DNA of 64,000 bases from NCBI GenBank assembly GCA_016187335.1, contig JACPJW010000001.1, positions 32,001 to 96,000 on the forward strand, in the 5' to 3' direction. This DNA comes from Candidatus Aenigmatarchaeota archaeon. Lineage in GTDB: Archaea; Aenigmatarchaeota; Aenigmatarchaeia; GW2011-AR5. This document shows positions 1 through 64,000 of the stretch, piece after piece. Below the pieces are notes generated by a model. That model did not search any database. It was given only the letters and a program-made list of their open reading frames with translations, and was not told the origin of the DNA. Made by a program: the position numbers and the translations under genes. How positions within the stretch are numbered: position 1 is the stretch's first letter; each line of letters starts with the position of its first letter.

Positions 1-20
1 ACAACAACCTCGGCAAGAAC

Positions 21-473
21 ATGAACGAGATATGGATGAGCAACTGCCGCGTTCCGAAAGAGCGCTCGCTCGTCAACCTTGTGCACATCAGCAAAAAAAG
101 CGGCGGTTATGAAATCAGCTGCGAGTTCGGGCCTTCCTATGATTACGTGTCGTACAATGTCGGCGGTTCGACCCCTTCCGTTTACGCCGGCTGGATCGCG
201 GACAGGAAATGCGACGGGGAAATCGCGGCGGAAATCGACAAGGCCGTGAGGGAAGTGAACAGCTGCCCCGTGCTGCTGAGGGAAAAAATACCCGACGACC
301 TGGCGGATTACTACGTGGTCTCGCTTTACTGCAGGAGCAATTTCAAGAAGGAATACGTGATATCCACCCGGGATATTCCAAAATGCGTGGAGCCGCTTTT
401 GTCAGGTAATGTCGTGATACCGATTTCATACGACAGCGTCGTTGACGTCAGGACGGGGAGGGCTTGGATTTAG
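21..473 (+). CDS. Hypothetical protein (frame open upstream, possibly 5'-partial)
   Basis: 150-aa ORF with no recognised family; C-terminus VVDVRTGRAWI is echoed at 1124..1330. Confidence 0.7.
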   Translation: MNEIWMSNCRVPKERSLVNLVHISKKSGGYEISCEFGPSYDYVSYNVGGSTPSVYAGWIADRKCDGEIAAEIDKAVREVNSCPVLLREKIPDDLADYYVVSLYCRSNFKKEYVISTRDIPKCVEPLLSGNVVIPISYDSVVDVRTGRAWI

Positions 474-511
474 AGATTAAAGCATATAATACTGGAAATT
501 GAAATAAAATT

Positions 512-964
512 ATGCCAGTTTCAGGACAATTTCCAAAACACCATATAGACACATCTGTAATTATAGAGCCTGAAAATACCGAAGACGGAAGGTTCTGTAA
601 ACGTTATCTACAAAAACTCAATTATAATTATACCGGTATTTTATCATTTCCAGTATTAAGCGAGATTTTTGTTATTCTCAATTCTTTGGAGGATTTCAAT
701 GAAAGATACGATTTTATAGAACCTCTGCTGGCTATGGTTAAATCAAGAAATATAGAGTTCTACGCTCCGAAAGATATAGGAAATCTTCTTAACAGCATTA
801 AATCAACTGAGAAAAGAATTGGTTTTGTAGACAGCGAAATAGTTGCCTGCGCAGCTGAAGATAAAGCTGATGCCTTGATAACCCTTGATAGAGATTTGAT
901 AAACAACAAGAACCTGGAAAAGTTATTGAGAATAAGGATACTTCATCCTAAAGATTTGCTGTAA
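512..964 (+). CDS. PIN-domain (VapC-like) ribonuclease toxin
   Basis: N-terminal HIDTSVII and C-terminal FVDSEIVACA...LITLDRDL acidic PIN motifs; AT-rich. Confidence 0.85.
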   Translation: MPVSGQFPKHHIDTSVIIEPENTEDGRFCKRYLQKLNYNYTGILSFPVLSEIFVILNSLEDFNERYDFIEPLLAMVKSRNIEFYAPKDIGNLLNSIKSTEKRIGFVDSEIVACAAEDKADALITLDRDLINNKNLEKLLRIRILHPKDLL

Positions 965-965
965 T

Positions 966-1079
966 TTATTTGTTATACTTTTTGTGCAATGACTTGTGTA
1001 TGGCTTTGGCTTTTTCAAATACGCCCTTCGCTTCCGCCTTTCTGCGCAACATTTCGGCTCTCTTTTCTTCGTCTGTCAT
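966..1079 (-). CDS. 37-aa charged microprotein (not in ORF track), possible antitoxin
   Basis: ATG at 1079 reads MTDEEKRAEMLRRKAEAKGVFEKAKAIHKSLHKKYNK*, convergent on the PIN gene. Confidence 0.45.
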   Translation of the reverse strand: MTDEEKRAEMLRRKAEAKGVFEKAKAIHKSLHKKYNK

Positions 1080-1123
1080 AATAGCACTAACCATATATCA
1101 GGCCAGAGAATATTTAAGGCTTC

Positions 1124-1330
1124 TTGCAAAAACATCAGAACCCTCCGCCCGCATCCAGCGAGCGGTCGGACTACCAAGTTTTCACGCTTTACTGCAGAGA
1201 TTTCAAGAAAGAGTACTTGTCCTTGCGCAGCGACATACCTCAGTGCGTCTCGAAGATATTTGACAACGTCATTGTGGATGTGACAGTTACGGACGTCGTT
1301 GACGTCAGGACGGGAAGGTTCTGGGTGTAG
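1124..1330 (+). pseudogene. Orphan copy of the C-terminal ~55 codons of ORF 21..473
   Basis: DYQVFTLYCR-DFKKEY...VVDVRTGRFWV aligns to DYYVVSLYCRSNFKKEY...VVDVRTGRAWI; 21 identical nt at 437..457 and 1294..1314; in-frame stop just upstream. Confidence 0.7.
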
Positions 1331-1339
1331 ATAAAGACA

Positions 1340-2452
1340 CTAAGCCGCTCTGTAAAGATTAATGTATTTTCCTTCTTCGATTCCGGTGACAACAATGCTT
1401 CTTTCTGGAACAAGCAAGCCGTCGCTTCTTTCCGAAAAGCCAAAAAGCTGCTCTAAAAATCTTCCTGCCTCTTCTAGAAATTCTCTTCGGCCCTCCTGCC
1501 TGTACAAGTCGGGCCTGCAAGGGTTTTTGAAAGGCGGAAAATATCTTGGCTCTGCTCTGAATGTTTTCTGTTCAAGGAAATTCTTTAAATCTCGTTTTTT
1601 CGGATCTAAATCTATTTTTCCTTTTTTACCAGACAGATAGGCATGAGCCCATTCTACTGCCCTGACTACTCGCGGCGTATATACAGATTCAGAATCAAAG
1701 TCTTCTCCTTTCTTGAATGAGGGATCCGTTCCCAATTCAAGTTCATTAACTCTTTCTTCCGTTTCTTTCGCAACATTCTCAAAATCTACGTTAGGATTAC
1801 TGCCATCATAGATAACAATGTTCCCTTTATCATCCCTAACAAAAAGCAGGAAGGGATTTACAGTCCTGACGACGTTGTATCTTTTGTTAGGATAACCTTT
1901 GTCTGTCCATTTTTGGTATCTTCCTCCCCGAAACCACGTTGGTACGATACAGCCGAAATGAAGAACGTAATCTCCTTTTCTTGTACCTGTATTGCCGCCT
2001 TCACCTAGTTGAGTTGTTGGGGAAACATTTTGACCTAAAAATACGTTCCATGAATTCAAGTGCTGGTAATCTGTAAGATGTCCTAAACCGTGGCCAACTG
2101 TTACACTTTTGATTGAACCAAAACGGGTTTTGTAAGATGGTGGATCATCTCCCCGATAAACCACAATCCCATTTCCTGCCGCCATAACTGGCGTGTAAGG
2201 CGGGCGCTCCCTTACTTTAAAATCTACTCCTCCCGGATCTATACCTAAATGGTTTTCATAACCCCCGCCTTCTATTATTACCGGTTGTCCTGGAACACAT
2301 GCAGCAGGAGAAGAATAAGCGGATGGATTTCCAATAGCCTTTATATCGGCATAAGACGGTCTAACCCCAAGTAAAGTTATACCATCGCCGATACTGCCTG
2401 CGACCAAGATTTTGACAACTTCTCTGCGCGTATACGAAGGACCTGAACTCAT
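1340..2452 (-). CDS. M23 family metallopeptidase with twin-arginine-like leader
   Basis: HLGID (HxxxD), TPVMAAGNG, YQHL, GEGGNTG, VLHFG; N-terminal TRREVVK followed by a hydrophobic stretch. Confidence 0.8.
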   Translation of the reverse strand: MSSGPSYTRREVVKILVAGSIGDGITLLGVRPSYADIKAIGNPSAYSSPAACVPGQPVIIEGGGYENHLGIDPGGVDFKVRERPPYTPVMAAGNGIVVYRGDDPPSYKTRFGSIKSVTVGHGLGHLTDYQHLNSWNVFLGQNVSPTTQLGEGGNTGTRKGDYVLHFGCIVPTWFRGGRYQKWTDKGYPNKRYNVVRTVNPFLLFVRDDKGNIVIYDGSNPNVDFENVAKETEERVNELELGTDPSFKKGEDFDSESVYTPRVVRAVEWAHAYLSGKKGKIDLDPKKRDLKNFLEQKTFRAEPRYFPPFKNPCRPDLYRQEGRREFLEEAGRFLEQLFGFSERSDGLLVPERSIVVTGIEEGKYINLYRAA

Positions 2453-2522
2453 AGATAATATTTATTTTTCATTACATTTAAAGGTTTCGTTTTTAATTAC
2501 TTAAAAGAAGTAACGTTTTAAA

Positions 2523-3173
2523 TTATGGTTCACCACCACTGGTAAGTTGCTCACCTGTGCCACCGCCGGTTCCGCCAGAATTAGTGCCCTTTCCTCCTCC
2601 GCCAGCTGGCCCGCTCCCGGTCTGTATTTGAGGATCTACATTCCCTCCTCCGCTTGGCCCCCCTTGCTCGCTCCCGCCCCCCGGGCACCCCGTAAACGTC
2701 ACCGTGCATGACCTGCCGCGCTGCACCACTGGGCCTGTGTCCGTGCAGCCGGTGGAGTAGCCCCTAATGTCGGCTTCAGAACCTGATCTTACTAGCTGAG
2801 CACCCCACCCATTGTCCGTCTCGAATGCTTGGCAGTCGCCGCTGCCGCATTGCTGCATAGCATAAGCAGCGCTTGCGCACGTTCCTGCCCTGTCGCAGCC
2901 GCCTTGGTCTTTGAACGATTCATATCCTGTTTCTGTTATTTGTGAACCTCCACCAAACGAGCTGACAACAGCATTAGCAACCGCGCTTATTGCATCAACA
3001 ATAGCATCAAAAAAATCTCTTACTGCGTCCCAAAACCCGAATTTAACAAATTTTTTCCCGGATAGGTCTTCCGTATTTGTATTAAAAAGGAAAGATGAAA
3101 CTGCACCTATTGCGTATATGAAAGAAGTCATGACAAGCAATGCCACGAGAGAGGCAAGAAACTCGTTTCTCAT
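2523..3173 (-). CDS. Secreted or membrane-anchored Gly/Cys-rich protein
   Basis: N-terminal hydrophobic segment, several Cys, Gly-rich tail. Confidence 0.65.
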   Translation of the reverse strand: MRNEFLASLVALLVMTSFIYAIGAVSSFLFNTNTEDLSGKKFVKFGFWDAVRDFFDAIVDAISAVANAVVSSFGGGSQITETGYESFKDQGGCDRAGTCASAAYAMQQCGSGDCQAFETDNGWGAQLVRSGSEADIRGYSTGCTDTGPVVQRGRSCTVTFTGCPGGGSEQGGPSGGGNVDPQIQTGSGPAGGGGKGTNSGGTGGGTGEQLTSGGEP

Positions 3174-3236
3174 GGTAATAGTATGAATAAAGCCGCAATA
3201 AATAGTTTTTGAACTAACCTTTGAAAACTTTGGATT

Positions 3237-4388
3237 TTAATTTCTTCTGAAATCACTTTCATAAATTTGGTAATATTTACCTCTTTCAAGGGCATCCATA
3301 ATTTCCCATATTGTTTTACCTAACCTTTCTGTTCTAAGCGACTCAATAAAATTCCTGCCTGCTGGTGTATGAGCTTTACGACCTTGTGGCGGTATTCCTT
3401 TCCTTTCGGGTGCAAGAAAATACCATATGCTAAGATCGTAATTATTACGGGTCCTAGGACTTAACCATATGTCTGTAGCATATCCAGCCACATCGTATCT
3501 TATTCCTTCTATTGTCACCCTCCATCTTCCTTTAGGTGGTGGATCAAATTTTATAATTTGTAAATTAGCTCTGTTTTCATCTATTGGCAGTCTAACTCCT
3601 TCTAATCCCTTGATTCTACTCACATCAATTGTAGCGTAAATATTCAAATTTGGTGGATCGGCAGGGTCGTATTTGTTTTTAATCACTCTTATCAATAATT
3701 CGCCTTGGCCTATTGCCCTCAAAGAAAGCGGTTTCAGTTTCCCTGAACCTGGAAAATAAACATCGTATCCTTTGCATGTGGCTGCAATTTCGCCCTTTCT
3801 TACGCCTTCTAAATAAGGTTCAGCAAAACCAGAAAATTTCAATGCTTGCGGGTTTCTGCGCAAAAGTTCACTAAGTTTAGAAAAGTCCCATCTTTCCGGT
3901 GTTGTTGAGCAAGGGAAAATAGGTGCCTCTTCCTGCGGTGTCGGTTGAGTCGTTACAGGCTGCTGCCCGTCTGCCGGCTGCTGGTCCTGTGCCGCTCCGG
4001 GCGGCGCTGGAGGAGGCGCATCCGTGCTCTGGCTTGCGCTAATATTCGGTGCGTAAGAAAGCGCTCCAAGCAATGCGATCGCTGTAAGTTCTGTTGCAAG
4101 CCGGGTTCTTTGGTTATATCCTCTTTTCATTACGCTTGCTTCCACATTTTCCGGGTCCACAACATTCTGCTGCACATACCTTAAAGCGACATCACGCTGC
4201 TTTAACAGGTATTGTCCTGTCGCACTGGCACGATTCATTGCGGCACTAAATTGGTCTCGTGCATAGCCTCGTGCGGCATTCCAGTAGCTTGCCAATGAAC
4301 GACTTCCAGAAGTAACCCTGCCCATTATTTCTGTCCTTTGCTGCTGCTCCGTCGGCCTTAATACTATTCCCATCTTTTCAATGTTCAT
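3237..4388 (-). CDS. Membrane-anchored hypothetical protein, paralog 1
   Basis: TM/signal segment, Pro/Gln linker, globular C-domain; paralog of 4409..5533. Confidence 0.75.
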   Translation of the reverse strand: MNIEKMGIVLRPTEQQQRTEIMGRVTSGSRSLASYWNAARGYARDQFSAAMNRASATGQYLLKQRDVALRYVQQNVVDPENVEASVMKRGYNQRTRLATELTAIALLGALSYAPNISASQSTDAPPPAPPGAAQDQQPADGQQPVTTQPTPQEEAPIFPCSTTPERWDFSKLSELLRRNPQALKFSGFAEPYLEGVRKGEIAATCKGYDVYFPGSGKLKPLSLRAIGQGELLIRVIKNKYDPADPPNLNIYATIDVSRIKGLEGVRLPIDENRANLQIIKFDPPPKGRWRVTIEGIRYDVAGYATDIWLSPRTRNNYDLSIWYFLAPERKGIPPQGRKAHTPAGRNFIESLRTERLGKTIWEIMDALERGKYYQIYESDFRRN

Positions 4389-4408
4389 CTTATTTAGTTT
4401 TTTGTTAA

Positions 4409-5533
4409 TTAATGTTTAAATTCGTCAGAATGACGACCATAGTAATTGCCTTTATTCATTTTATCTATAACTTCCCACATAATATCTCCAAATATTCTTG
4501 ATTTATCAATATTTTTAAAATTCCTGCCAGCCGGTGTGTAGCCCTTGAACCCTTGCACGGGTGGTATCATTCCGGATTTAAAATACAATATACCAAAATC
4601 AAATTTGTTGGATGTTTTGGGGTTGAGCCACACATCTATTCCAAATTCGGTTATATCGTATCTTATTCCTCCGAATGTTATTGGCCACCTTCCTTGAACA
4701 GATGGATCATATTTGTATACTCTTAAGTTAGGTCTATTTTCATTTATTGGAAAGTTTATTTGCTCTAAGCCTCTAATTCCTTTTACAGTTATTACGAAAT
4801 CAGTATTCAAATTCGTAGGGGCATCTGGGTAGTACTTATTTCCAATGACATTCATCAACAATTCCCCATCGGGCCCAATAGCTCTGAGTGGGAAAGGCTT
4901 TTGCCCTCTTCTCAGGAAAGAAATATCATAACCTATGCACGTTGCTGTAGTTTCTCCTGATTCAACAGCTTTTACATAAGGCGCGGCATGACTGGAAAAT
5001 TTCAGTACTCTCTGTCTTCTTGGACCTAAAAATAATTCTTTGAATTTAGGGTTGCTCGCATTCCATGTTTCTCCTGATTTGGCGCAAGGGAAAATAGTTC
5101 CTTCTTCCTGCGGTGCCGGTTGAGTCGTTACAGGCTGCTGCCCGTCTGCCGGAGGCTGGTCCTGCCCCGCTCCCGGTGGTGCAGGCGGCGGCGCATCCGT
5201 GCCCTGGCTTGCGCTAATATTCGGTGCGTAAAGCATTAGACCGGCTAAACCTGTGGCAAGCGCTCCGGCGCGTCTTTTTTGTGATGGTCTGTTCCGCAGT
5301 ACGTCTCCTTCAACTTGAGCTGCCAGCTTCAATCCCGATAAATAATCAGAAACAGCTTTGCTTTGCCTTCCGGCGTATTTTGAAAAAGTGTCCGCTTTAT
5401 CTAAGGCATAAGTTCCAGCAGTTCTGGCTTGGCTTGACAAGTAACCTCTCACTGCGCCTAAGTAACCTCTTGGATTTCCGCTGACGATTTCTGCCCTGAC
5501 CTGCTCTTCTGGCATTCGTATACTTATTCCCAT
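4409..5533 (-). CDS. Membrane-anchored hypothetical protein, paralog 2
   Basis: Shares YAPNISASQxTDAPPPAPPGAxQDQxPADGQQPVTTQPxPQEE with the neighbouring gene. Confidence 0.75.
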   Translation of the reverse strand: MGISIRMPEEQVRAEIVSGNPRGYLGAVRGYLSSQARTAGTYALDKADTFSKYAGRQSKAVSDYLSGLKLAAQVEGDVLRNRPSQKRRAGALATGLAGLMLYAPNISASQGTDAPPPAPPGAGQDQPPADGQQPVTTQPAPQEEGTIFPCAKSGETWNASNPKFKELFLGPRRQRVLKFSSHAAPYVKAVESGETTATCIGYDISFLRRGQKPFPLRAIGPDGELLMNVIGNKYYPDAPTNLNTDFVITVKGIRGLEQINFPINENRPNLRVYKYDPSVQGRWPITFGGIRYDITEFGIDVWLNPKTSNKFDFGILYFKSGMIPPVQGFKGYTPAGRNFKNIDKSRIFGDIMWEVIDKMNKGNYYGRHSDEFKH

Positions 5534-5643
5534 CTCTACCCTCTCTTAACCACTCTTAAGTGACAAGTATAAATATATCCGCGGCGGTATATAAAGTTTC
5601 CGCCTGGACCCTGTTTATATAGGGCTTGAAAGGATTAAAGGGT

Positions 5644-6015
5644 TTAGACCTTCAGCGGAATTACTGGGATGCCCAGTTTCCCGTATTTCCTGTCAGAGCT
5701 TATTATGGGCTGGCCTTCTGCCAGGACGGCGTTGAAGGCGTCAAAAACGCCCAGATTGTTATTCTTTATGTGATTTACAATTTCCATGCCCTGCTTTATC
5801 GTCATTCCTTTTATGTCAGCTATCTGGAAAATGGAAGCGACGATATTTTCCATGTCCAAATTCTCCCTTTTCGCGACAAGTAGGAGTCCGGCCAGCGTAA
5901 GGACAGAAGTTTCTATACTGCCTTTGTATTCCTCGTAAATCTTCTTGGCGCCCGTCTTCAGCCAGTCTTCCTTTTTTATCATGGCGAGAAAAAAATCCGT
6001 GTCCGCGTAAACCAT
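5644..6015 (-). CDS. PIN-domain (VapC) toxin
   Basis: VYADTDFFLA...GVFDAFNAV...IISSDRKY. Confidence 0.85.
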   Translation of the reverse strand: MVYADTDFFLAMIKKEDWLKTGAKKIYEEYKGSIETSVLTLAGLLLVAKRENLDMENIVASIFQIADIKGMTIKQGMEIVNHIKNNNLGVFDAFNAVLAEGQPIISSDRKYGKLGIPVIPLKV

Positions 6016-6016
6016 G

Positions 6017-6265
6017 CTATCTTCCTGCCTCTTTCAGCGCTTCCTCGTACGCCTCCTTTCGGAGCTGCTTTATCGTCTTGCCCTTTAGCTTTTCCCCTTC
6101 CTTCTGCAGTGTTTTTACCGGGTCCTTTGGCAGCGGCTTCAGCAGTATCCCTTCTTTTTTGATTGGGATTACAACAAATTCGTCGGTTCCGAATTCTTCA
6201 ACAACATCCCTGCTTAATGTAATTCTCCTTCTTTCGTCCATTCTTGTTTTTGTCATGCTTTTCAC
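6017..6265 (-). CDS. AbrB/MazE-type antitoxin
   Basis: MDERRRITLSRDVVEEFG...EGILLKPL; directly upstream of the PIN gene. Confidence 0.8.
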   Translation of the reverse strand: MKSMTKTRMDERRRITLSRDVVEEFGTDEFVVIPIKKEGILLKPLPKDPVKTLQKEGEKLKGKTIKQLRKEAYEEALKEAGR

Positions 6266-6415
6266 CCACGTATATTCAATATGTGGGTAAATATTTAAAT
6301 TTATGGGTAATTTAAACTATAACCCATTATTGAACTTTTCTCAGAAATCACATCACAATCACACAAGCTCACGCTTATATACCGCCCACGACAAAAATTT
6401 ATCTGAGGTGGATAC

Positions 6416-6700
6416 ATGCCGTTATTGAGCGTACATAACATGGATTTGCTCCTTGTGCTGTTCGCGGTCCTCTATTTGGGAAGGGCAGCGCTGTTCAGGG
6501 ATAAGGTGCCGAACGGGTTCAAGTGGCTCGCGGCCGGAGGCCTGGTTATACTCGTGCCTGTGGGCCTGTCAGCTGTGAACTGGACACTGCTGGGAATGCT
6601 CGAGGTGTTCCGCACGGTCGACACGTGGCTGAGCCTGCTTGGAGGACTTCTTATCCTGGCCGGTTCCGTCAAGACCCTGATGGAGCTCTTCAGCAAGTGA
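6416..6700 (+). CDS. Small multi-pass membrane protein
   Basis: Three hydrophobic segments; GAGGTGG Shine-Dalgarno before the ATG. Confidence 0.7.
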   Translation: MPLLSVHNMDLLLVLFAVLYLGRAALFRDKVPNGFKWLAAGGLVILVPVGLSAVNWTLLGMLEVFRTVDTWLSLLGGLLILAGSVKTLMELFSK

Positions 6701-6862
6701 CCCTTTTCACGAGTAAACGCGAAAAAGCGTCAACGGAAAAGTATATGGCCCGGACAGAATTGAGAACGCTGACAGTTTTTTGCTTTTCTTTTTTCAATAA
6801 ATATCTGCGGGCTAAAGCCCGAATGAGACAGGAAGCTGAGCATTCGCTTCCGCTTGTAGATA

Positions 6863-7504
6863 ATGATTTTTATGCCTAAAAGAAAACCGAAGCGGGCAGT
6901 GAAAAAGAAAAGCCCCCTTTACGTTATCCTTGTTCTAGGCGTCATCGCGCTGTTCGCTGTTGTGTATTCGTACCGCGGCGCTGCGCTGGTGAATGCCAGC
7001 GCGGACGACGATCCTTCGCTGGGCAGTGAAAACGCCCCTGTCACGATGATAATGTTCAGCAATTACGCCTGTTCGTTCAGCAGGGACTTCTGGCAGGACA
7101 CCTTCCCGCTTCTGAAGCAGCAGTATATAGACACGGGCAAAATCAGGTTCGTTTTCAGGGATTTCCCCGTTCAGACGCCAGGCGTCATTGATTCCTCGCT
7201 CGCTGCGGAGTGCGCCGACGACCAGGGGAAATTCTGGGAATACAACAATGCGCTTGTCAATTCCGTCCGCATCGACAAGGACAGCCTGAAAGAATACGCT
7301 TCTGATCTTGGCCTGGATACGGAACAATTCAACAGCTGCCTCGATTCGCAGCAGCGTCTGGCAGAAGTCAGGAAGGACTTCAGCAACGGCGTTTCCTACG
7401 GCGTCCGCGGCACGCCCACGTTCTTCATCAACGGCCTGCGCGTCGAGGGCGGCGAGAGCTTTTCGTTCTTCGCGCAGCTGATTGAGAAGGAATTGGCGAA
7501 GTAA
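6863..7504 (+). CDS. DsbA-family thioredoxin-fold protein (CxxS variant)
   Basis: DDPSLGSENAPVT...FSNYACSFS...FVFRDFP...GVRGTPTFFING. Confidence 0.85.
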   Translation: MIFMPKRKPKRAVKKKSPLYVILVLGVIALFAVVYSYRGAALVNASADDDPSLGSENAPVTMIMFSNYACSFSRDFWQDTFPLLKQQYIDTGKIRFVFRDFPVQTPGVIDSSLAAECADDQGKFWEYNNALVNSVRIDKDSLKEYASDLGLDTEQFNSCLDSQQRLAEVRKDFSNGVSYGVRGTPTFFINGLRVEGGESFSFFAQLIEKELAK

Positions 7505-7544
7505 ATGGCTGATTTTCTCTAGACGGCCCTCATCGTTAATGCAG

Positions 7545-8171
7545 TTACCTGATTTCTCTCAGTATTTTTTCCTTGAGCATCTTTATTTTCCTGGCGTCTT
7601 CTATTCCCAGGTAGCTGAACTCGCTTCTTGCGCCCCGGACTATTTCTTTCAGCCTTCTGGGATAATTTTCCATGCCGTATTTTTCCGCGGTGGCAATATA
7701 ATTTTTCAGGCTTATTCCGGAATTCAGCAGCAGGTTAAGTATATCAACCCTGTCCTTCTGCCCTTTTATGGAGTCTTTTCTTGCAAGCTCGGCCTGCTGT
7801 TTCAGGATCAGCAGTATTTCAGGCTTCGGCACCTTGAATCCTTCTATTCTTATTGTATTCTTTTTCACCGCTTCTGCGGGAATAATAAACTTCGAATAAA
7901 ACGGCACGTATATGTCCACGGATATTTCGTTTATTTTCGTTTCGTATTTTTTCAGGAAATCCGTTTTCTTAATCCCGTGCGCCAGCTTAAGCTTTTCCAA
8001 TCCTTCAAAGTCGACTATTATGTCGATGTCCTTGGACTTTATTGCCTTTGTGTGCAGGTAAACTGCCCAGCCTCCTATCAGGATGAAATCTATCTCCTTT
8101 GCCAGCGATATCAGAACGTCCCAGCTCCTGTCAACTATAAGGTCATCCCAGAACTCGCTTGATGTGCTCAT
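7545..8171 (-). CDS. Nucleotidyltransferase-fold protein (AbiEii-like)
   Basis: FILIGGWAV...SKDIDII and ISVDIY polymerase-beta motifs. Confidence 0.7.
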   Translation of the reverse strand: MSTSSEFWDDLIVDRSWDVLISLAKEIDFILIGGWAVYLHTKAIKSKDIDIIVDFEGLEKLKLAHGIKKTDFLKKYETKINEISVDIYVPFYSKFIIPAEAVKKNTIRIEGFKVPKPEILLILKQQAELARKDSIKGQKDRVDILNLLLNSGISLKNYIATAEKYGMENYPRRLKEIVRGARSEFSYLGIEDARKIKMLKEKILREIR

Positions 8172-8730
8172 CTATCTTCGCCTCCAATGCCTTCAGGAAT
8201 TCCTGCGCGTACCATGTGTTTATGTTCCAGAGATCAGCGAAAAGCTGGGCCATCGGCACGGATTTGAATTTCCTCAGGTGCTCATCCATTCTAAGGACGA
8301 TGACATTCGGCTTCCCTTTTTTCAACGGGAACCTTTCAGCAATGTGCTCGTCGCCGTAGACGTAAACCTCGCCGTAATCAGACGGCACTGAACGGAAAAG
8401 CATCTTGTAGCCGGAATACGCTGTAAATACCACCTCAGGCATGCTTTTCTCTATCTCTTCAACAGGCGCATCAGAATGCGTTTGGTAAACAACATCCCTT
8501 TGCAGCTTCCTGACCGAGGCCCAGTAAAGCAGCATCTTCTTTGCATCCAGTACCCTGAAGCCCATGTGCTTTTTTTCTATGGCGCCCATGCTTTCCAGCG
8601 GCTTCAGTGCGTGGTTAACGCTGCCTATTGATATGCCGCATTCCTCAGCAAGCTTTTTCTGGCTGAAGAAATTCTTCTTCTTTTCCAGCAACTGGAATAA
8701 AATCTCGCGATAAACCCGCTCAATTTTCAT
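8143..8730 (-). CDS. Winged-HTH regulator (AbiEi-like antitoxin)
   Basis: SQKKLAEECGISIGSVNHALKPL HTH; FTAYSG...DYGEVYVY; QLFADLWN; overlaps the NTase gene. Confidence 0.7.
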   Translation of the reverse strand: MKIERVYREILFQLLEKKKNFFSQKKLAEECGISIGSVNHALKPLESMGAIEKKHMGFRVLDAKKMLLYWASVRKLQRDVVYQTHSDAPVEEIEKSMPEVVFTAYSGYKMLFRSVPSDYGEVYVYGDEHIAERFPLKKGKPNVIVLRMDEHLRKFKSVPMAQLFADLWNINTWYAQEFLKALEAKIDEHIKRVLG

Positions 8731-8895
8731 TTATTTCACTATTTCATTTTTATAATAGATAATTATTTAAAGGTTTCAAATTTTATTGAAACCTTTATAT
8801 TTTAATCAAAAAACAAATTGAAAGCAACAACCGATGCCATGCCATAAAGTTACTAATACAAATATTTCAATCTAGCTAAATTGTATTAGTAACTT

Positions 8896-10152
8896 CTACC
8901 CGCCCACAATCGCCGGCCCTATGAAGTTGAAAATAAGCAGGAAAACCATGAACATAGTTACTAACTTTACAATGAAAGCGTTGTTCTTTGTCAGGGCGCC
9001 GGTGAGCTCCTCGAAAAGCAGGCCTCCGTCCAGGGGTTTTATGGGAAGCAGGTTCACGATGCCGATGGCCACGCTGAACAGGAACGCCCAGAAGAGGATC
9101 AGGTAGAGCCATAAAGGCCCGGTAAAGCTGCCGGCAGGCACGGGGTTGGCAATCCCGAGCATCGCCTTGCCCTCCTGCTGCGGATGCTCTGCCAGCGTTA
9201 TTGTATAGATTTTTTCTTTGTCGCCCTGGACAACAAACCCTCCGCCGCCGAAAACGCTGCTTAAGCTGGGGCTGAGTTTTGCCGCAGGCGCGAAATCCTT
9301 GTTGCTGAGCGTTTTCACAGAAATGACATCGCCCGGCTTCTTTTCGCCGAGCAGTCCGGCTATGTCCTCGTGCGTTACAATCTTTTTGCCGTCTATTTCA
9401 ACTATATTGCCGCTCATGTTCGCATTGTAAGCAGGCGTATTGTTCAGGACGAAAAATGCGACGCCGTTCTGCGTGAACGCGAAAGACAGCCATGCGCTGA
9501 GCAGCACCAGAATGATAAAGCCTACAACGAAATTTGCAAATGAGCCCGCGGCGTACACCTTCAGCTTTGTGCTTCGCTTCGCCCGCTGCAGCTGCTTCTC
9601 GTCCGGCTCAACAAAAGCGCCCGGCAGGAACAAAAGGAACAGCCAGCCGACGGATTTTATCCTTATCTTATCAAGCCTGCACACGATGCCATGGGCTGTC
9701 TCGTGCGGAAACATGACAACAGCGACGCCGATAACCCATATCCACCACGGGATGATGAACAAACCCGGCAGCGTGACAGGTGTAGAAGCGGGCCCGGGCA
9801 GAAGCAGTCCTACGCCGGGTGTTTTTGTCGCGCCCGTGTATATCCTGAACGCCTGCTCCATAAGCATTAACGAGCCCAGGATCATCGCGGCTGTTGCGAC
9901 AAAAACGCCAAGCAAAGCAAGCCTGTTCCAGAATCTAGGGTGCTTCCTTGCTATGCCGTCAATAACGCCGATGCCTTTTCTTGTCCTGTGTATGATCACA
10001 ATGCCTTCCCTTTTCACGGAGCCGCGCTTCATGTAGATGAACAAGGCTATGCTGATCAGGAAGAGGAAGAATAATAGTATGTCCATTGAAATGAAACCAA
10101 GAAAGTTCGCTCCCAGCAGCGCAGCAACGACAAGCGCAAAAACGTAGAACAT
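8896..10152 (-). CDS. Site-2 protease (M50) with PDZ domain
   Basis: HETAH zinc motif, NLLPIKPLDGG, multiple TM segments. Confidence 0.9.
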   Translation of the reverse strand: MFYVFALVVAALLGANFLGFISMDILLFFLFLISIALFIYMKRGSVKREGIVIIHRTRKGIGVIDGIARKHPRFWNRLALLGVFVATAAMILGSLMLMEQAFRIYTGATKTPGVGLLLPGPASTPVTLPGLFIIPWWIWVIGVAVVMFPHETAHGIVCRLDKIRIKSVGWLFLLFLPGAFVEPDEKQLQRAKRSTKLKVYAAGSFANFVVGFIILVLLSAWLSFAFTQNGVAFFVLNNTPAYNANMSGNIVEIDGKKIVTHEDIAGLLGEKKPGDVISVKTLSNKDFAPAAKLSPSLSSVFGGGGFVVQGDKEKIYTITLAEHPQQEGKAMLGIANPVPAGSFTGPLWLYLILFWAFLFSVAIGIVNLLPIKPLDGGLLFEELTGALTKNNAFIVKLVTMFMVFLLIFNFIGPAIVGG

Positions 10153-10205
10153 GACTTTAACATAGAGGCAGAATGCTAATAAAGATATAAAATAAGTTCG
10201 GTAAA

Positions 10206-11099
10206 TTGATAGCTATGAGCTGGTTTTTGTTCGTGCTTCTTGCCGTCAATTTGTGGTCATTTTCCAATATAATTGACAAGCACGTCGTGAGCAATCACGT
10301 AAAGAATCCCATGATACCTATAAGTGTGCAGGCTCTCGGCATAGCGGTTTATATTGTCTTTATAGCGCTCATATGGGGAATTTCTGTTCCATCACCACTG
10401 TACATAGTACTGTCTCTTTTCAGCGGATTTCTACTGTTTTCCGGAATTGTTCTATACTTCGAGGCTCTGAAGCATGATGAAGTTTCAAGGGTAATGCCTC
10501 TTTTTGCCACTGCCCCGATATTTACGCTGATATTTGCAACATTCTTCCTCGGAGAACTCTTTACGGCAGACAAATATATAGGAATAGCCTTGCTGGTTCT
10601 GGGCTCCGTTATTATCTCATACAGACGCAATCAACAATACAAATTCAGCAAAGGGGTTATTTTCATGCTTGCCTCCTCTCTCATTTTCAGCATTAGCTAC
10701 ATTATAACCAAATATCTTAGCGGTTCAATGGACGTTCTCAATATATTTCTTCTGACGGAACTAGGCCTTGCTTTTTTTGGCGGTATCGTTTTCCTGAAGT
10801 ATAGGTCCGAGATCTCGAGTATTTATAGAAAAAATAGCAAGGTCATCTACTTTATAATTCTGTCTGGAGCGTTCGGTTTCTTTGGCTTCCTGCTATATTT
10901 CAGCGCCATTTCCCAGGGGTCTGTATCTCTTGTAGTCGCTCTGGACAACACCCAATGGGTCTTTGTCCTATTTTATGCAACGCTGATAAGCATCTTCCTG
11001 CCCGGTGTGCTTAAGGAAGATCTGAAAGGCTCTGTTGTGGCTTTAAAATTGCTCGCGATAGCAATCATATTTGCCGGAGCGTATTTGGTATCGGTGTAA
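10206..11099 (+). CDS. EamA/DMT family transporter
   Basis: Ten TM segments in two repeats; EVSRVMPL. Confidence 0.85.
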   Translation: MIAMSWFLFVLLAVNLWSFSNIIDKHVVSNHVKNPMIPISVQALGIAVYIVFIALIWGISVPSPLYIVLSLFSGFLLFSGIVLYFEALKHDEVSRVMPLFATAPIFTLIFATFFLGELFTADKYIGIALLVLGSVIISYRRNQQYKFSKGVIFMLASSLIFSISYIITKYLSGSMDVLNIFLLTELGLAFFGGIVFLKYRSEISSIYRKNSKVIYFIILSGAFGFFGFLLYFSAISQGSVSLVVALDNTQWVFVLFYATLISIFLPGVLKEDLKGSVVALKLLAIAIIFAGAYLVSV

Positions 11100-11102
11100 T
11101 TT

Positions 11103-12710
11103 ATGGCTGTTGAACATTTCACATGGGCTGACAAGATCGCTGGCGAACTGCTGAAAAGAGGCAGGAAGCATATAGTTCACGGCATGTGGACGCCTTCCGG
11201 CTACTTTCACATAGGCAACGCGCGCGGCGAGCTGCTTGTTCCTGCGATGGTGGCGCGCGCGGTGAAGGATGCAGGAGGCTCCGCAAGGCAGAATTTCCTG
11301 GCTGACGACTTCGACGACATGGACAAGGTCCCGGCCGGGATTGCTGTAAACGCAGAGAAATACAATGAGTTTTTAGGAAAGCCGCTGAGAGAATGTCCTT
11401 CGCCCGTGAAAGGCTACGACAACTGGGCTTCCTATTTCACGGAACTCGCGCTGGAAGACATGGAAAAGTTTACAGAGAAGCCGAAGTTCCATTCCGTTTA
11501 CGACGAATACAGGAAAGGGAAATACGACAAGGTGATAAGGATTGTTCTGGATAATGCCGGCAAGGTCCGCGACCTGTGGGAAATAATCGCAGGGACGCAC
11601 AAGCCGGAAAACTGGCTGCCCGTGATGGTTGTGTGCGAAAACTGCGGCAGAAGCGCCACGACAAAAGCGGTGTCATGGGACGGAAAAAAACTGGGCTATG
11701 TTTGCAGCGAGGCCCGCGAATACGCAAAGCCATGCCGTCATGAAGGAGAAATTATACCGCGCAAAGGCAACGTCAAACTGCCTTGGCGCGTCCACTGGCC
11801 TGCCACGTGGTTTGTTTTCGGAACCACGTTTGAATCGGCGGGAAAGGACCACTTCACGAAAGGCGGCTCTGTTGATACGGGCCACGCTTTCATGCGCGAA
11901 GTGTTCGGCAAGGAGCCGCCGTATCAGGTCGGCACGGAATTCATCCAGTTAGCCGGCCAGAAAATCTCCGGGTCGCGCGGCAACGTAATCACGCTTAAGG
12001 ACTGGCTGGAAGTGGCTGAGCCTGAGCTTCTCCGCTTCATGATGATTTCCTACCAGCCTTCGACAGCTATAGATTTCGACATGCATTCCGGAAAATTATT
12101 CCTGCTCGAGCAGAGGCACCACGAATCCGAGGCGGTTTATTACGGCCAGAAGTCGCTGGGCGAGAAAAGGGACAGTCAGCTGAAAAGGGAATACATGCTT
12201 TCGCAGGTAAAGAAGCCCGCAAAACAGATGCCTGTCCAGCTGGATTATTCCCTGCTCACGATGGTCGTCCAGATGTATCCGCACAAGAGCATGGGAAAAA
12301 TCATTGAGCTGCTGCATTCCCTGAAAGCCCTGAAGAAAGACAAACTGGCAAAAGGTGATGAGCAGAGAATTTCTGTCATGATAAATCGCGCGCGGGTCTG
12401 GGTGGAAAAATACGCGCCTGATGACTTGAAATTGAAGCTGAACGAAACAGCCCCGCTGCTCAACCTGACTGAAGACGAGATTGACGCCGTGTTCACTTTG
12501 AGCAAAGAGCTGAGCAAGGACTGGACCGAGCAGGACTTGCAGTCAAGGATTTACGAGATAGCGCGCGAGGAAGACGTGGAGCCGAGGAGGTTCTTCCAGA
12601 TTTTGTATAAAATTCTTCTCAACCGCGAATCCGGCCCGCGCCTTGGTCCGTTCATCATCGTGGTCGGGAAAGAAAAAATCAGGGAAATCCTTGATACCCT
12701 GAAGAAGTAA
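11103..12710 (+). CDS. lysS: Class I lysyl-tRNA synthetase
   Basis: TPSGYFHIGN (HIGH-like), DDFDDMDKVP, KLPWRVHWP, FESAGKDH, KISGSRG, GPRLG. Confidence 0.95.
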   Translation: MAVEHFTWADKIAGELLKRGRKHIVHGMWTPSGYFHIGNARGELLVPAMVARAVKDAGGSARQNFLADDFDDMDKVPAGIAVNAEKYNEFLGKPLRECPSPVKGYDNWASYFTELALEDMEKFTEKPKFHSVYDEYRKGKYDKVIRIVLDNAGKVRDLWEIIAGTHKPENWLPVMVVCENCGRSATTKAVSWDGKKLGYVCSEAREYAKPCRHEGEIIPRKGNVKLPWRVHWPATWFVFGTTFESAGKDHFTKGGSVDTGHAFMREVFGKEPPYQVGTEFIQLAGQKISGSRGNVITLKDWLEVAEPELLRFMMISYQPSTAIDFDMHSGKLFLLEQRHHESEAVYYGQKSLGEKRDSQLKREYMLSQVKKPAKQMPVQLDYSLLTMVVQMYPHKSMGKIIELLHSLKALKKDKLAKGDEQRISVMINRARVWVEKYAPDDLKLKLNETAPLLNLTEDEIDAVFTLSKELSKDWTEQDLQSRIYEIAREEDVEPRRFFQILYKILLNRESGPRLGPFIIVVGKEKIREILDTLKK

Positions 12711-12831
12711 ATTATTCAGCTGATGCAATTCTTTTTATAATTTTTGGTTCTTTCTATAAATAATCTTGGTCCATCTCGCAACGGTTTATTTCTGCTGCAA
12801 AAATTTTGACTTAGCGGGCGCGGTGATCGAT

Positions 12832-12897
12832 ATGAGCAGGGACATTATGGAATTTGATGACGACGACTATCCTGAAGGGTTCGACGACGACGAATAA
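12832..12897 (+). CDS. 21-aa acidic micropeptide (not in ORF track)
   Basis: GGTGA Shine-Dalgarno at 12822..12826, then MSRDIMEFDDDDYPEGFDDDE*. Confidence 0.5.
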   Translation: MSRDIMEFDDDDYPEGFDDDE

Positions 12898-12935
12898 ATA
12901 TCTGCGGGATAAAGCTCTGGCAAAAAGTATACTGG

Positions 12936-13139
12936 ATGGTGGTACGGATGCCTAGGTACGGCAAACTGGCGCAGAAATACGTTAAGAGCGCGTTAAAGCG
13001 CATGAAAAAAGGCACCCTGAAAAGCGGCAGGAGCGGGAAAATTGTAAGGAGCAGGAAGCAGGCAATAGCCATAGGGCTTTCGGAAGCGAGGGAAAAAGGC
13101 GGGAAAGTACCTAGACCGCCAAAAAGGAAAGGGAGATAG
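12936..13139 (+). CDS. DUF6496-like small basic protein
   Basis: KGTLKSGRSGK...SRKQAIAIGLSEAREKGGKVP. Confidence 0.8.
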   Translation: MVVRMPRYGKLAQKYVKSALKRMKKGTLKSGRSGKIVRSRKQAIAIGLSEAREKGGKVPRPPKRKGR

Positions 13140-13174
13140 AGGACTGTTTCTATTGCGAAAAGATATGACCGTAA

Positions 13175-13375
13175 TTACTTCGGCTGGTACTCGGCGTGCT
13201 TGCTCAGTGCTTCCTTCACCGGCACAGGCGGCCTGTCGCCGGCGTAAATGAAATATCCCATTGAGCAGAGAACAGGATAAGCTCTTTCATCAGGTTTTCT
13301 GTCTGAATTCGCTTCGTTCAGCCTGATGTCCGTCTGAAGCATTGTATCATCTTTGATGCAAATCTTAAGAAACAA
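13175..13375 (-). CDS. Small hypothetical protein
   Basis: ORF only; follows 13378..13557 at 2-nt spacing. Confidence 0.4.
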   Translation of the reverse strand: MFLKICIKDDTMLQTDIRLNEANSDRKPDERAYPVLCSMGYFIYAGDRPPVPVKEALSKHAEYQPK

Positions 13376-13377
13376 TC

Positions 13378-13557
13378 TTATGGATCCGAGACCCTCAATG
13401 CAAATGCCTCTAATTCTTTTTGGAACAGCGTATAAGCAGCTCTTTCAAAAATGCGCCTGTGAGTTGCATCGTCGGACTTCGCCGCGGCTCTCGCAAAGAA
13501 ATCCGAAGCCTCGTAAAAAACTGCCGCTCCGTCGTCTTCATCTATACGGCCTTCCAT
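13378..13557 (-). CDS. 59-aa hypothetical protein (not in ORF track)
   Basis: MEGRIDEDDGAAVFYEASDFFARAAAKSDDATHRRIFERAAYTLFQKELEAFALRVSDP*; more protein-like than the + strand ORF 13353..13598. Confidence 0.55.
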   Translation of the reverse strand: MEGRIDEDDGAAVFYEASDFFARAAAKSDDATHRRIFERAAYTLFQKELEAFALRVSDP

Positions 13558-13689
13558 TAATGTACGATATAATTTTCATTTTTATCTTCTCAATATAGCA
13601 TGCGCAGATTTCCGGCGGCACATTTCCTGTTACTGTTTCTATCATTAGAGATGGTAAAATAACAAAGCTTAAATGTGCATCGTAATAGT

Positions 13690-14745
13690 CTATTGAACAA
13701 ATTCGTTTAGTCGTCTTAATGCCCTCGTTTTGTCAACGTTGCCGAGCTTCGCTTCTTCCACCGCGGACTTCAGCATGCTTATCGTATTGTCGTAAGTTTT
13801 TTTGTCAACAGGCATCGGGATTCCGTCCTTCCCGCCGTGGCTGAAGGAAAACTTCGCCGGGTCCTGCCATGACAATTCCGTGCCGTAAACCAGATTCGCC
13901 GTCAAAGCAAGAGCCCGCACTGCAGCAGGCCCCAAGCCGCGTATCGCTATTAATTCCTCATAGTTCGCGGGATTTATTTCCCTCGCCTGGTTGAGCGCTT
14001 TCACAACCTGCTTGCTTAATTCAATGTGATGGTGTTCAGGCATGCTCAGCGTCTTCATTTCCTCTTTTCTTTTCAGCTTCGCATAGTCGCCTTCGTTCAA
14101 TGCATCTACTGACGCAAAGCGCGCGACAGTACTCTGCTTCGCCGTCATGTCAAGAGCATGCGCGGAGCGCGCGTCACAGCATATCGCGGCATGCGGCTCG
14201 TCAACAAAGCTCCTTGCAATCCTTGAAGACCAGTGATACCTGCGCGCGTATTTGTTTTCATCATTCATGCCCTGCTGCACCACCGTCCAGTCGTCTTTTG
14301 AAAAGAAAAACGAATGTTGGTAAAGCGAATAACCGTCCTGGACGCAGGCGTTGTCAACCTTAGCCGAAAGCTTGCTTGCCCTGACAAGCGAGGCGCTGTT
14401 GCTAAAACCGAGCCTGTCGCTCAATTCTATAATCTGCTCCGGAGCTTGCAGTGATTTTTTTCCCTTCCCTCCAGCAACGCCTATTCCTATTTCTTCCAGC
14501 CCGCATTCTTTCAGCGCGCCGCACACGGTTGTTGTGACGCCCGACGAGTGCCAGTCAAACCCGAGGACACAGCCGAATGCCTGGAACCAGTATGGGTCAG
14601 CAAGCCGGCGCAAAAATTCCTCTTCGCTGTATTCATTTACAACAGCTTCTGCTACGGGCCTTGCCAGCTGCTTCATCTTGCTGAAAAGCCAAGGCGGGCA
14701 GTGGCCTGAATGCAGCGGAAGATTTGCTGTCCCAGTGCGGCGCAT
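13690..14745 (-). CDS. DUF763 family protein
   Basis: GTANLPLHSGHCPPWLF, DWHSSGVTTTVCGALK, FSFSHGGKDG. Confidence 0.9.
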   Translation of the reverse strand: MRRTGTANLPLHSGHCPPWLFSKMKQLARPVAEAVVNEYSEEEFLRRLADPYWFQAFGCVLGFDWHSSGVTTTVCGALKECGLEEIGIGVAGGKGKKSLQAPEQIIELSDRLGFSNSASLVRASKLSAKVDNACVQDGYSLYQHSFFFSKDDWTVVQQGMNDENKYARRYHWSSRIARSFVDEPHAAICCDARSAHALDMTAKQSTVARFASVDALNEGDYAKLKRKEEMKTLSMPEHHHIELSKQVVKALNQAREINPANYEELIAIRGLGPAAVRALALTANLVYGTELSWQDPAKFSFSHGGKDGIPMPVDKKTYDNTISMLKSAVEEAKLGNVDKTRALRRLNEFVQ

Positions 14746-14794
14746 GGTTAACTAAGAACAAAAGGGGAATATATTTTTTTCGGTCAGGAAACGG

Positions 14795-15016
14795 CTATTT
14801 CTTCGCCTTCACGAGAAAATAATACAGAATCGCCCCGATGACGTTAAGGAAAAGCAGGACAAGGACCCATATCAGGCGCTCGTTGCCGCCCTTGTTCGGG
14901 AAATTCCTGTCTTTTCTTGTCAGGCAGTCAACAAGCATCCACAGCCAGAAAACTACGGCTAAAACTATCAGGATCATGAATACCGCCATCGCGCCGAACA
15001 TCCAGGCAAAGACCAT
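14795..15016 (-). CDS. PLDc N-terminal-domain small membrane protein
   Basis: FWLWMLVDCL...LIWVLVLLFLNVIGAILYYF. Confidence 0.8.
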   Translation of the reverse strand: MVFAWMFGAMAVFMILIVLAVVFWLWMLVDCLTRKDRNFPNKGGNERLIWVLVLLFLNVIGAILYYFLVKAKK

Positions 15017-15147
15017 TCAAATCTAAACTCATTTGATGCAGCAGGAATATAAAAAGATTCGAACAGGCGAAACTGATAGAAAAAATCAACAAAAAATGTC
15101 ATTATAGATTATTGGTTCCTCAAATGACAGAATTTTTAAAATAGACA

Positions 15148-16551
15148 CTAAATGAATATTGAATATGTCGTCAAAGCTACATTATCATTTCCGTTTTTTG
15201 CCCAAAGTACAACAGTATAGACTCCACTCCCCTTAGAAAGAAGCGGTTGAATATTCGCTGTAATTGCAAAGCTTCCTCCGTTTACGTGCCATCTTGATGC
15301 CTCAACGTATTTGTAATTCATACTTGAAGTGTCATAATAAGAGCCTAGAGGTGGTGGTGCCAAAATATATCCTGCTTCATCTCCAAGACTATAAGCACCT
15401 CTATAAAAATAACTTAGCAAATCGCTCTGAGTAAGCCGCACAGGAGTCAGGTCATAATAGAGTGCAACATTCTGTATTGTTCCTAAAGACGATGTGCCTT
15501 CCATACTAAGAATTCCAGAACTGTAACTTATTGGTTCTGACCACAAAATGTAATCATCCTCGAAATCCTGCACATATGCAAGATGCGTGCTGTCATAAGC
15601 GATTCCTATGTTGACTTTATTATGATTTTTATCAAGAATGTTATCTCTATGTCCCCAATTTGAGTCCGCATCATCATTTACCATTTGATATTCATGAGTT
15701 TCGATACTTTCTTTCGGATCTATTGTTACGGCATTAGGTTCATAATAAAAGAAACCAGAAAACGCAGCATTTTCGGCTATAGACCCTTTGCCTCCTGCCT
15801 TTGTATATCGCATATATGGTTTAGACCCGTCGCTCCCCCAATGAGAAAGAAATCGGTTTTCAATCATATCTTCTGCATGTTGTTGGGCTGCGTTATTATT
15901 GCCTAATGCTACGGGCTTAAGCCCATTTTGTGTTCTATCCTCGTTAATCAATTGTAATGCATAATTGCGCAATTCCTGAAGTGTATACTGCTTTGGTTGT
16001 GCAAACCTTGTTTCTACCGTCGGTCTATAAACTTGTCTACTAAAATTAAGTGTTATTTTGTTAGTGTCGTTAAAAGAAATGTTGGGCAAATAACTCGATA
16101 CTTTGCTCCAATTAGTGTAAATCAGAAACCCAGCTACTATCAGAACGATAATAAAAACCACAGTTCTTGACACTTTTATTTCGTCTTTTTTTGCACGTTC
16201 ATATGGTATCGGAATACCATCTTTGAAAACAACAGACGGCTCTTCGTGATGCTTGATTGGCTTCGACTTTACAAACTTATCTAAGGCCTCTTTATATTGT
16301 TGCAGTTTTCGTTTGTTTTCTTCTTCCCAATGCTCCAAATAAGGTGGACAAGGATGTCCTCCAGGCTTATGCCATTCTTCCATAAAAAGTCTGTCTTTCT
16401 GAGTAGAACCTTCAAATCTAGGAAGGCCAGCCGGCTTTGGCCTGATATGCACATTGCAGAAATACTTTTGGCAATACCGACATTTTTTGAAGAATTTGTT
16501 ACCCATGTCGCATAAATGGTAATTGCATTCTATCCTCCGATTTTTAACCAT
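15148..16551 (-). CDS. CAP/SCP-domain membrane protein with N-terminal Cys/His (AN1-like) finger
   Basis: LINEDRTQNGL...AQQHAEDM...FLSHW...AEN...GHRDNIL...VNIGIA; N-terminal CxxCxxxFCxxH; AT-rich. Confidence 0.85.
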   Translation of the reverse strand: MVKNRRIECNYHLCDMGNKFFKKCRYCQKYFCNVHIRPKPAGLPRFEGSTQKDRLFMEEWHKPGGHPCPPYLEHWEEENKRKLQQYKEALDKFVKSKPIKHHEEPSVVFKDGIPIPYERAKKDEIKVSRTVVFIIVLIVAGFLIYTNWSKVSSYLPNISFNDTNKITLNFSRQVYRPTVETRFAQPKQYTLQELRNYALQLINEDRTQNGLKPVALGNNNAAQQHAEDMIENRFLSHWGSDGSKPYMRYTKAGGKGSIAENAAFSGFFYYEPNAVTIDPKESIETHEYQMVNDDADSNWGHRDNILDKNHNKVNIGIAYDSTHLAYVQDFEDDYILWSEPISYSSGILSMEGTSSLGTIQNVALYYDLTPVRLTQSDLLSYFYRGAYSLGDEAGYILAPPPLGSYYDTSSMNYKYVEASRWHVNGGSFAITANIQPLLSKGSGVYTVVLWAKNGNDNVALTTYSIFI

Positions 16552-16609
16552 CTAGTCACTAAAAAACTTTAGTTTGGTTCTTTAAAAAATCTCCTTTTTT
16601 ATATAATTT

Positions 16610-16843
16610 ATGAAAAAGAACGGACTAAGGAATAGACACAAAATTAAAATAAAGTCAAAAGTTAGAAAAACAAAACCTAAATTTAGCTACGATATTCTTG
16701 TCGATAAGTTCATTTATTCTGATTTTAACAGTAGTGAAATGCCGCTTGAGTTGGAAATTATGAAATTTATGGAAGTGAATAGAATTCCAGAGAAACATTT
16801 TGAGATATTATTTTCAAAGGTAAATAGAAAATTTTATGGATGA
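16610..16843 (+). CDS. Hypothetical protein
   Basis: ORF inside an AT-rich island. Confidence 0.5.
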   Translation: MKKNGLRNRHKIKIKSKVRKTKPKFSYDILVDKFIYSDFNSSEMPLELEIMKFMEVNRIPEKHFEILFSKVNRKFYG

Positions 16844-16891
16844 CAGTTTATTGTAATAAAAAATAGTCTTTATTCCTTTAAAGATAATTAA

Positions 16892-17128
16892 TTACTCATA
16901 CGGTTCTCCGGATGGTGTTACCCAAGTTTTTAGTTTTCCACATCTTCGACATCTTGAATGGTGATCAACAACATGGGAAGCACCGTGAAAAATTGATGTT
17001 GATGGTCCATAATCATGAAGTCCTAATTTACATTTTAAGGATCTTCCAAAATCAATTTTATAATATCCACGTATTAAAGCATAGGGGAAAGTAATAATTC
17101 TAAGTATCCATTTTATTATCCGATTCAT
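16892..17128 (-). CDS. DUF1660-like small Cys/His protein
   Basis: KCKLGLHDY...RCRRCGK pattern. Confidence 0.55.
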   Translation of the reverse strand: MNRIIKWILRIITFPYALIRGYYKIDFGRSLKCKLGLHDYGPSTSIFHGASHVVDHHSRCRRCGKLKTWVTPSGEPYE

Positions 17129-17227
17129 TTGATCATCTTAATATTCTCAGATTTCAAGTGTTTGCACCTACCCTTTTTATATGCGAGGGGCCGGATTCGA
17201 ACCGACGAAGGCACTAAGCCACTAGGT

Positions 17228-17275
17228 ATCTCACATGAGACCAGATGGCTCCATGGCCTGAACATAGCCTCAGGA
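17228..17275 (-). other. BHB intron 2 of tRNA-Leu (canonical 37/38)
   Basis: Central helix CTTA/TGAG, bulges GG|T and AT|A. Confidence 0.85.
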
Positions 17276-17282
17276 CCTAAGC

Positions 17283-17305
17283 TTGGCTTACAGCTGTTAC
17301 CTGAT
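17283..17305 (-). other. BHB intron 1 of tRNA-Leu (position 30/31)
   Basis: Central helix GGCT/AGCC, bulges AG|A and AA|G. Confidence 0.85.
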
Positions 17306-17336
17306 CTAGCCCCTTTGTCCACTCGGGAACCCTCGC

Positions 17337-17960
17337 TTAAGGCTTTTGAATTATTGCAACAATATCCATCGGGAACAATTTAAACGCTTTATGGCTGCTG
17401 TCAAAGACTCTTAGAACTTTAAAGCCGCTTTCTTCCAGAAGCTTTCTTAGCTCCTTTCTTGAGAAGAAGTAATAGTAACGATGATACTCATTATCTCCTA
17501 TTTTCCACCGCACGAAATCCTCCTTCCTTTTGAAATTAAGCCTTGGCTGGTTCTTGTTCCAGACGCTTATTATTGCTGACGATCCGGGCTTCATTACCCT
17601 CCACATTTCCATTACGGATTTCTTTCTTGGTTCTTCTCCCTCAATCTGGTGGATAACATTTGCCGCGACAACAGCGTCGAAAACATTATCCTTGAACGGC
17701 ATCGCATCTGCACGCGCGACGGCAAAAAAGGCTTTTATTTTTTCCTTAGAGGCTTTTTCCTTAGCAAGTTTGATCATTTTCTCTGCAAAATCAAAACCCA
17801 CATATTTTTTCCCTTTGATCATGTGTCTGCCAGATCCACATCCTAAATCAAGAATCAAGCCTTCTGAATTAGAGATGAAATCCACTATATCTTTATGGGG
17901 CTTTGTCCTCAAGCGATGCCATTCCGGAGCAATAGAATTCCATACTTCCCTTTGTTTCAT
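17337..17960 (-). CDS. Class I SAM-dependent methyltransferase (Trm9-like)
   Basis: ILDLGCGSGRH, RVMKPG, ISVW, RYYYFFS. Confidence 0.85.
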   Translation of the reverse strand: MKQREVWNSIAPEWHRLRTKPHKDIVDFISNSEGLILDLGCGSGRHMIKGKKYVGFDFAEKMIKLAKEKASKEKIKAFFAVARADAMPFKDNVFDAVVAANVIHQIEGEEPRKKSVMEMWRVMKPGSSAIISVWNKNQPRLNFKRKEDFVRWKIGDNEYHRYYYFFSRKELRKLLEESGFKVLRVFDSSHKAFKLFPMDIVAIIQKP

Positions 17961-17983
17961 GGTAATAATCAGAAAAAAGCCCT

Positions 17984-17994
17984 TTTAAAATATA
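17984..17994 (+). promoter_or_regulatory. Probable TATA box of tRNA-Glu
   Basis: TTTAAAATATA about 30 nt upstream of the mature 5' end at 18023. Confidence 0.5.
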
Positions 17995-18044
17995 GTTTGT
18001 AATTTGTTACAGTCTTCAAATTGCTCCCGTAGTCTAGCCCGGCA

Positions 18045-18137
18045 AAGGAGAAACTGCGTTTCTCCCTTTACCCTCTTCCTTTCTGAAAAAGAAGGGAATG
18101 AGGTTACAAGGAGAGAACCGTAGGTTCTTCTCCTGTT
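18045..18137 (+). other. BHB intron 1 of tRNA-Glu (D-loop 20a/21), built of repeat modules
   Basis: Central helix CCGG/CCTG (3 of 4 pairs), bulges CA|A and TT|A, inner stem AGGAGAA/TTCTTCT. Confidence 0.75.
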
Positions 18138-18154
18138 AGGATATCGGCCTCTCA

Positions 18155-18234
18155 GCACCCTTTCTTTTGAAAAAGAAAGTGTGCACGGAAAGAAAACTTC
18201 AGAAAAGCGTGAACGGAAAGAATGGGTGGAAGTT
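18155..18234 (+). other. BHB intron 2 of tRNA-Glu (37/38), contains repeat module D
   Basis: Central helix CTCT/GAAG (one C-A mismatch), bulges CA|G and TT|C, inner stem CACCC/GGGTG. Confidence 0.85.
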
Positions 18235-18337
18235 CGCCGAAGACGCGGGTTCAAATCCCGCCGGGAGCATAGAATTATCGGGATATATATAGCAACGGAA
18301 AAATTGAACGCTGACGTATATCCTGAAGAATATAGAA

Positions 18338-19798
18338 TTATGGTGACTGACAGTCAAATGTAATATTCATAAAAACTTGTGAGTTTATAGGCATAGACAA
18401 TTGTGTAAAGGTGAATCCATTGTTGTCGTTATTTGAAAATGAGTTCCTCGTAGAAGCCCAGAATATTCTCCTACTTGTTTCTATATCACAATAATTTGAA
18501 TTTGTGCAAGTTGAAAGTCTAACATCTTCAATAATCGTTGCGTTACTAAATTTACCAGTCACATTAGTAATTGAGCATAACCTTCCTATGTTCTGGAAAG
18601 CTTGAAGAAAGACTTCTTGAATTACAAGATCTTTTGGAAGGTTGTTTGTAATATTAACTTCAAAATAAGATACGTTGTAGATTTTTCTAACGTCTGTTTT
18701 TGGGATTTTGATTTTATCAATATTTCCTTGATCCAATACAAATCCAGTGAGATTTATCGACCTAAAAGAGAAGTTTGACCCAGTCAAAACAATTACGTTA
18801 GAATTATTGTAGTATATTACTTCCTTAAGTCCAATCTTATTGAATTCGTCATACTTTTGTTTTAAAGAAATTGGGTATGTTCTATATGTTTCATTAACAT
18901 TCAATATTACTCCAAAATAATTTTGATATGCATAATTGAAATCCAGATCATTAACAGTATAGTTTCCAATTTCAAACGGTACCCATCCATAAAACCCTTC
19001 ATTTTCTATTTCAAATTGTTGAGATTTGTGTTTGTAAAGAACTGCATTATTGAAACTTTCAAAACTACTAACAGAAGTACCATTACCGTCCAAGTAATAG
19101 AAATCAGTACTTTCTGAAATGAAATGTGTCTGTGGCATAGAGGAATAACTTATTAAAGTAAAAATTATCAAAGACGCGATAAGAAAACTAATCAAAAATT
19201 TCCTTTCGAATGGCTTTAGAGTTACAACGGGTAGTTCATATTTGATCTTATTGTTCTTATACAAAGTCAAACATACCAACGATAAAATTACTAATGAAAA
19301 TGATGTTTGAAGAAGAATAATAGAAAATATTCCATATGCCGAAAATATTGCTGTTGCGCTATTCAGAAGAATTACGCAGGACAAAATGAAGAAAGCAATA
19401 ATACCCATTTCTAAAGCTAGAAATGAATTTTCACGCTCTTTTTTTGAAAATACTCCACCCCATACAAAAACAATACTTAGAAGTAAGATAAAACTTATTA
19501 TGTAATTCAAACTATCAATAATATTTTTATTATATAGGAAAATATTGTTCGAATAAACTAAAAATCCACCTATAACAATGTAAAGTGTAATGTATACAAT
19601 TAGCCCAAGTCCTCCTGAAAGAATTAACTTATCAACATCGCTCAATCCAAATCTAAATTTTTTTGATTTGAAATCGTAAGTTGATGCAAAAATTAACGAA
19701 TATCCAAGAAATAAGACCAATACTTTAACGAGCGTATTAGCACCGAAATAATCAAAGGCTGCATTTACAGCGTCTGCAATTCCAAGTGGGTCTGCCAT
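18338..19798 (-). CDS. AT-rich multi-pass membrane protein with large extracellular domain
   Basis: About six N-terminal TM segments, Asn-rich C-terminal domain, very low GC. Confidence 0.75.
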   Translation of the reverse strand: MADPLGIADAVNAAFDYFGANTLVKVLVLFLGYSLIFASTYDFKSKKFRFGLSDVDKLILSGGLGLIVYITLYIVIGGFLVYSNNIFLYNKNIIDSLNYIISFILLLSIVFVWGGVFSKKERENSFLALEMGIIAFFILSCVILLNSATAIFSAYGIFSIILLQTSFSLVILSLVCLTLYKNNKIKYELPVVTLKPFERKFLISFLIASLIIFTLISYSSMPQTHFISESTDFYYLDGNGTSVSSFESFNNAVLYKHKSQQFEIENEGFYGWVPFEIGNYTVNDLDFNYAYQNYFGVILNVNETYRTYPISLKQKYDEFNKIGLKEVIYYNNSNVIVLTGSNFSFRSINLTGFVLDQGNIDKIKIPKTDVRKIYNVSYFEVNITNNLPKDLVIQEVFLQAFQNIGRLCSITNVTGKFSNATIIEDVRLSTCTNSNYCDIETSRRIFWASTRNSFSNNDNNGFTFTQLSMPINSQVFMNITFDCQSP

Positions 19799-19941
19799 AA
19801 TTCACATACTTCAGTGAATTATTAAACAGTCTAATTACGGACTTTTTCGGACCCTTCAACTTCTCCACTTTTCCCTGCCTTTCGCGGGAGCATTTTTCAC
19901 GCCCTTCTGAACGCTATTAATTCGTTCCTGTCCTATTCTTC

Positions 19942-20538
19942 ATGATGAGGGAGTTCATAATGCGCGCGAGGAAGGCGCACACGAAGCCTGACGTGAACCT
20001 TAACGAGCTGCCGCAGCAGGGGAAGATGGACTCGGTCTGCGCGGCGATAGCAGGCGCGCTGTGGATATCAGGCGACGTGAGGAGGGACACGGCCATCCAT
20101 GTCGTGCTGGAGGGTCCCGGCAACGCGCCGAAGACCATAAGCTTCTACGGCTCCGAGATAAGGGGCCTGCGCCACGATGAAAGATCTATGGCTTCGTACA
20201 TTGCCGACGCGCTGAAGAAGGGCGCGTGGCTGGAACTGAACGAAGAGGCAAAGGTCAGGACGGGGATAAGGGTCGCCAAGAAAAGTTTTGAAAGGCTGGT
20301 TTGGGAAAAGAAAGGAAAGAAGATGTTCGTCCTCGACAAGGACGGCAGGGACATAAGGGACGCCGAGATTCCCGCGGATTGCGTCATAATCTTCGGCTCC
20401 GCGGAGGGCCTGCCGGCAAAAACAGAAAAGCTCTTTCGCGACCTCAGGGCGGAAAAAATAAGCCTCGGGCCGACGATGCTCTTTGCCGCCCACTGCCCGG
20501 TGATCGTTAACAACGAGATGGACAGGAGAAAGCCCTGA
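19942..20538 (+). CDS. trmY: tRNA (pseudouridine54-N1)-methyltransferase
   Basis: MREFIMRA...GKMDSVC...RRDT...VLEGP...GLRHDERS; SPOUT C-terminus KISLGP. Confidence 0.9.
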   Translation: MMREFIMRARKAHTKPDVNLNELPQQGKMDSVCAAIAGALWISGDVRRDTAIHVVLEGPGNAPKTISFYGSEIRGLRHDERSMASYIADALKKGAWLELNEEAKVRTGIRVAKKSFERLVWEKKGKKMFVLDKDGRDIRDAEIPADCVIIFGSAEGLPAKTEKLFRDLRAEKISLGPTMLFAAHCPVIVNNEMDRRKP

Positions 20539-20637
20539 AAGCGAGCCAAAAAGTCCGCTTGCCGTGCATAATCAGTCCTAACTCAGAAGAATTATTTTTA
20601 GTAAAAAGTTTTAATAAAAAAGGAAAAAAATTGAGAA

Positions 20638-20757
20638 CTAAGTTTTCATTATGTGCTTGCCGGCGCGCCTGTATTTTACCCTTCCTCTTCCGCCAGGCCT
20701 CTTGGCCGCCCTTTTAATTGCCATTTTCATCCTTATTCCTCTTGTTTTCTTGGCCAT
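20638..20757 (-). CDS. 39-aa highly basic microprotein (not in ORF track)
   Basis: MAKKTRGIRMKMAIKRAAKRPGGRGRVKYRRAGKHIMKT*, preceded by a GGGGTGG Shine-Dalgarno. Confidence 0.65.
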   Translation of the reverse strand: MAKKTRGIRMKMAIKRAAKRPGGRGRVKYRRAGKHIMKT

Positions 20758-20845
20758 TCTTATCCACCCCATTGAATGAAGGTGCAGGCAATAGAAATTT
20801 ATACAGGTAAATCATCTCAACGGGCGCCTGTTTTCATTCTGTGAG

Positions 20846-21592
20846 TCACTCGATGAAAACAAGCAGGTACATCGTGGCTATGCCGAGGGTTATCGACAAG
20901 AATTGTATTATGGAATTTCTTATATCGTTTTTCTTGTGCAGCTCCGGTATGAGGTCTGCCCCTGCTATGTAAACGAAGCCGCCGGCGGCAAAGGCTACCA
21001 TGACCGGGAGCGAGCTTTCTATGTAAGTGCTGATGAATATTGACACGACTGCGCCGAAGACTGCAAAGAGCGCCGAGATAAAATTCCAGAACAGCGCCTT
21101 CTTTCTGGAAAAGCCTCCGTGCAGCAGGACCCCGAAATCGCCTATTTCCTGGGGTATTTCATGGAAAACAACGGCAATAGTGGTTGCTATGCCTATGGGC
21201 ACGCTGACCAGATAGGAAGCTGCCACGACAGCGCCGTCGATGAAATTATGGATGGCGTCGCCGAACAGGTTCATGTAGGCGAAAGGCTGCGGGCGCGAAG
21301 CGGGAGCCAGTGTATGCTTGTGCTTCCAGTGCACGATCTTCTCGACGATGAACGAAACCACGATGCCCAGCAGTATGTACAGTGATATGGAAGCGCTGAA
21401 TCCGCCTTCAGCTGCCTCCGGGATCAGGTGTATGAACGCGTCCCCCAGGAGCGCGCCCGCCGAGAATCCCACGAGCAGGGGCAGTATGTTCCGTATCATT
21501 CTGTCGTTGACTACAAGCGTAATCACGCCTATGAAAGACACGAGGCTGACGACGGCCACGCTGGCCAGCGACATCAGGACCGGATCGACCAT
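20846..21592 (-). CDS. ZIP family metal transporter
   Basis: HLIPEA, HNFIDG, HEIPQEIGDF, LIPELH. Confidence 0.92.
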   Translation of the reverse strand: MVDPVLMSLASVAVVSLVSFIGVITLVVNDRMIRNILPLLVGFSAGALLGDAFIHLIPEAAEGGFSASISLYILLGIVVSFIVEKIVHWKHKHTLAPASRPQPFAYMNLFGDAIHNFIDGAVVAASYLVSVPIGIATTIAVVFHEIPQEIGDFGVLLHGGFSRKKALFWNFISALFAVFGAVVSIFISTYIESSLPVMVAFAAGGFVYIAGADLIPELHKKNDIRNSIIQFLSITLGIATMYLLVFIE

Positions 21593-21676
21593 GAAAATAT
21601 CTATTGTTATTAAATTTAAGCTTTGTTGTTAATAACATACATGGGCTCTAGGATGAAAATTTAATAAGGCGGTTTC

Positions 21677-22063
21677 ATGGCGAAGATAATCAGCGTGTCT
21701 TTGGGCGAAGAGCTGCTCAGTGAAATAGACAGCGTGCAGAAAGACGTGGGGTTTTCAGGCCGCTCTGAAGCCATAAGGTCCGGAATGAAGCTTCTGCTTG
21801 ACGACCTGAAGGAAAAGGAAAAACTGAAGGGCCACGCCGAGTGCGTTCTTGTCCTTGCTCACGACAGGAAGTTCGAAGACGCGTTCACGCAGGCGAAGCA
21901 CGACCATGAGGACATCATAAGCACCCAGATTCACAGCAATTTCTGCAATAACAAGTGCCTCGAGGTGTTCGTGCTGCACGGCTCTGCTGACAAGATAAGG
22001 GATTTCTTTTCGGAAATAAGGAAAAACAAGCGCTCGGAATACGTGAAGCTGATAGTGCCTTGA
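21677..22063 (+). CDS. NikR-like ribbon-helix-helix metal-responsive regulator, divergent from the ZIP gene
   Basis: IISVSL...GFSGRSEAIR; IHS...CLEVFVLHG. Confidence 0.85.
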   Translation: MAKIISVSLGEELLSEIDSVQKDVGFSGRSEAIRSGMKLLLDDLKEKEKLKGHAECVLVLAHDRKFEDAFTQAKHDHEDIISTQIHSNFCNNKCLEVFVLHGSADKIRDFFSEIRKNKRSEYVKLIVP

Positions 22064-22100
22064 TTCGGGTTTTTATAATTATCCCTTCCCCACTTTATTT

Positions 22101-22247
22101 ATGGCGCTATTGGAACTGGTATTCAGCATAATTGTCCTAGCCGCGGCGTTCTACCTGGGCATCAAGATAATCGGGAACATCATTTACACTGTCCTGCTGA
22201 TCGCAGCCCTGTTCCTGCTCCTGTGGTTCGCCGGATTCCTGGCATGA
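22101..22247 (+). CDS. 48-aa hydrophobic membrane protein (not in ORF track)
   Basis: MALLELVFSIIVLAAAFYLGIKIIGNIIYTVLLIAALFLLLWFAGFLA*. Confidence 0.55.
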   Translation: MALLELVFSIIVLAAAFYLGIKIIGNIIYTVLLIAALFLLLWFAGFLA

Positions 22248-22825
22248 GCCTTCCCGTCTTCGACAATCAGGGCGTGGAATTCCCTGAACATGTTAACATC
22301 TTTGGGCAGGGCTTTCTCAAAAAGCTGCCTTATTTCCTCGTAGCCTTCGCCGCCGCCGATCAGGCCCAGCCGTGACAGCATGCGCCGCGTATAGGCATCA
22401 ACGACAAAGCAGGGCCTGCCGCAGGCGTAAAGCAGGATGCTGTCCGCGGTCTCGCGGCCGATGCCGTTTAATGCAAGCAGTTGTTCGCGTGTCACTTCTT
22501 TGTAGAAATTCCCGTTGAAATTTTTCACGAAAACGCAGAAATTCTTCAGGCGCTTTGATTTCTGGCGGTAAAATCCTGAGGGCTTTATGAGTTTCTGCAA
22601 TTTCGGCAAGGGCATTTCTGCTATTTTATCCGCCGATGTGATTTTTGCGTCGCTGAGGTTTTGCAGCGCCTTCTCGGCGTTCCGCCAGCTGGTGTTCTGC
22701 GTCAGGATTGCCCCGACGCATATTTCAAATTCCTGCGGAGCAAAGCTGTGCTTGACAGGCCACCATTTCTGCGGGCCGTGCTTGGCGAGCAGCGATTCGT
22801 AGAGTTGTTTGTAAAGGGCTTTCAT
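22184..22825 (-). CDS. Endonuclease III-related HhH-GPD DNA glycosylase without Fe-S motif
   Basis: GAILTQNTSW, LNGIGRETADSILLYA, FVVDAY, EFHALIV. Confidence 0.88.
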   Translation of the reverse strand: MKALYKQLYESLLAKHGPQKWWPVKHSFAPQEFEICVGAILTQNTSWRNAEKALQNLSDAKITSADKIAEMPLPKLQKLIKPSGFYRQKSKRLKNFCVFVKNFNGNFYKEVTREQLLALNGIGRETADSILLYACGRPCFVVDAYTRRMLSRLGLIGGGEGYEEIRQLFEKALPKDVNMFREFHALIVEDGKAHARNPANHRSRNRAAISRTV

Positions 22826-22841
22826 GAGAAAAACTGTCCGC

Positions 22842-24638
22842 TCAATTTTTAATTGTTTGCTTCCGGGCTTTCCTGTATTTCCTCCACATTCTGCCGAATT
22901 CCTTGGTCTTCATGATTTCGCCGAAGCTGCCGCTTGCCACGAGCCTGCCCCCCCTGAAGACGTAAATCCTGTCGAACATAGGAAGCAGGTGAAGCCTATG
23001 GACCGAGGAAAGTATAGTCCTGTCCTTGAACTCGCGGAATATATTCGTGTATATCGCCATTTCATTGACCGTGTCCACGCTGCTGGTCGGTTCGTCAAGA
23101 AGTATTATCGGCGAGTCTTCCGCCGCAAGCAGCCCGCGGGCCAGAGCCAGCCTTTGCTTCTCGCCCGTGCTCAGGTTCACGCCCCTCTCCTTGATGTGGG
23201 AATTGTATTTCTTCGGAAGCCTTGCCGCCACTTTGGCGAATCGCGCGATCCCCGCATATTTCTGGATTTTCTTCATGCTTGCGCGCCTCAGCATCGTTAT
23301 GTTATCCTTCACGGTCGCGTCAAACAATTCCGGGTCCTGCGGAAGCAGCGTCATGTTCCCGGCCAGTGGCTCGAAGTCCTTGAATTTCCTGCCGTTTATC
23401 TCGATAAGGACATGCTTGGGCTTGTAGAGTGCTCTTATCAGCTTGAGGAACGTGGTTTTCCCGCCGCCGCTCTCGCCTACAAGAGCTATTTTCTCGCCGT
23501 TGCGTATTTCCAGCGAAACGTTATTGAGGTGAAGATTGCTTTCCGCATCATGATAGTGGAAAGAAAGGCCTGTAATTTTCATTTTTTCCCATGGCATACT
23601 AAGATCAAAAGATCTGGTCATATCCTTTTTCCCGAATTCCTTGCTTATCTCGTTGGCATTCTGCATCGCTGTCTTCTGCCTTACCAGATCGCTGTAGCTG
23701 GCTGCGAACTGGAAGAAGCTCTCGCGTATTTTACCGACATAACCGTAGAATATGTACACCGTCCCTATCAGCACCGCGCTTCCTGCCGCGTAGCTGCCCA
23801 GAATATATGATATGAGCACTGCGGCGAACATCACCGCGCCCAGGATGGACACGAGAAACCATTTTGTTTCGTTGGTCTTCGACGCACTGCTGTGCATGGA
23901 GAATGGTGCGATTATTTTCCTGTACATCATGTTCGATGAAAGCCTTTCAAGCCTGAGTATTACGACGGTCGCTATATTGCTTATTATGTCAAATACCTTC
24001 GCGGATATCTCGTTCTCGGCCCTGAAAATCTTCCTGTACATGATTATCAGGGTCCTGTCAAGCCGCAATACAATCAGAAAGCTGAGCAGTGTTATTATCC
24101 CCACGATGTACGCGGAATTTATGTCAAACAATGCGAGCACGATGTACGCGGTAATGAAGCCCACGATTATTCTTATTATCTGCCAGGAGTTCTGCGAGAA
24201 ATTGTAGATGCTGCTGGCCCCTTTCTCTATCCTGTCTATTGTTTCGCCTGAATGGTGCTCGGCATGCCACTTCATTGGCAGGCTCATCGTGCCCTCAAGC
24301 ATCCGCTTCCTGTATCTCGCCCTTGCGTAGAAAGCGTTGTTCGTTTCGATCACCCTCGAAGGACCGTGAAAAACCCAGAATCCCACCTCTATTGTTACCA
24401 GCGCCGCGATAAGCCAGAATATCGCATTGGTGCTGGAAGCGGTGATGCCCTGCGTCTGTATCGTGTTGAGCATCATCGCGAAAATCACGGGCTCAAGCAG
24501 GGATATCAGATTGGCTATCGTCGACAGGGCGAGGTAAAGCACGACCATGCGCCTGTTGCCTTCGGAGTACTTCCACATCTCCCGCGCCATGTAAATTAGA
24601 GGGTTTTCGCCTGTTTTCATGCGGCTCACTGTAATCAT
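22842..24638 (-). CDS. ABC transporter, fused permease/ATP-binding
   Basis: GESGGGKTT, LSTGEKQR, ILLDEP, HRL. Confidence 0.92.
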   Translation of the reverse strand: MITVSRMKTGENPLIYMAREMWKYSEGNRRMVVLYLALSTIANLISLLEPVIFAMMLNTIQTQGITASSTNAIFWLIAALVTIEVGFWVFHGPSRVIETNNAFYARARYRKRMLEGTMSLPMKWHAEHHSGETIDRIEKGASSIYNFSQNSWQIIRIIVGFITAYIVLALFDINSAYIVGIITLLSFLIVLRLDRTLIIMYRKIFRAENEISAKVFDIISNIATVVILRLERLSSNMMYRKIIAPFSMHSSASKTNETKWFLVSILGAVMFAAVLISYILGSYAAGSAVLIGTVYIFYGYVGKIRESFFQFAASYSDLVRQKTAMQNANEISKEFGKKDMTRSFDLSMPWEKMKITGLSFHYHDAESNLHLNNVSLEIRNGEKIALVGESGGGKTTFLKLIRALYKPKHVLIEINGRKFKDFEPLAGNMTLLPQDPELFDATVKDNITMLRRASMKKIQKYAGIARFAKVAARLPKKYNSHIKERGVNLSTGEKQRLALARGLLAAEDSPIILLDEPTSSVDTVNEMAIYTNIFREFKDRTILSSVHRLHLLPMFDRIYVFRGGRLVASGSFGEIMKTKEFGRMWRKYRKARKQTIKN

Positions 24639-24697
24639 TCGGAGGACTAGGCTTTAATGAGTTCAAATGGGCACGACAGGATATTCGCCACTGACCT

Positions 24698-24729
24698 CTT
24701 TTGATGAAACTTTGGAGCAGCAAAGTTTC
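24698..24729. repeat. Hairpin repeat module B just 3' of tRNA-Arg
   Basis: TTTTGATGAAACTTTGGAGCAGCAAAGTTTC resembles TTTTGATCAAACTTTGGAGTGGCAAA at 46901. Confidence 0.7.
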
Positions 24730-24763
24730 TATGAGCCCGATGGGATTCGAACCCACGACCTTC

Positions 24764-24796
24764 TTGGACCTATTCTTACATCACTGCAAAAACAGT
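24764..24796 (-). other. BHB intron 2 of tRNA-Arg (41/42)
   Basis: Central helix GGAC/GTCC, bulges CG|A and AA|G, inner stem CTGTTTTT/AAGAATAG. Confidence 0.88.
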
Positions 24797-24819
24797 CGGT
24801 CCGAAGCCGGACGCTCTAT

Positions 24820-24863
24820 TTGCCACAACTTTTCGTTTTGATGCAACTTTTCTGAAAAGTTGC
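24820..24863 (-). other. BHB intron 1 of tRNA-Arg (19/20), built of repeat module B
   Basis: Central helix GCCA/TGGC, bulges GG|G and AA|A, inner stem CAACTTTTC/GAAAAGTTG. Confidence 0.9.
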
Positions 24864-24928
24864 CCTGGCTAAGCTACGGGCCCAGCAGCATAATGATGTA
24901 TGTTAGAACAAGCGCTTATAAATTATAT

Positions 24929-26293
24929 TCATCCGAGGTATTTCATCATAACCTTGCGGATTGTCGCGGGGTCGCCTCTTCCTTCTGTCTTCCGCATGAC
25001 CTGGCCTACAAGGAAATTGAATGCTTCCTGCTTGCCAGATTTGTAATCAACGACAGCAGAAGCGTTCTCCGCAATCGTCTGCTTCACTGACTGCTCCAGA
25101 ACTGTTTCATCATAAATGCGCTTTCTCGTGCCGACTGCTTTTTCAGGATCCGTCGGCCGCAGGACCATCTCGCGCAGCAGCATCTCCGCGCTGCGCTCCG
25201 TGATTGCTTTCTCTTGTACCATTTTCAGCAGTTTCACCAGCCCTTCCTCTGTCAGCTCGCTTTCAGATATCCGCAGAGTGTTGTAGTTCAGCGTCTTTTT
25301 GATTTCCCCGGCGAACCATTTCGCGGCCAATTGAACGTCTGTTTTCTTTATTACTTTTTCGAACATGTCGGCAAGATCAGGCTCTGATGCTATGGCTTCG
25401 GCTATTTCCTGCTGCAGCTTCGTTTCCTTCACGTAACGCCGCACTTTCTGCTCCGCGAATTCGGGCATCAGCTTTTTCAGCTCATCCGTTTTCTTCGCGT
25501 CAATGGTTATTTTCACTAGGTCCGGTTCCATGATGTATCCGTAGTCCTCTTCCTCTTCCTTCGTGCGCAGCGTTTTCGTCGTTCCCGAGACAGGATCCCA
25601 TCCGCGCGTTTCTCTTACAATTTTCCTGCCGTGCCTCAGCATGTAGTTCTGCCTGACAATTTCATAGTTCAATGCTTTTTCCACGTCTTTAAAACCGGAA
25701 ATGTTCTTCACTTCCACCCTTTCCTTCTTGACGGAAATGTTTGCGTCAACCCTCATCGAGCCTTCTATGTTAGGGTCAAAAACTCCCAGGTATTGCAGGA
25801 TGCTTGAAAGCTTCTGCAAAAAGATGCGCGCTTCCTTGACGTCAACAAAGCTGGGTTCAGTTACAATCTCGCAGAGCGGCGTTCCGCTGCGGTTGTAATC
25901 AACAAGAACGTAGTCGCCTGCGTGAACGAGCCGCGCAGGGTCTTCCTCAAGGTTGATTCTTCTGATTTCAATCCTTTTCTCCCCGATGCTCAGCCATCCG
26001 TTCTGCGCCAGCGGGATTTCATACTGCGTTATCTGGTAGTTCTTGGAAAGGTCCGGATAGAAATACGATTTTCTTGAAAAGAATGTTTCCTTCGGGAACT
26101 TGCAGTTCAATGCCAAAGCTACCTTCATCCCGTATTCTATTGCTTTTTTATTGACCCTCGGCTTGCTTCCGGGAAATCCCAAACAGGTTTCACAGGTTAA
26201 AGTATTCGGCTCTTTCACAAATTCGTTCCTGCAGCCGCAGAACATCTTTGTCTGCGTGAGCAGCTGTGTGTGGATTTCCAGGCCGATTTTCAT
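24929..26293 (-). CDS. gatB: Asp/Glu-tRNA amidotransferase subunit B
   Basis: MKIGLEIHTQL, SYFYPDL, YQITQY, VDYNRSGTPL, RVDANIS; start moved to the ATG at 26293. Confidence 0.95.
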   Translation of the reverse strand: MKIGLEIHTQLLTQTKMFCGCRNEFVKEPNTLTCETCLGFPGSKPRVNKKAIEYGMKVALALNCKFPKETFFSRKSYFYPDLSKNYQITQYEIPLAQNGWLSIGEKRIEIRRINLEEDPARLVHAGDYVLVDYNRSGTPLCEIVTEPSFVDVKEARIFLQKLSSILQYLGVFDPNIEGSMRVDANISVKKERVEVKNISGFKDVEKALNYEIVRQNYMLRHGRKIVRETRGWDPVSGTTKTLRTKEEEEDYGYIMEPDLVKITIDAKKTDELKKLMPEFAEQKVRRYVKETKLQQEIAEAIASEPDLADMFEKVIKKTDVQLAAKWFAGEIKKTLNYNTLRISESELTEEGLVKLLKMVQEKAITERSAEMLLREMVLRPTDPEKAVGTRKRIYDETVLEQSVKQTIAENASAVVDYKSGKQEAFNFLVGQVMRKTEGRGDPATIRKVMMKYLG

Positions 26294-26904
26294 GCGTGAA
26301 CACCATAATTGCGCAAAGCCCTTTCCAGCTGCTTCGCATTTTTGAACATGATAGTTTTCGCGCCCGTTTTTTTCACGGCTTCCAGAAATTCTTTTGAATC
26401 GTCCACGACGATGCATTCCGCAGGGCGAAGCCGCATTTTCCTTGCGGCGCTTTTGAAAAGCCTGACATCAGGCTTGGCAAAGCCATGGTCAAAAGAAAAG
26501 TGGTGCCCGTGAAATTCCTTCAGAACTCTGTATTTCCTGTCAAGATAGCGCACCCTTTCCCGTATGTTTCCGGAAAGGACTACAACCCGGTATTTTTTCC
26601 TTAATTTCCTGACAAGCTGTTTCATTTCTCGCAGCGGAACATACGAAGAAAACCATATCTTTTCCATTTCTCTTGCCTGTTTTCTGGAAATTTTGAGCTT
26701 TCCTGATACCCCTTTCCAGAATTCCGCGGGCCCTGCCTTGCCTTCATGGTATTTCTTATAATAGTTTCCGCTGAACGAGCCTGCAACGGTCTTTTCAGGC
26801 ATCATGAATTTTCTTGCTATCCTTTTCATGCCGATGCTTCTGCCGTGGGTGAAATAAACGCCGCCGAAATCCAGCATGATGACGGGTTTGTCGTTGGTTT
26901 TCAT
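26290..26904 (-). CDS. HAD family hydrolase
   Basis: MLDFGGV, VLSGN, KPD, VVDD; start moved to MKTNDK. Confidence 0.88.
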   Translation of the reverse strand: MKTNDKPVIMLDFGGVYFTHGRSIGMKRIARKFMMPEKTVAGSFSGNYYKKYHEGKAGPAEFWKGVSGKLKISRKQAREMEKIWFSSYVPLREMKQLVRKLRKKYRVVVLSGNIRERVRYLDRKYRVLKEFHGHHFSFDHGFAKPDVRLFKSAARKMRLRPAECIVVDDSKEFLEAVKKTGAKTIMFKNAKQLERALRNYGVHA

Positions 26905-26908
26905 TTGT

Positions 26909-27448
26909 TCACCTTTTTTTCTTATGAGTTTGTAAATATCTTCTTGCAAGGTACAATGACGCAATTACCCTTGCTTCAGTAAGTTGTTTTTTATCAATGA
27001 ATTTTTCAAAATGTTCAAAAGGGATTTTTGTTAATTCCATTTCTTCATCTTCGTCGCCCGGCAGTTTGTTTTTGGCCAGTTTCCTTGCCAGATACACATG
27101 GGTCTTGTGTCTTGTATTTCCTGGAGAAACAATCAGAGTGCCTAATGAAATAAGCTCGCCTGCTTTGTAGCCGATCTCTTCCTGCAGTTCCCTGTTTGCA
27201 GCTTCCAGAGGATTTCCAGAATCAACCCTGCCTTTAGGCAGGCTAAGTTGGTAATCATCGATAGCAGCAAAATACTCCTTTATCAATATCAACTTTCCGT
27301 CATCAGTTATAGGCACAATCAAAGATGAGTCCTTTTTCTCTACTAAATTGAACGTAATTTTTTTATCGTTTTTCAGCTTCAGGTCTATTTCCTTTATGGT
27401 GAAAATGCTAGTCTTGAAAACTTCTCTTTCCGCTATTACTTTTTTCAT
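26909..27448 (-). CDS. NUDIX hydrolase (ADP-ribose pyrophosphatase-like)
   Basis: KGRVDSGNPLEAANRELQEEIGY Nudix box. Confidence 0.9.
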   Translation of the reverse strand: MKKVIAEREVFKTSIFTIKEIDLKLKNDKKITFNLVEKKDSSLIVPITDDGKLILIKEYFAAIDDYQLSLPKGRVDSGNPLEAANRELQEEIGYKAGELISLGTLIVSPGNTRHKTHVYLARKLAKNKLPGDEDEEMELTKIPFEHFEKFIDKKQLTEARVIASLYLARRYLQTHKKKR

Positions 27449-28845
27449 TTTTGCTCACGCTCGAAAGCCGCGGCTGTTTCTATCAGTTTCGCTTCAGCGA
27501 GATGGTCCCCCAGTAAATGCAAGCCTACCGGCATGTTGTTGGTGAATCCGCAATTGATTGATAAATGCGGAATGCCTGCGAGGTTAGCAGGCACGGTCAA
27601 AACGTCCATCTGGTAGTTCTGCAGCGGCGTTAATTTTGCAATGTCAGCAAATTTGGGCGGCGCCACGGGCATCGTCGGTGCCGCGATGACGTCGTACTTG
27701 CCGAATGCTTTCTTGAAGTCCCTGATTATCAGCGTGCGCACCTGCATTGCCTTGAGGTAATAAGCGTCCCTGTAGCCGGACATGCGCGCGAAAGTTCCCA
27801 GCATCACGCGGCGCTTCGCTTCCGTGCCCAAGCCGGCGGCGCGCACCTTTGAGAAATATTCGTTGTATGTTCCTTCCAGGGGCATGTGCAGCCCGTACCT
27901 CATGCCGCAGTATTTCGCAAGGTTCGTTGATGCCTCGGCAGTTGCGATAATGTAGTAAGCGGCTAAAGCATACTTCGTCGTCGGAAGCGAGAACTCGCTG
28001 TAGGATGCGCCCAGGCTTTCCAGGCGCTCTATGGCTGACCAAACATTCCTGCTCACGGCTTCGTCGACGTTTTCAAAGTATTCCTTCGGCACTCCAATGC
28101 GCAATCCCGACAAATCTTTTTTCGCGGCATGCTTCGTGTAATCCTTTTTCTTTTCCTGCAGCGAGGTGCTATCCCTTGCATCATGTCCTGCGATGCACGA
28201 AAGCAGCAGTGCAACATCGTAAACCTGCCTTCCTATTAAGCCTATCTTGTCCAGGGAATTCGCGTAATCGATAAGCCCGTAGCGCGAAACCAGGCCGTAA
28301 GTGGGCGTCAGGCCGACAACGCCGCAGAAAGAAGCAGGGCATGAAATGCTCCCTCCTGTTGATTCTGCTAACGCCACGTGCGGCATGTTCAATGCGGCAG
28401 CAAGCCCTGCAGCGCCGCCTGACGAGCCGCCTGTGCTTCTTTGCGGGTCGTAAGGGTTTTTCGGCACGCCGTAAGCGCTGTTGGTGCTGAATGTGCCGAA
28501 GCCGAACTCGTCCTGCTGCGTCTTTCCTAAAATCCTGCAGCCTTCAGCGCGCAGCCTTTCAACAGCCGTGGCGTCGAAGTGCGGGACATAGCCTTCCAGA
28601 ATCCTAGACCCTGCCGTGCTTTGTATCCTTGCAGTGCATATGTTGTCCTTCACGCTTATCGGCAATCCGAAGAAGGAAGGCTCTATCGAAACAAACTTTG
28701 TCAGGTCTTCTATCGTTATGAGGAAATTATACTGCTCGTCCAGGGCGCGCGTTTTTTCCATCAGCTTCGCGACGAAATCAAGATAATCTATATTGCCGGC
28801 TTTCGACTGCTCAAGGAACTCGCGGACGGTGATGCTGTATTTCAT
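27445..28845 (-). CDS. gatA: Asp/Glu-tRNA amidotransferase subunit A
   Basis: ISVKDNI, GGSSGG, STGGSI amidase signature, RRVMLGTF. Confidence 0.95.
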   Translation of the reverse strand: MKYSITVREFLEQSKAGNIDYLDFVAKLMEKTRALDEQYNFLITIEDLTKFVSIEPSFFGLPISVKDNICTARIQSTAGSRILEGYVPHFDATAVERLRAEGCRILGKTQQDEFGFGTFSTNSAYGVPKNPYDPQRSTGGSSGGAAGLAAALNMPHVALAESTGGSISCPASFCGVVGLTPTYGLVSRYGLIDYANSLDKIGLIGRQVYDVALLLSCIAGHDARDSTSLQEKKKDYTKHAAKKDLSGLRIGVPKEYFENVDEAVSRNVWSAIERLESLGASYSEFSLPTTKYALAAYYIIATAEASTNLAKYCGMRYGLHMPLEGTYNEYFSKVRAAGLGTEAKRRVMLGTFARMSGYRDAYYLKAMQVRTLIIRDFKKAFGKYDVIAAPTMPVAPPKFADIAKLTPLQNYQMDVLTVPANLAGIPHLSINCGFTNNMPVGLHLLGDHLAEAKLIETAAAFEREQK

Positions 28846-29579
28846 GCCAGGGATTCGCCTCCGTCAACATTGTAGGCAGAACCTGTAACAAAGCTTGCGT
28901 CGTCCGAAGCCAGAAACAGGGCGACGTTCGCCACTTCTTCGGGTTTTCCCAGTCTCTTGAAAAGCGTGTGGTGGTCTATGTAATCTTTCAGGCCTTTTTT
29001 ATCGAACGATTTTCTCAGCAATGGCGTGTCTATAGGCCCGGGACAGATGCAATTAACCCTTATGTTCTGCTTTGCATAGGTCAGCGCCATTACCTTTGTC
29101 AGGTGTATAACCGCAGCCTTGGAAGCGCAATAAGCAGGCGATCCGGTTTCAGGAATTATTCCAAGCTCGGATGCAGTGTTAATAATAACTCCGGATTTTT
29201 TTCTTATCATTCCGGGGATGACGTATTTCGAGCACAGAAAAACTCCTTTCAGATTCACGTCGATGATTCTGTCCAATGTTTCCTCGGGAACCTCATGCAG
29301 AGGCATGTCTTCCCCGTAGATTCCTGCATTGTTGAACATAATATCAGTTTTGCCGTATTTTCTGAGCGTAGCTGAAACCAGGTTTTTTACGTCCTCGGGG
29401 TTGGAAACGTCGCATTTTACGAACAATCCTTTAATTTTATCCGCGACCCGTTTCCCTTCCATCTCGTTTACATCAGCTACAACAACCTTTGCGCCTTCCT
29501 TGGCAAACAGCAGCGCGGTGGCTTTCCCTATTCCTGATGCGCCGCCTGTAACAATGGCAACCCTGTCTCTGAGTTTCAT
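28842..29579 (-). CDS. Short-chain dehydrogenase/reductase
   Basis: TGGASGIG, NNAGI, YCASK, VNCICPG; start moved to MKLRDR. Confidence 0.92.
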   Translation of the reverse strand: MKLRDRVAIVTGGASGIGKATALLFAKEGAKVVVADVNEMEGKRVADKIKGLFVKCDVSNPEDVKNLVSATLRKYGKTDIMFNNAGIYGEDMPLHEVPEETLDRIIDVNLKGVFLCSKYVIPGMIRKKSGVIINTASELGIIPETGSPAYCASKAAVIHLTKVMALTYAKQNIRVNCICPGPIDTPLLRKSFDKKGLKDYIDHHTLFKRLGKPEEVANVALFLASDDASFVTGSAYNVDGGESLA

Positions 29580-29581
29580 AT

Positions 29582-29893
29582 TCAAACAACCTTCGGTCCC
29601 TTGAAAAATCCCTTCTCCTTGTGGTCGGTATTGAACAAGGCGCGCTCCTGCGTTATGCATTTTTCCGCGCTGTCTTCCCTCAAAACGTCGGCGAGCGGCA
29701 GCGGCTGGAACGACGGCTCCACATTCTTTGTATCAACACTATCGAGAACACGAAAAGCTGCAAGGATTTCGTTGAGGTCCTTCAGGAAGCGTTTTTTCTC
29801 GTCTTCTGTCAGGTCCAGGCGTGCCAGAGAAGCGACATGCTCGATGACAGCTGGGGTTATCCCGCCTGTTTTTTTCTTGGTCTTCGGAAGCAT
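29582..29893 (-). CDS. gatC: Asp/Glu-tRNA amidotransferase subunit C
   Basis: IEHVASLARLDL, LREDS, GFFKGPKVV. Confidence 0.92.
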   Translation of the reverse strand: MLPKTKKKTGGITPAVIEHVASLARLDLTEDEKKRFLKDLNEILAAFRVLDSVDTKNVEPSFQPLPLADVLREDSAEKCITQERALFNTDHKEKGFFKGPKVV

Positions 29894-29928
29894 ACATTTT
29901 AATTGGAAATAAACTATAAAAATTAGAA

Positions 29929-30480
29929 ATGTCAAAACAAAAAGCTCTCTCGGAACTGAAAGCTTTTATGCTTCGCGCCTTTCCGGGCAGGAAGCTCGTT
30001 TTTGGTCATGACAGGCTGAACGCAAAGACAGCGCTTATAGGCGAGGCGCCTGGCAAAGAAGAAGAAAGGACAGGAAAGCCCTTCGTCGGCAGGGCGGGAA
30101 AGCTGCTTGATAAAGCTCTGGAAAATGCAGGAATCAGCCGCAGCGGTGCTTACATAACAAACGTCGTGAAATTCCGCCCAACCAAGGGCAAGGCGAACAG
30201 GAAGCCAAATAAAAATGAAGTCCAGGCGTTCGCTCCTTTTTTGATAAAAGAACTGAAAATAATAAAGCCGCGTGTCGTCTGCACTTTAGGCGCAACTGCA
30301 CTTGAGGCTCTTACAGGCAGGAAGGAAATAACAAAACTTCGGGGAAAGATAATAAAAATAAAATCCGGCGGCCCGGTTTTGATTATTCTGCCGACTTATC
30401 ATCCTGCTGCTGTCCTGCGCTTCCGCAGGCTGCAGGGAAAATTTTTCAGCGACATCAGAAAACTGAAGAAGCTTGCGTGA
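29929..30480 (+). CDS. Family 4 uracil-DNA glycosylase lacking the Fe-S cysteines
   Basis: GEAPGKEE...PFVGRAG, TNVVKFRP, PTYHPAA. Confidence 0.9.
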   Translation: MSKQKALSELKAFMLRAFPGRKLVFGHDRLNAKTALIGEAPGKEEERTGKPFVGRAGKLLDKALENAGISRSGAYITNVVKFRPTKGKANRKPNKNEVQAFAPFLIKELKIIKPRVVCTLGATALEALTGRKEITKLRGKIIKIKSGGPVLIILPTYHPAAVLRFRRLQGKFFSDIRKLKKLA

Positions 30481-31881
30481 TTACTCCTTGTAGCCCATGA
30501 ATCTCTGCTCCGCTTCTCTTCCCCAGTCAATGCTGCCCGCGGCGCGCTGCACGACCTCTGACGCCGCAGGATGTATATGCACGGTGCCGGCAAGCTGGTC
30601 TGCCGTCAGGCCGCATTTCATCGCGATGATTGCTTCATGTATCAGCGTGGGGGCTTCAGGACCCATAATGTGGCAGCCGAGGATTTTCCTGCTGCGCCTG
30701 TCGGCAAGGATTTTCGCAAATCCGTTTTCCTCCGCTATTGCCAGACCCATTCCCGTGTCCTTGTAATGGTAAACCCCTTTTGCGTAATCCTTTTTCATCT
30801 CCTGCAATTCCTGCTCTGTATAGCCGGCAGCAGCAATCTGGGGCGAAGTGAATATGGCGTGCCCCATGGGCCAGTAATCAACGGGGTGCTTGTGCTTTGT
30901 AAAGGCATTGTGCCAGACGTATTCCGCCTCGAGGTTCGCGCTGTGCTTCAATAAGTATTTCCCTACAATGTCGCCGAGCGCCCACGTGCCCGGCGCTGTC
31001 GTTTCCAAGAATTTGTTGACCTTGACAAAGCCCTTCTCATTCACAGCGATGCCGCCTTTTTTAACGTCAAGCAGGTCCGTGTTCGGCACGCGCCCTGTCG
31101 CGACAAGCAGCGATTCCGCGCTGAGCTTTATCTGCCTTTTCTTCTGGTTTTCTGCAATAATGTAAATGCCGCCGGATTTTTTCTTCGCTTCCTTTGGCGT
31201 GTAGCCTAAAACTACTTTATGCTTTTTTGAAAACGCGTGCGTGAATGCTTCAGCAATCTCCCTGTCCTCCTCGCGCAGCATCACGCTTCTCTGCAATATT
31301 GTAACCTTTGTTCCGAGAGCGCCGAAGAAGTGTCCCAGCTCAGCGGCGATGTACCCGCCGCCGAGAATTATCATTGATTTTGGCTGCTTCGTGATGCGCA
31401 TTGCATTGTCGCTTGTCAGGTACTCTATGTCCTGCAGTCCTTCGATTAGCGGCACCGAAGGCCTTGTGCCCGCGGCCACGACGACTTTCCTGCCGCGTAT
31501 TTTCTTGCTGCCCACGGCGATCGTCCTTTCGCCGACGAAGCGCCCCCGCTTCTTGAAAAGCTCCATATTCTTGGCATGCCGGATGCTCTCCTCGATTTCC
31601 CTTGCTTCTTTATCAACAGCAGCGGACGCGCGCCTTGTTACTCTGGCAAAATCTATTTTCTGTATTTTAGAAATCACGCCGAACAGATGCGAAGTGCTTA
31701 TGGTCTCCGCCACGTCCGCGGAATGTATTATCATCTTGCTTGGTATGCACCCGCGGTTCAGGCACGTCCCGCCCATGGGACCTTCCTCGACTATTGCAAC
31801 CGAGAGCCCTTGCTCCGCAGCGGCCGAGGAAATATGCAGCCCCGAGCCCGCGCCGATGACGATGACGTCGAATTCCTTCAT
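30481..31881 (-). CDS. Class I pyridine nucleotide-disulfide oxidoreductase (dihydrolipoyl dehydrogenase / mycothione reductase-like)
   Basis: GAGSG, GGTCLNRGCIPSK, GGGYIA, HIHP. Confidence 0.9.
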   Translation of the reverse strand: MKEFDVIVIGAGSGLHISSAAAEQGLSVAIVEEGPMGGTCLNRGCIPSKMIIHSADVAETISTSHLFGVISKIQKIDFARVTRRASAAVDKEAREIEESIRHAKNMELFKKRGRFVGERTIAVGSKKIRGRKVVVAAGTRPSVPLIEGLQDIEYLTSDNAMRITKQPKSMIILGGGYIAAELGHFFGALGTKVTILQRSVMLREEDREIAEAFTHAFSKKHKVVLGYTPKEAKKKSGGIYIIAENQKKRQIKLSAESLLVATGRVPNTDLLDVKKGGIAVNEKGFVKVNKFLETTAPGTWALGDIVGKYLLKHSANLEAEYVWHNAFTKHKHPVDYWPMGHAIFTSPQIAAAGYTEQELQEMKKDYAKGVYHYKDTGMGLAIAEENGFAKILADRRSRKILGCHIMGPEAPTLIHEAIIAMKCGLTADQLAGTVHIHPAASEVVQRAAGSIDWGREAEQRFMGYKE

Positions 31882-31944
31882 TAGAAATAATTATGCAGAA
31901 CTGCAAATAAAAGCGATGTTTAACACAAGCTTTTCCGTTTTGAT

Positions 31945-32045
31945 AAATTTTTGATGCAAATTTTTCCGTCACAAGCAGAACACCGTTCTGCTGTGCAACA
32001 GAAACGAAGTTTCTGTTTGCAACGATTTTTGCGAAGCAAAAAGGG
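31945..32045. repeat. Cluster of hairpin repeat modules (B and C types)
   Basis: TTTTGATGCAAATTTT, CAGAAC-ACC-GTTCTG, CAGAAAC-GAA-GTTTCTG, TTTTTGC-GAA-GCAAAAA. Confidence 0.7.
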
Positions 32046-32258
32046 TTGAAAGAAAGAGGGGCGGCCGGCAAGGGGACTTGAATTTTAGGTTCTTGTCCTC
32101 AAACCAGCCGCCGTCTTTCGTGGGGTGTGGTCAGTATCAGGGTGAAAATCCAACAGGCGTTTCTGCGCTGTCTGGACCTATCATCGCTGTTTTCTGGACA
32201 GCGAAGGAATCTCAGAAAATTTTATTTCCCGAGATGGATGATGACATTTCCGTCTTTG

Positions 32259-33572
32259 CTATTTCTTCAATATTTTGATTCCGAGCTCTTTTTCCAGTGA
32301 TTCCTGCTTCCTCGGCAGGGAGCCCATGATGTACGGCGATTTGACGCCCGTGATGATGGTGATGACCTGGACCTTGTGCGCAAATTCCGGCAGTATGCGC
32401 GCGCCCCAGATTACCTGCGCGCTCGGGTCCAGCTGCGACTGCACGTAGTTGCCTATCCTGTTCACTTCCTCCAGGCGCAAATCAGGCCCGCCCGTAACGT
32501 GAACCATTGCTCCCTTTGCGCCGTTGTAGTCGACGTTGAGCAGCGGGTGGTTCATGGCTCGCTGCACCGCAAGCTCAGCGCGGTCCTCGTCCTCGGCATT
32601 CCCTACGCCGATAGCGGCAACGCCTCCGTAGCGCATTATGGCCTTCACGTCGGCGTAATCCAGGTTGATGAGGGACGGCTCGTAGATGGTCTCTGTTATC
32701 CCTTTTATCATTGAAGCAATCAGCCCGTCAGCAATGCCGAAAGCAGTCTTGAGCGGCAGGCTCTTGCCTAATTCAAGCAGTCGCTGGTTTTCTATGGCGA
32801 TTACGGTGTCGCAGCTCTGGCGCAGCGCAACCAGGCCCTCTTCGGCTTTGACGGCGCGGGCGCCTTCCAGCTTGAGCGGCAACGTCACTGCAGCAATAAC
32901 TATGGCGCCGGCATCCTTGGCAAATTTTGAGATAACAGGCGCGGCTCCCGTTCCTGTTCCGCCGCCGAGTCCGCATGTCACAAAAACCAGGTCTGTGTCC
33001 GCGAGCAGCTCCTTCAGTTCTCTTTTATTTTCCATGGCGGCGTTCTTGCCGACATCCGGATATCCGCCGGCTCCCAGGCCCTTTGTCAGGTTTTTTCCGA
33101 TAAGCACCTTCTGCTGCGCCTTCGTTATGTGAAGGTGTTTTGCGTCAGTATTGACAGCCACGGTCATCGCCCCGCTCACGCCCTTTTCGGTCAGCGCGGT
33201 TATGGTGTTGTTCCCTGCGCCGCCGACGCCGATGACCAGGATGCGCGCCTTGAACGCTTGGAATTCTTGCACATTATCAAAAGTAAGCCCGCTGTTCTTC
33301 TTCGGCTCTGGTGGAACCTGCTCTACCACGGGTTCTGCTATGGGTTCTGCTGCAGGCTCTATAGAAATAGGCTCATTTTGTACAGCCGGTTGTGCTTCTT
33401 GCATATCAGGAACTACAACTTCTTGTATTTCTGCAGCAGGAAGTGTTTCCTGGCTTTCAGCAGAAAAAACCTCTTGAACAGGTTCAGCTGGCCCTGCTGC
33501 CGGCACTGACGCTTCCGCATTTTCAGCAGCCGCAGCCTCGGTATTTTCTGTTATTTTTTCTTCCTCGGACAT
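32259..33572 (-). CDS. ftsZ: Cell division protein FtsZ with long acidic N-terminal extension
   Basis: VIGVGGAGNN, GLGAGG, GLGGGTGTG, NLDYAD; start moved to MSEEEK. Confidence 0.95.
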   Translation of the reverse strand: MSEEEKITENTEAAAAENAEASVPAAGPAEPVQEVFSAESQETLPAAEIQEVVVPDMQEAQPAVQNEPISIEPAAEPIAEPVVEQVPPEPKKNSGLTFDNVQEFQAFKARILVIGVGGAGNNTITALTEKGVSGAMTVAVNTDAKHLHITKAQQKVLIGKNLTKGLGAGGYPDVGKNAAMENKRELKELLADTDLVFVTCGLGGGTGTGAAPVISKFAKDAGAIVIAAVTLPLKLEGARAVKAEEGLVALRQSCDTVIAIENQRLLELGKSLPLKTAFGIADGLIASMIKGITETIYEPSLINLDYADVKAIMRYGGVAAIGVGNAEDEDRAELAVQRAMNHPLLNVDYNGAKGAMVHVTGGPDLRLEEVNRIGNYVQSQLDPSAQVIWGARILPEFAHKVQVITIITGVKSPYIMGSLPRKQESLEKELGIKILKK

Positions 33573-33652
33573 GGTTCTCCCACGGTTGTATATAACCGAA
33601 AATATACTTTCAGGCATCAAAAACTTCTTTTTAACCCCGTGATATATTCCCA

Positions 33653-33764
33653 TGTCCAAAGAATTAGTCCAAACGGTAAATATTTCCAAATTCGCTAGAA
33701 AATGTCCCAATTGTCCAACCGATTGTCCAGATCGGAAGTGCAATAACATTACGTCCCTGTCCAG
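33653..33764. promoter_or_regulatory. Array of TGTCCA-like direct repeats upstream of ftsZ
   Basis: TGTCCAA 33653, AGTCCAA 33666, TGTCCCAA 33703, TGTCCAA 33712, TGTCCAG 33724, TGTCCAG 33758. Confidence 0.45.
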
Positions 33765-33926
33765 GGGATGTAACTGATTCTTTTTTCTTTACCCAAGTTA
33801 AAAAGGATTTGTTTACTGGAGCATATATGTTAAATTGGCGGGTGGTTTCCTGTTTTATTCTGAATGTTAACCTACGCGAGTTGTAAGGGAAGAGTAGCTT
33901 AACGGAACAGAAAGATGTAAATATAA

Positions 33927-34499
33927 TTAATCCTCTTTCTCTAACCATGCTGTCTTGTTTTTTCCGTCGATTATCAGCTTGAAGCCGTGTTCAACAAGAA
34001 AGTTGATACCTATGAGATTAGGGGATTCAATACTTCCGTCCGTGTTTTCAATTGTGTCTCGTGTTGCCTTAAGCTCTTTAAAGCGCATCACATGAACACC
34101 TTCTTTACCATCATCATTTATTTTCTTGACCCAAAGAGTAACGTTTCGGACATAACCCATTTTGAACGGAGTTTCACCCCAGTAAATCAAATCCTTTTTT
34201 GTTCGGTATCTTATCGGTAAATTAAGTCTTTGGGAATCAGCGCCACCAATAAATGTCGTTGGGCTTCCGGTATAAACATAATCCACCGACTAAAGTCGGT
34301 GGTATTTTGGAGAAATACCACATATCTTATTTGTGGATTATGTTATACAGAACATACCACTCATAATACCACCATCTGAAGATAGGTGGTATGTTCTTGT
34401 ATCAATGGCAAAAAACAATCTACCCATTTTACCCATTCTTTCACAAAGCATTACACAGGAAAAGCCGATTTCATCTGTAAAAATCAGGGGGATCTTCAT
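33927..34499 (-). pseudogene. Retropepsin-like (clan AA) aspartic protease interrupted in its DTG motif
   Basis: Removing 34272..34400 joins MKIPLIF...FFAID to TGSPTTFI, giving a 147-aa ORF with DTGS and NLIGINFL. Confidence 0.85.
34272..34400 (-). mobile_element. 129-bp non-autonomous IS200/IS605-like palindromic element (MITE/PATE)
   Basis: Inserted 3' of TTGAT; hairpins CCACCGAC-TAAA-GTCGGTGG and ATACCACC...GGTGGTAT; no transposase in the window. Confidence 0.7.
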
Positions 34500-34508
34500 A
34501 CTATATGT

Positions 34509-34757
34509 TTACCAGATAACAACAAAATCCTTTTCGGGTATGAATTTTATAACAAGCTCTGCCGGATTTTCTCCTCTTTTCTTAAGTTTTTTAATTAATT
34601 TATCTAGTTTCTTATCAGTTTCAATAACTTTCCCATCTTTAACTGCAACATATTCGTTCTTGTATTCTTTTCTTACGGCCTCTTTATTTTCTGTAAGCCA
34701 AAGAAAATCCTTTTCGAACGCTTTTAGTGATTCTAGAATTTGTGCCTCCTCTTCCAT
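34509..34757 (-). CDS. DUF5678-like protein, partner of the aspartic protease
   Basis: DFLWLTENKE...EYKNEYVAVKDGKVI...LDKL. Confidence 0.8.
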   Translation of the reverse strand: MEEEAQILESLKAFEKDFLWLTENKEAVRKEYKNEYVAVKDGKVIETDKKLDKLIKKLKKRGENPAELVIKFIPEKDFVVIW

Positions 34758-34981
34758 TGGCGTTCCCTCTCGACCACTTTATTTTATTTGATTTTCCGTG
34801 ATATATAAGCGTAGTTTTATATTTTTCTTATTAAACCACAAGATACTTAAGCCGCTACCGCTCGCCAAGCTTACCGCTCCAAAAACCCTTTATCATCACT
34901 CGTTTCTTGAACGATAATGCTGGAGAATATATGTTAATCAGCCTCATAAGGGTGCTTTGCACAAAAATTTTGCCTTAGAAT

Positions 34982-36121
34982 CTAAACCCTGCTTTCCAGG
35001 CTGAACAGCACAGGCGCCAGAACTACCGTCAGCACGATGAACGATATCAGGATGGTGTAAATCTCACTGCTTATCAGGCCTTTCGTCAGCGCCACCTGCG
35101 AAATGACTATGCCGTACTCGCCGCGCGGTATCATGCCGACGGCGAAAATCCTCTGCGCCCTTCCGTCAAAGCCCGCGTAGCGCGACAAATAGCCGGAGCC
35201 GACAGCCTTTGCAGCGACGCCTGCGAAAAGTATGAGAAGTATGGTGTCGTAGTGCCTGAACATCGTAGGTATGTCAATGAAGACGGCGCTGTAGGCGAAG
35301 AACACGGGGATTATGAAATATCCCAGCGTGTTTATTTTAGGGGTGATCAGCGAATCCTTCAGCTCGCTCCTGCTCAAAGCCATGCCGGCAAGGAACGCCC
35401 CGCTTATCGCCGCCAGGTGGATTGATTCGCTGACAAAGGCGACGATGAAGACTATAGCCATCGGTATGGCAAGAAAAACCCCCTCGTCGTGCATCACTGT
35501 GAACATGTTGACGAAGCGGTTGATTATCTTGTCGCCCACTGCGTATATCAGGAATATGAATCCCAGAATAGCAAAGAAAAGCTTTGCCACGCCGTACAGG
35601 GAAATGCCCGCTCCTGAAAAGAATGCCACAAGCAGCGACAATGCAAGGATGGCTATTATGTCGTCAGCTATTGCCATTATGGCAAACACTTTGCCCATGC
35701 GCGTGTGATACTGCCCCCTGTCAATGAGTATTTTCAGCGGTATTGCCGTGCTCGTTGAAATCATCGCGACGCCGACCACGATGCCGGTTTTCCAGTCAGC
35801 GAAAATCAGGTCGCCCATCAGAAAGCCTGCCATGAACGTGAGCAAAGCCCCGCTGAAGGCAAGAGCGGAGCCGGTGTAAATGTCCCTCTGCAGATCCTCG
35901 AATTTCGTTTCCATGCCTATGAGGAACGCAAGAATCATGATGCCCAGAAGAGAAAATATCTCCAGAGCCCCGCTGGGATGAACCAGGCCGAGGACAGGCC
36001 CGGCAATAAGTCCTGCAGAAATCTGTCCCACAAGCGGGCTCATTCTCATCCTGCGGGTTATTTCCCCGAGGACGGTCGCGAGAAGTATTATCGTGCCCAG
36101 GTCCAGCAGCAGCTCGGACAT
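34982..36121 (-). CDS. Cation:proton antiporter (CPA2)
   Basis: STAIP...IADDI, ISGAFLAG, GMIPRGE. Confidence 0.9.
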   Translation of the reverse strand: MSELLLDLGTIILLATVLGEITRRMRMSPLVGQISAGLIAGPVLGLVHPSGALEIFSLLGIMILAFLIGMETKFEDLQRDIYTGSALAFSGALLTFMAGFLMGDLIFADWKTGIVVGVAMISTSTAIPLKILIDRGQYHTRMGKVFAIMAIADDIIAILALSLLVAFFSGAGISLYGVAKLFFAILGFIFLIYAVGDKIINRFVNMFTVMHDEGVFLAIPMAIVFIVAFVSESIHLAAISGAFLAGMALSRSELKDSLITPKINTLGYFIIPVFFAYSAVFIDIPTMFRHYDTILLILFAGVAAKAVGSGYLSRYAGFDGRAQRIFAVGMIPRGEYGIVISQVALTKGLISSEIYTILISFIVLTVVLAPVLFSLESRV

Positions 36122-36240
36122 GAAAGTAATTACGCCGCTTCAATATTAAAAGAAAGGGCTCGGGACGGCAGTAAAACAGGAATTTTTGACAAATTCACCA
36201 CTTAATCATAGTTTAAATTTCTAACGGTTAATGACAAAAC

Positions 36241-45702: not shown

Positions 45703-46149
45703 CTAGCAGTTAGTTGCCGTTTTCTTGTAGGTATCGGTAACGCATAATGTGGATATGCGTGCCTGCGAAAAGTTTGCGCATGCCGTTATTGTGCCGTTGA
45801 TGAAAAACTGTATTGTCTTCATTTCTCCTTTCTTCAGCGTCACAGGGAGCGTTGAATTAAGGGTGGTGTTGACGCCCTGCTGGTTCAGCAAAAAAGCCGA
45901 CACGATTGTCTCGTCAACCTGGCCGGTGTTCCTTACGTTCACGCGGGAAATGTTTGCTGTGAAGTCCAGGTACACGTCCTCTATCCTCATGTTCTTGCCT
46001 GCGCATTCTGTTATTTCTGTTGAGCGGTTCGTGAGCGTCACTGACTGGTCCTTTGTAAGCCCGGTGACCCACGTCGAAATCGTTGACGCGAGCAGCACTG
46101 CCACTGCTATCAGCAGTACAGTCGCGATAAGGGGCGATACTCCTTTCAT
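45703..46149 (-). CDS. Archaeal type IV pilin
   Basis: MKG|VSPLIATVLL. Confidence 0.88.
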   Translation of the reverse strand: MKGVSPLIATVLLIAVAVLLASTISTWVTGLTKDQSVTLTNRSTEITECAGKNMRIEDVYLDFTANISRVNVRNTGQVDETIVSAFLLNQQGVNTTLNSTLPVTLKKGEMKTIQFFINGTITACANFSQARISTLCVTDTYKKTATNC

Positions 46150-46227
46150 AAGAAAACTTTGTCAGAAGTCCGTATATATAGTTTTTTGAAAGCCAGCTTC
46201 CCGCAACGGTTTTTCTCATTCATAATA

Positions 46228-46272
46228 TTTTCTTTTCCGTGAACGCTTTTCTTTTCAAAAGAAAAGGGTTCT
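46228..46272. repeat. Repeat module D
   Basis: Minus strand ACCCTTTTCTTTTGAAAAGAAAAGCGTTCACGGAAAAGAAAA. Confidence 0.85.
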
Positions 46273-46780
46273 AGCAGCTCTGGAAAGAAACGTCGCTGCC
46301 CGGGAATGAATCCACAGCGTCCTTCGGGCAGGTCGTGCTGACAACGATGACCTTGTCCGTGGCGTTCCTCAGGGAATTGCATTCCGCCGTGCTGACATTG
46401 GATACTGTCAAGACATCCGTTGCGTTCAGTTCCTTTGTTCCGTTCAGCTCGAAGGTGAACAATGCCCCGCTCGTGTTGAGGAAGTTTACGTCCCTCACGC
46501 TGACAGCTTTTTTCCCGCTGTTCACTATGGTTATCGTCATTGTATGGGATGTCCCCGCAGCGCAGTTGGAGTTGCAGTTGTAAGTGACGTTCCTAACATA
46601 GAGATCAGCAAACTGGCAGTCCAGTTTCGTTTTTGCAGTGTCCCTGATGTCTTCGGAGCGCTCCCTGAAATTTGTCGTCAGCCAGTTGGAAACTATTATA
46701 GTAAGCGTGACTCCTATGGCAACTATGAGGACAGCAGAAAGCAGGGTGCTTATCCCCAGAGAGCTCCGTCCCTTGCGCAT
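46271..46780 (-). CDS. Type IV pilin-like protein
   Basis: G|ISTLLSAVLIVAIGV; Cys-rich head. Confidence 0.8.
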   Translation of the reverse strand: MRKGRSSLGISTLLSAVLIVAIGVTLTIIVSNWLTTNFRERSEDIRDTAKTKLDCQFADLYVRNVTYNCNSNCAAGTSHTMTITIVNSGKKAVSVRDVNFLNTSGALFTFELNGTKELNATDVLTVSNVSTAECNSLRNATDKVIVVSTTCPKDAVDSFPGSDVSFQSC

Positions 46781-46859
46781 GATAATTATTGAAGAAAGGT
46801 ATATTTATTTGTCAGGCAAAACAGGCCGGAGCGGGGCGGGCGCATGTCGTCCTTTTTCA

Positions 46860-47145
46860 GCTTCCCGAGAAGCAAATTTTGAACTATAGCCACTAATCTC
46901 TTTTGATCAAACTTTGGAGTGGCAAATTTTGGACTATAACAACTAATCTCTTACCTTTTGATCAAACTTTACTTTTTGGTGCAACTTTTTTCTAAAATCT
47001 GCGAAAAGCAAAGCTTTTCGAGATCCTGAAGAACTTACGTTCTTCAAGGAAGTTGCTTTGGAGAAGCAAAGTTTACTTCCAACACGAGCCTCTTTTGATT
47101 TCCGTTTTGATCAAACTTTTTTGAAAAGTTTGGGAGAAGCAAAGT
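46860..47145. repeat. Repeat-filled spacer (modules B and C; ~50-bp imperfect tandem duplication)
   Basis: Three TTTTGATCAAACTTT copies; GAAAAGC-AAA-GCTTTTC; GAAGAAC-TTAC-GTTCTTC. Confidence 0.85.
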
Positions 47146-47604
47146 TTAGCTTATGGAAAGCTTTGCCGTGAAGTCAGGGCCGCAGTTGCCCGCGTATACT
47201 TCGATGCGCAGCGGCTTGGTGGCGTCAGAAGTGTTGTAGATGAACCAGTCGCTGAATCCCGGCGGCATCGGGTCCGAGACGTTAAAGTTCTTCATGGCGA
47301 TGTTGGAGTGCGCCTTGCTTTTTGCCGGGTCGGCGAAAATGACGTTGGCTGTAAGCGATGACAGGTTCAGGTTCGTCTTCAAATTTTTAACTTGTACGCT
47401 TACGATTTTGTCGGAAAACGCTGCGGTTGAAAGGTCAAGGGCGCCTATGCAGTTTGATTTTTCCTCGGACGTGGCAAGTTTCTGCTGCGAGAACGTCGTC
47501 GCCCATGTCGCCATTATGCCCGCGATTGCCATGGTGAATGCTATCAGCAGTACGGCAGCGATGAGAGGCGACACGCCTTTGCGCCCGTAAGGTATTTTCT
47601 GCAT
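47146..47604 (-). CDS. Archaeal type IV pilin (paralog of 54254..54691)
   Basis: RKG|VSPLIAAVLL. Confidence 0.88.
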   Translation of the reverse strand: MQKIPYGRKGVSPLIAAVLLIAFTMAIAGIMATWATTFSQQKLATSEEKSNCIGALDLSTAAFSDKIVSVQVKNLKTNLNLSSLTANVIFADPAKSKAHSNIAMKNFNVSDPMPPGFSDWFIYNTSDATKPLRIEVYAGNCGPDFTAKLSIS

Positions 47605-47648
47605 TTAAAAATCACTATAATTACTTTCTTTGCCCTGTTTAAATAATT

Positions 47649-48353
47649 TTAAGGCGTCCTCACGTTGCGCACGTCTACCTTAAGGAAATCCGCGCCTGCG
47701 TACAGCGTGTAATAGACATCGTAAGATATGGAGTTTGAAACATTGACGAATGCATGGGAGGTGCACGAAGGCAGCCCCCTTCCTGTGCGCAGGAGCTCCG
47801 TGAAGCCTGTCCCGCCGGCAAGGGTCGCGTTGCTGTCTATGGCTATTGTCGAATTTGTCACGTTTATCTGCGTCCCGCTCTCCTTTTCTGTCAGCGATAT
47901 TATTATGTCCTTCGTGCTGAGCGAAGGAAGCGGCGTTGCGTTGTTCACTTTCAGCAGCACTGCTTTGAAGAAGGTGTTCTCCATCGTGAGGTTGGCCGAG
48001 CTGTCGCATATCACGTCGGCGCCGCCCATATAGAGGATATTCTTGCCGGTTTTTCTGGAAAGATAGTCAACAACCGCCACGTTTGATTCCGTTCTGTACT
48101 GCACGACATCTTCCTGGGGGATGACCTCAAGGCCGCCCGGCGACTTGAACTTAACTACCCTCTTTGAGCCCAGGCCTTCCTTTGCGACTTCGCGGACCGC
48201 ATTGTCTATCTTTATCATGACGCTTTCCGCCTCCCTTATGCCTTCGCCTGTCCTTGCTGAATCCACGGCGGGCGCCCCTACATTCAGCGTTATGAATACG
48301 GCAGTGAGCGCTATTGCCGTCAGCAGCACGAAGGATACCACAGGGTTTGCCAT
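47649..48353 (-). CDS. Minor pilin-like protein
   Basis: N-terminal hydrophobic helix NPVVSFVLL; paralog of 52590..53393. Confidence 0.75.
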   Translation of the reverse strand: MANPVVSFVLLTAIALTAVFITLNVGAPAVDSARTGEGIREAESVMIKIDNAVREVAKEGLGSKRVVKFKSPGGLEVIPQEDVVQYRTESNVAVVDYLSRKTGKNILYMGGADVICDSSANLTMENTFFKAVLLKVNNATPLPSLSTKDIIISLTEKESGTQINVTNSTIAIDSNATLAGGTGFTELLRTGRGLPSCTSHAFVNVSNSISYDVYYTLYAGADFLKVDVRNVRTP

Positions 48354-48356
48354 TTT

Positions 48357-49082
48357 TCACCACGTTGCGTTGAAAGTGTTCTTTATCCTCAGGAAATCCT
48401 CCCTGCTTTTCAGCTTTATGTCGAAGAACCCGTGAAGCGCCGACTTTTCCTGCGTAGGCGGCGCAATCCTTGCAGGTATTGCCTCAATTACATTATCGCT
48501 GCGCCTTGCGTAAATAAGCGTGACATTGACAACTCCGCTTGAAACGCTTGAAGTGAACGACGCGCTGGCGTTGGTCTTGTCGTTCACTATGCCCATGGCA
48601 GCGGATGATGGCGTTGAGTCCGTTGCGTTGACCGTGACGTTTATGTTGTCATTCAGGAAATTGCCCACGGTCACCGTATATTTCGTGTTGTTTACAGAAA
48701 CTAATGCGTAAAGGATTTCTATATCCTCTTCGCCCCGCAGGAACGTGGAGAAATCCGCCAGGTTGGCTATGGCCGAGCTGTTCGCATTGCCCTGGACCCT
48801 GCTTACAATGATTATTTTCTCGTATTCGTGGTATATGTTTCTCAGTTCCTTGTCGAGAATCATCGTTTCCTGGAACCTTTTTTCCTCCAGCGTATTGTAT
48901 ATGCCGAAAACTCCGCGCAGGAGGAAGAACGCTATCAGGATTATCAGCCCGGCTATCACGAACATCTGCCCTTTAGAGGAGAAAAACCTGGCGGTTTTTC
49001 TCCCTCTACCCTCATTTCCCTTATTATTTTTTGACCTCTGAGAAGGTCTTCCGTTTTGATTGAACTTTTTTGAAAAGTTCAT
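48357..49082 (-). CDS. Minor pilin-like protein with 38-aa repeat-encoded leader
   Basis: ATG overlaps the upstream TGA (ATGA); MNFSKKFNQ...RFFSSKG|QMFVIAG. Confidence 0.8.
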   Translation of the reverse strand: MNFSKKFNQNGRPSQRSKNNKGNEGRGRKTARFFSSKGQMFVIAGLIILIAFFLLRGVFGIYNTLEEKRFQETMILDKELRNIYHEYEKIIIVSRVQGNANSSAIANLADFSTFLRGEEDIEILYALVSVNNTKYTVTVGNFLNDNINVTVNATDSTPSSAAMGIVNDKTNASASFTSSVSSGVVNVTLIYARRSDNVIEAIPARIAPPTQEKSALHGFFDIKLKSREDFLRIKNTFNATW

Positions 49083-49504
49083 ATTTTTCTCCACATCCAT
49101 AGTATCACTTTTTTGCCTGTGTATACGTTGCGGTAATCGGCGATGTAATATTTTACAGCCACCACGGTCTCGTTTCCTGCCACCGAAGCGGAAGAGCAGT
49201 TGGACTTGCATATGTTTACCTCGTAAGCGAGGTTCTTGGAAAGTAAAGGTGACAGGAGGCTTTTTAGTTCCGCTTCGTTGCTGCTGGACACGATGCGCCG
49301 CAGGTCGCCGTACTTGTCCATGTACTCCAGAGATTCAAAGCCCTGCTGCTTGATGTTGCTTATTTCCAGCTCGGGCCTCTGCGACGGCACGCTGAACATC
49401 ACGCTTATGCTGATGAGTATCAGCGTGATTATGACAAGGGCTTCAAGTGTGTAGATGTACCCTTTAGAGGAGAAAAACCTTGGTTTTTCTCCTCCTATCC
49501 TCAT
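49079..49504 (-). CDS. Minor pilin-like protein, repeat-encoded leader
   Basis: MRIGGEKPRFFSSKG|YIYTLEAL; frame stays open through repeats to 49642. Confidence 0.8.
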   Translation of the reverse strand: MRIGGEKPRFFSSKGYIYTLEALVIITLILISISVMFSVPSQRPELEISNIKQQGFESLEYMDKYGDLRRIVSSSNEAELKSLLSPLLSKNLAYEVNICKSNCSSASVAGNETVVAVKYYIADYRNVYTGKKVILWMWRKI

Positions 49505-49718
49505 TTCCTTATTATTTTTTTGATAGAACTTTTTTTGTAAAAAAGTTCTACTCATTCCCTTATTATTTTCTTTCATTTCATTACCCTTTTCCTCGAAGAA
49601 CGAAGTTCTTCGGGATTTCGAAGAAATTTTATTTCTTCGCAAATGATGAAACTTTTCGGAAAAGTTTCGGTTATCCGACCATTTTATTTTTTTGATGAAA
49701 CTTTTTTCTAAAAAGTTT
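49460..49718. repeat. Array of modules A, B and C
   Basis: GGAGAAAAACC-TT-GGTTTTTCTCC; three B hairpins; GAAGAAC-GAA-GTTCTTC. Confidence 0.85.
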
Positions 49719-51362
49719 CTACCATACCTTCACGATCATCTTTCCTTTCCTTATTCCGGCAGTCGAGTTCTGCAGCAGTACGAAGCGCTGCAGCGAAACG
49801 ACATTGCTCGTCTTCGGGAGCGTATCGCCGACATCCAGCGCCGTGGCATTTGTGTCCACATCAGTTATCTTTATCCTGAAGCTTCCTTCCATTCCCATGC
49901 CCTGCTTTATGTGCGTTGCGTTAGTGAGATTTATTTGCGCGAGCTTGTCGTACTGGATAACGTCAATTCTTTCCGGCGTGAAAACCGTTTCAGTCAGGTT
50001 GTCAACGCCGCTGACGGTGTTTGCGGGACCGGCAAAACGACGGCTGTCGTCGTCAAAAAAAGCGGTGTACCACCTTTCCTGGCTCGCGTTTACCTCAACG
50101 ATGAAAGAAAAGTTCTGGCCGGCTCTCTGGTAAGGCACGGAGCGGTTGTAGTCGTCGTATATCACCACGGAATTCAGGTCGTAGCTCTCGGTGAACGATG
50201 AAATGTTGAAGACAACAAGCTCATTTGTTATTCTTGCAACAGGATCGCTGGCGTTGCGCAAAAACGGTGCCGTGTTGTTTATAAGTATGGGCATCTTGTA
50301 CGCCGTTGTTTTCAGCCCCAGCCTGCGCAGCTTCCTGCCGAACTCGAAGTGCTCGCTTATTTCTGTAGTGTTCAGCGAGCGGTTGTACAAGCGCACCTCG
50401 TCTATGGTGCCGTTGAAGAACGAAGCAGCTGCGCCCCCTTTTCCGCCTACGGTTGTGGCTAAAGCCGGGCCGAAGACGGACGAAGGTACGCTGCTTTTGT
50501 TGCTGTTTTCAAGAACGCCGTTGACATACACATCTAAGGATGTATTCGTCCTGTAAACGCCGGCAACATGGTACCATACGTTGTTGGACAATGTCGTGTT
50601 GCTTGCTGCATTAAACACGCTTGTTCCGTCGCCGGATATCCTGAAGTCAGCATTATCGTTGCTGTTCAAGAACAATGCGTAGGATCTTTGGCTGTTTCCC
50701 GTTTCAAACTTGCTGACGATGGATTTCGTTCCGGATGATTCAGGACGAATCCACGCCTCTATAGTGAAATTTCCGGTGACGTTTGTTGCTGCGTTGCTGC
50801 TGACATTGACGGCGCTGTTTATGCCGTTGAACGCGCATGCGCTGAGTATCATTCCCTGCACGGTCTGGTTGCAGTCAAGCCCCCCCGACCCAGTGCCGTC
50901 ATTCCTTGAATTGCTTGAATCGTTTGTGGAATTATCAAGCCTGAGGAGGAATACTGTGCTGGCGTCAAGAAATGAAGGCGGCCAGTCCTTTGGCGTGTAT
51001 TCACTGTCCGCTACGCCGCGCAGGGTTTCCGCCTCGCTGCGAATCTGCGCAATATCGGCGATATCCTTTATCGGCGTCACGAAATTGCTGAATGAAAGCA
51101 CGATGAACGCAAATAGAACCAGAAACAGACCCGTGGCTATGACAAAATCCAGCTGTATCGCGCCCTTCAAAGAGAAGAAACCTGCGGTTTCTCTCTCTTG
51201 ACTCTCACGCTCGAAGAAACGAAGTTTCTTCGGCGTCTCAAAGAGCTTCGCTCTTTGCAGATTTCCCTTATTTAAAATATTATTTTTTTGATAGAAATTT
51301 TTTTCTAAAAAAGTTCTCCTAATTTCCTTTCTAGAAATATTATTTAAAATTTCTCTTCCCAT
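49719..51362 (-). CDS. Minor pilin with LamG domain and ~67-aa repeat-encoded leader
   Basis: FFSLKG|AIQLDFVIA; FTIEAWIRP, WYHVAGVY, FNGTIDEVRLYNRSL. Confidence 0.85.
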   Translation of the reverse strand: MGREILNNISRKEIRRTFLEKNFYQKNNILNKGNLQRAKLFETPKKLRFFERESQERETAGFFSLKGAIQLDFVIATGLFLVLFAFIVLSFSNFVTPIKDIADIAQIRSEAETLRGVADSEYTPKDWPPSFLDASTVFLLRLDNSTNDSSNSRNDGTGSGGLDCNQTVQGMILSACAFNGINSAVNVSSNAATNVTGNFTIEAWIRPESSGTKSIVSKFETGNSQRSYALFLNSNDNADFRISGDGTSVFNAASNTTLSNNVWYHVAGVYRTNTSLDVYVNGVLENSNKSSVPSSVFGPALATTVGGKGGAAASFFNGTIDEVRLYNRSLNTTEISEHFEFGRKLRRLGLKTTAYKMPILINNTAPFLRNASDPVARITNELVVFNISSFTESYDLNSVVIYDDYNRSVPYQRAGQNFSFIVEVNASQERWYTAFFDDDSRRFAGPANTVSGVDNLTETVFTPERIDVIQYDKLAQINLTNATHIKQGMGMEGSFRIKITDVDTNATALDVGDTLPKTSNVVSLQRFVLLQNSTAGIRKGKMIVKVW

Positions 51363-51367
51363 ATCAA

Positions 51368-51970
51368 TCAAACGTTTGTTACGCTTACTTCGTCGGTGCC
51401 GTTGTCGTACCTGACATAGCTTATTTCGCTCTTTCCGCCGCTGGTGCCGCCCCTGAAGGTTGCGTTGAATCCCATGACGCACGTGTCGTTGATGTAAGGG
51501 GTGCCCAGGGTTTCAACAAGCAGCGTGTCGTTTGCAAATCTTGTCCTGTATTTCAGCCCGCCTATTTTTTCGGGCATTGAGACGATTATCCTGCCCAGAG
51601 TCGTGTTCGTCCTTGAAACGTATTCGCGCGGTATCATGAGCTTTTCAACGGATGTTTTCATTATGTCGCACGTCTGCAGAATCTCCTTTTTGCCGACGAA
51701 TTTCTTGTTCTCGTCTATGAGCGAGTTCATCGTGGAAACTATAATCCATATCATGATCAGGCTGAAAGCAACGGCAAACGCATGCATCACGAGCTGCGAC
51801 TGGCCTTTACGGGAGAAGAAACTACGTTTCTCTCCCTGTACCCTCATTTCCTTATTATTTTTTACAGAACTCTGAGAAGTTCTACCGTTTTGATTGAACT
51901 TCCTTCGAAAACCACAGGTTTTCGGGGACTCAGGAAAGCTATGCTTTCCTCGAGTTTTTGAAAAGTTCAT
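51368..51970 (-). CDS. Minor pilin-like protein with 56-aa repeat-encoded leader
   Basis: GGTGA Shine-Dalgarno and ATGA overlap at 51970; SFFSRKG|QSQLVMHAF. Confidence 0.82.
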   Translation of the reverse strand: MNFSKTRGKHSFPESPKTCGFRRKFNQNGRTSQSSVKNNKEMRVQGEKRSFFSRKGQSQLVMHAFAVAFSLIMIWIIVSTMNSLIDENKKFVGKKEILQTCDIMKTSVEKLMIPREYVSRTNTTLGRIIVSMPEKIGGLKYRTRFANDTLLVETLGTPYINDTCVMGFNATFRGGTSGGKSEISYVRYDNGTDEVSVTNV

Positions 51971-52533
51971 CGTATCACCGATATCCTGACTTTGGTCACA
52001 TTGTTCTGGTTCCTGCCCAAGTTCTCAACGACAATTTCCCGCGCGCCGGGTCCGATAACGGAGCGCTCCACAATGTCCAGATCCGTATATTCCAGACGCA
52101 TTATTATCGGCATTATCTTTGGCGCCGTGAAATTGTGCGAGCCGAATCGCGTATCAACGACGCCGTAGATTTTTATCGAGTCTATTTTTCTTTTCAGCTG
52201 CTCCTCACTGCCGCCGGTAAATGTTATGAACAGCCTTGAATCAAGCGGCTGCCTCATCTCCAGAAGATACGACAAGCCGTCGTAGTTTGTGTTGTTCTTC
52301 GTGCCGAAGCCGTTTGAAGAAACCATCGCCAAAAGCAGCCCTCCGTCAGCGGCATCTATGTAGTCATTGCTCTGGTTTATGACGTCGTTGCTCTTGTTGT
52401 TTATGTTTGTGACCAGGGAAAATGCAGCGGAGCGCCCCAGTGTCGAGTATCCTGAAGATGCCGCATCCTGCGTGAACCCGACAAAAGAAATCATGGTAAG
52501 GGCAAGCAGCGCCAGCAGCGGTAAAAGCCTCAT
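51967..52533 (-). CDS. Secreted pilus-associated protein
   Basis: Signal peptide; paralogous to the C-half of 53394..54155. Confidence 0.7.
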   Translation of the reverse strand: MRLLPLLALLALTMISFVGFTQDAASSGYSTLGRSAAFSLVTNINNKSNDVINQSNDYIDAADGGLLLAMVSSNGFGTKNNTNYDGLSYLLEMRQPLDSRLFITFTGGSEEQLKRKIDSIKIYGVVDTRFGSHNFTAPKIMPIIMRLEYTDLDIVERSVIGPGAREIVVENLGRNQNNVTKVRISVIR

Positions 52534-52589
52534 GCGATCACTAGATAGTATGGTTTCAGGCAGTTAAAATGTTTGGGGAGCTCGCTGCT

Positions 52590-53393
52590 TCAATACTTGT
52601 TTATGCTTTTCACCTGGAGCTCTATGAAATCAGAGGCGCCTGATAGCGTGAACTCGGCGATGTAAGAAATGTTGGCTGCCGTGCTGTTAAGAACAACCCT
52701 TATTGAATTGCTCGGCAGGAACGACTCGTTCCTCGTGAACTCCGTCCATCCGGTGCCGTATGTGGAGTTGTGCAGGTCGTTTATTGCTATGAGCGATACG
52801 GGCGCTGTCACGTTCAGCGGGATTGTTTTTGTCCTCATCTGCACTATCAGGTTCGTAGTGTTTATTGCAACGGGACTTCCTGGCGTCCCGTTTTTTCTCA
52901 TCGCGAAAAGAACCGCCCTGTTTTCCAGTACAAGGTCGTTTGATCCGTCGCCGTCAATGTCGCTTTCATAGGATTCCACATGCGGCCCCGACAGTATAAG
53001 CAGGTTTCCTTCCTGGAACCTGAGGCCTTCCTGAAAAAGCTGCCTGGGCAGGAGCAGCTGGTATTTTATGGTGTCAGATTTCCCGGAAACAACGAATTCC
53101 CCGCCCTCTATGTTTTCTACCTTCAGCACGCGGATTGCTCCGGGAGCTTCCGAGGACATCTCCCTTATTACGGCGTCAACTCCTGTAAGGACCTCCCTTG
53201 CAGCGCTGAAGCGCTGGCTGGACCTGCCCTCTTCCATGAAATTGTTTATGACGCTCACGACAATGAAAGACGAAACAATGACTATGACAAAGACTATGAC
53301 TTCCAGCGTTATCGTAACGCCCTTCAGAAAGTTTCGCTCTTTGCAGATTCCCTTTTTAGAAATATTATAATCACAAAATTTTGGATTTGCCAT
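52590..53393 (-). CDS. Minor pilin-like protein, leader contains a C-type module
   Basis: NFLKG|VTITLEVI; leader DNA TTCGCTCTTTGCAGATT is shared with ~51248. Confidence 0.78.
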   Translation of the reverse strand: MANPKFCDYNISKKGICKERNFLKGVTITLEVIVFVIVIVSSFIVVSVINNFMEEGRSSQRFSAAREVLTGVDAVIREMSSEAPGAIRVLKVENIEGGEFVVSGKSDTIKYQLLLPRQLFQEGLRFQEGNLLILSGPHVESYESDIDGDGSNDLVLENRAVLFAMRKNGTPGSPVAINTTNLIVQMRTKTIPLNVTAPVSLIAINDLHNSTYGTGWTEFTRNESFLPSNSIRVVLNSTAANISYIAEFTLSGASDFIELQVKSINKY

Positions 53394-54155
53394 TTAATCC
53401 CTCACAATAATCTGGACCCTGTCGGTGGTTTCATTCTTCTCCAGGACAAGCTTCGCCGAGCCCGCCTTCACGAAATCGCCCATGATGTCGACGTCAGGAT
53501 ATGACAGGATTATTTCGAGGGGCGACTTGCCCTGGAAGAAAGGCATGAATGCCTGCGGCATGAAGCCGTGTATTTTTATTAGCTGGAATTTTCCGCGGAC
53601 ATTCGAGCAGCCGCCTGTTGTTATCGGCAGGACGAAGCGGTTCCTTTCCTGCGCCTGGGACAGCCGCAAGTTAGCTGAAGCTGCCTGCGTCGTGTTCCTG
53701 CTGAGGTTTATGTAGCTCAGCGCCTTGCCGGAGAACACGATGCCGTAAGCCGGCGTGCCGCTTATCGCAGTGTCCTCCATGCATAAGTAGAAATTGCTCA
53801 GGTTTGACGGCGTCAGCAGGAGGAACGTCTGGTTGCCTGAAAGCTTCTGCGCATCTGCTTCTGCTGAATCATTGGCAATTCCGTTTATGTTGAATTCCAG
53901 GGCAAATGTCACAGTCTGGTTCAGCGTTATGCCCAAAGGGGGGAAGTCAAAACCAAGGATTACGATGTAGCTGCTGCTGGATTCCTTCCCGGCAAAGGTT
54001 TCCACGGACGTGCGCGCCACAAGGCCGCTGCCGGTAACCACGCCGCCTTCTGTCGGCGTTGCCGATTCAATTTTGTACGATGAGCTGCTCATCTCTATTG
54101 CAAAAACTGCCGCAGAAAGTGCAACAATAAAAGCAAAAACAAGCGCGTATTTCAT
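53394..54155 (-). CDS. Secreted pilus-associated protein
   Basis: Signal peptide MKYALVFAFIVALSAAVFA. Confidence 0.7.
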   Translation of the reverse strand: MKYALVFAFIVALSAAVFAIEMSSSSYKIESATPTEGGVVTGSGLVARTSVETFAGKESSSSYIVILGFDFPPLGITLNQTVTFALEFNINGIANDSAEADAQKLSGNQTFLLLTPSNLSNFYLCMEDTAISGTPAYGIVFSGKALSYINLSRNTTQAASANLRLSQAQERNRFVLPITTGGCSNVRGKFQLIKIHGFMPQAFMPFFQGKSPLEIILSYPDVDIMGDFVKAGSAKLVLEKNETTDRVQIIVRD

Positions 54156-54253
54156 CAGCTATATATTAACGGCTCGTATATTAAATTTGTGAGATACTAA
54201 AACGGAAATAAGGGCTCAAAGAATCGTTGGGCCAGTTACTCTTTTTGTCTTAG

Positions 54254-54691
54254 TTAAGGAATGGCTATGTCCGCAGAGAAGCTGGTTCCGCAGTTCGCTG
54301 CGAAAACTTCCACGCGCAGCGGCTTCGTGCTGTCCTTCGTGTCATAAACAATCCAGTCGTTGTATCCAGGCGGCATGGGATCCATGAAATTCAGGTCCTT
54401 CATTGCTATGTTCGAGTGCGCTTTTGTTTTCGTGGCGTTGGCATATATGACGTTGGCAGCCATGCCGGATAAATTGAAATTCGTTTTCTGGTTTGTGACC
54501 TGCACGGTCAGTAATGTCCCGGAAAATGACGGCGATCTGAGCCCTAAAGCCCCGACGCAGCTTTCCTTTTCCTCGTTTTTTTCAAGACCTTGTTGCGAGA
54601 ACCTTGTTGCCCAAGAGCCTAGTATGCCTGCAATAGCGAGGGTAAATGCAATAAGCAGTATAGCAGCTATAAGCGGCGAAACACCTTTCAT
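54254..54691 (-). CDS. Archaeal type IV pilin
   Basis: MKG|VSPLIAAILL; start moved to 54691. Confidence 0.88.
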   Translation of the reverse strand: MKGVSPLIAAILLIAFTLAIAGILGSWATRFSQQGLEKNEEKESCVGALGLRSPSFSGTLLTVQVTNQKTNFNLSGMAANVIYANATKTKAHSNIAMKDLNFMDPMPPGYNDWIVYDTKDSTKPLRVEVFAANCGTSFSADIAIP

Positions 54692-54723
54692 GCCTAACTT
54701 ATGGGATTCCTCCCTTAAAAAGT

Positions 54724-55332
54724 TCAGTCCATCGCGCATCCTGTCAGCTGCTCGTAAAGCTGCAGCGCCTGCACGCCGATGTAAGGCGTGTTGTTGTACA
54801 CGGTTGTCGGAACCTGCGTGATGCCCACCTGCTGGCATAACTGCAGGTTTGCTCCGGTGCAGTCAACGTAGAATTTCCTGTAGAAAGAGCCGAGAACCTG
54901 CAGCTGCGCCTGCGTGTTCACCTCATTGATCTGCCCGAATACAAGCAGCTGCTTCCCTGCAAGACATTCTGCAAATGACTTCTCTTTCGTGATACGTTCA
55001 AGGAATGCCTGCGTATTTACGGCGCGGTCCGTGAACAGGGCGCCGTCACTGCTCACTAAAATTTCCTGGACCTGCCTGCTGCCCGAAGCGTCGCGCGTCG
55101 CTAAAATCACCCTGTACATTCCGCTTTCTTCCTTTACATTGAGCACCTCAACGGGGCCTTCTGTTATCGTTTCATAGATTTTTTTTACTTTATCAACGGC
55201 TGCTTCCTGCTTTGCCGTTTTCTGGCCTGTTGCAATGTAGCTGTTGTAAACAATGAAAAGTAACGCAAGAACAAGCACGGCAATCAGGCCGTAAAGCAGT
55301 CTGTTGTCTTTTGCTGCAGCTTTATCAACCAC
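54724..55332 (-). CDS. Membrane-anchored thioredoxin-like protein lacking CxxC
   Basis: FAECL...LLVFG...YVDC...LCQQVGITQVPT. Confidence 0.6.
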   Translation of the reverse strand: MVDKAAAKDNRLLYGLIAVLVLALLFIVYNSYIATGQKTAKQEAAVDKVKKIYETITEGPVEVLNVKEESGMYRVILATRDASGSRQVQEILVSSDGALFTDRAVNTQAFLERITKEKSFAECLAGKQLLVFGQINEVNTQAQLQVLGSFYRKFYVDCTGANLQLCQQVGITQVPTTVYNNTPYIGVQALQLYEQLTGCAMD

Positions 55333-55380
55333 GGATTATACCCCACTCTTTCCTTAATAATGCAAATAAATCTTTTAAAG

Positions 55381-64000: not shown

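Follow-up and report, generated by a model that had tools for sequence, protein, structure and literature searches.

The window (the whole stretch of 64,000 nucleotides analysed here, corresponding to G000:C2:32001-96000) contains at positions 18023-18269 a real tRNA-Glu(CUC) gene interrupted by two introns, with all its parts on the forward strand. Exon 1 (18023-18044; tRNA positions 1 to ~20a) provides the 5' strands of the acceptor and D stems together with the greater part of the D-loop, exon 2 (18138-18154) the 3' strand of the D stem, the 5' strand of the anticodon stem and C32-A37 with the anticodon CUC at 18151-18153, and exon 3 (18235-18269) C38, the 3' strand of the anticodon stem, the variable loop, the T arm, the 3' strand of the acceptor stem and the discriminator A. 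Read by hand, the gene has an acceptor stem of GCUCCCG/CGGGAGC, a T arm of GCGGG-UUCAAAU-CCCGC and an anticodon stem, UCGGC/GCCGA, that encloses CUCUCA; the variable loop measures 4 nt and the CCA is not encoded. Excision of both introns leaves a 74-nt canonical cloverleaf, which ARAGORN reports as tRNA-Glu(ctc). The hand reading and this call on the spliced 74-mer agree with an earlier note on this DNA, which had described the gene as 70% intron with introns of 93 and 80 nt; the two introns make up 173 of its 247 nt. It is the sole CUC gene in the genome, the only other tRNA-Glu being a UUC gene at C2:255085-255264, and its exons are conserved over two families. The gene appears to be functional and single-copy, with a transcript that is predicted to be spliced. 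The TATA-like box CCCTTTTAAAATATAG (17980-17995, forward strand), recognised by reading the sequence 28-43 nt upstream of the mature 5' end, is its probable promoter, and relatives possess TTTAAA-type boxes at a similar distance. Run on the window, plain ARAGORN reported no tRNA and the Rfam model detected the T arm alone, leaving the gene uncalled at the gathering score, because the introns interrupt it. In practical terms, this tRNA-Glu(CUC) is entirely missed by standard tRNA callers.

The host genome (1.01 Mb in two contigs, 47% GC, 91% complete) was assembled from groundwater metagenomes. Presence of the Archaea_SRP RNA in the window indicates that the host is archaeal, and public records bearing the same repeat modules as those described below are named Aenigmarchaeota. 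The 4-kb segment of the window at 16001-20000 has a GC content of 35%, versus 44-54% in the rest, and contains both the tRNA-Glu(CUC) and an intron-containing tRNA-Met (17182-17336, minus strand, detected by ARAGORN with the -i option).

Intron 1 (93 nt, 18045-18137) interrupts the D-loop at about position 20/21, as placed by an MFE fold, a hand check of the BHB and comparison with intron-free relatives. In the MFE fold it forms a long imperfect hairpin with a relaxed BHB. By hand, the inner helix has 7 bp (AGGAGAA/UUCUUCU, with one G.U pair), the central helix CCGG/CCUG forms three of its four pairs, the bulges CAA and UUA have 3 nt each and the outer helix consists of 1 bp only, which amounts to a relaxed BHB of the HBh' type at a non-canonical position; position 20/21 is among the tRNA intron positions listed in PMC4090602. 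The boundary possibly lies 1 nt further to the right, an A being common to both ends, and the predicted junction, GGCA joined to AGGAU, equals the uninterrupted D-arm of relatives. An exact-match scan of metagenome contigs for the junction of intron 1 and exon 2 returned no matches. Intron 2 (80 nt, 18155-18234) occupies the canonical 37/38 position, with cuts predicted after A37 (18154) and before C38 (18235). Its motif is of the hBHBh' type: a 5-bp exon helix, bulges UUC and CAG of 3 nt each, a central 4-bp helix with three pairs and one C.A, and a 5-bp inner helix CACCC/GGGUG.

We infer that both introns are spliced, and the genome encodes both the splicing endonuclease and the ligase for this. 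EndA, recognised by its N and C domains (PF02778 and PF01974; C2:410532-410810, minus strand), is a single 202-aa protein of the alpha type whose best solved relative is the alpha4 enzyme of M. jannaschii, and RtcB is encoded at C2:765179-766423. The gene for this single alpha-type EndA has, 135 nt upstream of it, a 187-aa ORF (L001:2218-2781, minus strand) that gave no PDB or Pfam match and might encode a divergent structural subunit.

Hairpin modules in the introns and elsewhere in the genome

The earlier note had proposed that both intron bodies are made of repeats dispersed in the genome, and BLAST, nhmmer and a shuffle control agree on this point. Scored by BLAST, the top non-self match of either intron reaches 56.7 bits, and none of 100 dinucleotide-preserving shuffles gave more than 34.7 bits; matches of at least 34 bits number 4 for intron 1 and 19 for intron 2, with at most one for any shuffle. 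For both introns, low-complexity chance as represented by the shuffles therefore falls far below the observed matches. Comparison of both introns with Rfam yielded sub-threshold miRNA-like hairpin noise only.

The repeat in intron 2, here called module D, lies at 18155-18196 (forward strand; nhmmer E=2.8e-9 and structural parse) and consists of a 30-nt hairpin with a C.C mismatch (18155-18184) followed by the tail ACGGAAAGAAAA (18185-18196). A second, partial module D tail, matching AAAGCGNNNRCGGAAA, follows at 18204-18219 on the same strand (pattern match at G000:C2:50204-50219). The host genome has 33 copies of module D at E<=1e-4 (nhmmer). The module is built from three variable outer base pairs, then C-G, C.C and C-G, a T-rich arm, a loop, an A-rich arm and the tail RCGGAAARGAAA, with the tail motif RCGGAAA and often a subsequent ATATTA. 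With the stems of this module and of module A (below) parsed by anchoring, one anchored parse being noisy, all three outer pairs are formed in each of the 30 parsed copies of module D, in 11 different combinations, whereas 2000 trials with shuffled partners averaged 8.9 and never exceeded 17. At the fifth pair, 28 of the 30 copies have C.C and the other two C.U, and none has a standard pair. Given that self-templated repair of a palindrome would erase such a mismatch, its retention argues for selection on a specific imperfect structure.

At least 14 copies of module D lie within tRNA or SRP introns, the tRNA sites being 59/60, the D-loop and 37/38, and further copies lie inside the 16S and 23S rRNA genes (loci L080 and L081). 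About 10 copies start no more than 2 nt from a co-oriented stop codon, and two intergenic copies sit between convergent genes, facing no downstream gene. Besides intron 2, the earlier note had placed this module near 42734, 43715 and 46230 of the window; the search recovered these copies at 42736-42774 (forward strand), at 43715-43753 (minus strand), directly after a TAA stop codon, and at 46229-46267 (minus strand), directly after a TAG stop codon. The first of them opens a 142-nt insertion in the SRP RNA gene (window 42695-43085, forward strand), where the Rfam model has 23 nt between helix 3 and the next helix; the insertion, which has close to its end a GGTCT with the potential to pair with its beginning, is probably a BHB-type intron. 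The 16S rRNA gene (G000:C2:239678-242953, minus strand; locus L080 or L081) spans 3276 nt for a model of 1478 positions, with ~1.8 kb of insertions that contain several module D tails, for example at 239926 and 242447. The 23S match (C2:208287-211211, minus strand) is a single piece covering model positions 1423-2973 only and holds a module D copy at 210425. In a further tRNA D-loop intron (G000:C1:26012-26161, minus strand), one module D hairpin is accompanied by four tandem 19-nt units that repeat the module D tail (..ATGCACGGAAAGAAAAAGA..). No terminal inverted repeats and no clear target duplication were seen in the modules; the intergenic copies of module D are bounded by TA...TA, the 5' TA being part of the stop codon.

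The siting of module D after stop codons raised the question of whether its tail serves as the promoter of the next gene. As a general reading this was rejected, given that the distances to the following start vary from 14 to ~98 nt, that the two copies between convergent genes have no gene to serve, and that at 46229 the promoter-like box TATATATAC, common to the same-genus genome G028, lies further downstream, beyond the module. The idea that the stop codon at 46229 belongs to an mRNA intron was likewise rejected, as G028 has the same stop codon without the module. A related suspicion is that the tRNA-Glu(CUC) locus is not spliced in cis at all, being either a decaying pseudogene swamped by repeats or a set of exons transcribed from separate promoters and joined in trans, as in Nanoarchaeum. 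The resemblance of the module D tail to a BRE/TATA pair in some copies, together with the failure of plain ARAGORN and of the Rfam model at its gathering score to call a gene, would suit this reading. We consider it exceedingly improbable: the three exons are intact, conserved, colinear and contiguous within 247 nt rather than dispersed over separate loci as in split tRNAs, splice motifs are present in cis at both introns, and no other CUC gene exists in the genome. Moreover, the ATATTA part is missing from the intron 2 tail, and both the downstream TATATATAC box at 46229 and the convergent intergenic copies speak against a promoter role.

Intron 1 is built from a different repeat, module A. 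A forward copy, AAGGGAATGAGG followed by a hairpin, lies at 18092-18138 (forward strand; nhmmer E=7e-11), and an inverted, degenerate copy at 18046-18077 (minus strand; nhmmer reverse-strand E=4.2e-4) bears out the earlier observation that an inverted copy of the module opens the intron. The two pair with each other into a helix adjoining the intron 1 splice sites. The forward copy matches window 51809-51859 (minus strand) at 84% over 51 nt (BLAST, E=2e-9); alignment reproduced the 33 of 37 identities previously reported for intron 1 against 51812-51848 in reverse complement, as well as the compensatory exchange in the hairpin stem, from a C-G to an A-T pair. Apart from the inverted copy, module A has 12 forward copies in the host genome at E<=7e-7 (nhmmer), located within pilin-like gene leaders, immediately upstream of mature tRNA 5' ends, in tRNA introns and after stop codons. 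Its stem also covaries with a copy from the same genus, which has TAG..CTA versus TAC..GTA in intron 1. RNAalifold on a MAFFT alignment of the module A copies, in which the 3' arm was misaligned, gave no compensatory pairs. Taken with the formation of the outer pairs in all 30 parsed copies of module D and its C.C mismatch, the module A exchange upholds the proposal that the hairpin is under selection.

The leader of a pilin-like ORF (51368-51970, minus strand) contains the window copy of module A at 51808-51853 (minus strand). Other pilin-like genes are present in the window at 43758-44282, 48357-49020 and 49079-49510, also on the minus strand, and elsewhere at C2:893374-893799. The earlier identification of 51812-51848 as a prepilin leader is supported by the motif of KG followed by a hydrophobic stretch; on the other side, the Pfam matches of two such genes (Pilin_N and DUF7266) are below the cut-off. 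The pilin-like genes read through module A in two frames, as GEKxxFFS.KG or as RRRETVGFSSSKG, and begin at different upstream start codons.

Turnover among relatives and distribution across archaea

To place the two introns in a comparative context, tRNA-Glu genes from relatives were considered, ten being CUC and three UUC. A 37/38 intron is present in nine of the ten CUC orthologues, over two families and always with the module D architecture, implying that both the site and the kind of its occupant are old. Intron 2 of the host is 91-93% identical to paralogous copies of the module, and its body is unlike the orthologous 37/38 introns. The earlier note had concluded that repeats colonise or create tRNA introns: colonisation accords with the membership of both introns in repeat families, but creation is not borne out, and at 37/38 the interruption of nine of the ten orthologues indicates that the site predates the host's version of the repeat. 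The body of intron 2 thus appears to have been replaced or homogenised rather than newly inserted. In a contig from another study, intron 1 and exon 2 are retained (2 differences over 110 nt) and 42 other letters replace the intron 2 body. Most of the DNA contig pieces aligned with the locus were exons of tRNA-Glu genes from other organisms or further copies of the modules. In three relatives the Glu 37/38 intron is a GC-rich variant, which is single-copy and conserved between genera at 33 of 35 positions.

Among the compared tRNA-Glu genes, only those of G022 and G024 have a D-loop intron at the site of intron 1, with an unrelated 30-nt body. Intron 1 aligns instead, over most of its length, with the D-loop intron of tRNA-Ile(UAU) in G027, a genome of another genus; the alignment includes both modules, inverted and forward, as well as the spacer and the junction context, and the first 35 bases, comprising the inverted module, are identical at 33 positions. 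The D-loop intron of tRNA-Ile(UAU) in G026 also matches, with an extra double hairpin nested in one loop. The host's own tRNA-Ile(UAU) has no D-loop intron. Its presence in the tRNA-Glu and absence from the tRNA-Ile of the host suggests that the intron moved between unrelated tRNAs, and given that it is common to the tRNA-Ile of another genus it looks ready-made on arrival; it does not look like a free repeat that landed in an intact tRNA. Homologous introns thus occur in tRNAs of different identity, as is characteristic of transposed introns, both in the Glu/Ile pair and in the form of module D in at least 14 introns.

The double hairpin of G026, a ~55-nt insertion within the loop of its inverted module A (L058, compared with L059 of G027), makes these two species of one genus a clear-cut filled/empty pair with respect to a third module type; the same type is also nested at C2:716207 of the host genome. 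For module D, the orthologous site of the 46229 copy is empty in G028. The ortholog of the 43715 copy is present there and is 96% identical, compared with 74-79% for the flanking genes; its 5' arm has decayed, and its 3' arm and tail are nearly identical to those of the host. At this site (G028:C72, compared with window 43696-43740), the decayed module D is preceded by an AACTTTG-type hairpin with the tail ATCAAAAG.

Counts of the tail motif extend this picture to the phylum. There are 47 copies in the host genome, the most in its family, and 0 to 47 per genome overall, with the reversed-pattern control near 0. The motif occurs in 40 of the 44 genomes of the family and in 63 of the 151 in the phylum sample, in a patchy manner, with whole families of the same phylum at 0/10 or 0/11 genomes. 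G018 shows module D with the same dual siting and a very uniform stem, and a 15-mer of module A is found in 14 of the 70 genomes of the order. Beyond the phylum, the full module D is present in Methanophagales/ANME-1 (4-6 per genome), Hadesarchaea, Nanoarchaeia, Woesearchaeota and unclassified archaea. The contig scan with a 19-mer of module D gave mostly chance bacterial matches, which lack the hairpin, and only archaeal matches with an upstream hairpin were counted. In ANME-1, copies of module D also lie right after stop codons.

Several Methanophagales/ANME-1 loci (L213, L218, L215, L220 and L214) have a short module D inside IS200/IS605 tnpA-like reading frames. In L213 and L218 it lies in frame between HVHIFIK and PPKYSVSW, in L215 it opens with an in-frame TAA ahead of GWEVVEQYISGQ, in L220 a direct repeat of ~13 nt stands on either side of it, and in L214 an AACTTTT-type hairpin is nested in its loop. 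These copies could be mRNA introns or tolerated inserts.

Mobility or host function

Module siting inside tnpA-like frames, along with the form of the modules, raises the possibility that they are REP/BIME-like or IS200/IS605-derived palindromes (REPtron or PATE type) that depend for their movement on a Y1 (HUH) transposase acting in trans. They are indeed imperfect hairpins with a conserved mismatch and a conserved flank, many of them lie at gene ends, some after GTAG, and Y1_Tnp genes occur in 19 of the 44 genomes of the family. However, the host genome, the richest of its family in copies, has no match to Y1_Tnp (PF01797) or TnpB (PF07282), and copy number does not track Y1 presence. An nhmmer search of 10 Y1 loci of relatives with their flanks found neither module D nor module A, and the GTAG is simply the upstream stop codon, being replaced by TAA in other copies. 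Neither a cognate Y1 gene in the host genome nor a correspondence of the repeats to the end hairpins of an element, as in REP/RAYT and IS200/IS605 systems, was found; a link to the Y1 transposase was accordingly set aside as unsupported, and we regard this explanation as very improbable. A reverse transcriptase (RVT_1) is likewise absent from the host genome, as represented by the two contigs at 91% completeness.

The reading that we favour, with a probability of about 0.6, is that the modules are selfish hairpins that multiply by copy-and-paste, and that they and ready-made introns survive where the sequence is later removed. The primary transcript of tRNA-Glu(CUC) would have to lose two introns before it works, with the single alpha-type EndA cutting at the BHB motifs and RtcB ligating the exons. 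The intron bodies would be copies of small hairpin modules that spread both horizontally and within genomes, persisting wherever extra sequence is later discarded or harmless: in introns of tRNA, rRNA and SRP RNA, in tRNA 5' leaders, in the cleaved leaders of pilin-type proteins and in the first bases after stop codons. Intron 2 would represent the ancient 37/38 site with its body replaced by, or homogenised to, the host's variant of module D, whereas intron 1 would be a ready-made palindromic intron of inverted plus forward module A, derived from an equivalently placed intron of another tRNA or from a source common to both. In both, the module or a short complement would give the helix at the splice sites and a few exon bases the central 4-bp helix. 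We infer that the modules are mobile and that some copying route exists; flow between introns and intergenic copies could have run either way.

This reading is weakened by the fact that no mobilising enzyme was found and that the 10 Y1 loci of relatives carry no module at their ends. It is weakened further by features more like purifying selection (the C.C in 28 of 30 copies, the 96%-identical ortholog and the GC-rich variant conserved at 33/35 positions), and by the tight abutment of copies to stop codons, which could reflect function rather than tolerance. Most of these points sustain the main alternative, namely that the modules are host-functional RNA or single-stranded DNA motifs, present in introns on account of their usefulness there, whose many copies reflect convergent recruitment instead of mobility. 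A conserved archaeal protein would then recognise the C.C-mismatched hairpin with its RCGGAAA tail, for instance in marking RNA 3' ends or processing sites, or in stabilising excised circular introns. The invariant mismatch and covarying outer stem suit such a motif, as do an ortholog better conserved than its neighbouring genes, with 3' arm and tail kept despite a decayed 5' arm, the fixed post-stop position in both Aenigmarchaeota and ANME-1, the cross-genus conservation of a single-copy intron variant and a host genome with no transposase. What makes this alternative doubtful in our view is the patchy distribution, with entire families of the phylum devoid of the motif, a copy number ranging from 0 to 47, filled and empty orthologous sites, and nested insertions. 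To these may be added the two copies between convergent genes, others in coding leaders and inside transposase reading frames, and the lack of a known candidate for the binding protein.

A bolder extension of the selfish reading, which we think improbable, is that modules D and A and their relatives constitute undescribed, pan-archaeal, intron-borne elements with no transposase of their own. EndA and RtcB would excise and circularise them, they would re-enter at BHB-competent or otherwise permissive sites, and they would cross between phyla. If this were true, IS200/IS605 transposase genes, which contain the module in Methanophagales, might carry them across, and the modules would be the long-sought vehicle of intron gain in archaeal tRNA, rRNA and SRP RNA genes.

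Relation to known systems

The REP/BIME sequences, the Rickettsia palindromic elements and the Correia elements are short imperfect palindromes dispersed at the ends of bacterial genes. Like them, the modules described here are in some cases situated in coding or RNA genes, in some cases nested, and lineage-dependent in copy number. They differ in that the host is an archaeon with neither a RAYT nor a Y1 transposase, and in that their main niche appears to be the introns of RNAs predicted to be spliced.

Closer to the locus are the tRNA introns of Thermoproteales, for which transposition has been inferred without a mechanism (Fujishima et al. 2010, via PMC4090602). The two systems have in common BHB or relaxed BHB splicing, here predicted, and movement that lacks a known mechanism; the sharing of intron 1 between Glu and Ile genes is the very signature described there for intron transposition. 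The present case departs from Thermoproteales in its DPANN host (Aenigmarchaeota) with a single alpha-type EndA, in modular hairpins that are not confined to introns, being found also behind stop codons and in the leaders of tRNAs and of pilin-type proteins, and in the recurrence of module D in distant archaeal phyla. ARMAN-2 and other DPANN (PMC3239211, PMC5829648) offer the parallel of an ultrasmall archaeon with multiple and non-canonical introns, including the 59/60 T-loop position, and a broad EndA specificity has been inferred for them in these papers. In contrast to ARMAN-2, the EndA of our host is not the epsilon2 three-unit enzyme; its 202-aa alpha type led us to reject an identity of the host with ARMAN-2. 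Repeat modules shared among introns are not described in either paper. In Asgard archaea, many independent intron gains at BHB-competent sites of tRNA genes have been reported, with D-arm introns missed by standard callers (bioRxiv 10.64898/2026.10.13.758758); in that study no mobile elements, no introns copied from one tRNA to another and no other route by which introns arrive were found, whereas an intron copied between tRNAs, and bodies shared with dispersed repeats, can be seen directly in the present case.

The locus therefore resembles the transposed BHB introns already known. What is new is an old 37/38 site with a paralog-like body, the sharing of an intron between tRNA-Glu and tRNA-Ile, and the presence of module D in ANME-1, Hadesarchaea and Nanoarchaeota. 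Side by side, the locus and its relatives display a swapped body at an old site, an intron common to different tRNAs of different genera, and free-living modules, whose sequences recur at the ends of genes, in the leaders of tRNAs and in signal peptides that are cleaved off. Given their sharply defined structure and their occurrence in several archaeal phyla, these modules can be modelled, counted and tested biochemically, and they offer a concrete lead on how archaeal tRNA introns spread.

Follow-up and report, generated by a model that had tools for sequence, protein, structure and literature searches.

The window, by which we mean the whole stretch of 64,000 nucleotides of DNA that was analysed, carries on its minus strand a tRNA-Arg(UCG) gene of 152 nt (24883..24732) that is interrupted twice. 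The elements of the locus are as follows, in the 5′ to 3′ order of the gene.

24916..24922, minus strand: candidate TATA box TTTATAA, read from the sequence and centred ~36 nt 5′ of G1
24883 and 24732, minus strand: the two ends of the gene, G1 and the discriminator A73, with no encoded CCA
24864..24883, minus strand: exon 1, positions 1-19, with the acceptor 5′ strand, the D-stem 5′ strand and the D-loop through G18 G19
24820..24863, minus strand: intron 1, 44 nt following G19 at site 19/20, in the D-loop
24797..24819, minus strand: exon 2, positions 20-41, including A20 and the anticodon loop CUUCGGA
24764..24796, minus strand: intron 2, 33 nt at site 41/42, in the 3′ strand of the anticodon stem
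24732..24763, minus strand: exon 3, positions 42-73, with the end of the anticodon stem, the variable loop, the T-arm and the acceptor 3′ strand

The tRNA-Arg(UCG) locus and its splice motifs

The sequence runs through the acceptor 5′ strand, UA, the D-stem strand and AGCCAGG, where it is interrupted by 44 extra bases. It resumes with AUAGAGC, G and UCCGG CUUCGGA CCG, followed by 33 extra bases, and is completed by GA AGGUC, the T-arm, the acceptor 3′ strand and the discriminator A. When 24863..24820 and 24796..24764 are both deleted, ARAGORN returns a flawless 75-nt tRNA-Arg(tcg) cloverleaf, in which all four arms are intact and there is a single G2.U71 pair. The preliminary description had placed a tRNA-Arg(TCG) with introns at 19/20 and 41/42 on these nucleotides, and the restored cloverleaf confirms both the tRNA and the two sites. 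Deletion of just one segment leads to wrong or distorted calls. In the raw DNA of the window no tRNA is called by ARAGORN, or by Rfam at the gathering threshold, and at the locus itself Rfam matches the T-arm alone, with 14 bits. ARAGORN calls the unspliced precursor a tRNA-Leu with a 76-nt intron, a miscall to judge from the Arg cloverleaf obtained after the double deletion.

The genome is 1.01 Mb in two contigs, with 47% G+C, and is 91% complete. A search of it with the mature sequence matches the three exons of 24883..24732 and an unrelated T-arm; this is therefore the sole UCG gene in the assembly. A20 is a main identity base for ArgRS. It is also the first base of exon 2, so that it would be misplaced in the unspliced RNA. 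The 152-nt precursor would probably be transcribed from the TATA box ~36 nt upstream. The assignment of TTTATAA as promoter is a reading of the sequence, and comparable A/T boxes lie 30-40 nt upstream of the orthologous genes. On folding, the precursor would expose one bulge-helix-bulge (BHB) motif for each intron. The single EndA would then cut each bulge between its second and third bases, RtcB would ligate the three exons, and CCA would be added later.

In the BHB geometry that we applied, the 5′ exon ends with four bases of the central helix and two of the bulge, the intron ends in the same way, and the cut falls between bulge bases two and three. In intron 1 the central helix is GCCA/UGGC, with all four pairs Watson-Crick, and the bulges are GG↓G and AA↓A (arrows mark the cuts). 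The inner helix h′ comprises 9 bp (CAACUUUUC/GAAAAGUUG), and the outer helix h has 3 bp (A14-U20a, U13-A21 and U12.G22) that are in competition with the D-stem. This is a full hBHBh′ motif, and its strict form lies at +0.4 kcal/mol relative to the minimum free energy (MFE) fold. The central helix of intron 2 is GGAC/GUCC, formed between G36-C39 and GUCC, again with four Watson-Crick pairs; the bulges are CG↓A and AA↓G, the 5′ one being of 3 nt, and the inner helix has 11 bp. A C35.A43 mismatch adjoins the 3′ bulge, with further pairs beyond. Thus the perfect 4-bp central helices of the preliminary description are present in both introns, but its term strict applies fully to intron 1 and is slightly overstated for intron 2, where no adjacent pair closes the 3′ bulge.

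The MFE fold includes the motif of intron 1, while the 3′ splice site of intron 2 is base paired. Enforcing the BHB of intron 2 costs +3.4 kcal/mol relative to the MFE and still leaves the 3′ bulge unclosed; with both introns enforced the cost is +3.8 kcal/mol. The motif of intron 2 is near-strict or relaxed. Pairing of its 3′ splice site in the MFE fold, together with the missing closing pair in the BHB register, means that its cleavage needs an enzyme tolerant of relaxed motifs. An alternative 31-nt register for intron 2 (24795..24765) also has a perfect central helix, but was rejected because the anticodon stem is broken. The precursor folds better than shuffled sequences (z = -3.86). BHB candidates in which all four central pairs are Watson-Crick and the inner helix measures 9 bp or more occur in 8 of 1000 dinucleotide shuffles, and the real sequence has three such candidates, which include both introns. 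A search for permuted (circular-intron) junctions returned chance 10-mers alone.

Interrupted tRNA genes and the splicing enzymes

How widespread are such interruptions in this genome? In a census restricted to genes whose T-arm is intact and whose acceptor strands match, which leaves out those with a T-loop intron, 26 tRNA genes have a median length of 146 nt. Most are longer than 92 nt (22 genes); two measure 79-92 nt and two are of 78 nt or less. This bears out the genome-wide intron expansion that had been suggested from the window. A census by BHB enumeration with ARAGORN was set aside, as it yielded a partial tRNA set, relaxed motifs being missed at the strict thresholds that are tractable. 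Three T-arm signatures are found in the window, those of tRNA-Arg(UCG), tRNA-Leu(CAG) and tRNA-Glu(CUC), the latter two at the loci 17182-17336 (minus strand) and 18023-18269 (plus strand). All three were initially described as double-intron genes. This is correct for Arg and for Leu(CAG), which is solved with introns of 42 and 29 nt; in Glu(CUC) two insertions are seen by eye, a long one in the D-loop and a long one at the canonical site. Elsewhere in the window an archaeal SRP RNA (42695-43085, plus strand; 97.9-bit match) has a stretch of 142 nt where the model has 23 nt, and no convincing BHB was found around this insertion.

EndA is encoded by a single gene (G000:C2:410532-411029; L001:1474-2082, minus strand), as an ORF of 202 aa with the N and C domains (PF02778 and PF01974), and a second subunit was not detected in the genome. 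RtcB is likewise the product of one gene (C2:765179-766423). The best PDB match of EndA is the alpha4 enzyme of M. jannaschii (1a79, E 6e-33), and its closest relatives, with up to 90% identity, come from Candidatus Aenigmatarchaeota MAGs, mostly from groundwater. The architecture of the enzyme, which had been proposed as a point to check, is that of a single-gene alpha4-like EndA with alanine at the canonical lysine. It has the single two-domain subunit of the alpha4 type (~180 aa) and lacks the complete Tyr-His-Lys triad. The tyrosine and histidine align, and the position of M. jannaschii Lys156 is occupied by alanine (RKK becomes RAR). Among 76 scorable Aenigmatarchaeota homologues this residue is alanine in 73, serine in three and lysine in none. 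The spacing from the tyrosine to the histidine motif is 14-15 residues in all 76, compared with 8 in M. jannaschii, and a six-residue lysine-rich insertion found across the clade before the catalytic histidine aligns with the Nanoarchaeum equitans alpha subunit. The substitution in the only EndA of the organism counts against the reading of the tRNA gene as functional.

Heavily disrupted tRNA genes, such as those of this DPANN genome, are known from DPANN archaea with an alpha4 EndA carrying the L3 insertion (Kaneta et al. 2018, PMC5829648) and from ARMAN-2, which has an epsilon2 EndA (Fujishima et al. 2011, PMC3239211). The disrupted fraction reaches 87% in archaea with (alpha-beta)2 enzymes and 56% in ARMAN-2 (PMC3239211). 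Compared with the published L3 enzymes, the lysine-rich insertion found here is a candidate equivalent of L3 that might furnish the missing lysine, and the canonical lysine is replaced by alanine or serine in the 76 homologues.

There is a further parallel in the Thermoproteales. Reviews of the work on their multi-intron tRNAs (Sugahara et al. 2007, 2008, as covered in PMC4090602 and PMC4033280) describe several non-canonical BHB introns per gene, introns in the D-arm and anticodon stem, interruption of most tRNA genes and failure of standard finders to detect them, all of which are encountered here. In contrast to the organisms treated there, the present one is a member of the DPANN (Aenigmatarchaeota) with a 1-Mb genome, and it has a single-gene alpha4-like EndA in place of an (alpha-beta)2 enzyme with the crenarchaeal loop. 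Sites 19/20 and 41/42 are absent from the example positions that these reviews give, where position strings containing a slash do not lend themselves to text searching.

Introns of tRNA-Arg(UCG) across the order

The mature tRNA-Arg(UCG) was used to search 70 genomes of the same order, and some 70 loci were fetched. Introns were placed by spliced alignment followed by refinement guided by BHB motifs and ARAGORN, and the genomes are related rather than independent samples. Raw spliced alignment alone produced spurious terminal ‘introns’, and G005, G012, G053 and several others are left unsolved. The orthologues have between zero and two introns, at more than ten positions overall, distributed as follows (G000 is the present genome).

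No intron: G006, G041, G062, G063 and G064
Sites 15/16 to 17/18, and 22/23: a few genomes each
Site 19/20: G000, G024 (genus g12), G042 (g17) and G030 (family f7), all ending in ..AA↓AUAG
Site 30/31: about ten genomes
Site 37/38: about nine genomes
Site 39/40: three genomes
Site 41/42: G000, G015, G044, G055 and G057, solved; G059 and G033, with weaker solutions
Site 59/60: G026 and G067, solved; G029, by spliced alignment only

The 41/42 introns of the relatives are 13-22 nt long and have a central helix GGAC/GUCY. The preliminary description had called this site rare; six or more further genomes of the order have it in their tRNA-Arg(UCG), so that it is not rare in this clade. Intron 2 itself has no second copy in the genome by BLAST. 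By sequence comparison it is private to this gene, lying at a site that tRNA-Arg(UCG) reuses across the order. Helices are kept while the interiors of the introns diverge freely, the signature expected of BHB introns. The combination of 19/20 with 41/42 is confined to the present genome among the solved orthologues. In G001, a 56%-complete genome of the same genus, the UCG gene is rather different and has a 37/38 intron alone; this counts against our reading of the locus. The tRNA-Arg of G042 (L041) has its 5′ end duplicated in tandem over 16 nt.

Taken together, these data make it highly probable that 24883..24732 is a functional, single-copy, twice-interrupted tRNA-Arg(UCG) gene of an Aenigmatarchaeota (DPANN) archaeon. 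That it might instead be a decaying pseudogene or orphan fragment, broken by insertions of a palindromic repeat and giving no functional tRNA, is suggested by the blindness of standard finders to the locus and by repeat copies within and directly after the gene, but is very improbable given three intact exons that assemble into a flawless UCG cloverleaf, insertions that both lie within well-formed BHB motifs, the lack in the assembly of any other UCG gene, the recurrence of both intron sites in orthologues and the similar appearance of the majority of the tRNA genes of this genome. Considered alone, tRNA-Arg(UCG) is an ordinary, if extreme, intron-bearing tRNA for an intron-riddled lineage.

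The cassette intron and its dispersed hairpin

Intron 1 is a member of a family of near-identical cassette introns of 44-50 nt that occupy at least eight tRNA genes of this genome. The cassette consists of a hairpin, a tail ATCAAAASG, a duplicate of the hairpin 3′ arm and a site-specific stretch of four bases. At its core is a dispersed hairpin-plus-tail repeat, module B. Intron 1 reads as one bulge base, the 5′ arm CAACUUUUC, the proximal arm and tail, the distal arm GAAAAGUUG, UGGC and AA, with the following components.

24834..24863, minus strand: copy of module B, the first 30 bases of the intron
24826..24834, minus strand: distal arm, the second copy of the hairpin 3′ arm, paired with the 5′ arm as h′ in the MFE fold
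24822..24825, minus strand: site-specific UGGC, paired with exon GCCA (15-17a) as the central helix

The preliminary description equated the D-loop intron with module B. This is right for the first 30 nt, but the intron has 44 nt, the second arm and the 4-nt site-specific segment being additional. Module B was also said to occur in the same sense at 49081..49052; the copy there, which agrees at 25 of 28 aligned positions, lies in sense orientation within the leader of a minus-strand, pilin-like ORF. The copy within intron 1 has 100% identity over 28-34 nt with four other loci, and such identical copies make it possible to point to candidate donor and recipient sites.

By BLAST and pattern scans the repeat is present in the genome in 49-70 copies. 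The consensus is two variable bases, AACTTTTC, a loop of 2-3 nt, GAAAAGTT, two variable bases and ATCAAAA(C/G)G, and the outer two bases of the stem covary between the arms from copy to copy. Fifteen copies lie in recognised tRNA genes, and eight of these are directly followed by a distal arm with matching variable bases; the distal arm is seldom found beside copies elsewhere. The best BHB of all eight cassettes follows one layout: a single bulge base precedes the 5′ arm and the remainder of the module, after which come the distal arm, a 4-nt segment able to pair with the local exon and, at the end, two bases of the bulge. Two of the cassettes sit in the T-loop at 59/60, two in the D-loop and four in the anticodon loop, several of the last group at the canonical 37/38 or close to it.

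The 5′ arm of the cassette can pair either with its own 3′ arm or with the downstream copy, and only the latter pairing generates the inner helix of the BHB. For intron 1 the MFE fold has the distal pairing, while the centroid has the proximal hairpin. The 19/20 intron of G024 has the same layout, and the three arms differ in step, being CAAC/GUUG/GUUG in the present genome and AAGC/GCUU/GCUU in G024. Thus both alternative pairings of the 5′ arm are preserved. A hairpin of the module type (GAAACTTTTTTAATAAAAAGTTTCATCAAAAAG) also sits within the 37/38 intron of tRNA-Arg(UCG) in G036 (L051), a member of another family of the order (f7), and the repeat family is therefore either old or widely spreading.

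How might the cassette have come to lie in so many genes? It is quite possible, if short of probable, that the whole cassette moves between tRNA genes, whether by intron transposition, by gene conversion between tRNAs with similar 5′ halves or by reverse splicing at the RNA level; the intergenic hairpins would then be derivatives of the cassette or its source. The 44-50-nt architecture recurs at no fewer than six sites, with only the last six bases being specific to the site, as movement of the entire unit would predict. Moreover tRNA-Lys(CUU) of the congener G001 (L003, G001:C78:6525-6706) has much the same intron in the same place in the D-loop: at 19/20 it carries 42 nt of the module type, with ~80% identity to intron 1, and the first guide base there follows the exon (A-U becomes U.G). 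That locus was at first taken for the tRNA-Arg orthologue, an impression corrected by its identity as tRNA-Lys(CUU); by eye it has a second intron, at 36/37. A difficulty for movement of the cassette is that the four guide bases vary among the copies and hence must change at every move. No reverse transcriptase was found, there being no match to PF00078 in the 91%-complete genome, and vertical descent with many losses could also give the patchy distribution.

An unlikely alternative, though one with several observations in its favour, is that a mobile DNA hairpin of the MITE or REP type inserted into the D-loop, the distal arm and UGGC being added or selected later. The core of the cassette is indeed an abundant dispersed repeat with identical copies, and outside tRNA genes these lie between genes. 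On contig C2, 51 of the 65 copies are on the minus strand, compared with 55% of ORFs. Of 32 copies with a same-strand upstream ORF, 13 begin within -3..+4 nt of its stop codon, which may even be supplied by the initial bases of the repeat (TAA/TGA); examples in the window are at 47103-47130 and 49052-49081. Upstream of a tRNA-Met gene (G000:C2:738991-739060, minus strand) a 34-nt copy of the module is flanked by a 16-nt copy of the tRNA 5′ end (GCCGAAGTGGCTCAGT) and by the gene, a direct duplication that resembles target duplication. Against this, no target-site duplication was found flanking intron 1, and the genome at 91% completeness yielded no TnpB and no Y1 transposase above threshold, the sole Y1_Tnp match being a 16.7-bit fragment with a stop codon; nor, as noted above, was a reverse transcriptase seen. 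An insertion into an essential single-copy tRNA must be spliceable from birth, which a bare hairpin is not, and the copies in introns form a separate subclass with the distal arm. Module B shares with REP/MITE-type prokaryotic repeats its shortness, abundance, strand bias, palindromic and covarying stems and mostly intergenic location. It differs from them in that terminal inverted repeats with target duplication and a cognate transposase were not found here, and in that its copies form the working helix of introns.

Copies of the repeat are also found among protein-coding genes of the window. In a tandem cluster of ORFs at 44500-51500 (minus strand) with class III (archaeal type IV pilin-like) signal-peptide segments, some copies are intergenic, and degenerate copies lie in frame within long N-terminal leaders (..FSKKFNQNG.., ..TFLQKKFYQKNN..). 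A predicted leader of this kind holds the copy at 49081..49052 in frame, ahead of a class III signal-peptide-like segment, in keeping with the prepilin leader of the preliminary description. A role for module B as a promoter was considered and rejected, as a separate TATA-like box precedes the tRNA gene and copies of the module are found in introns and directly after stop codons too.

It is rather unlikely that the hairpin-plus-tail is a host signal acting at the RNA level, in 3′-end formation, processing or protein binding, and is kept in introns for some function there, for example as a two-state fold that gates splicing. Covariation of the stem across copies and the closeness of copies to stop codons would suit such a signal, as would the three-way covariation of the arms that retains both pairings and the difference between the MFE and centroid folds. 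So would the placement of one further element at this locus.

24698..24729, minus strand: variant module, GAAACUUUG..CAAAGUUUC plus AUCAAAAG, starting 2 nt past the 3′ end of tRNA-Arg

A hairpin-plus-ATCAAAAG module follows tRNA-Arg(UCG) by 2 nt both here and in G024 (L044); the stems differ and each is internally complementary, so that the position is kept though the sequence is not. However, the hairpin is followed by no U-tract and matches no Rfam family, and its orientation shows no more than a weak preference relative to its neighbours, the upstream gene sharing its strand in 32 of 53 cases and the downstream gene in 34 of 53. A terminator within a tRNA gene would moreover be harmful. Hairpin-plus-tail elements directly after tRNA 3′ ends occur in other families of the order as well.

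Movement of the whole cassette can be carried a step further, to a proposal that we put forward as speculative and, on present evidence, improbable. The cassette may be an active minimal mobile intron that colonises any tRNA site able to complete a BHB with its 4-nt exon-complementary guide, its bistable 5′ arm aiding movement or regulation, with the ~70 hairpins as its relics or reservoir. The cassette family matches the pattern of ‘intron transposition’ set out for the Thermoproteales (PMC4090602, PMC4033280). It differs from what is described there in that the cassette core is also an abundant intergenic hairpin repeat, and the cassette has a defined layout. Earlier work likewise met D-arm introns that escape tRNAscan-type tools and repeated gains at BHB-competent sites, but no route of arrival, which a recognisable repeated cassette would mark here.

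The origin and spread of archaeal tRNA introns is an open question, for which the literature offers hints from sequence similarity only, as in the transposition proposed for the Thermoproteales. The parts of the present analysis that are worth following are the architecture of the cassette and the turnover of introns across the order in one tRNA. The sole EndA of this archaeon, without the textbook catalytic lysine, must handle most of the cellular tRNAs. Ranging from intronless to double-intron genes within a single order, tRNA-Arg(UCG) provides a clean system in which to reconstruct gain and loss, and a hairpin cassette shared among tRNA genes is a lead on how introns spread. Should the cassette prove to be an active mobile intron, intron 1 of tRNA-Arg would represent a recent and traceable birth of a tRNA intron.
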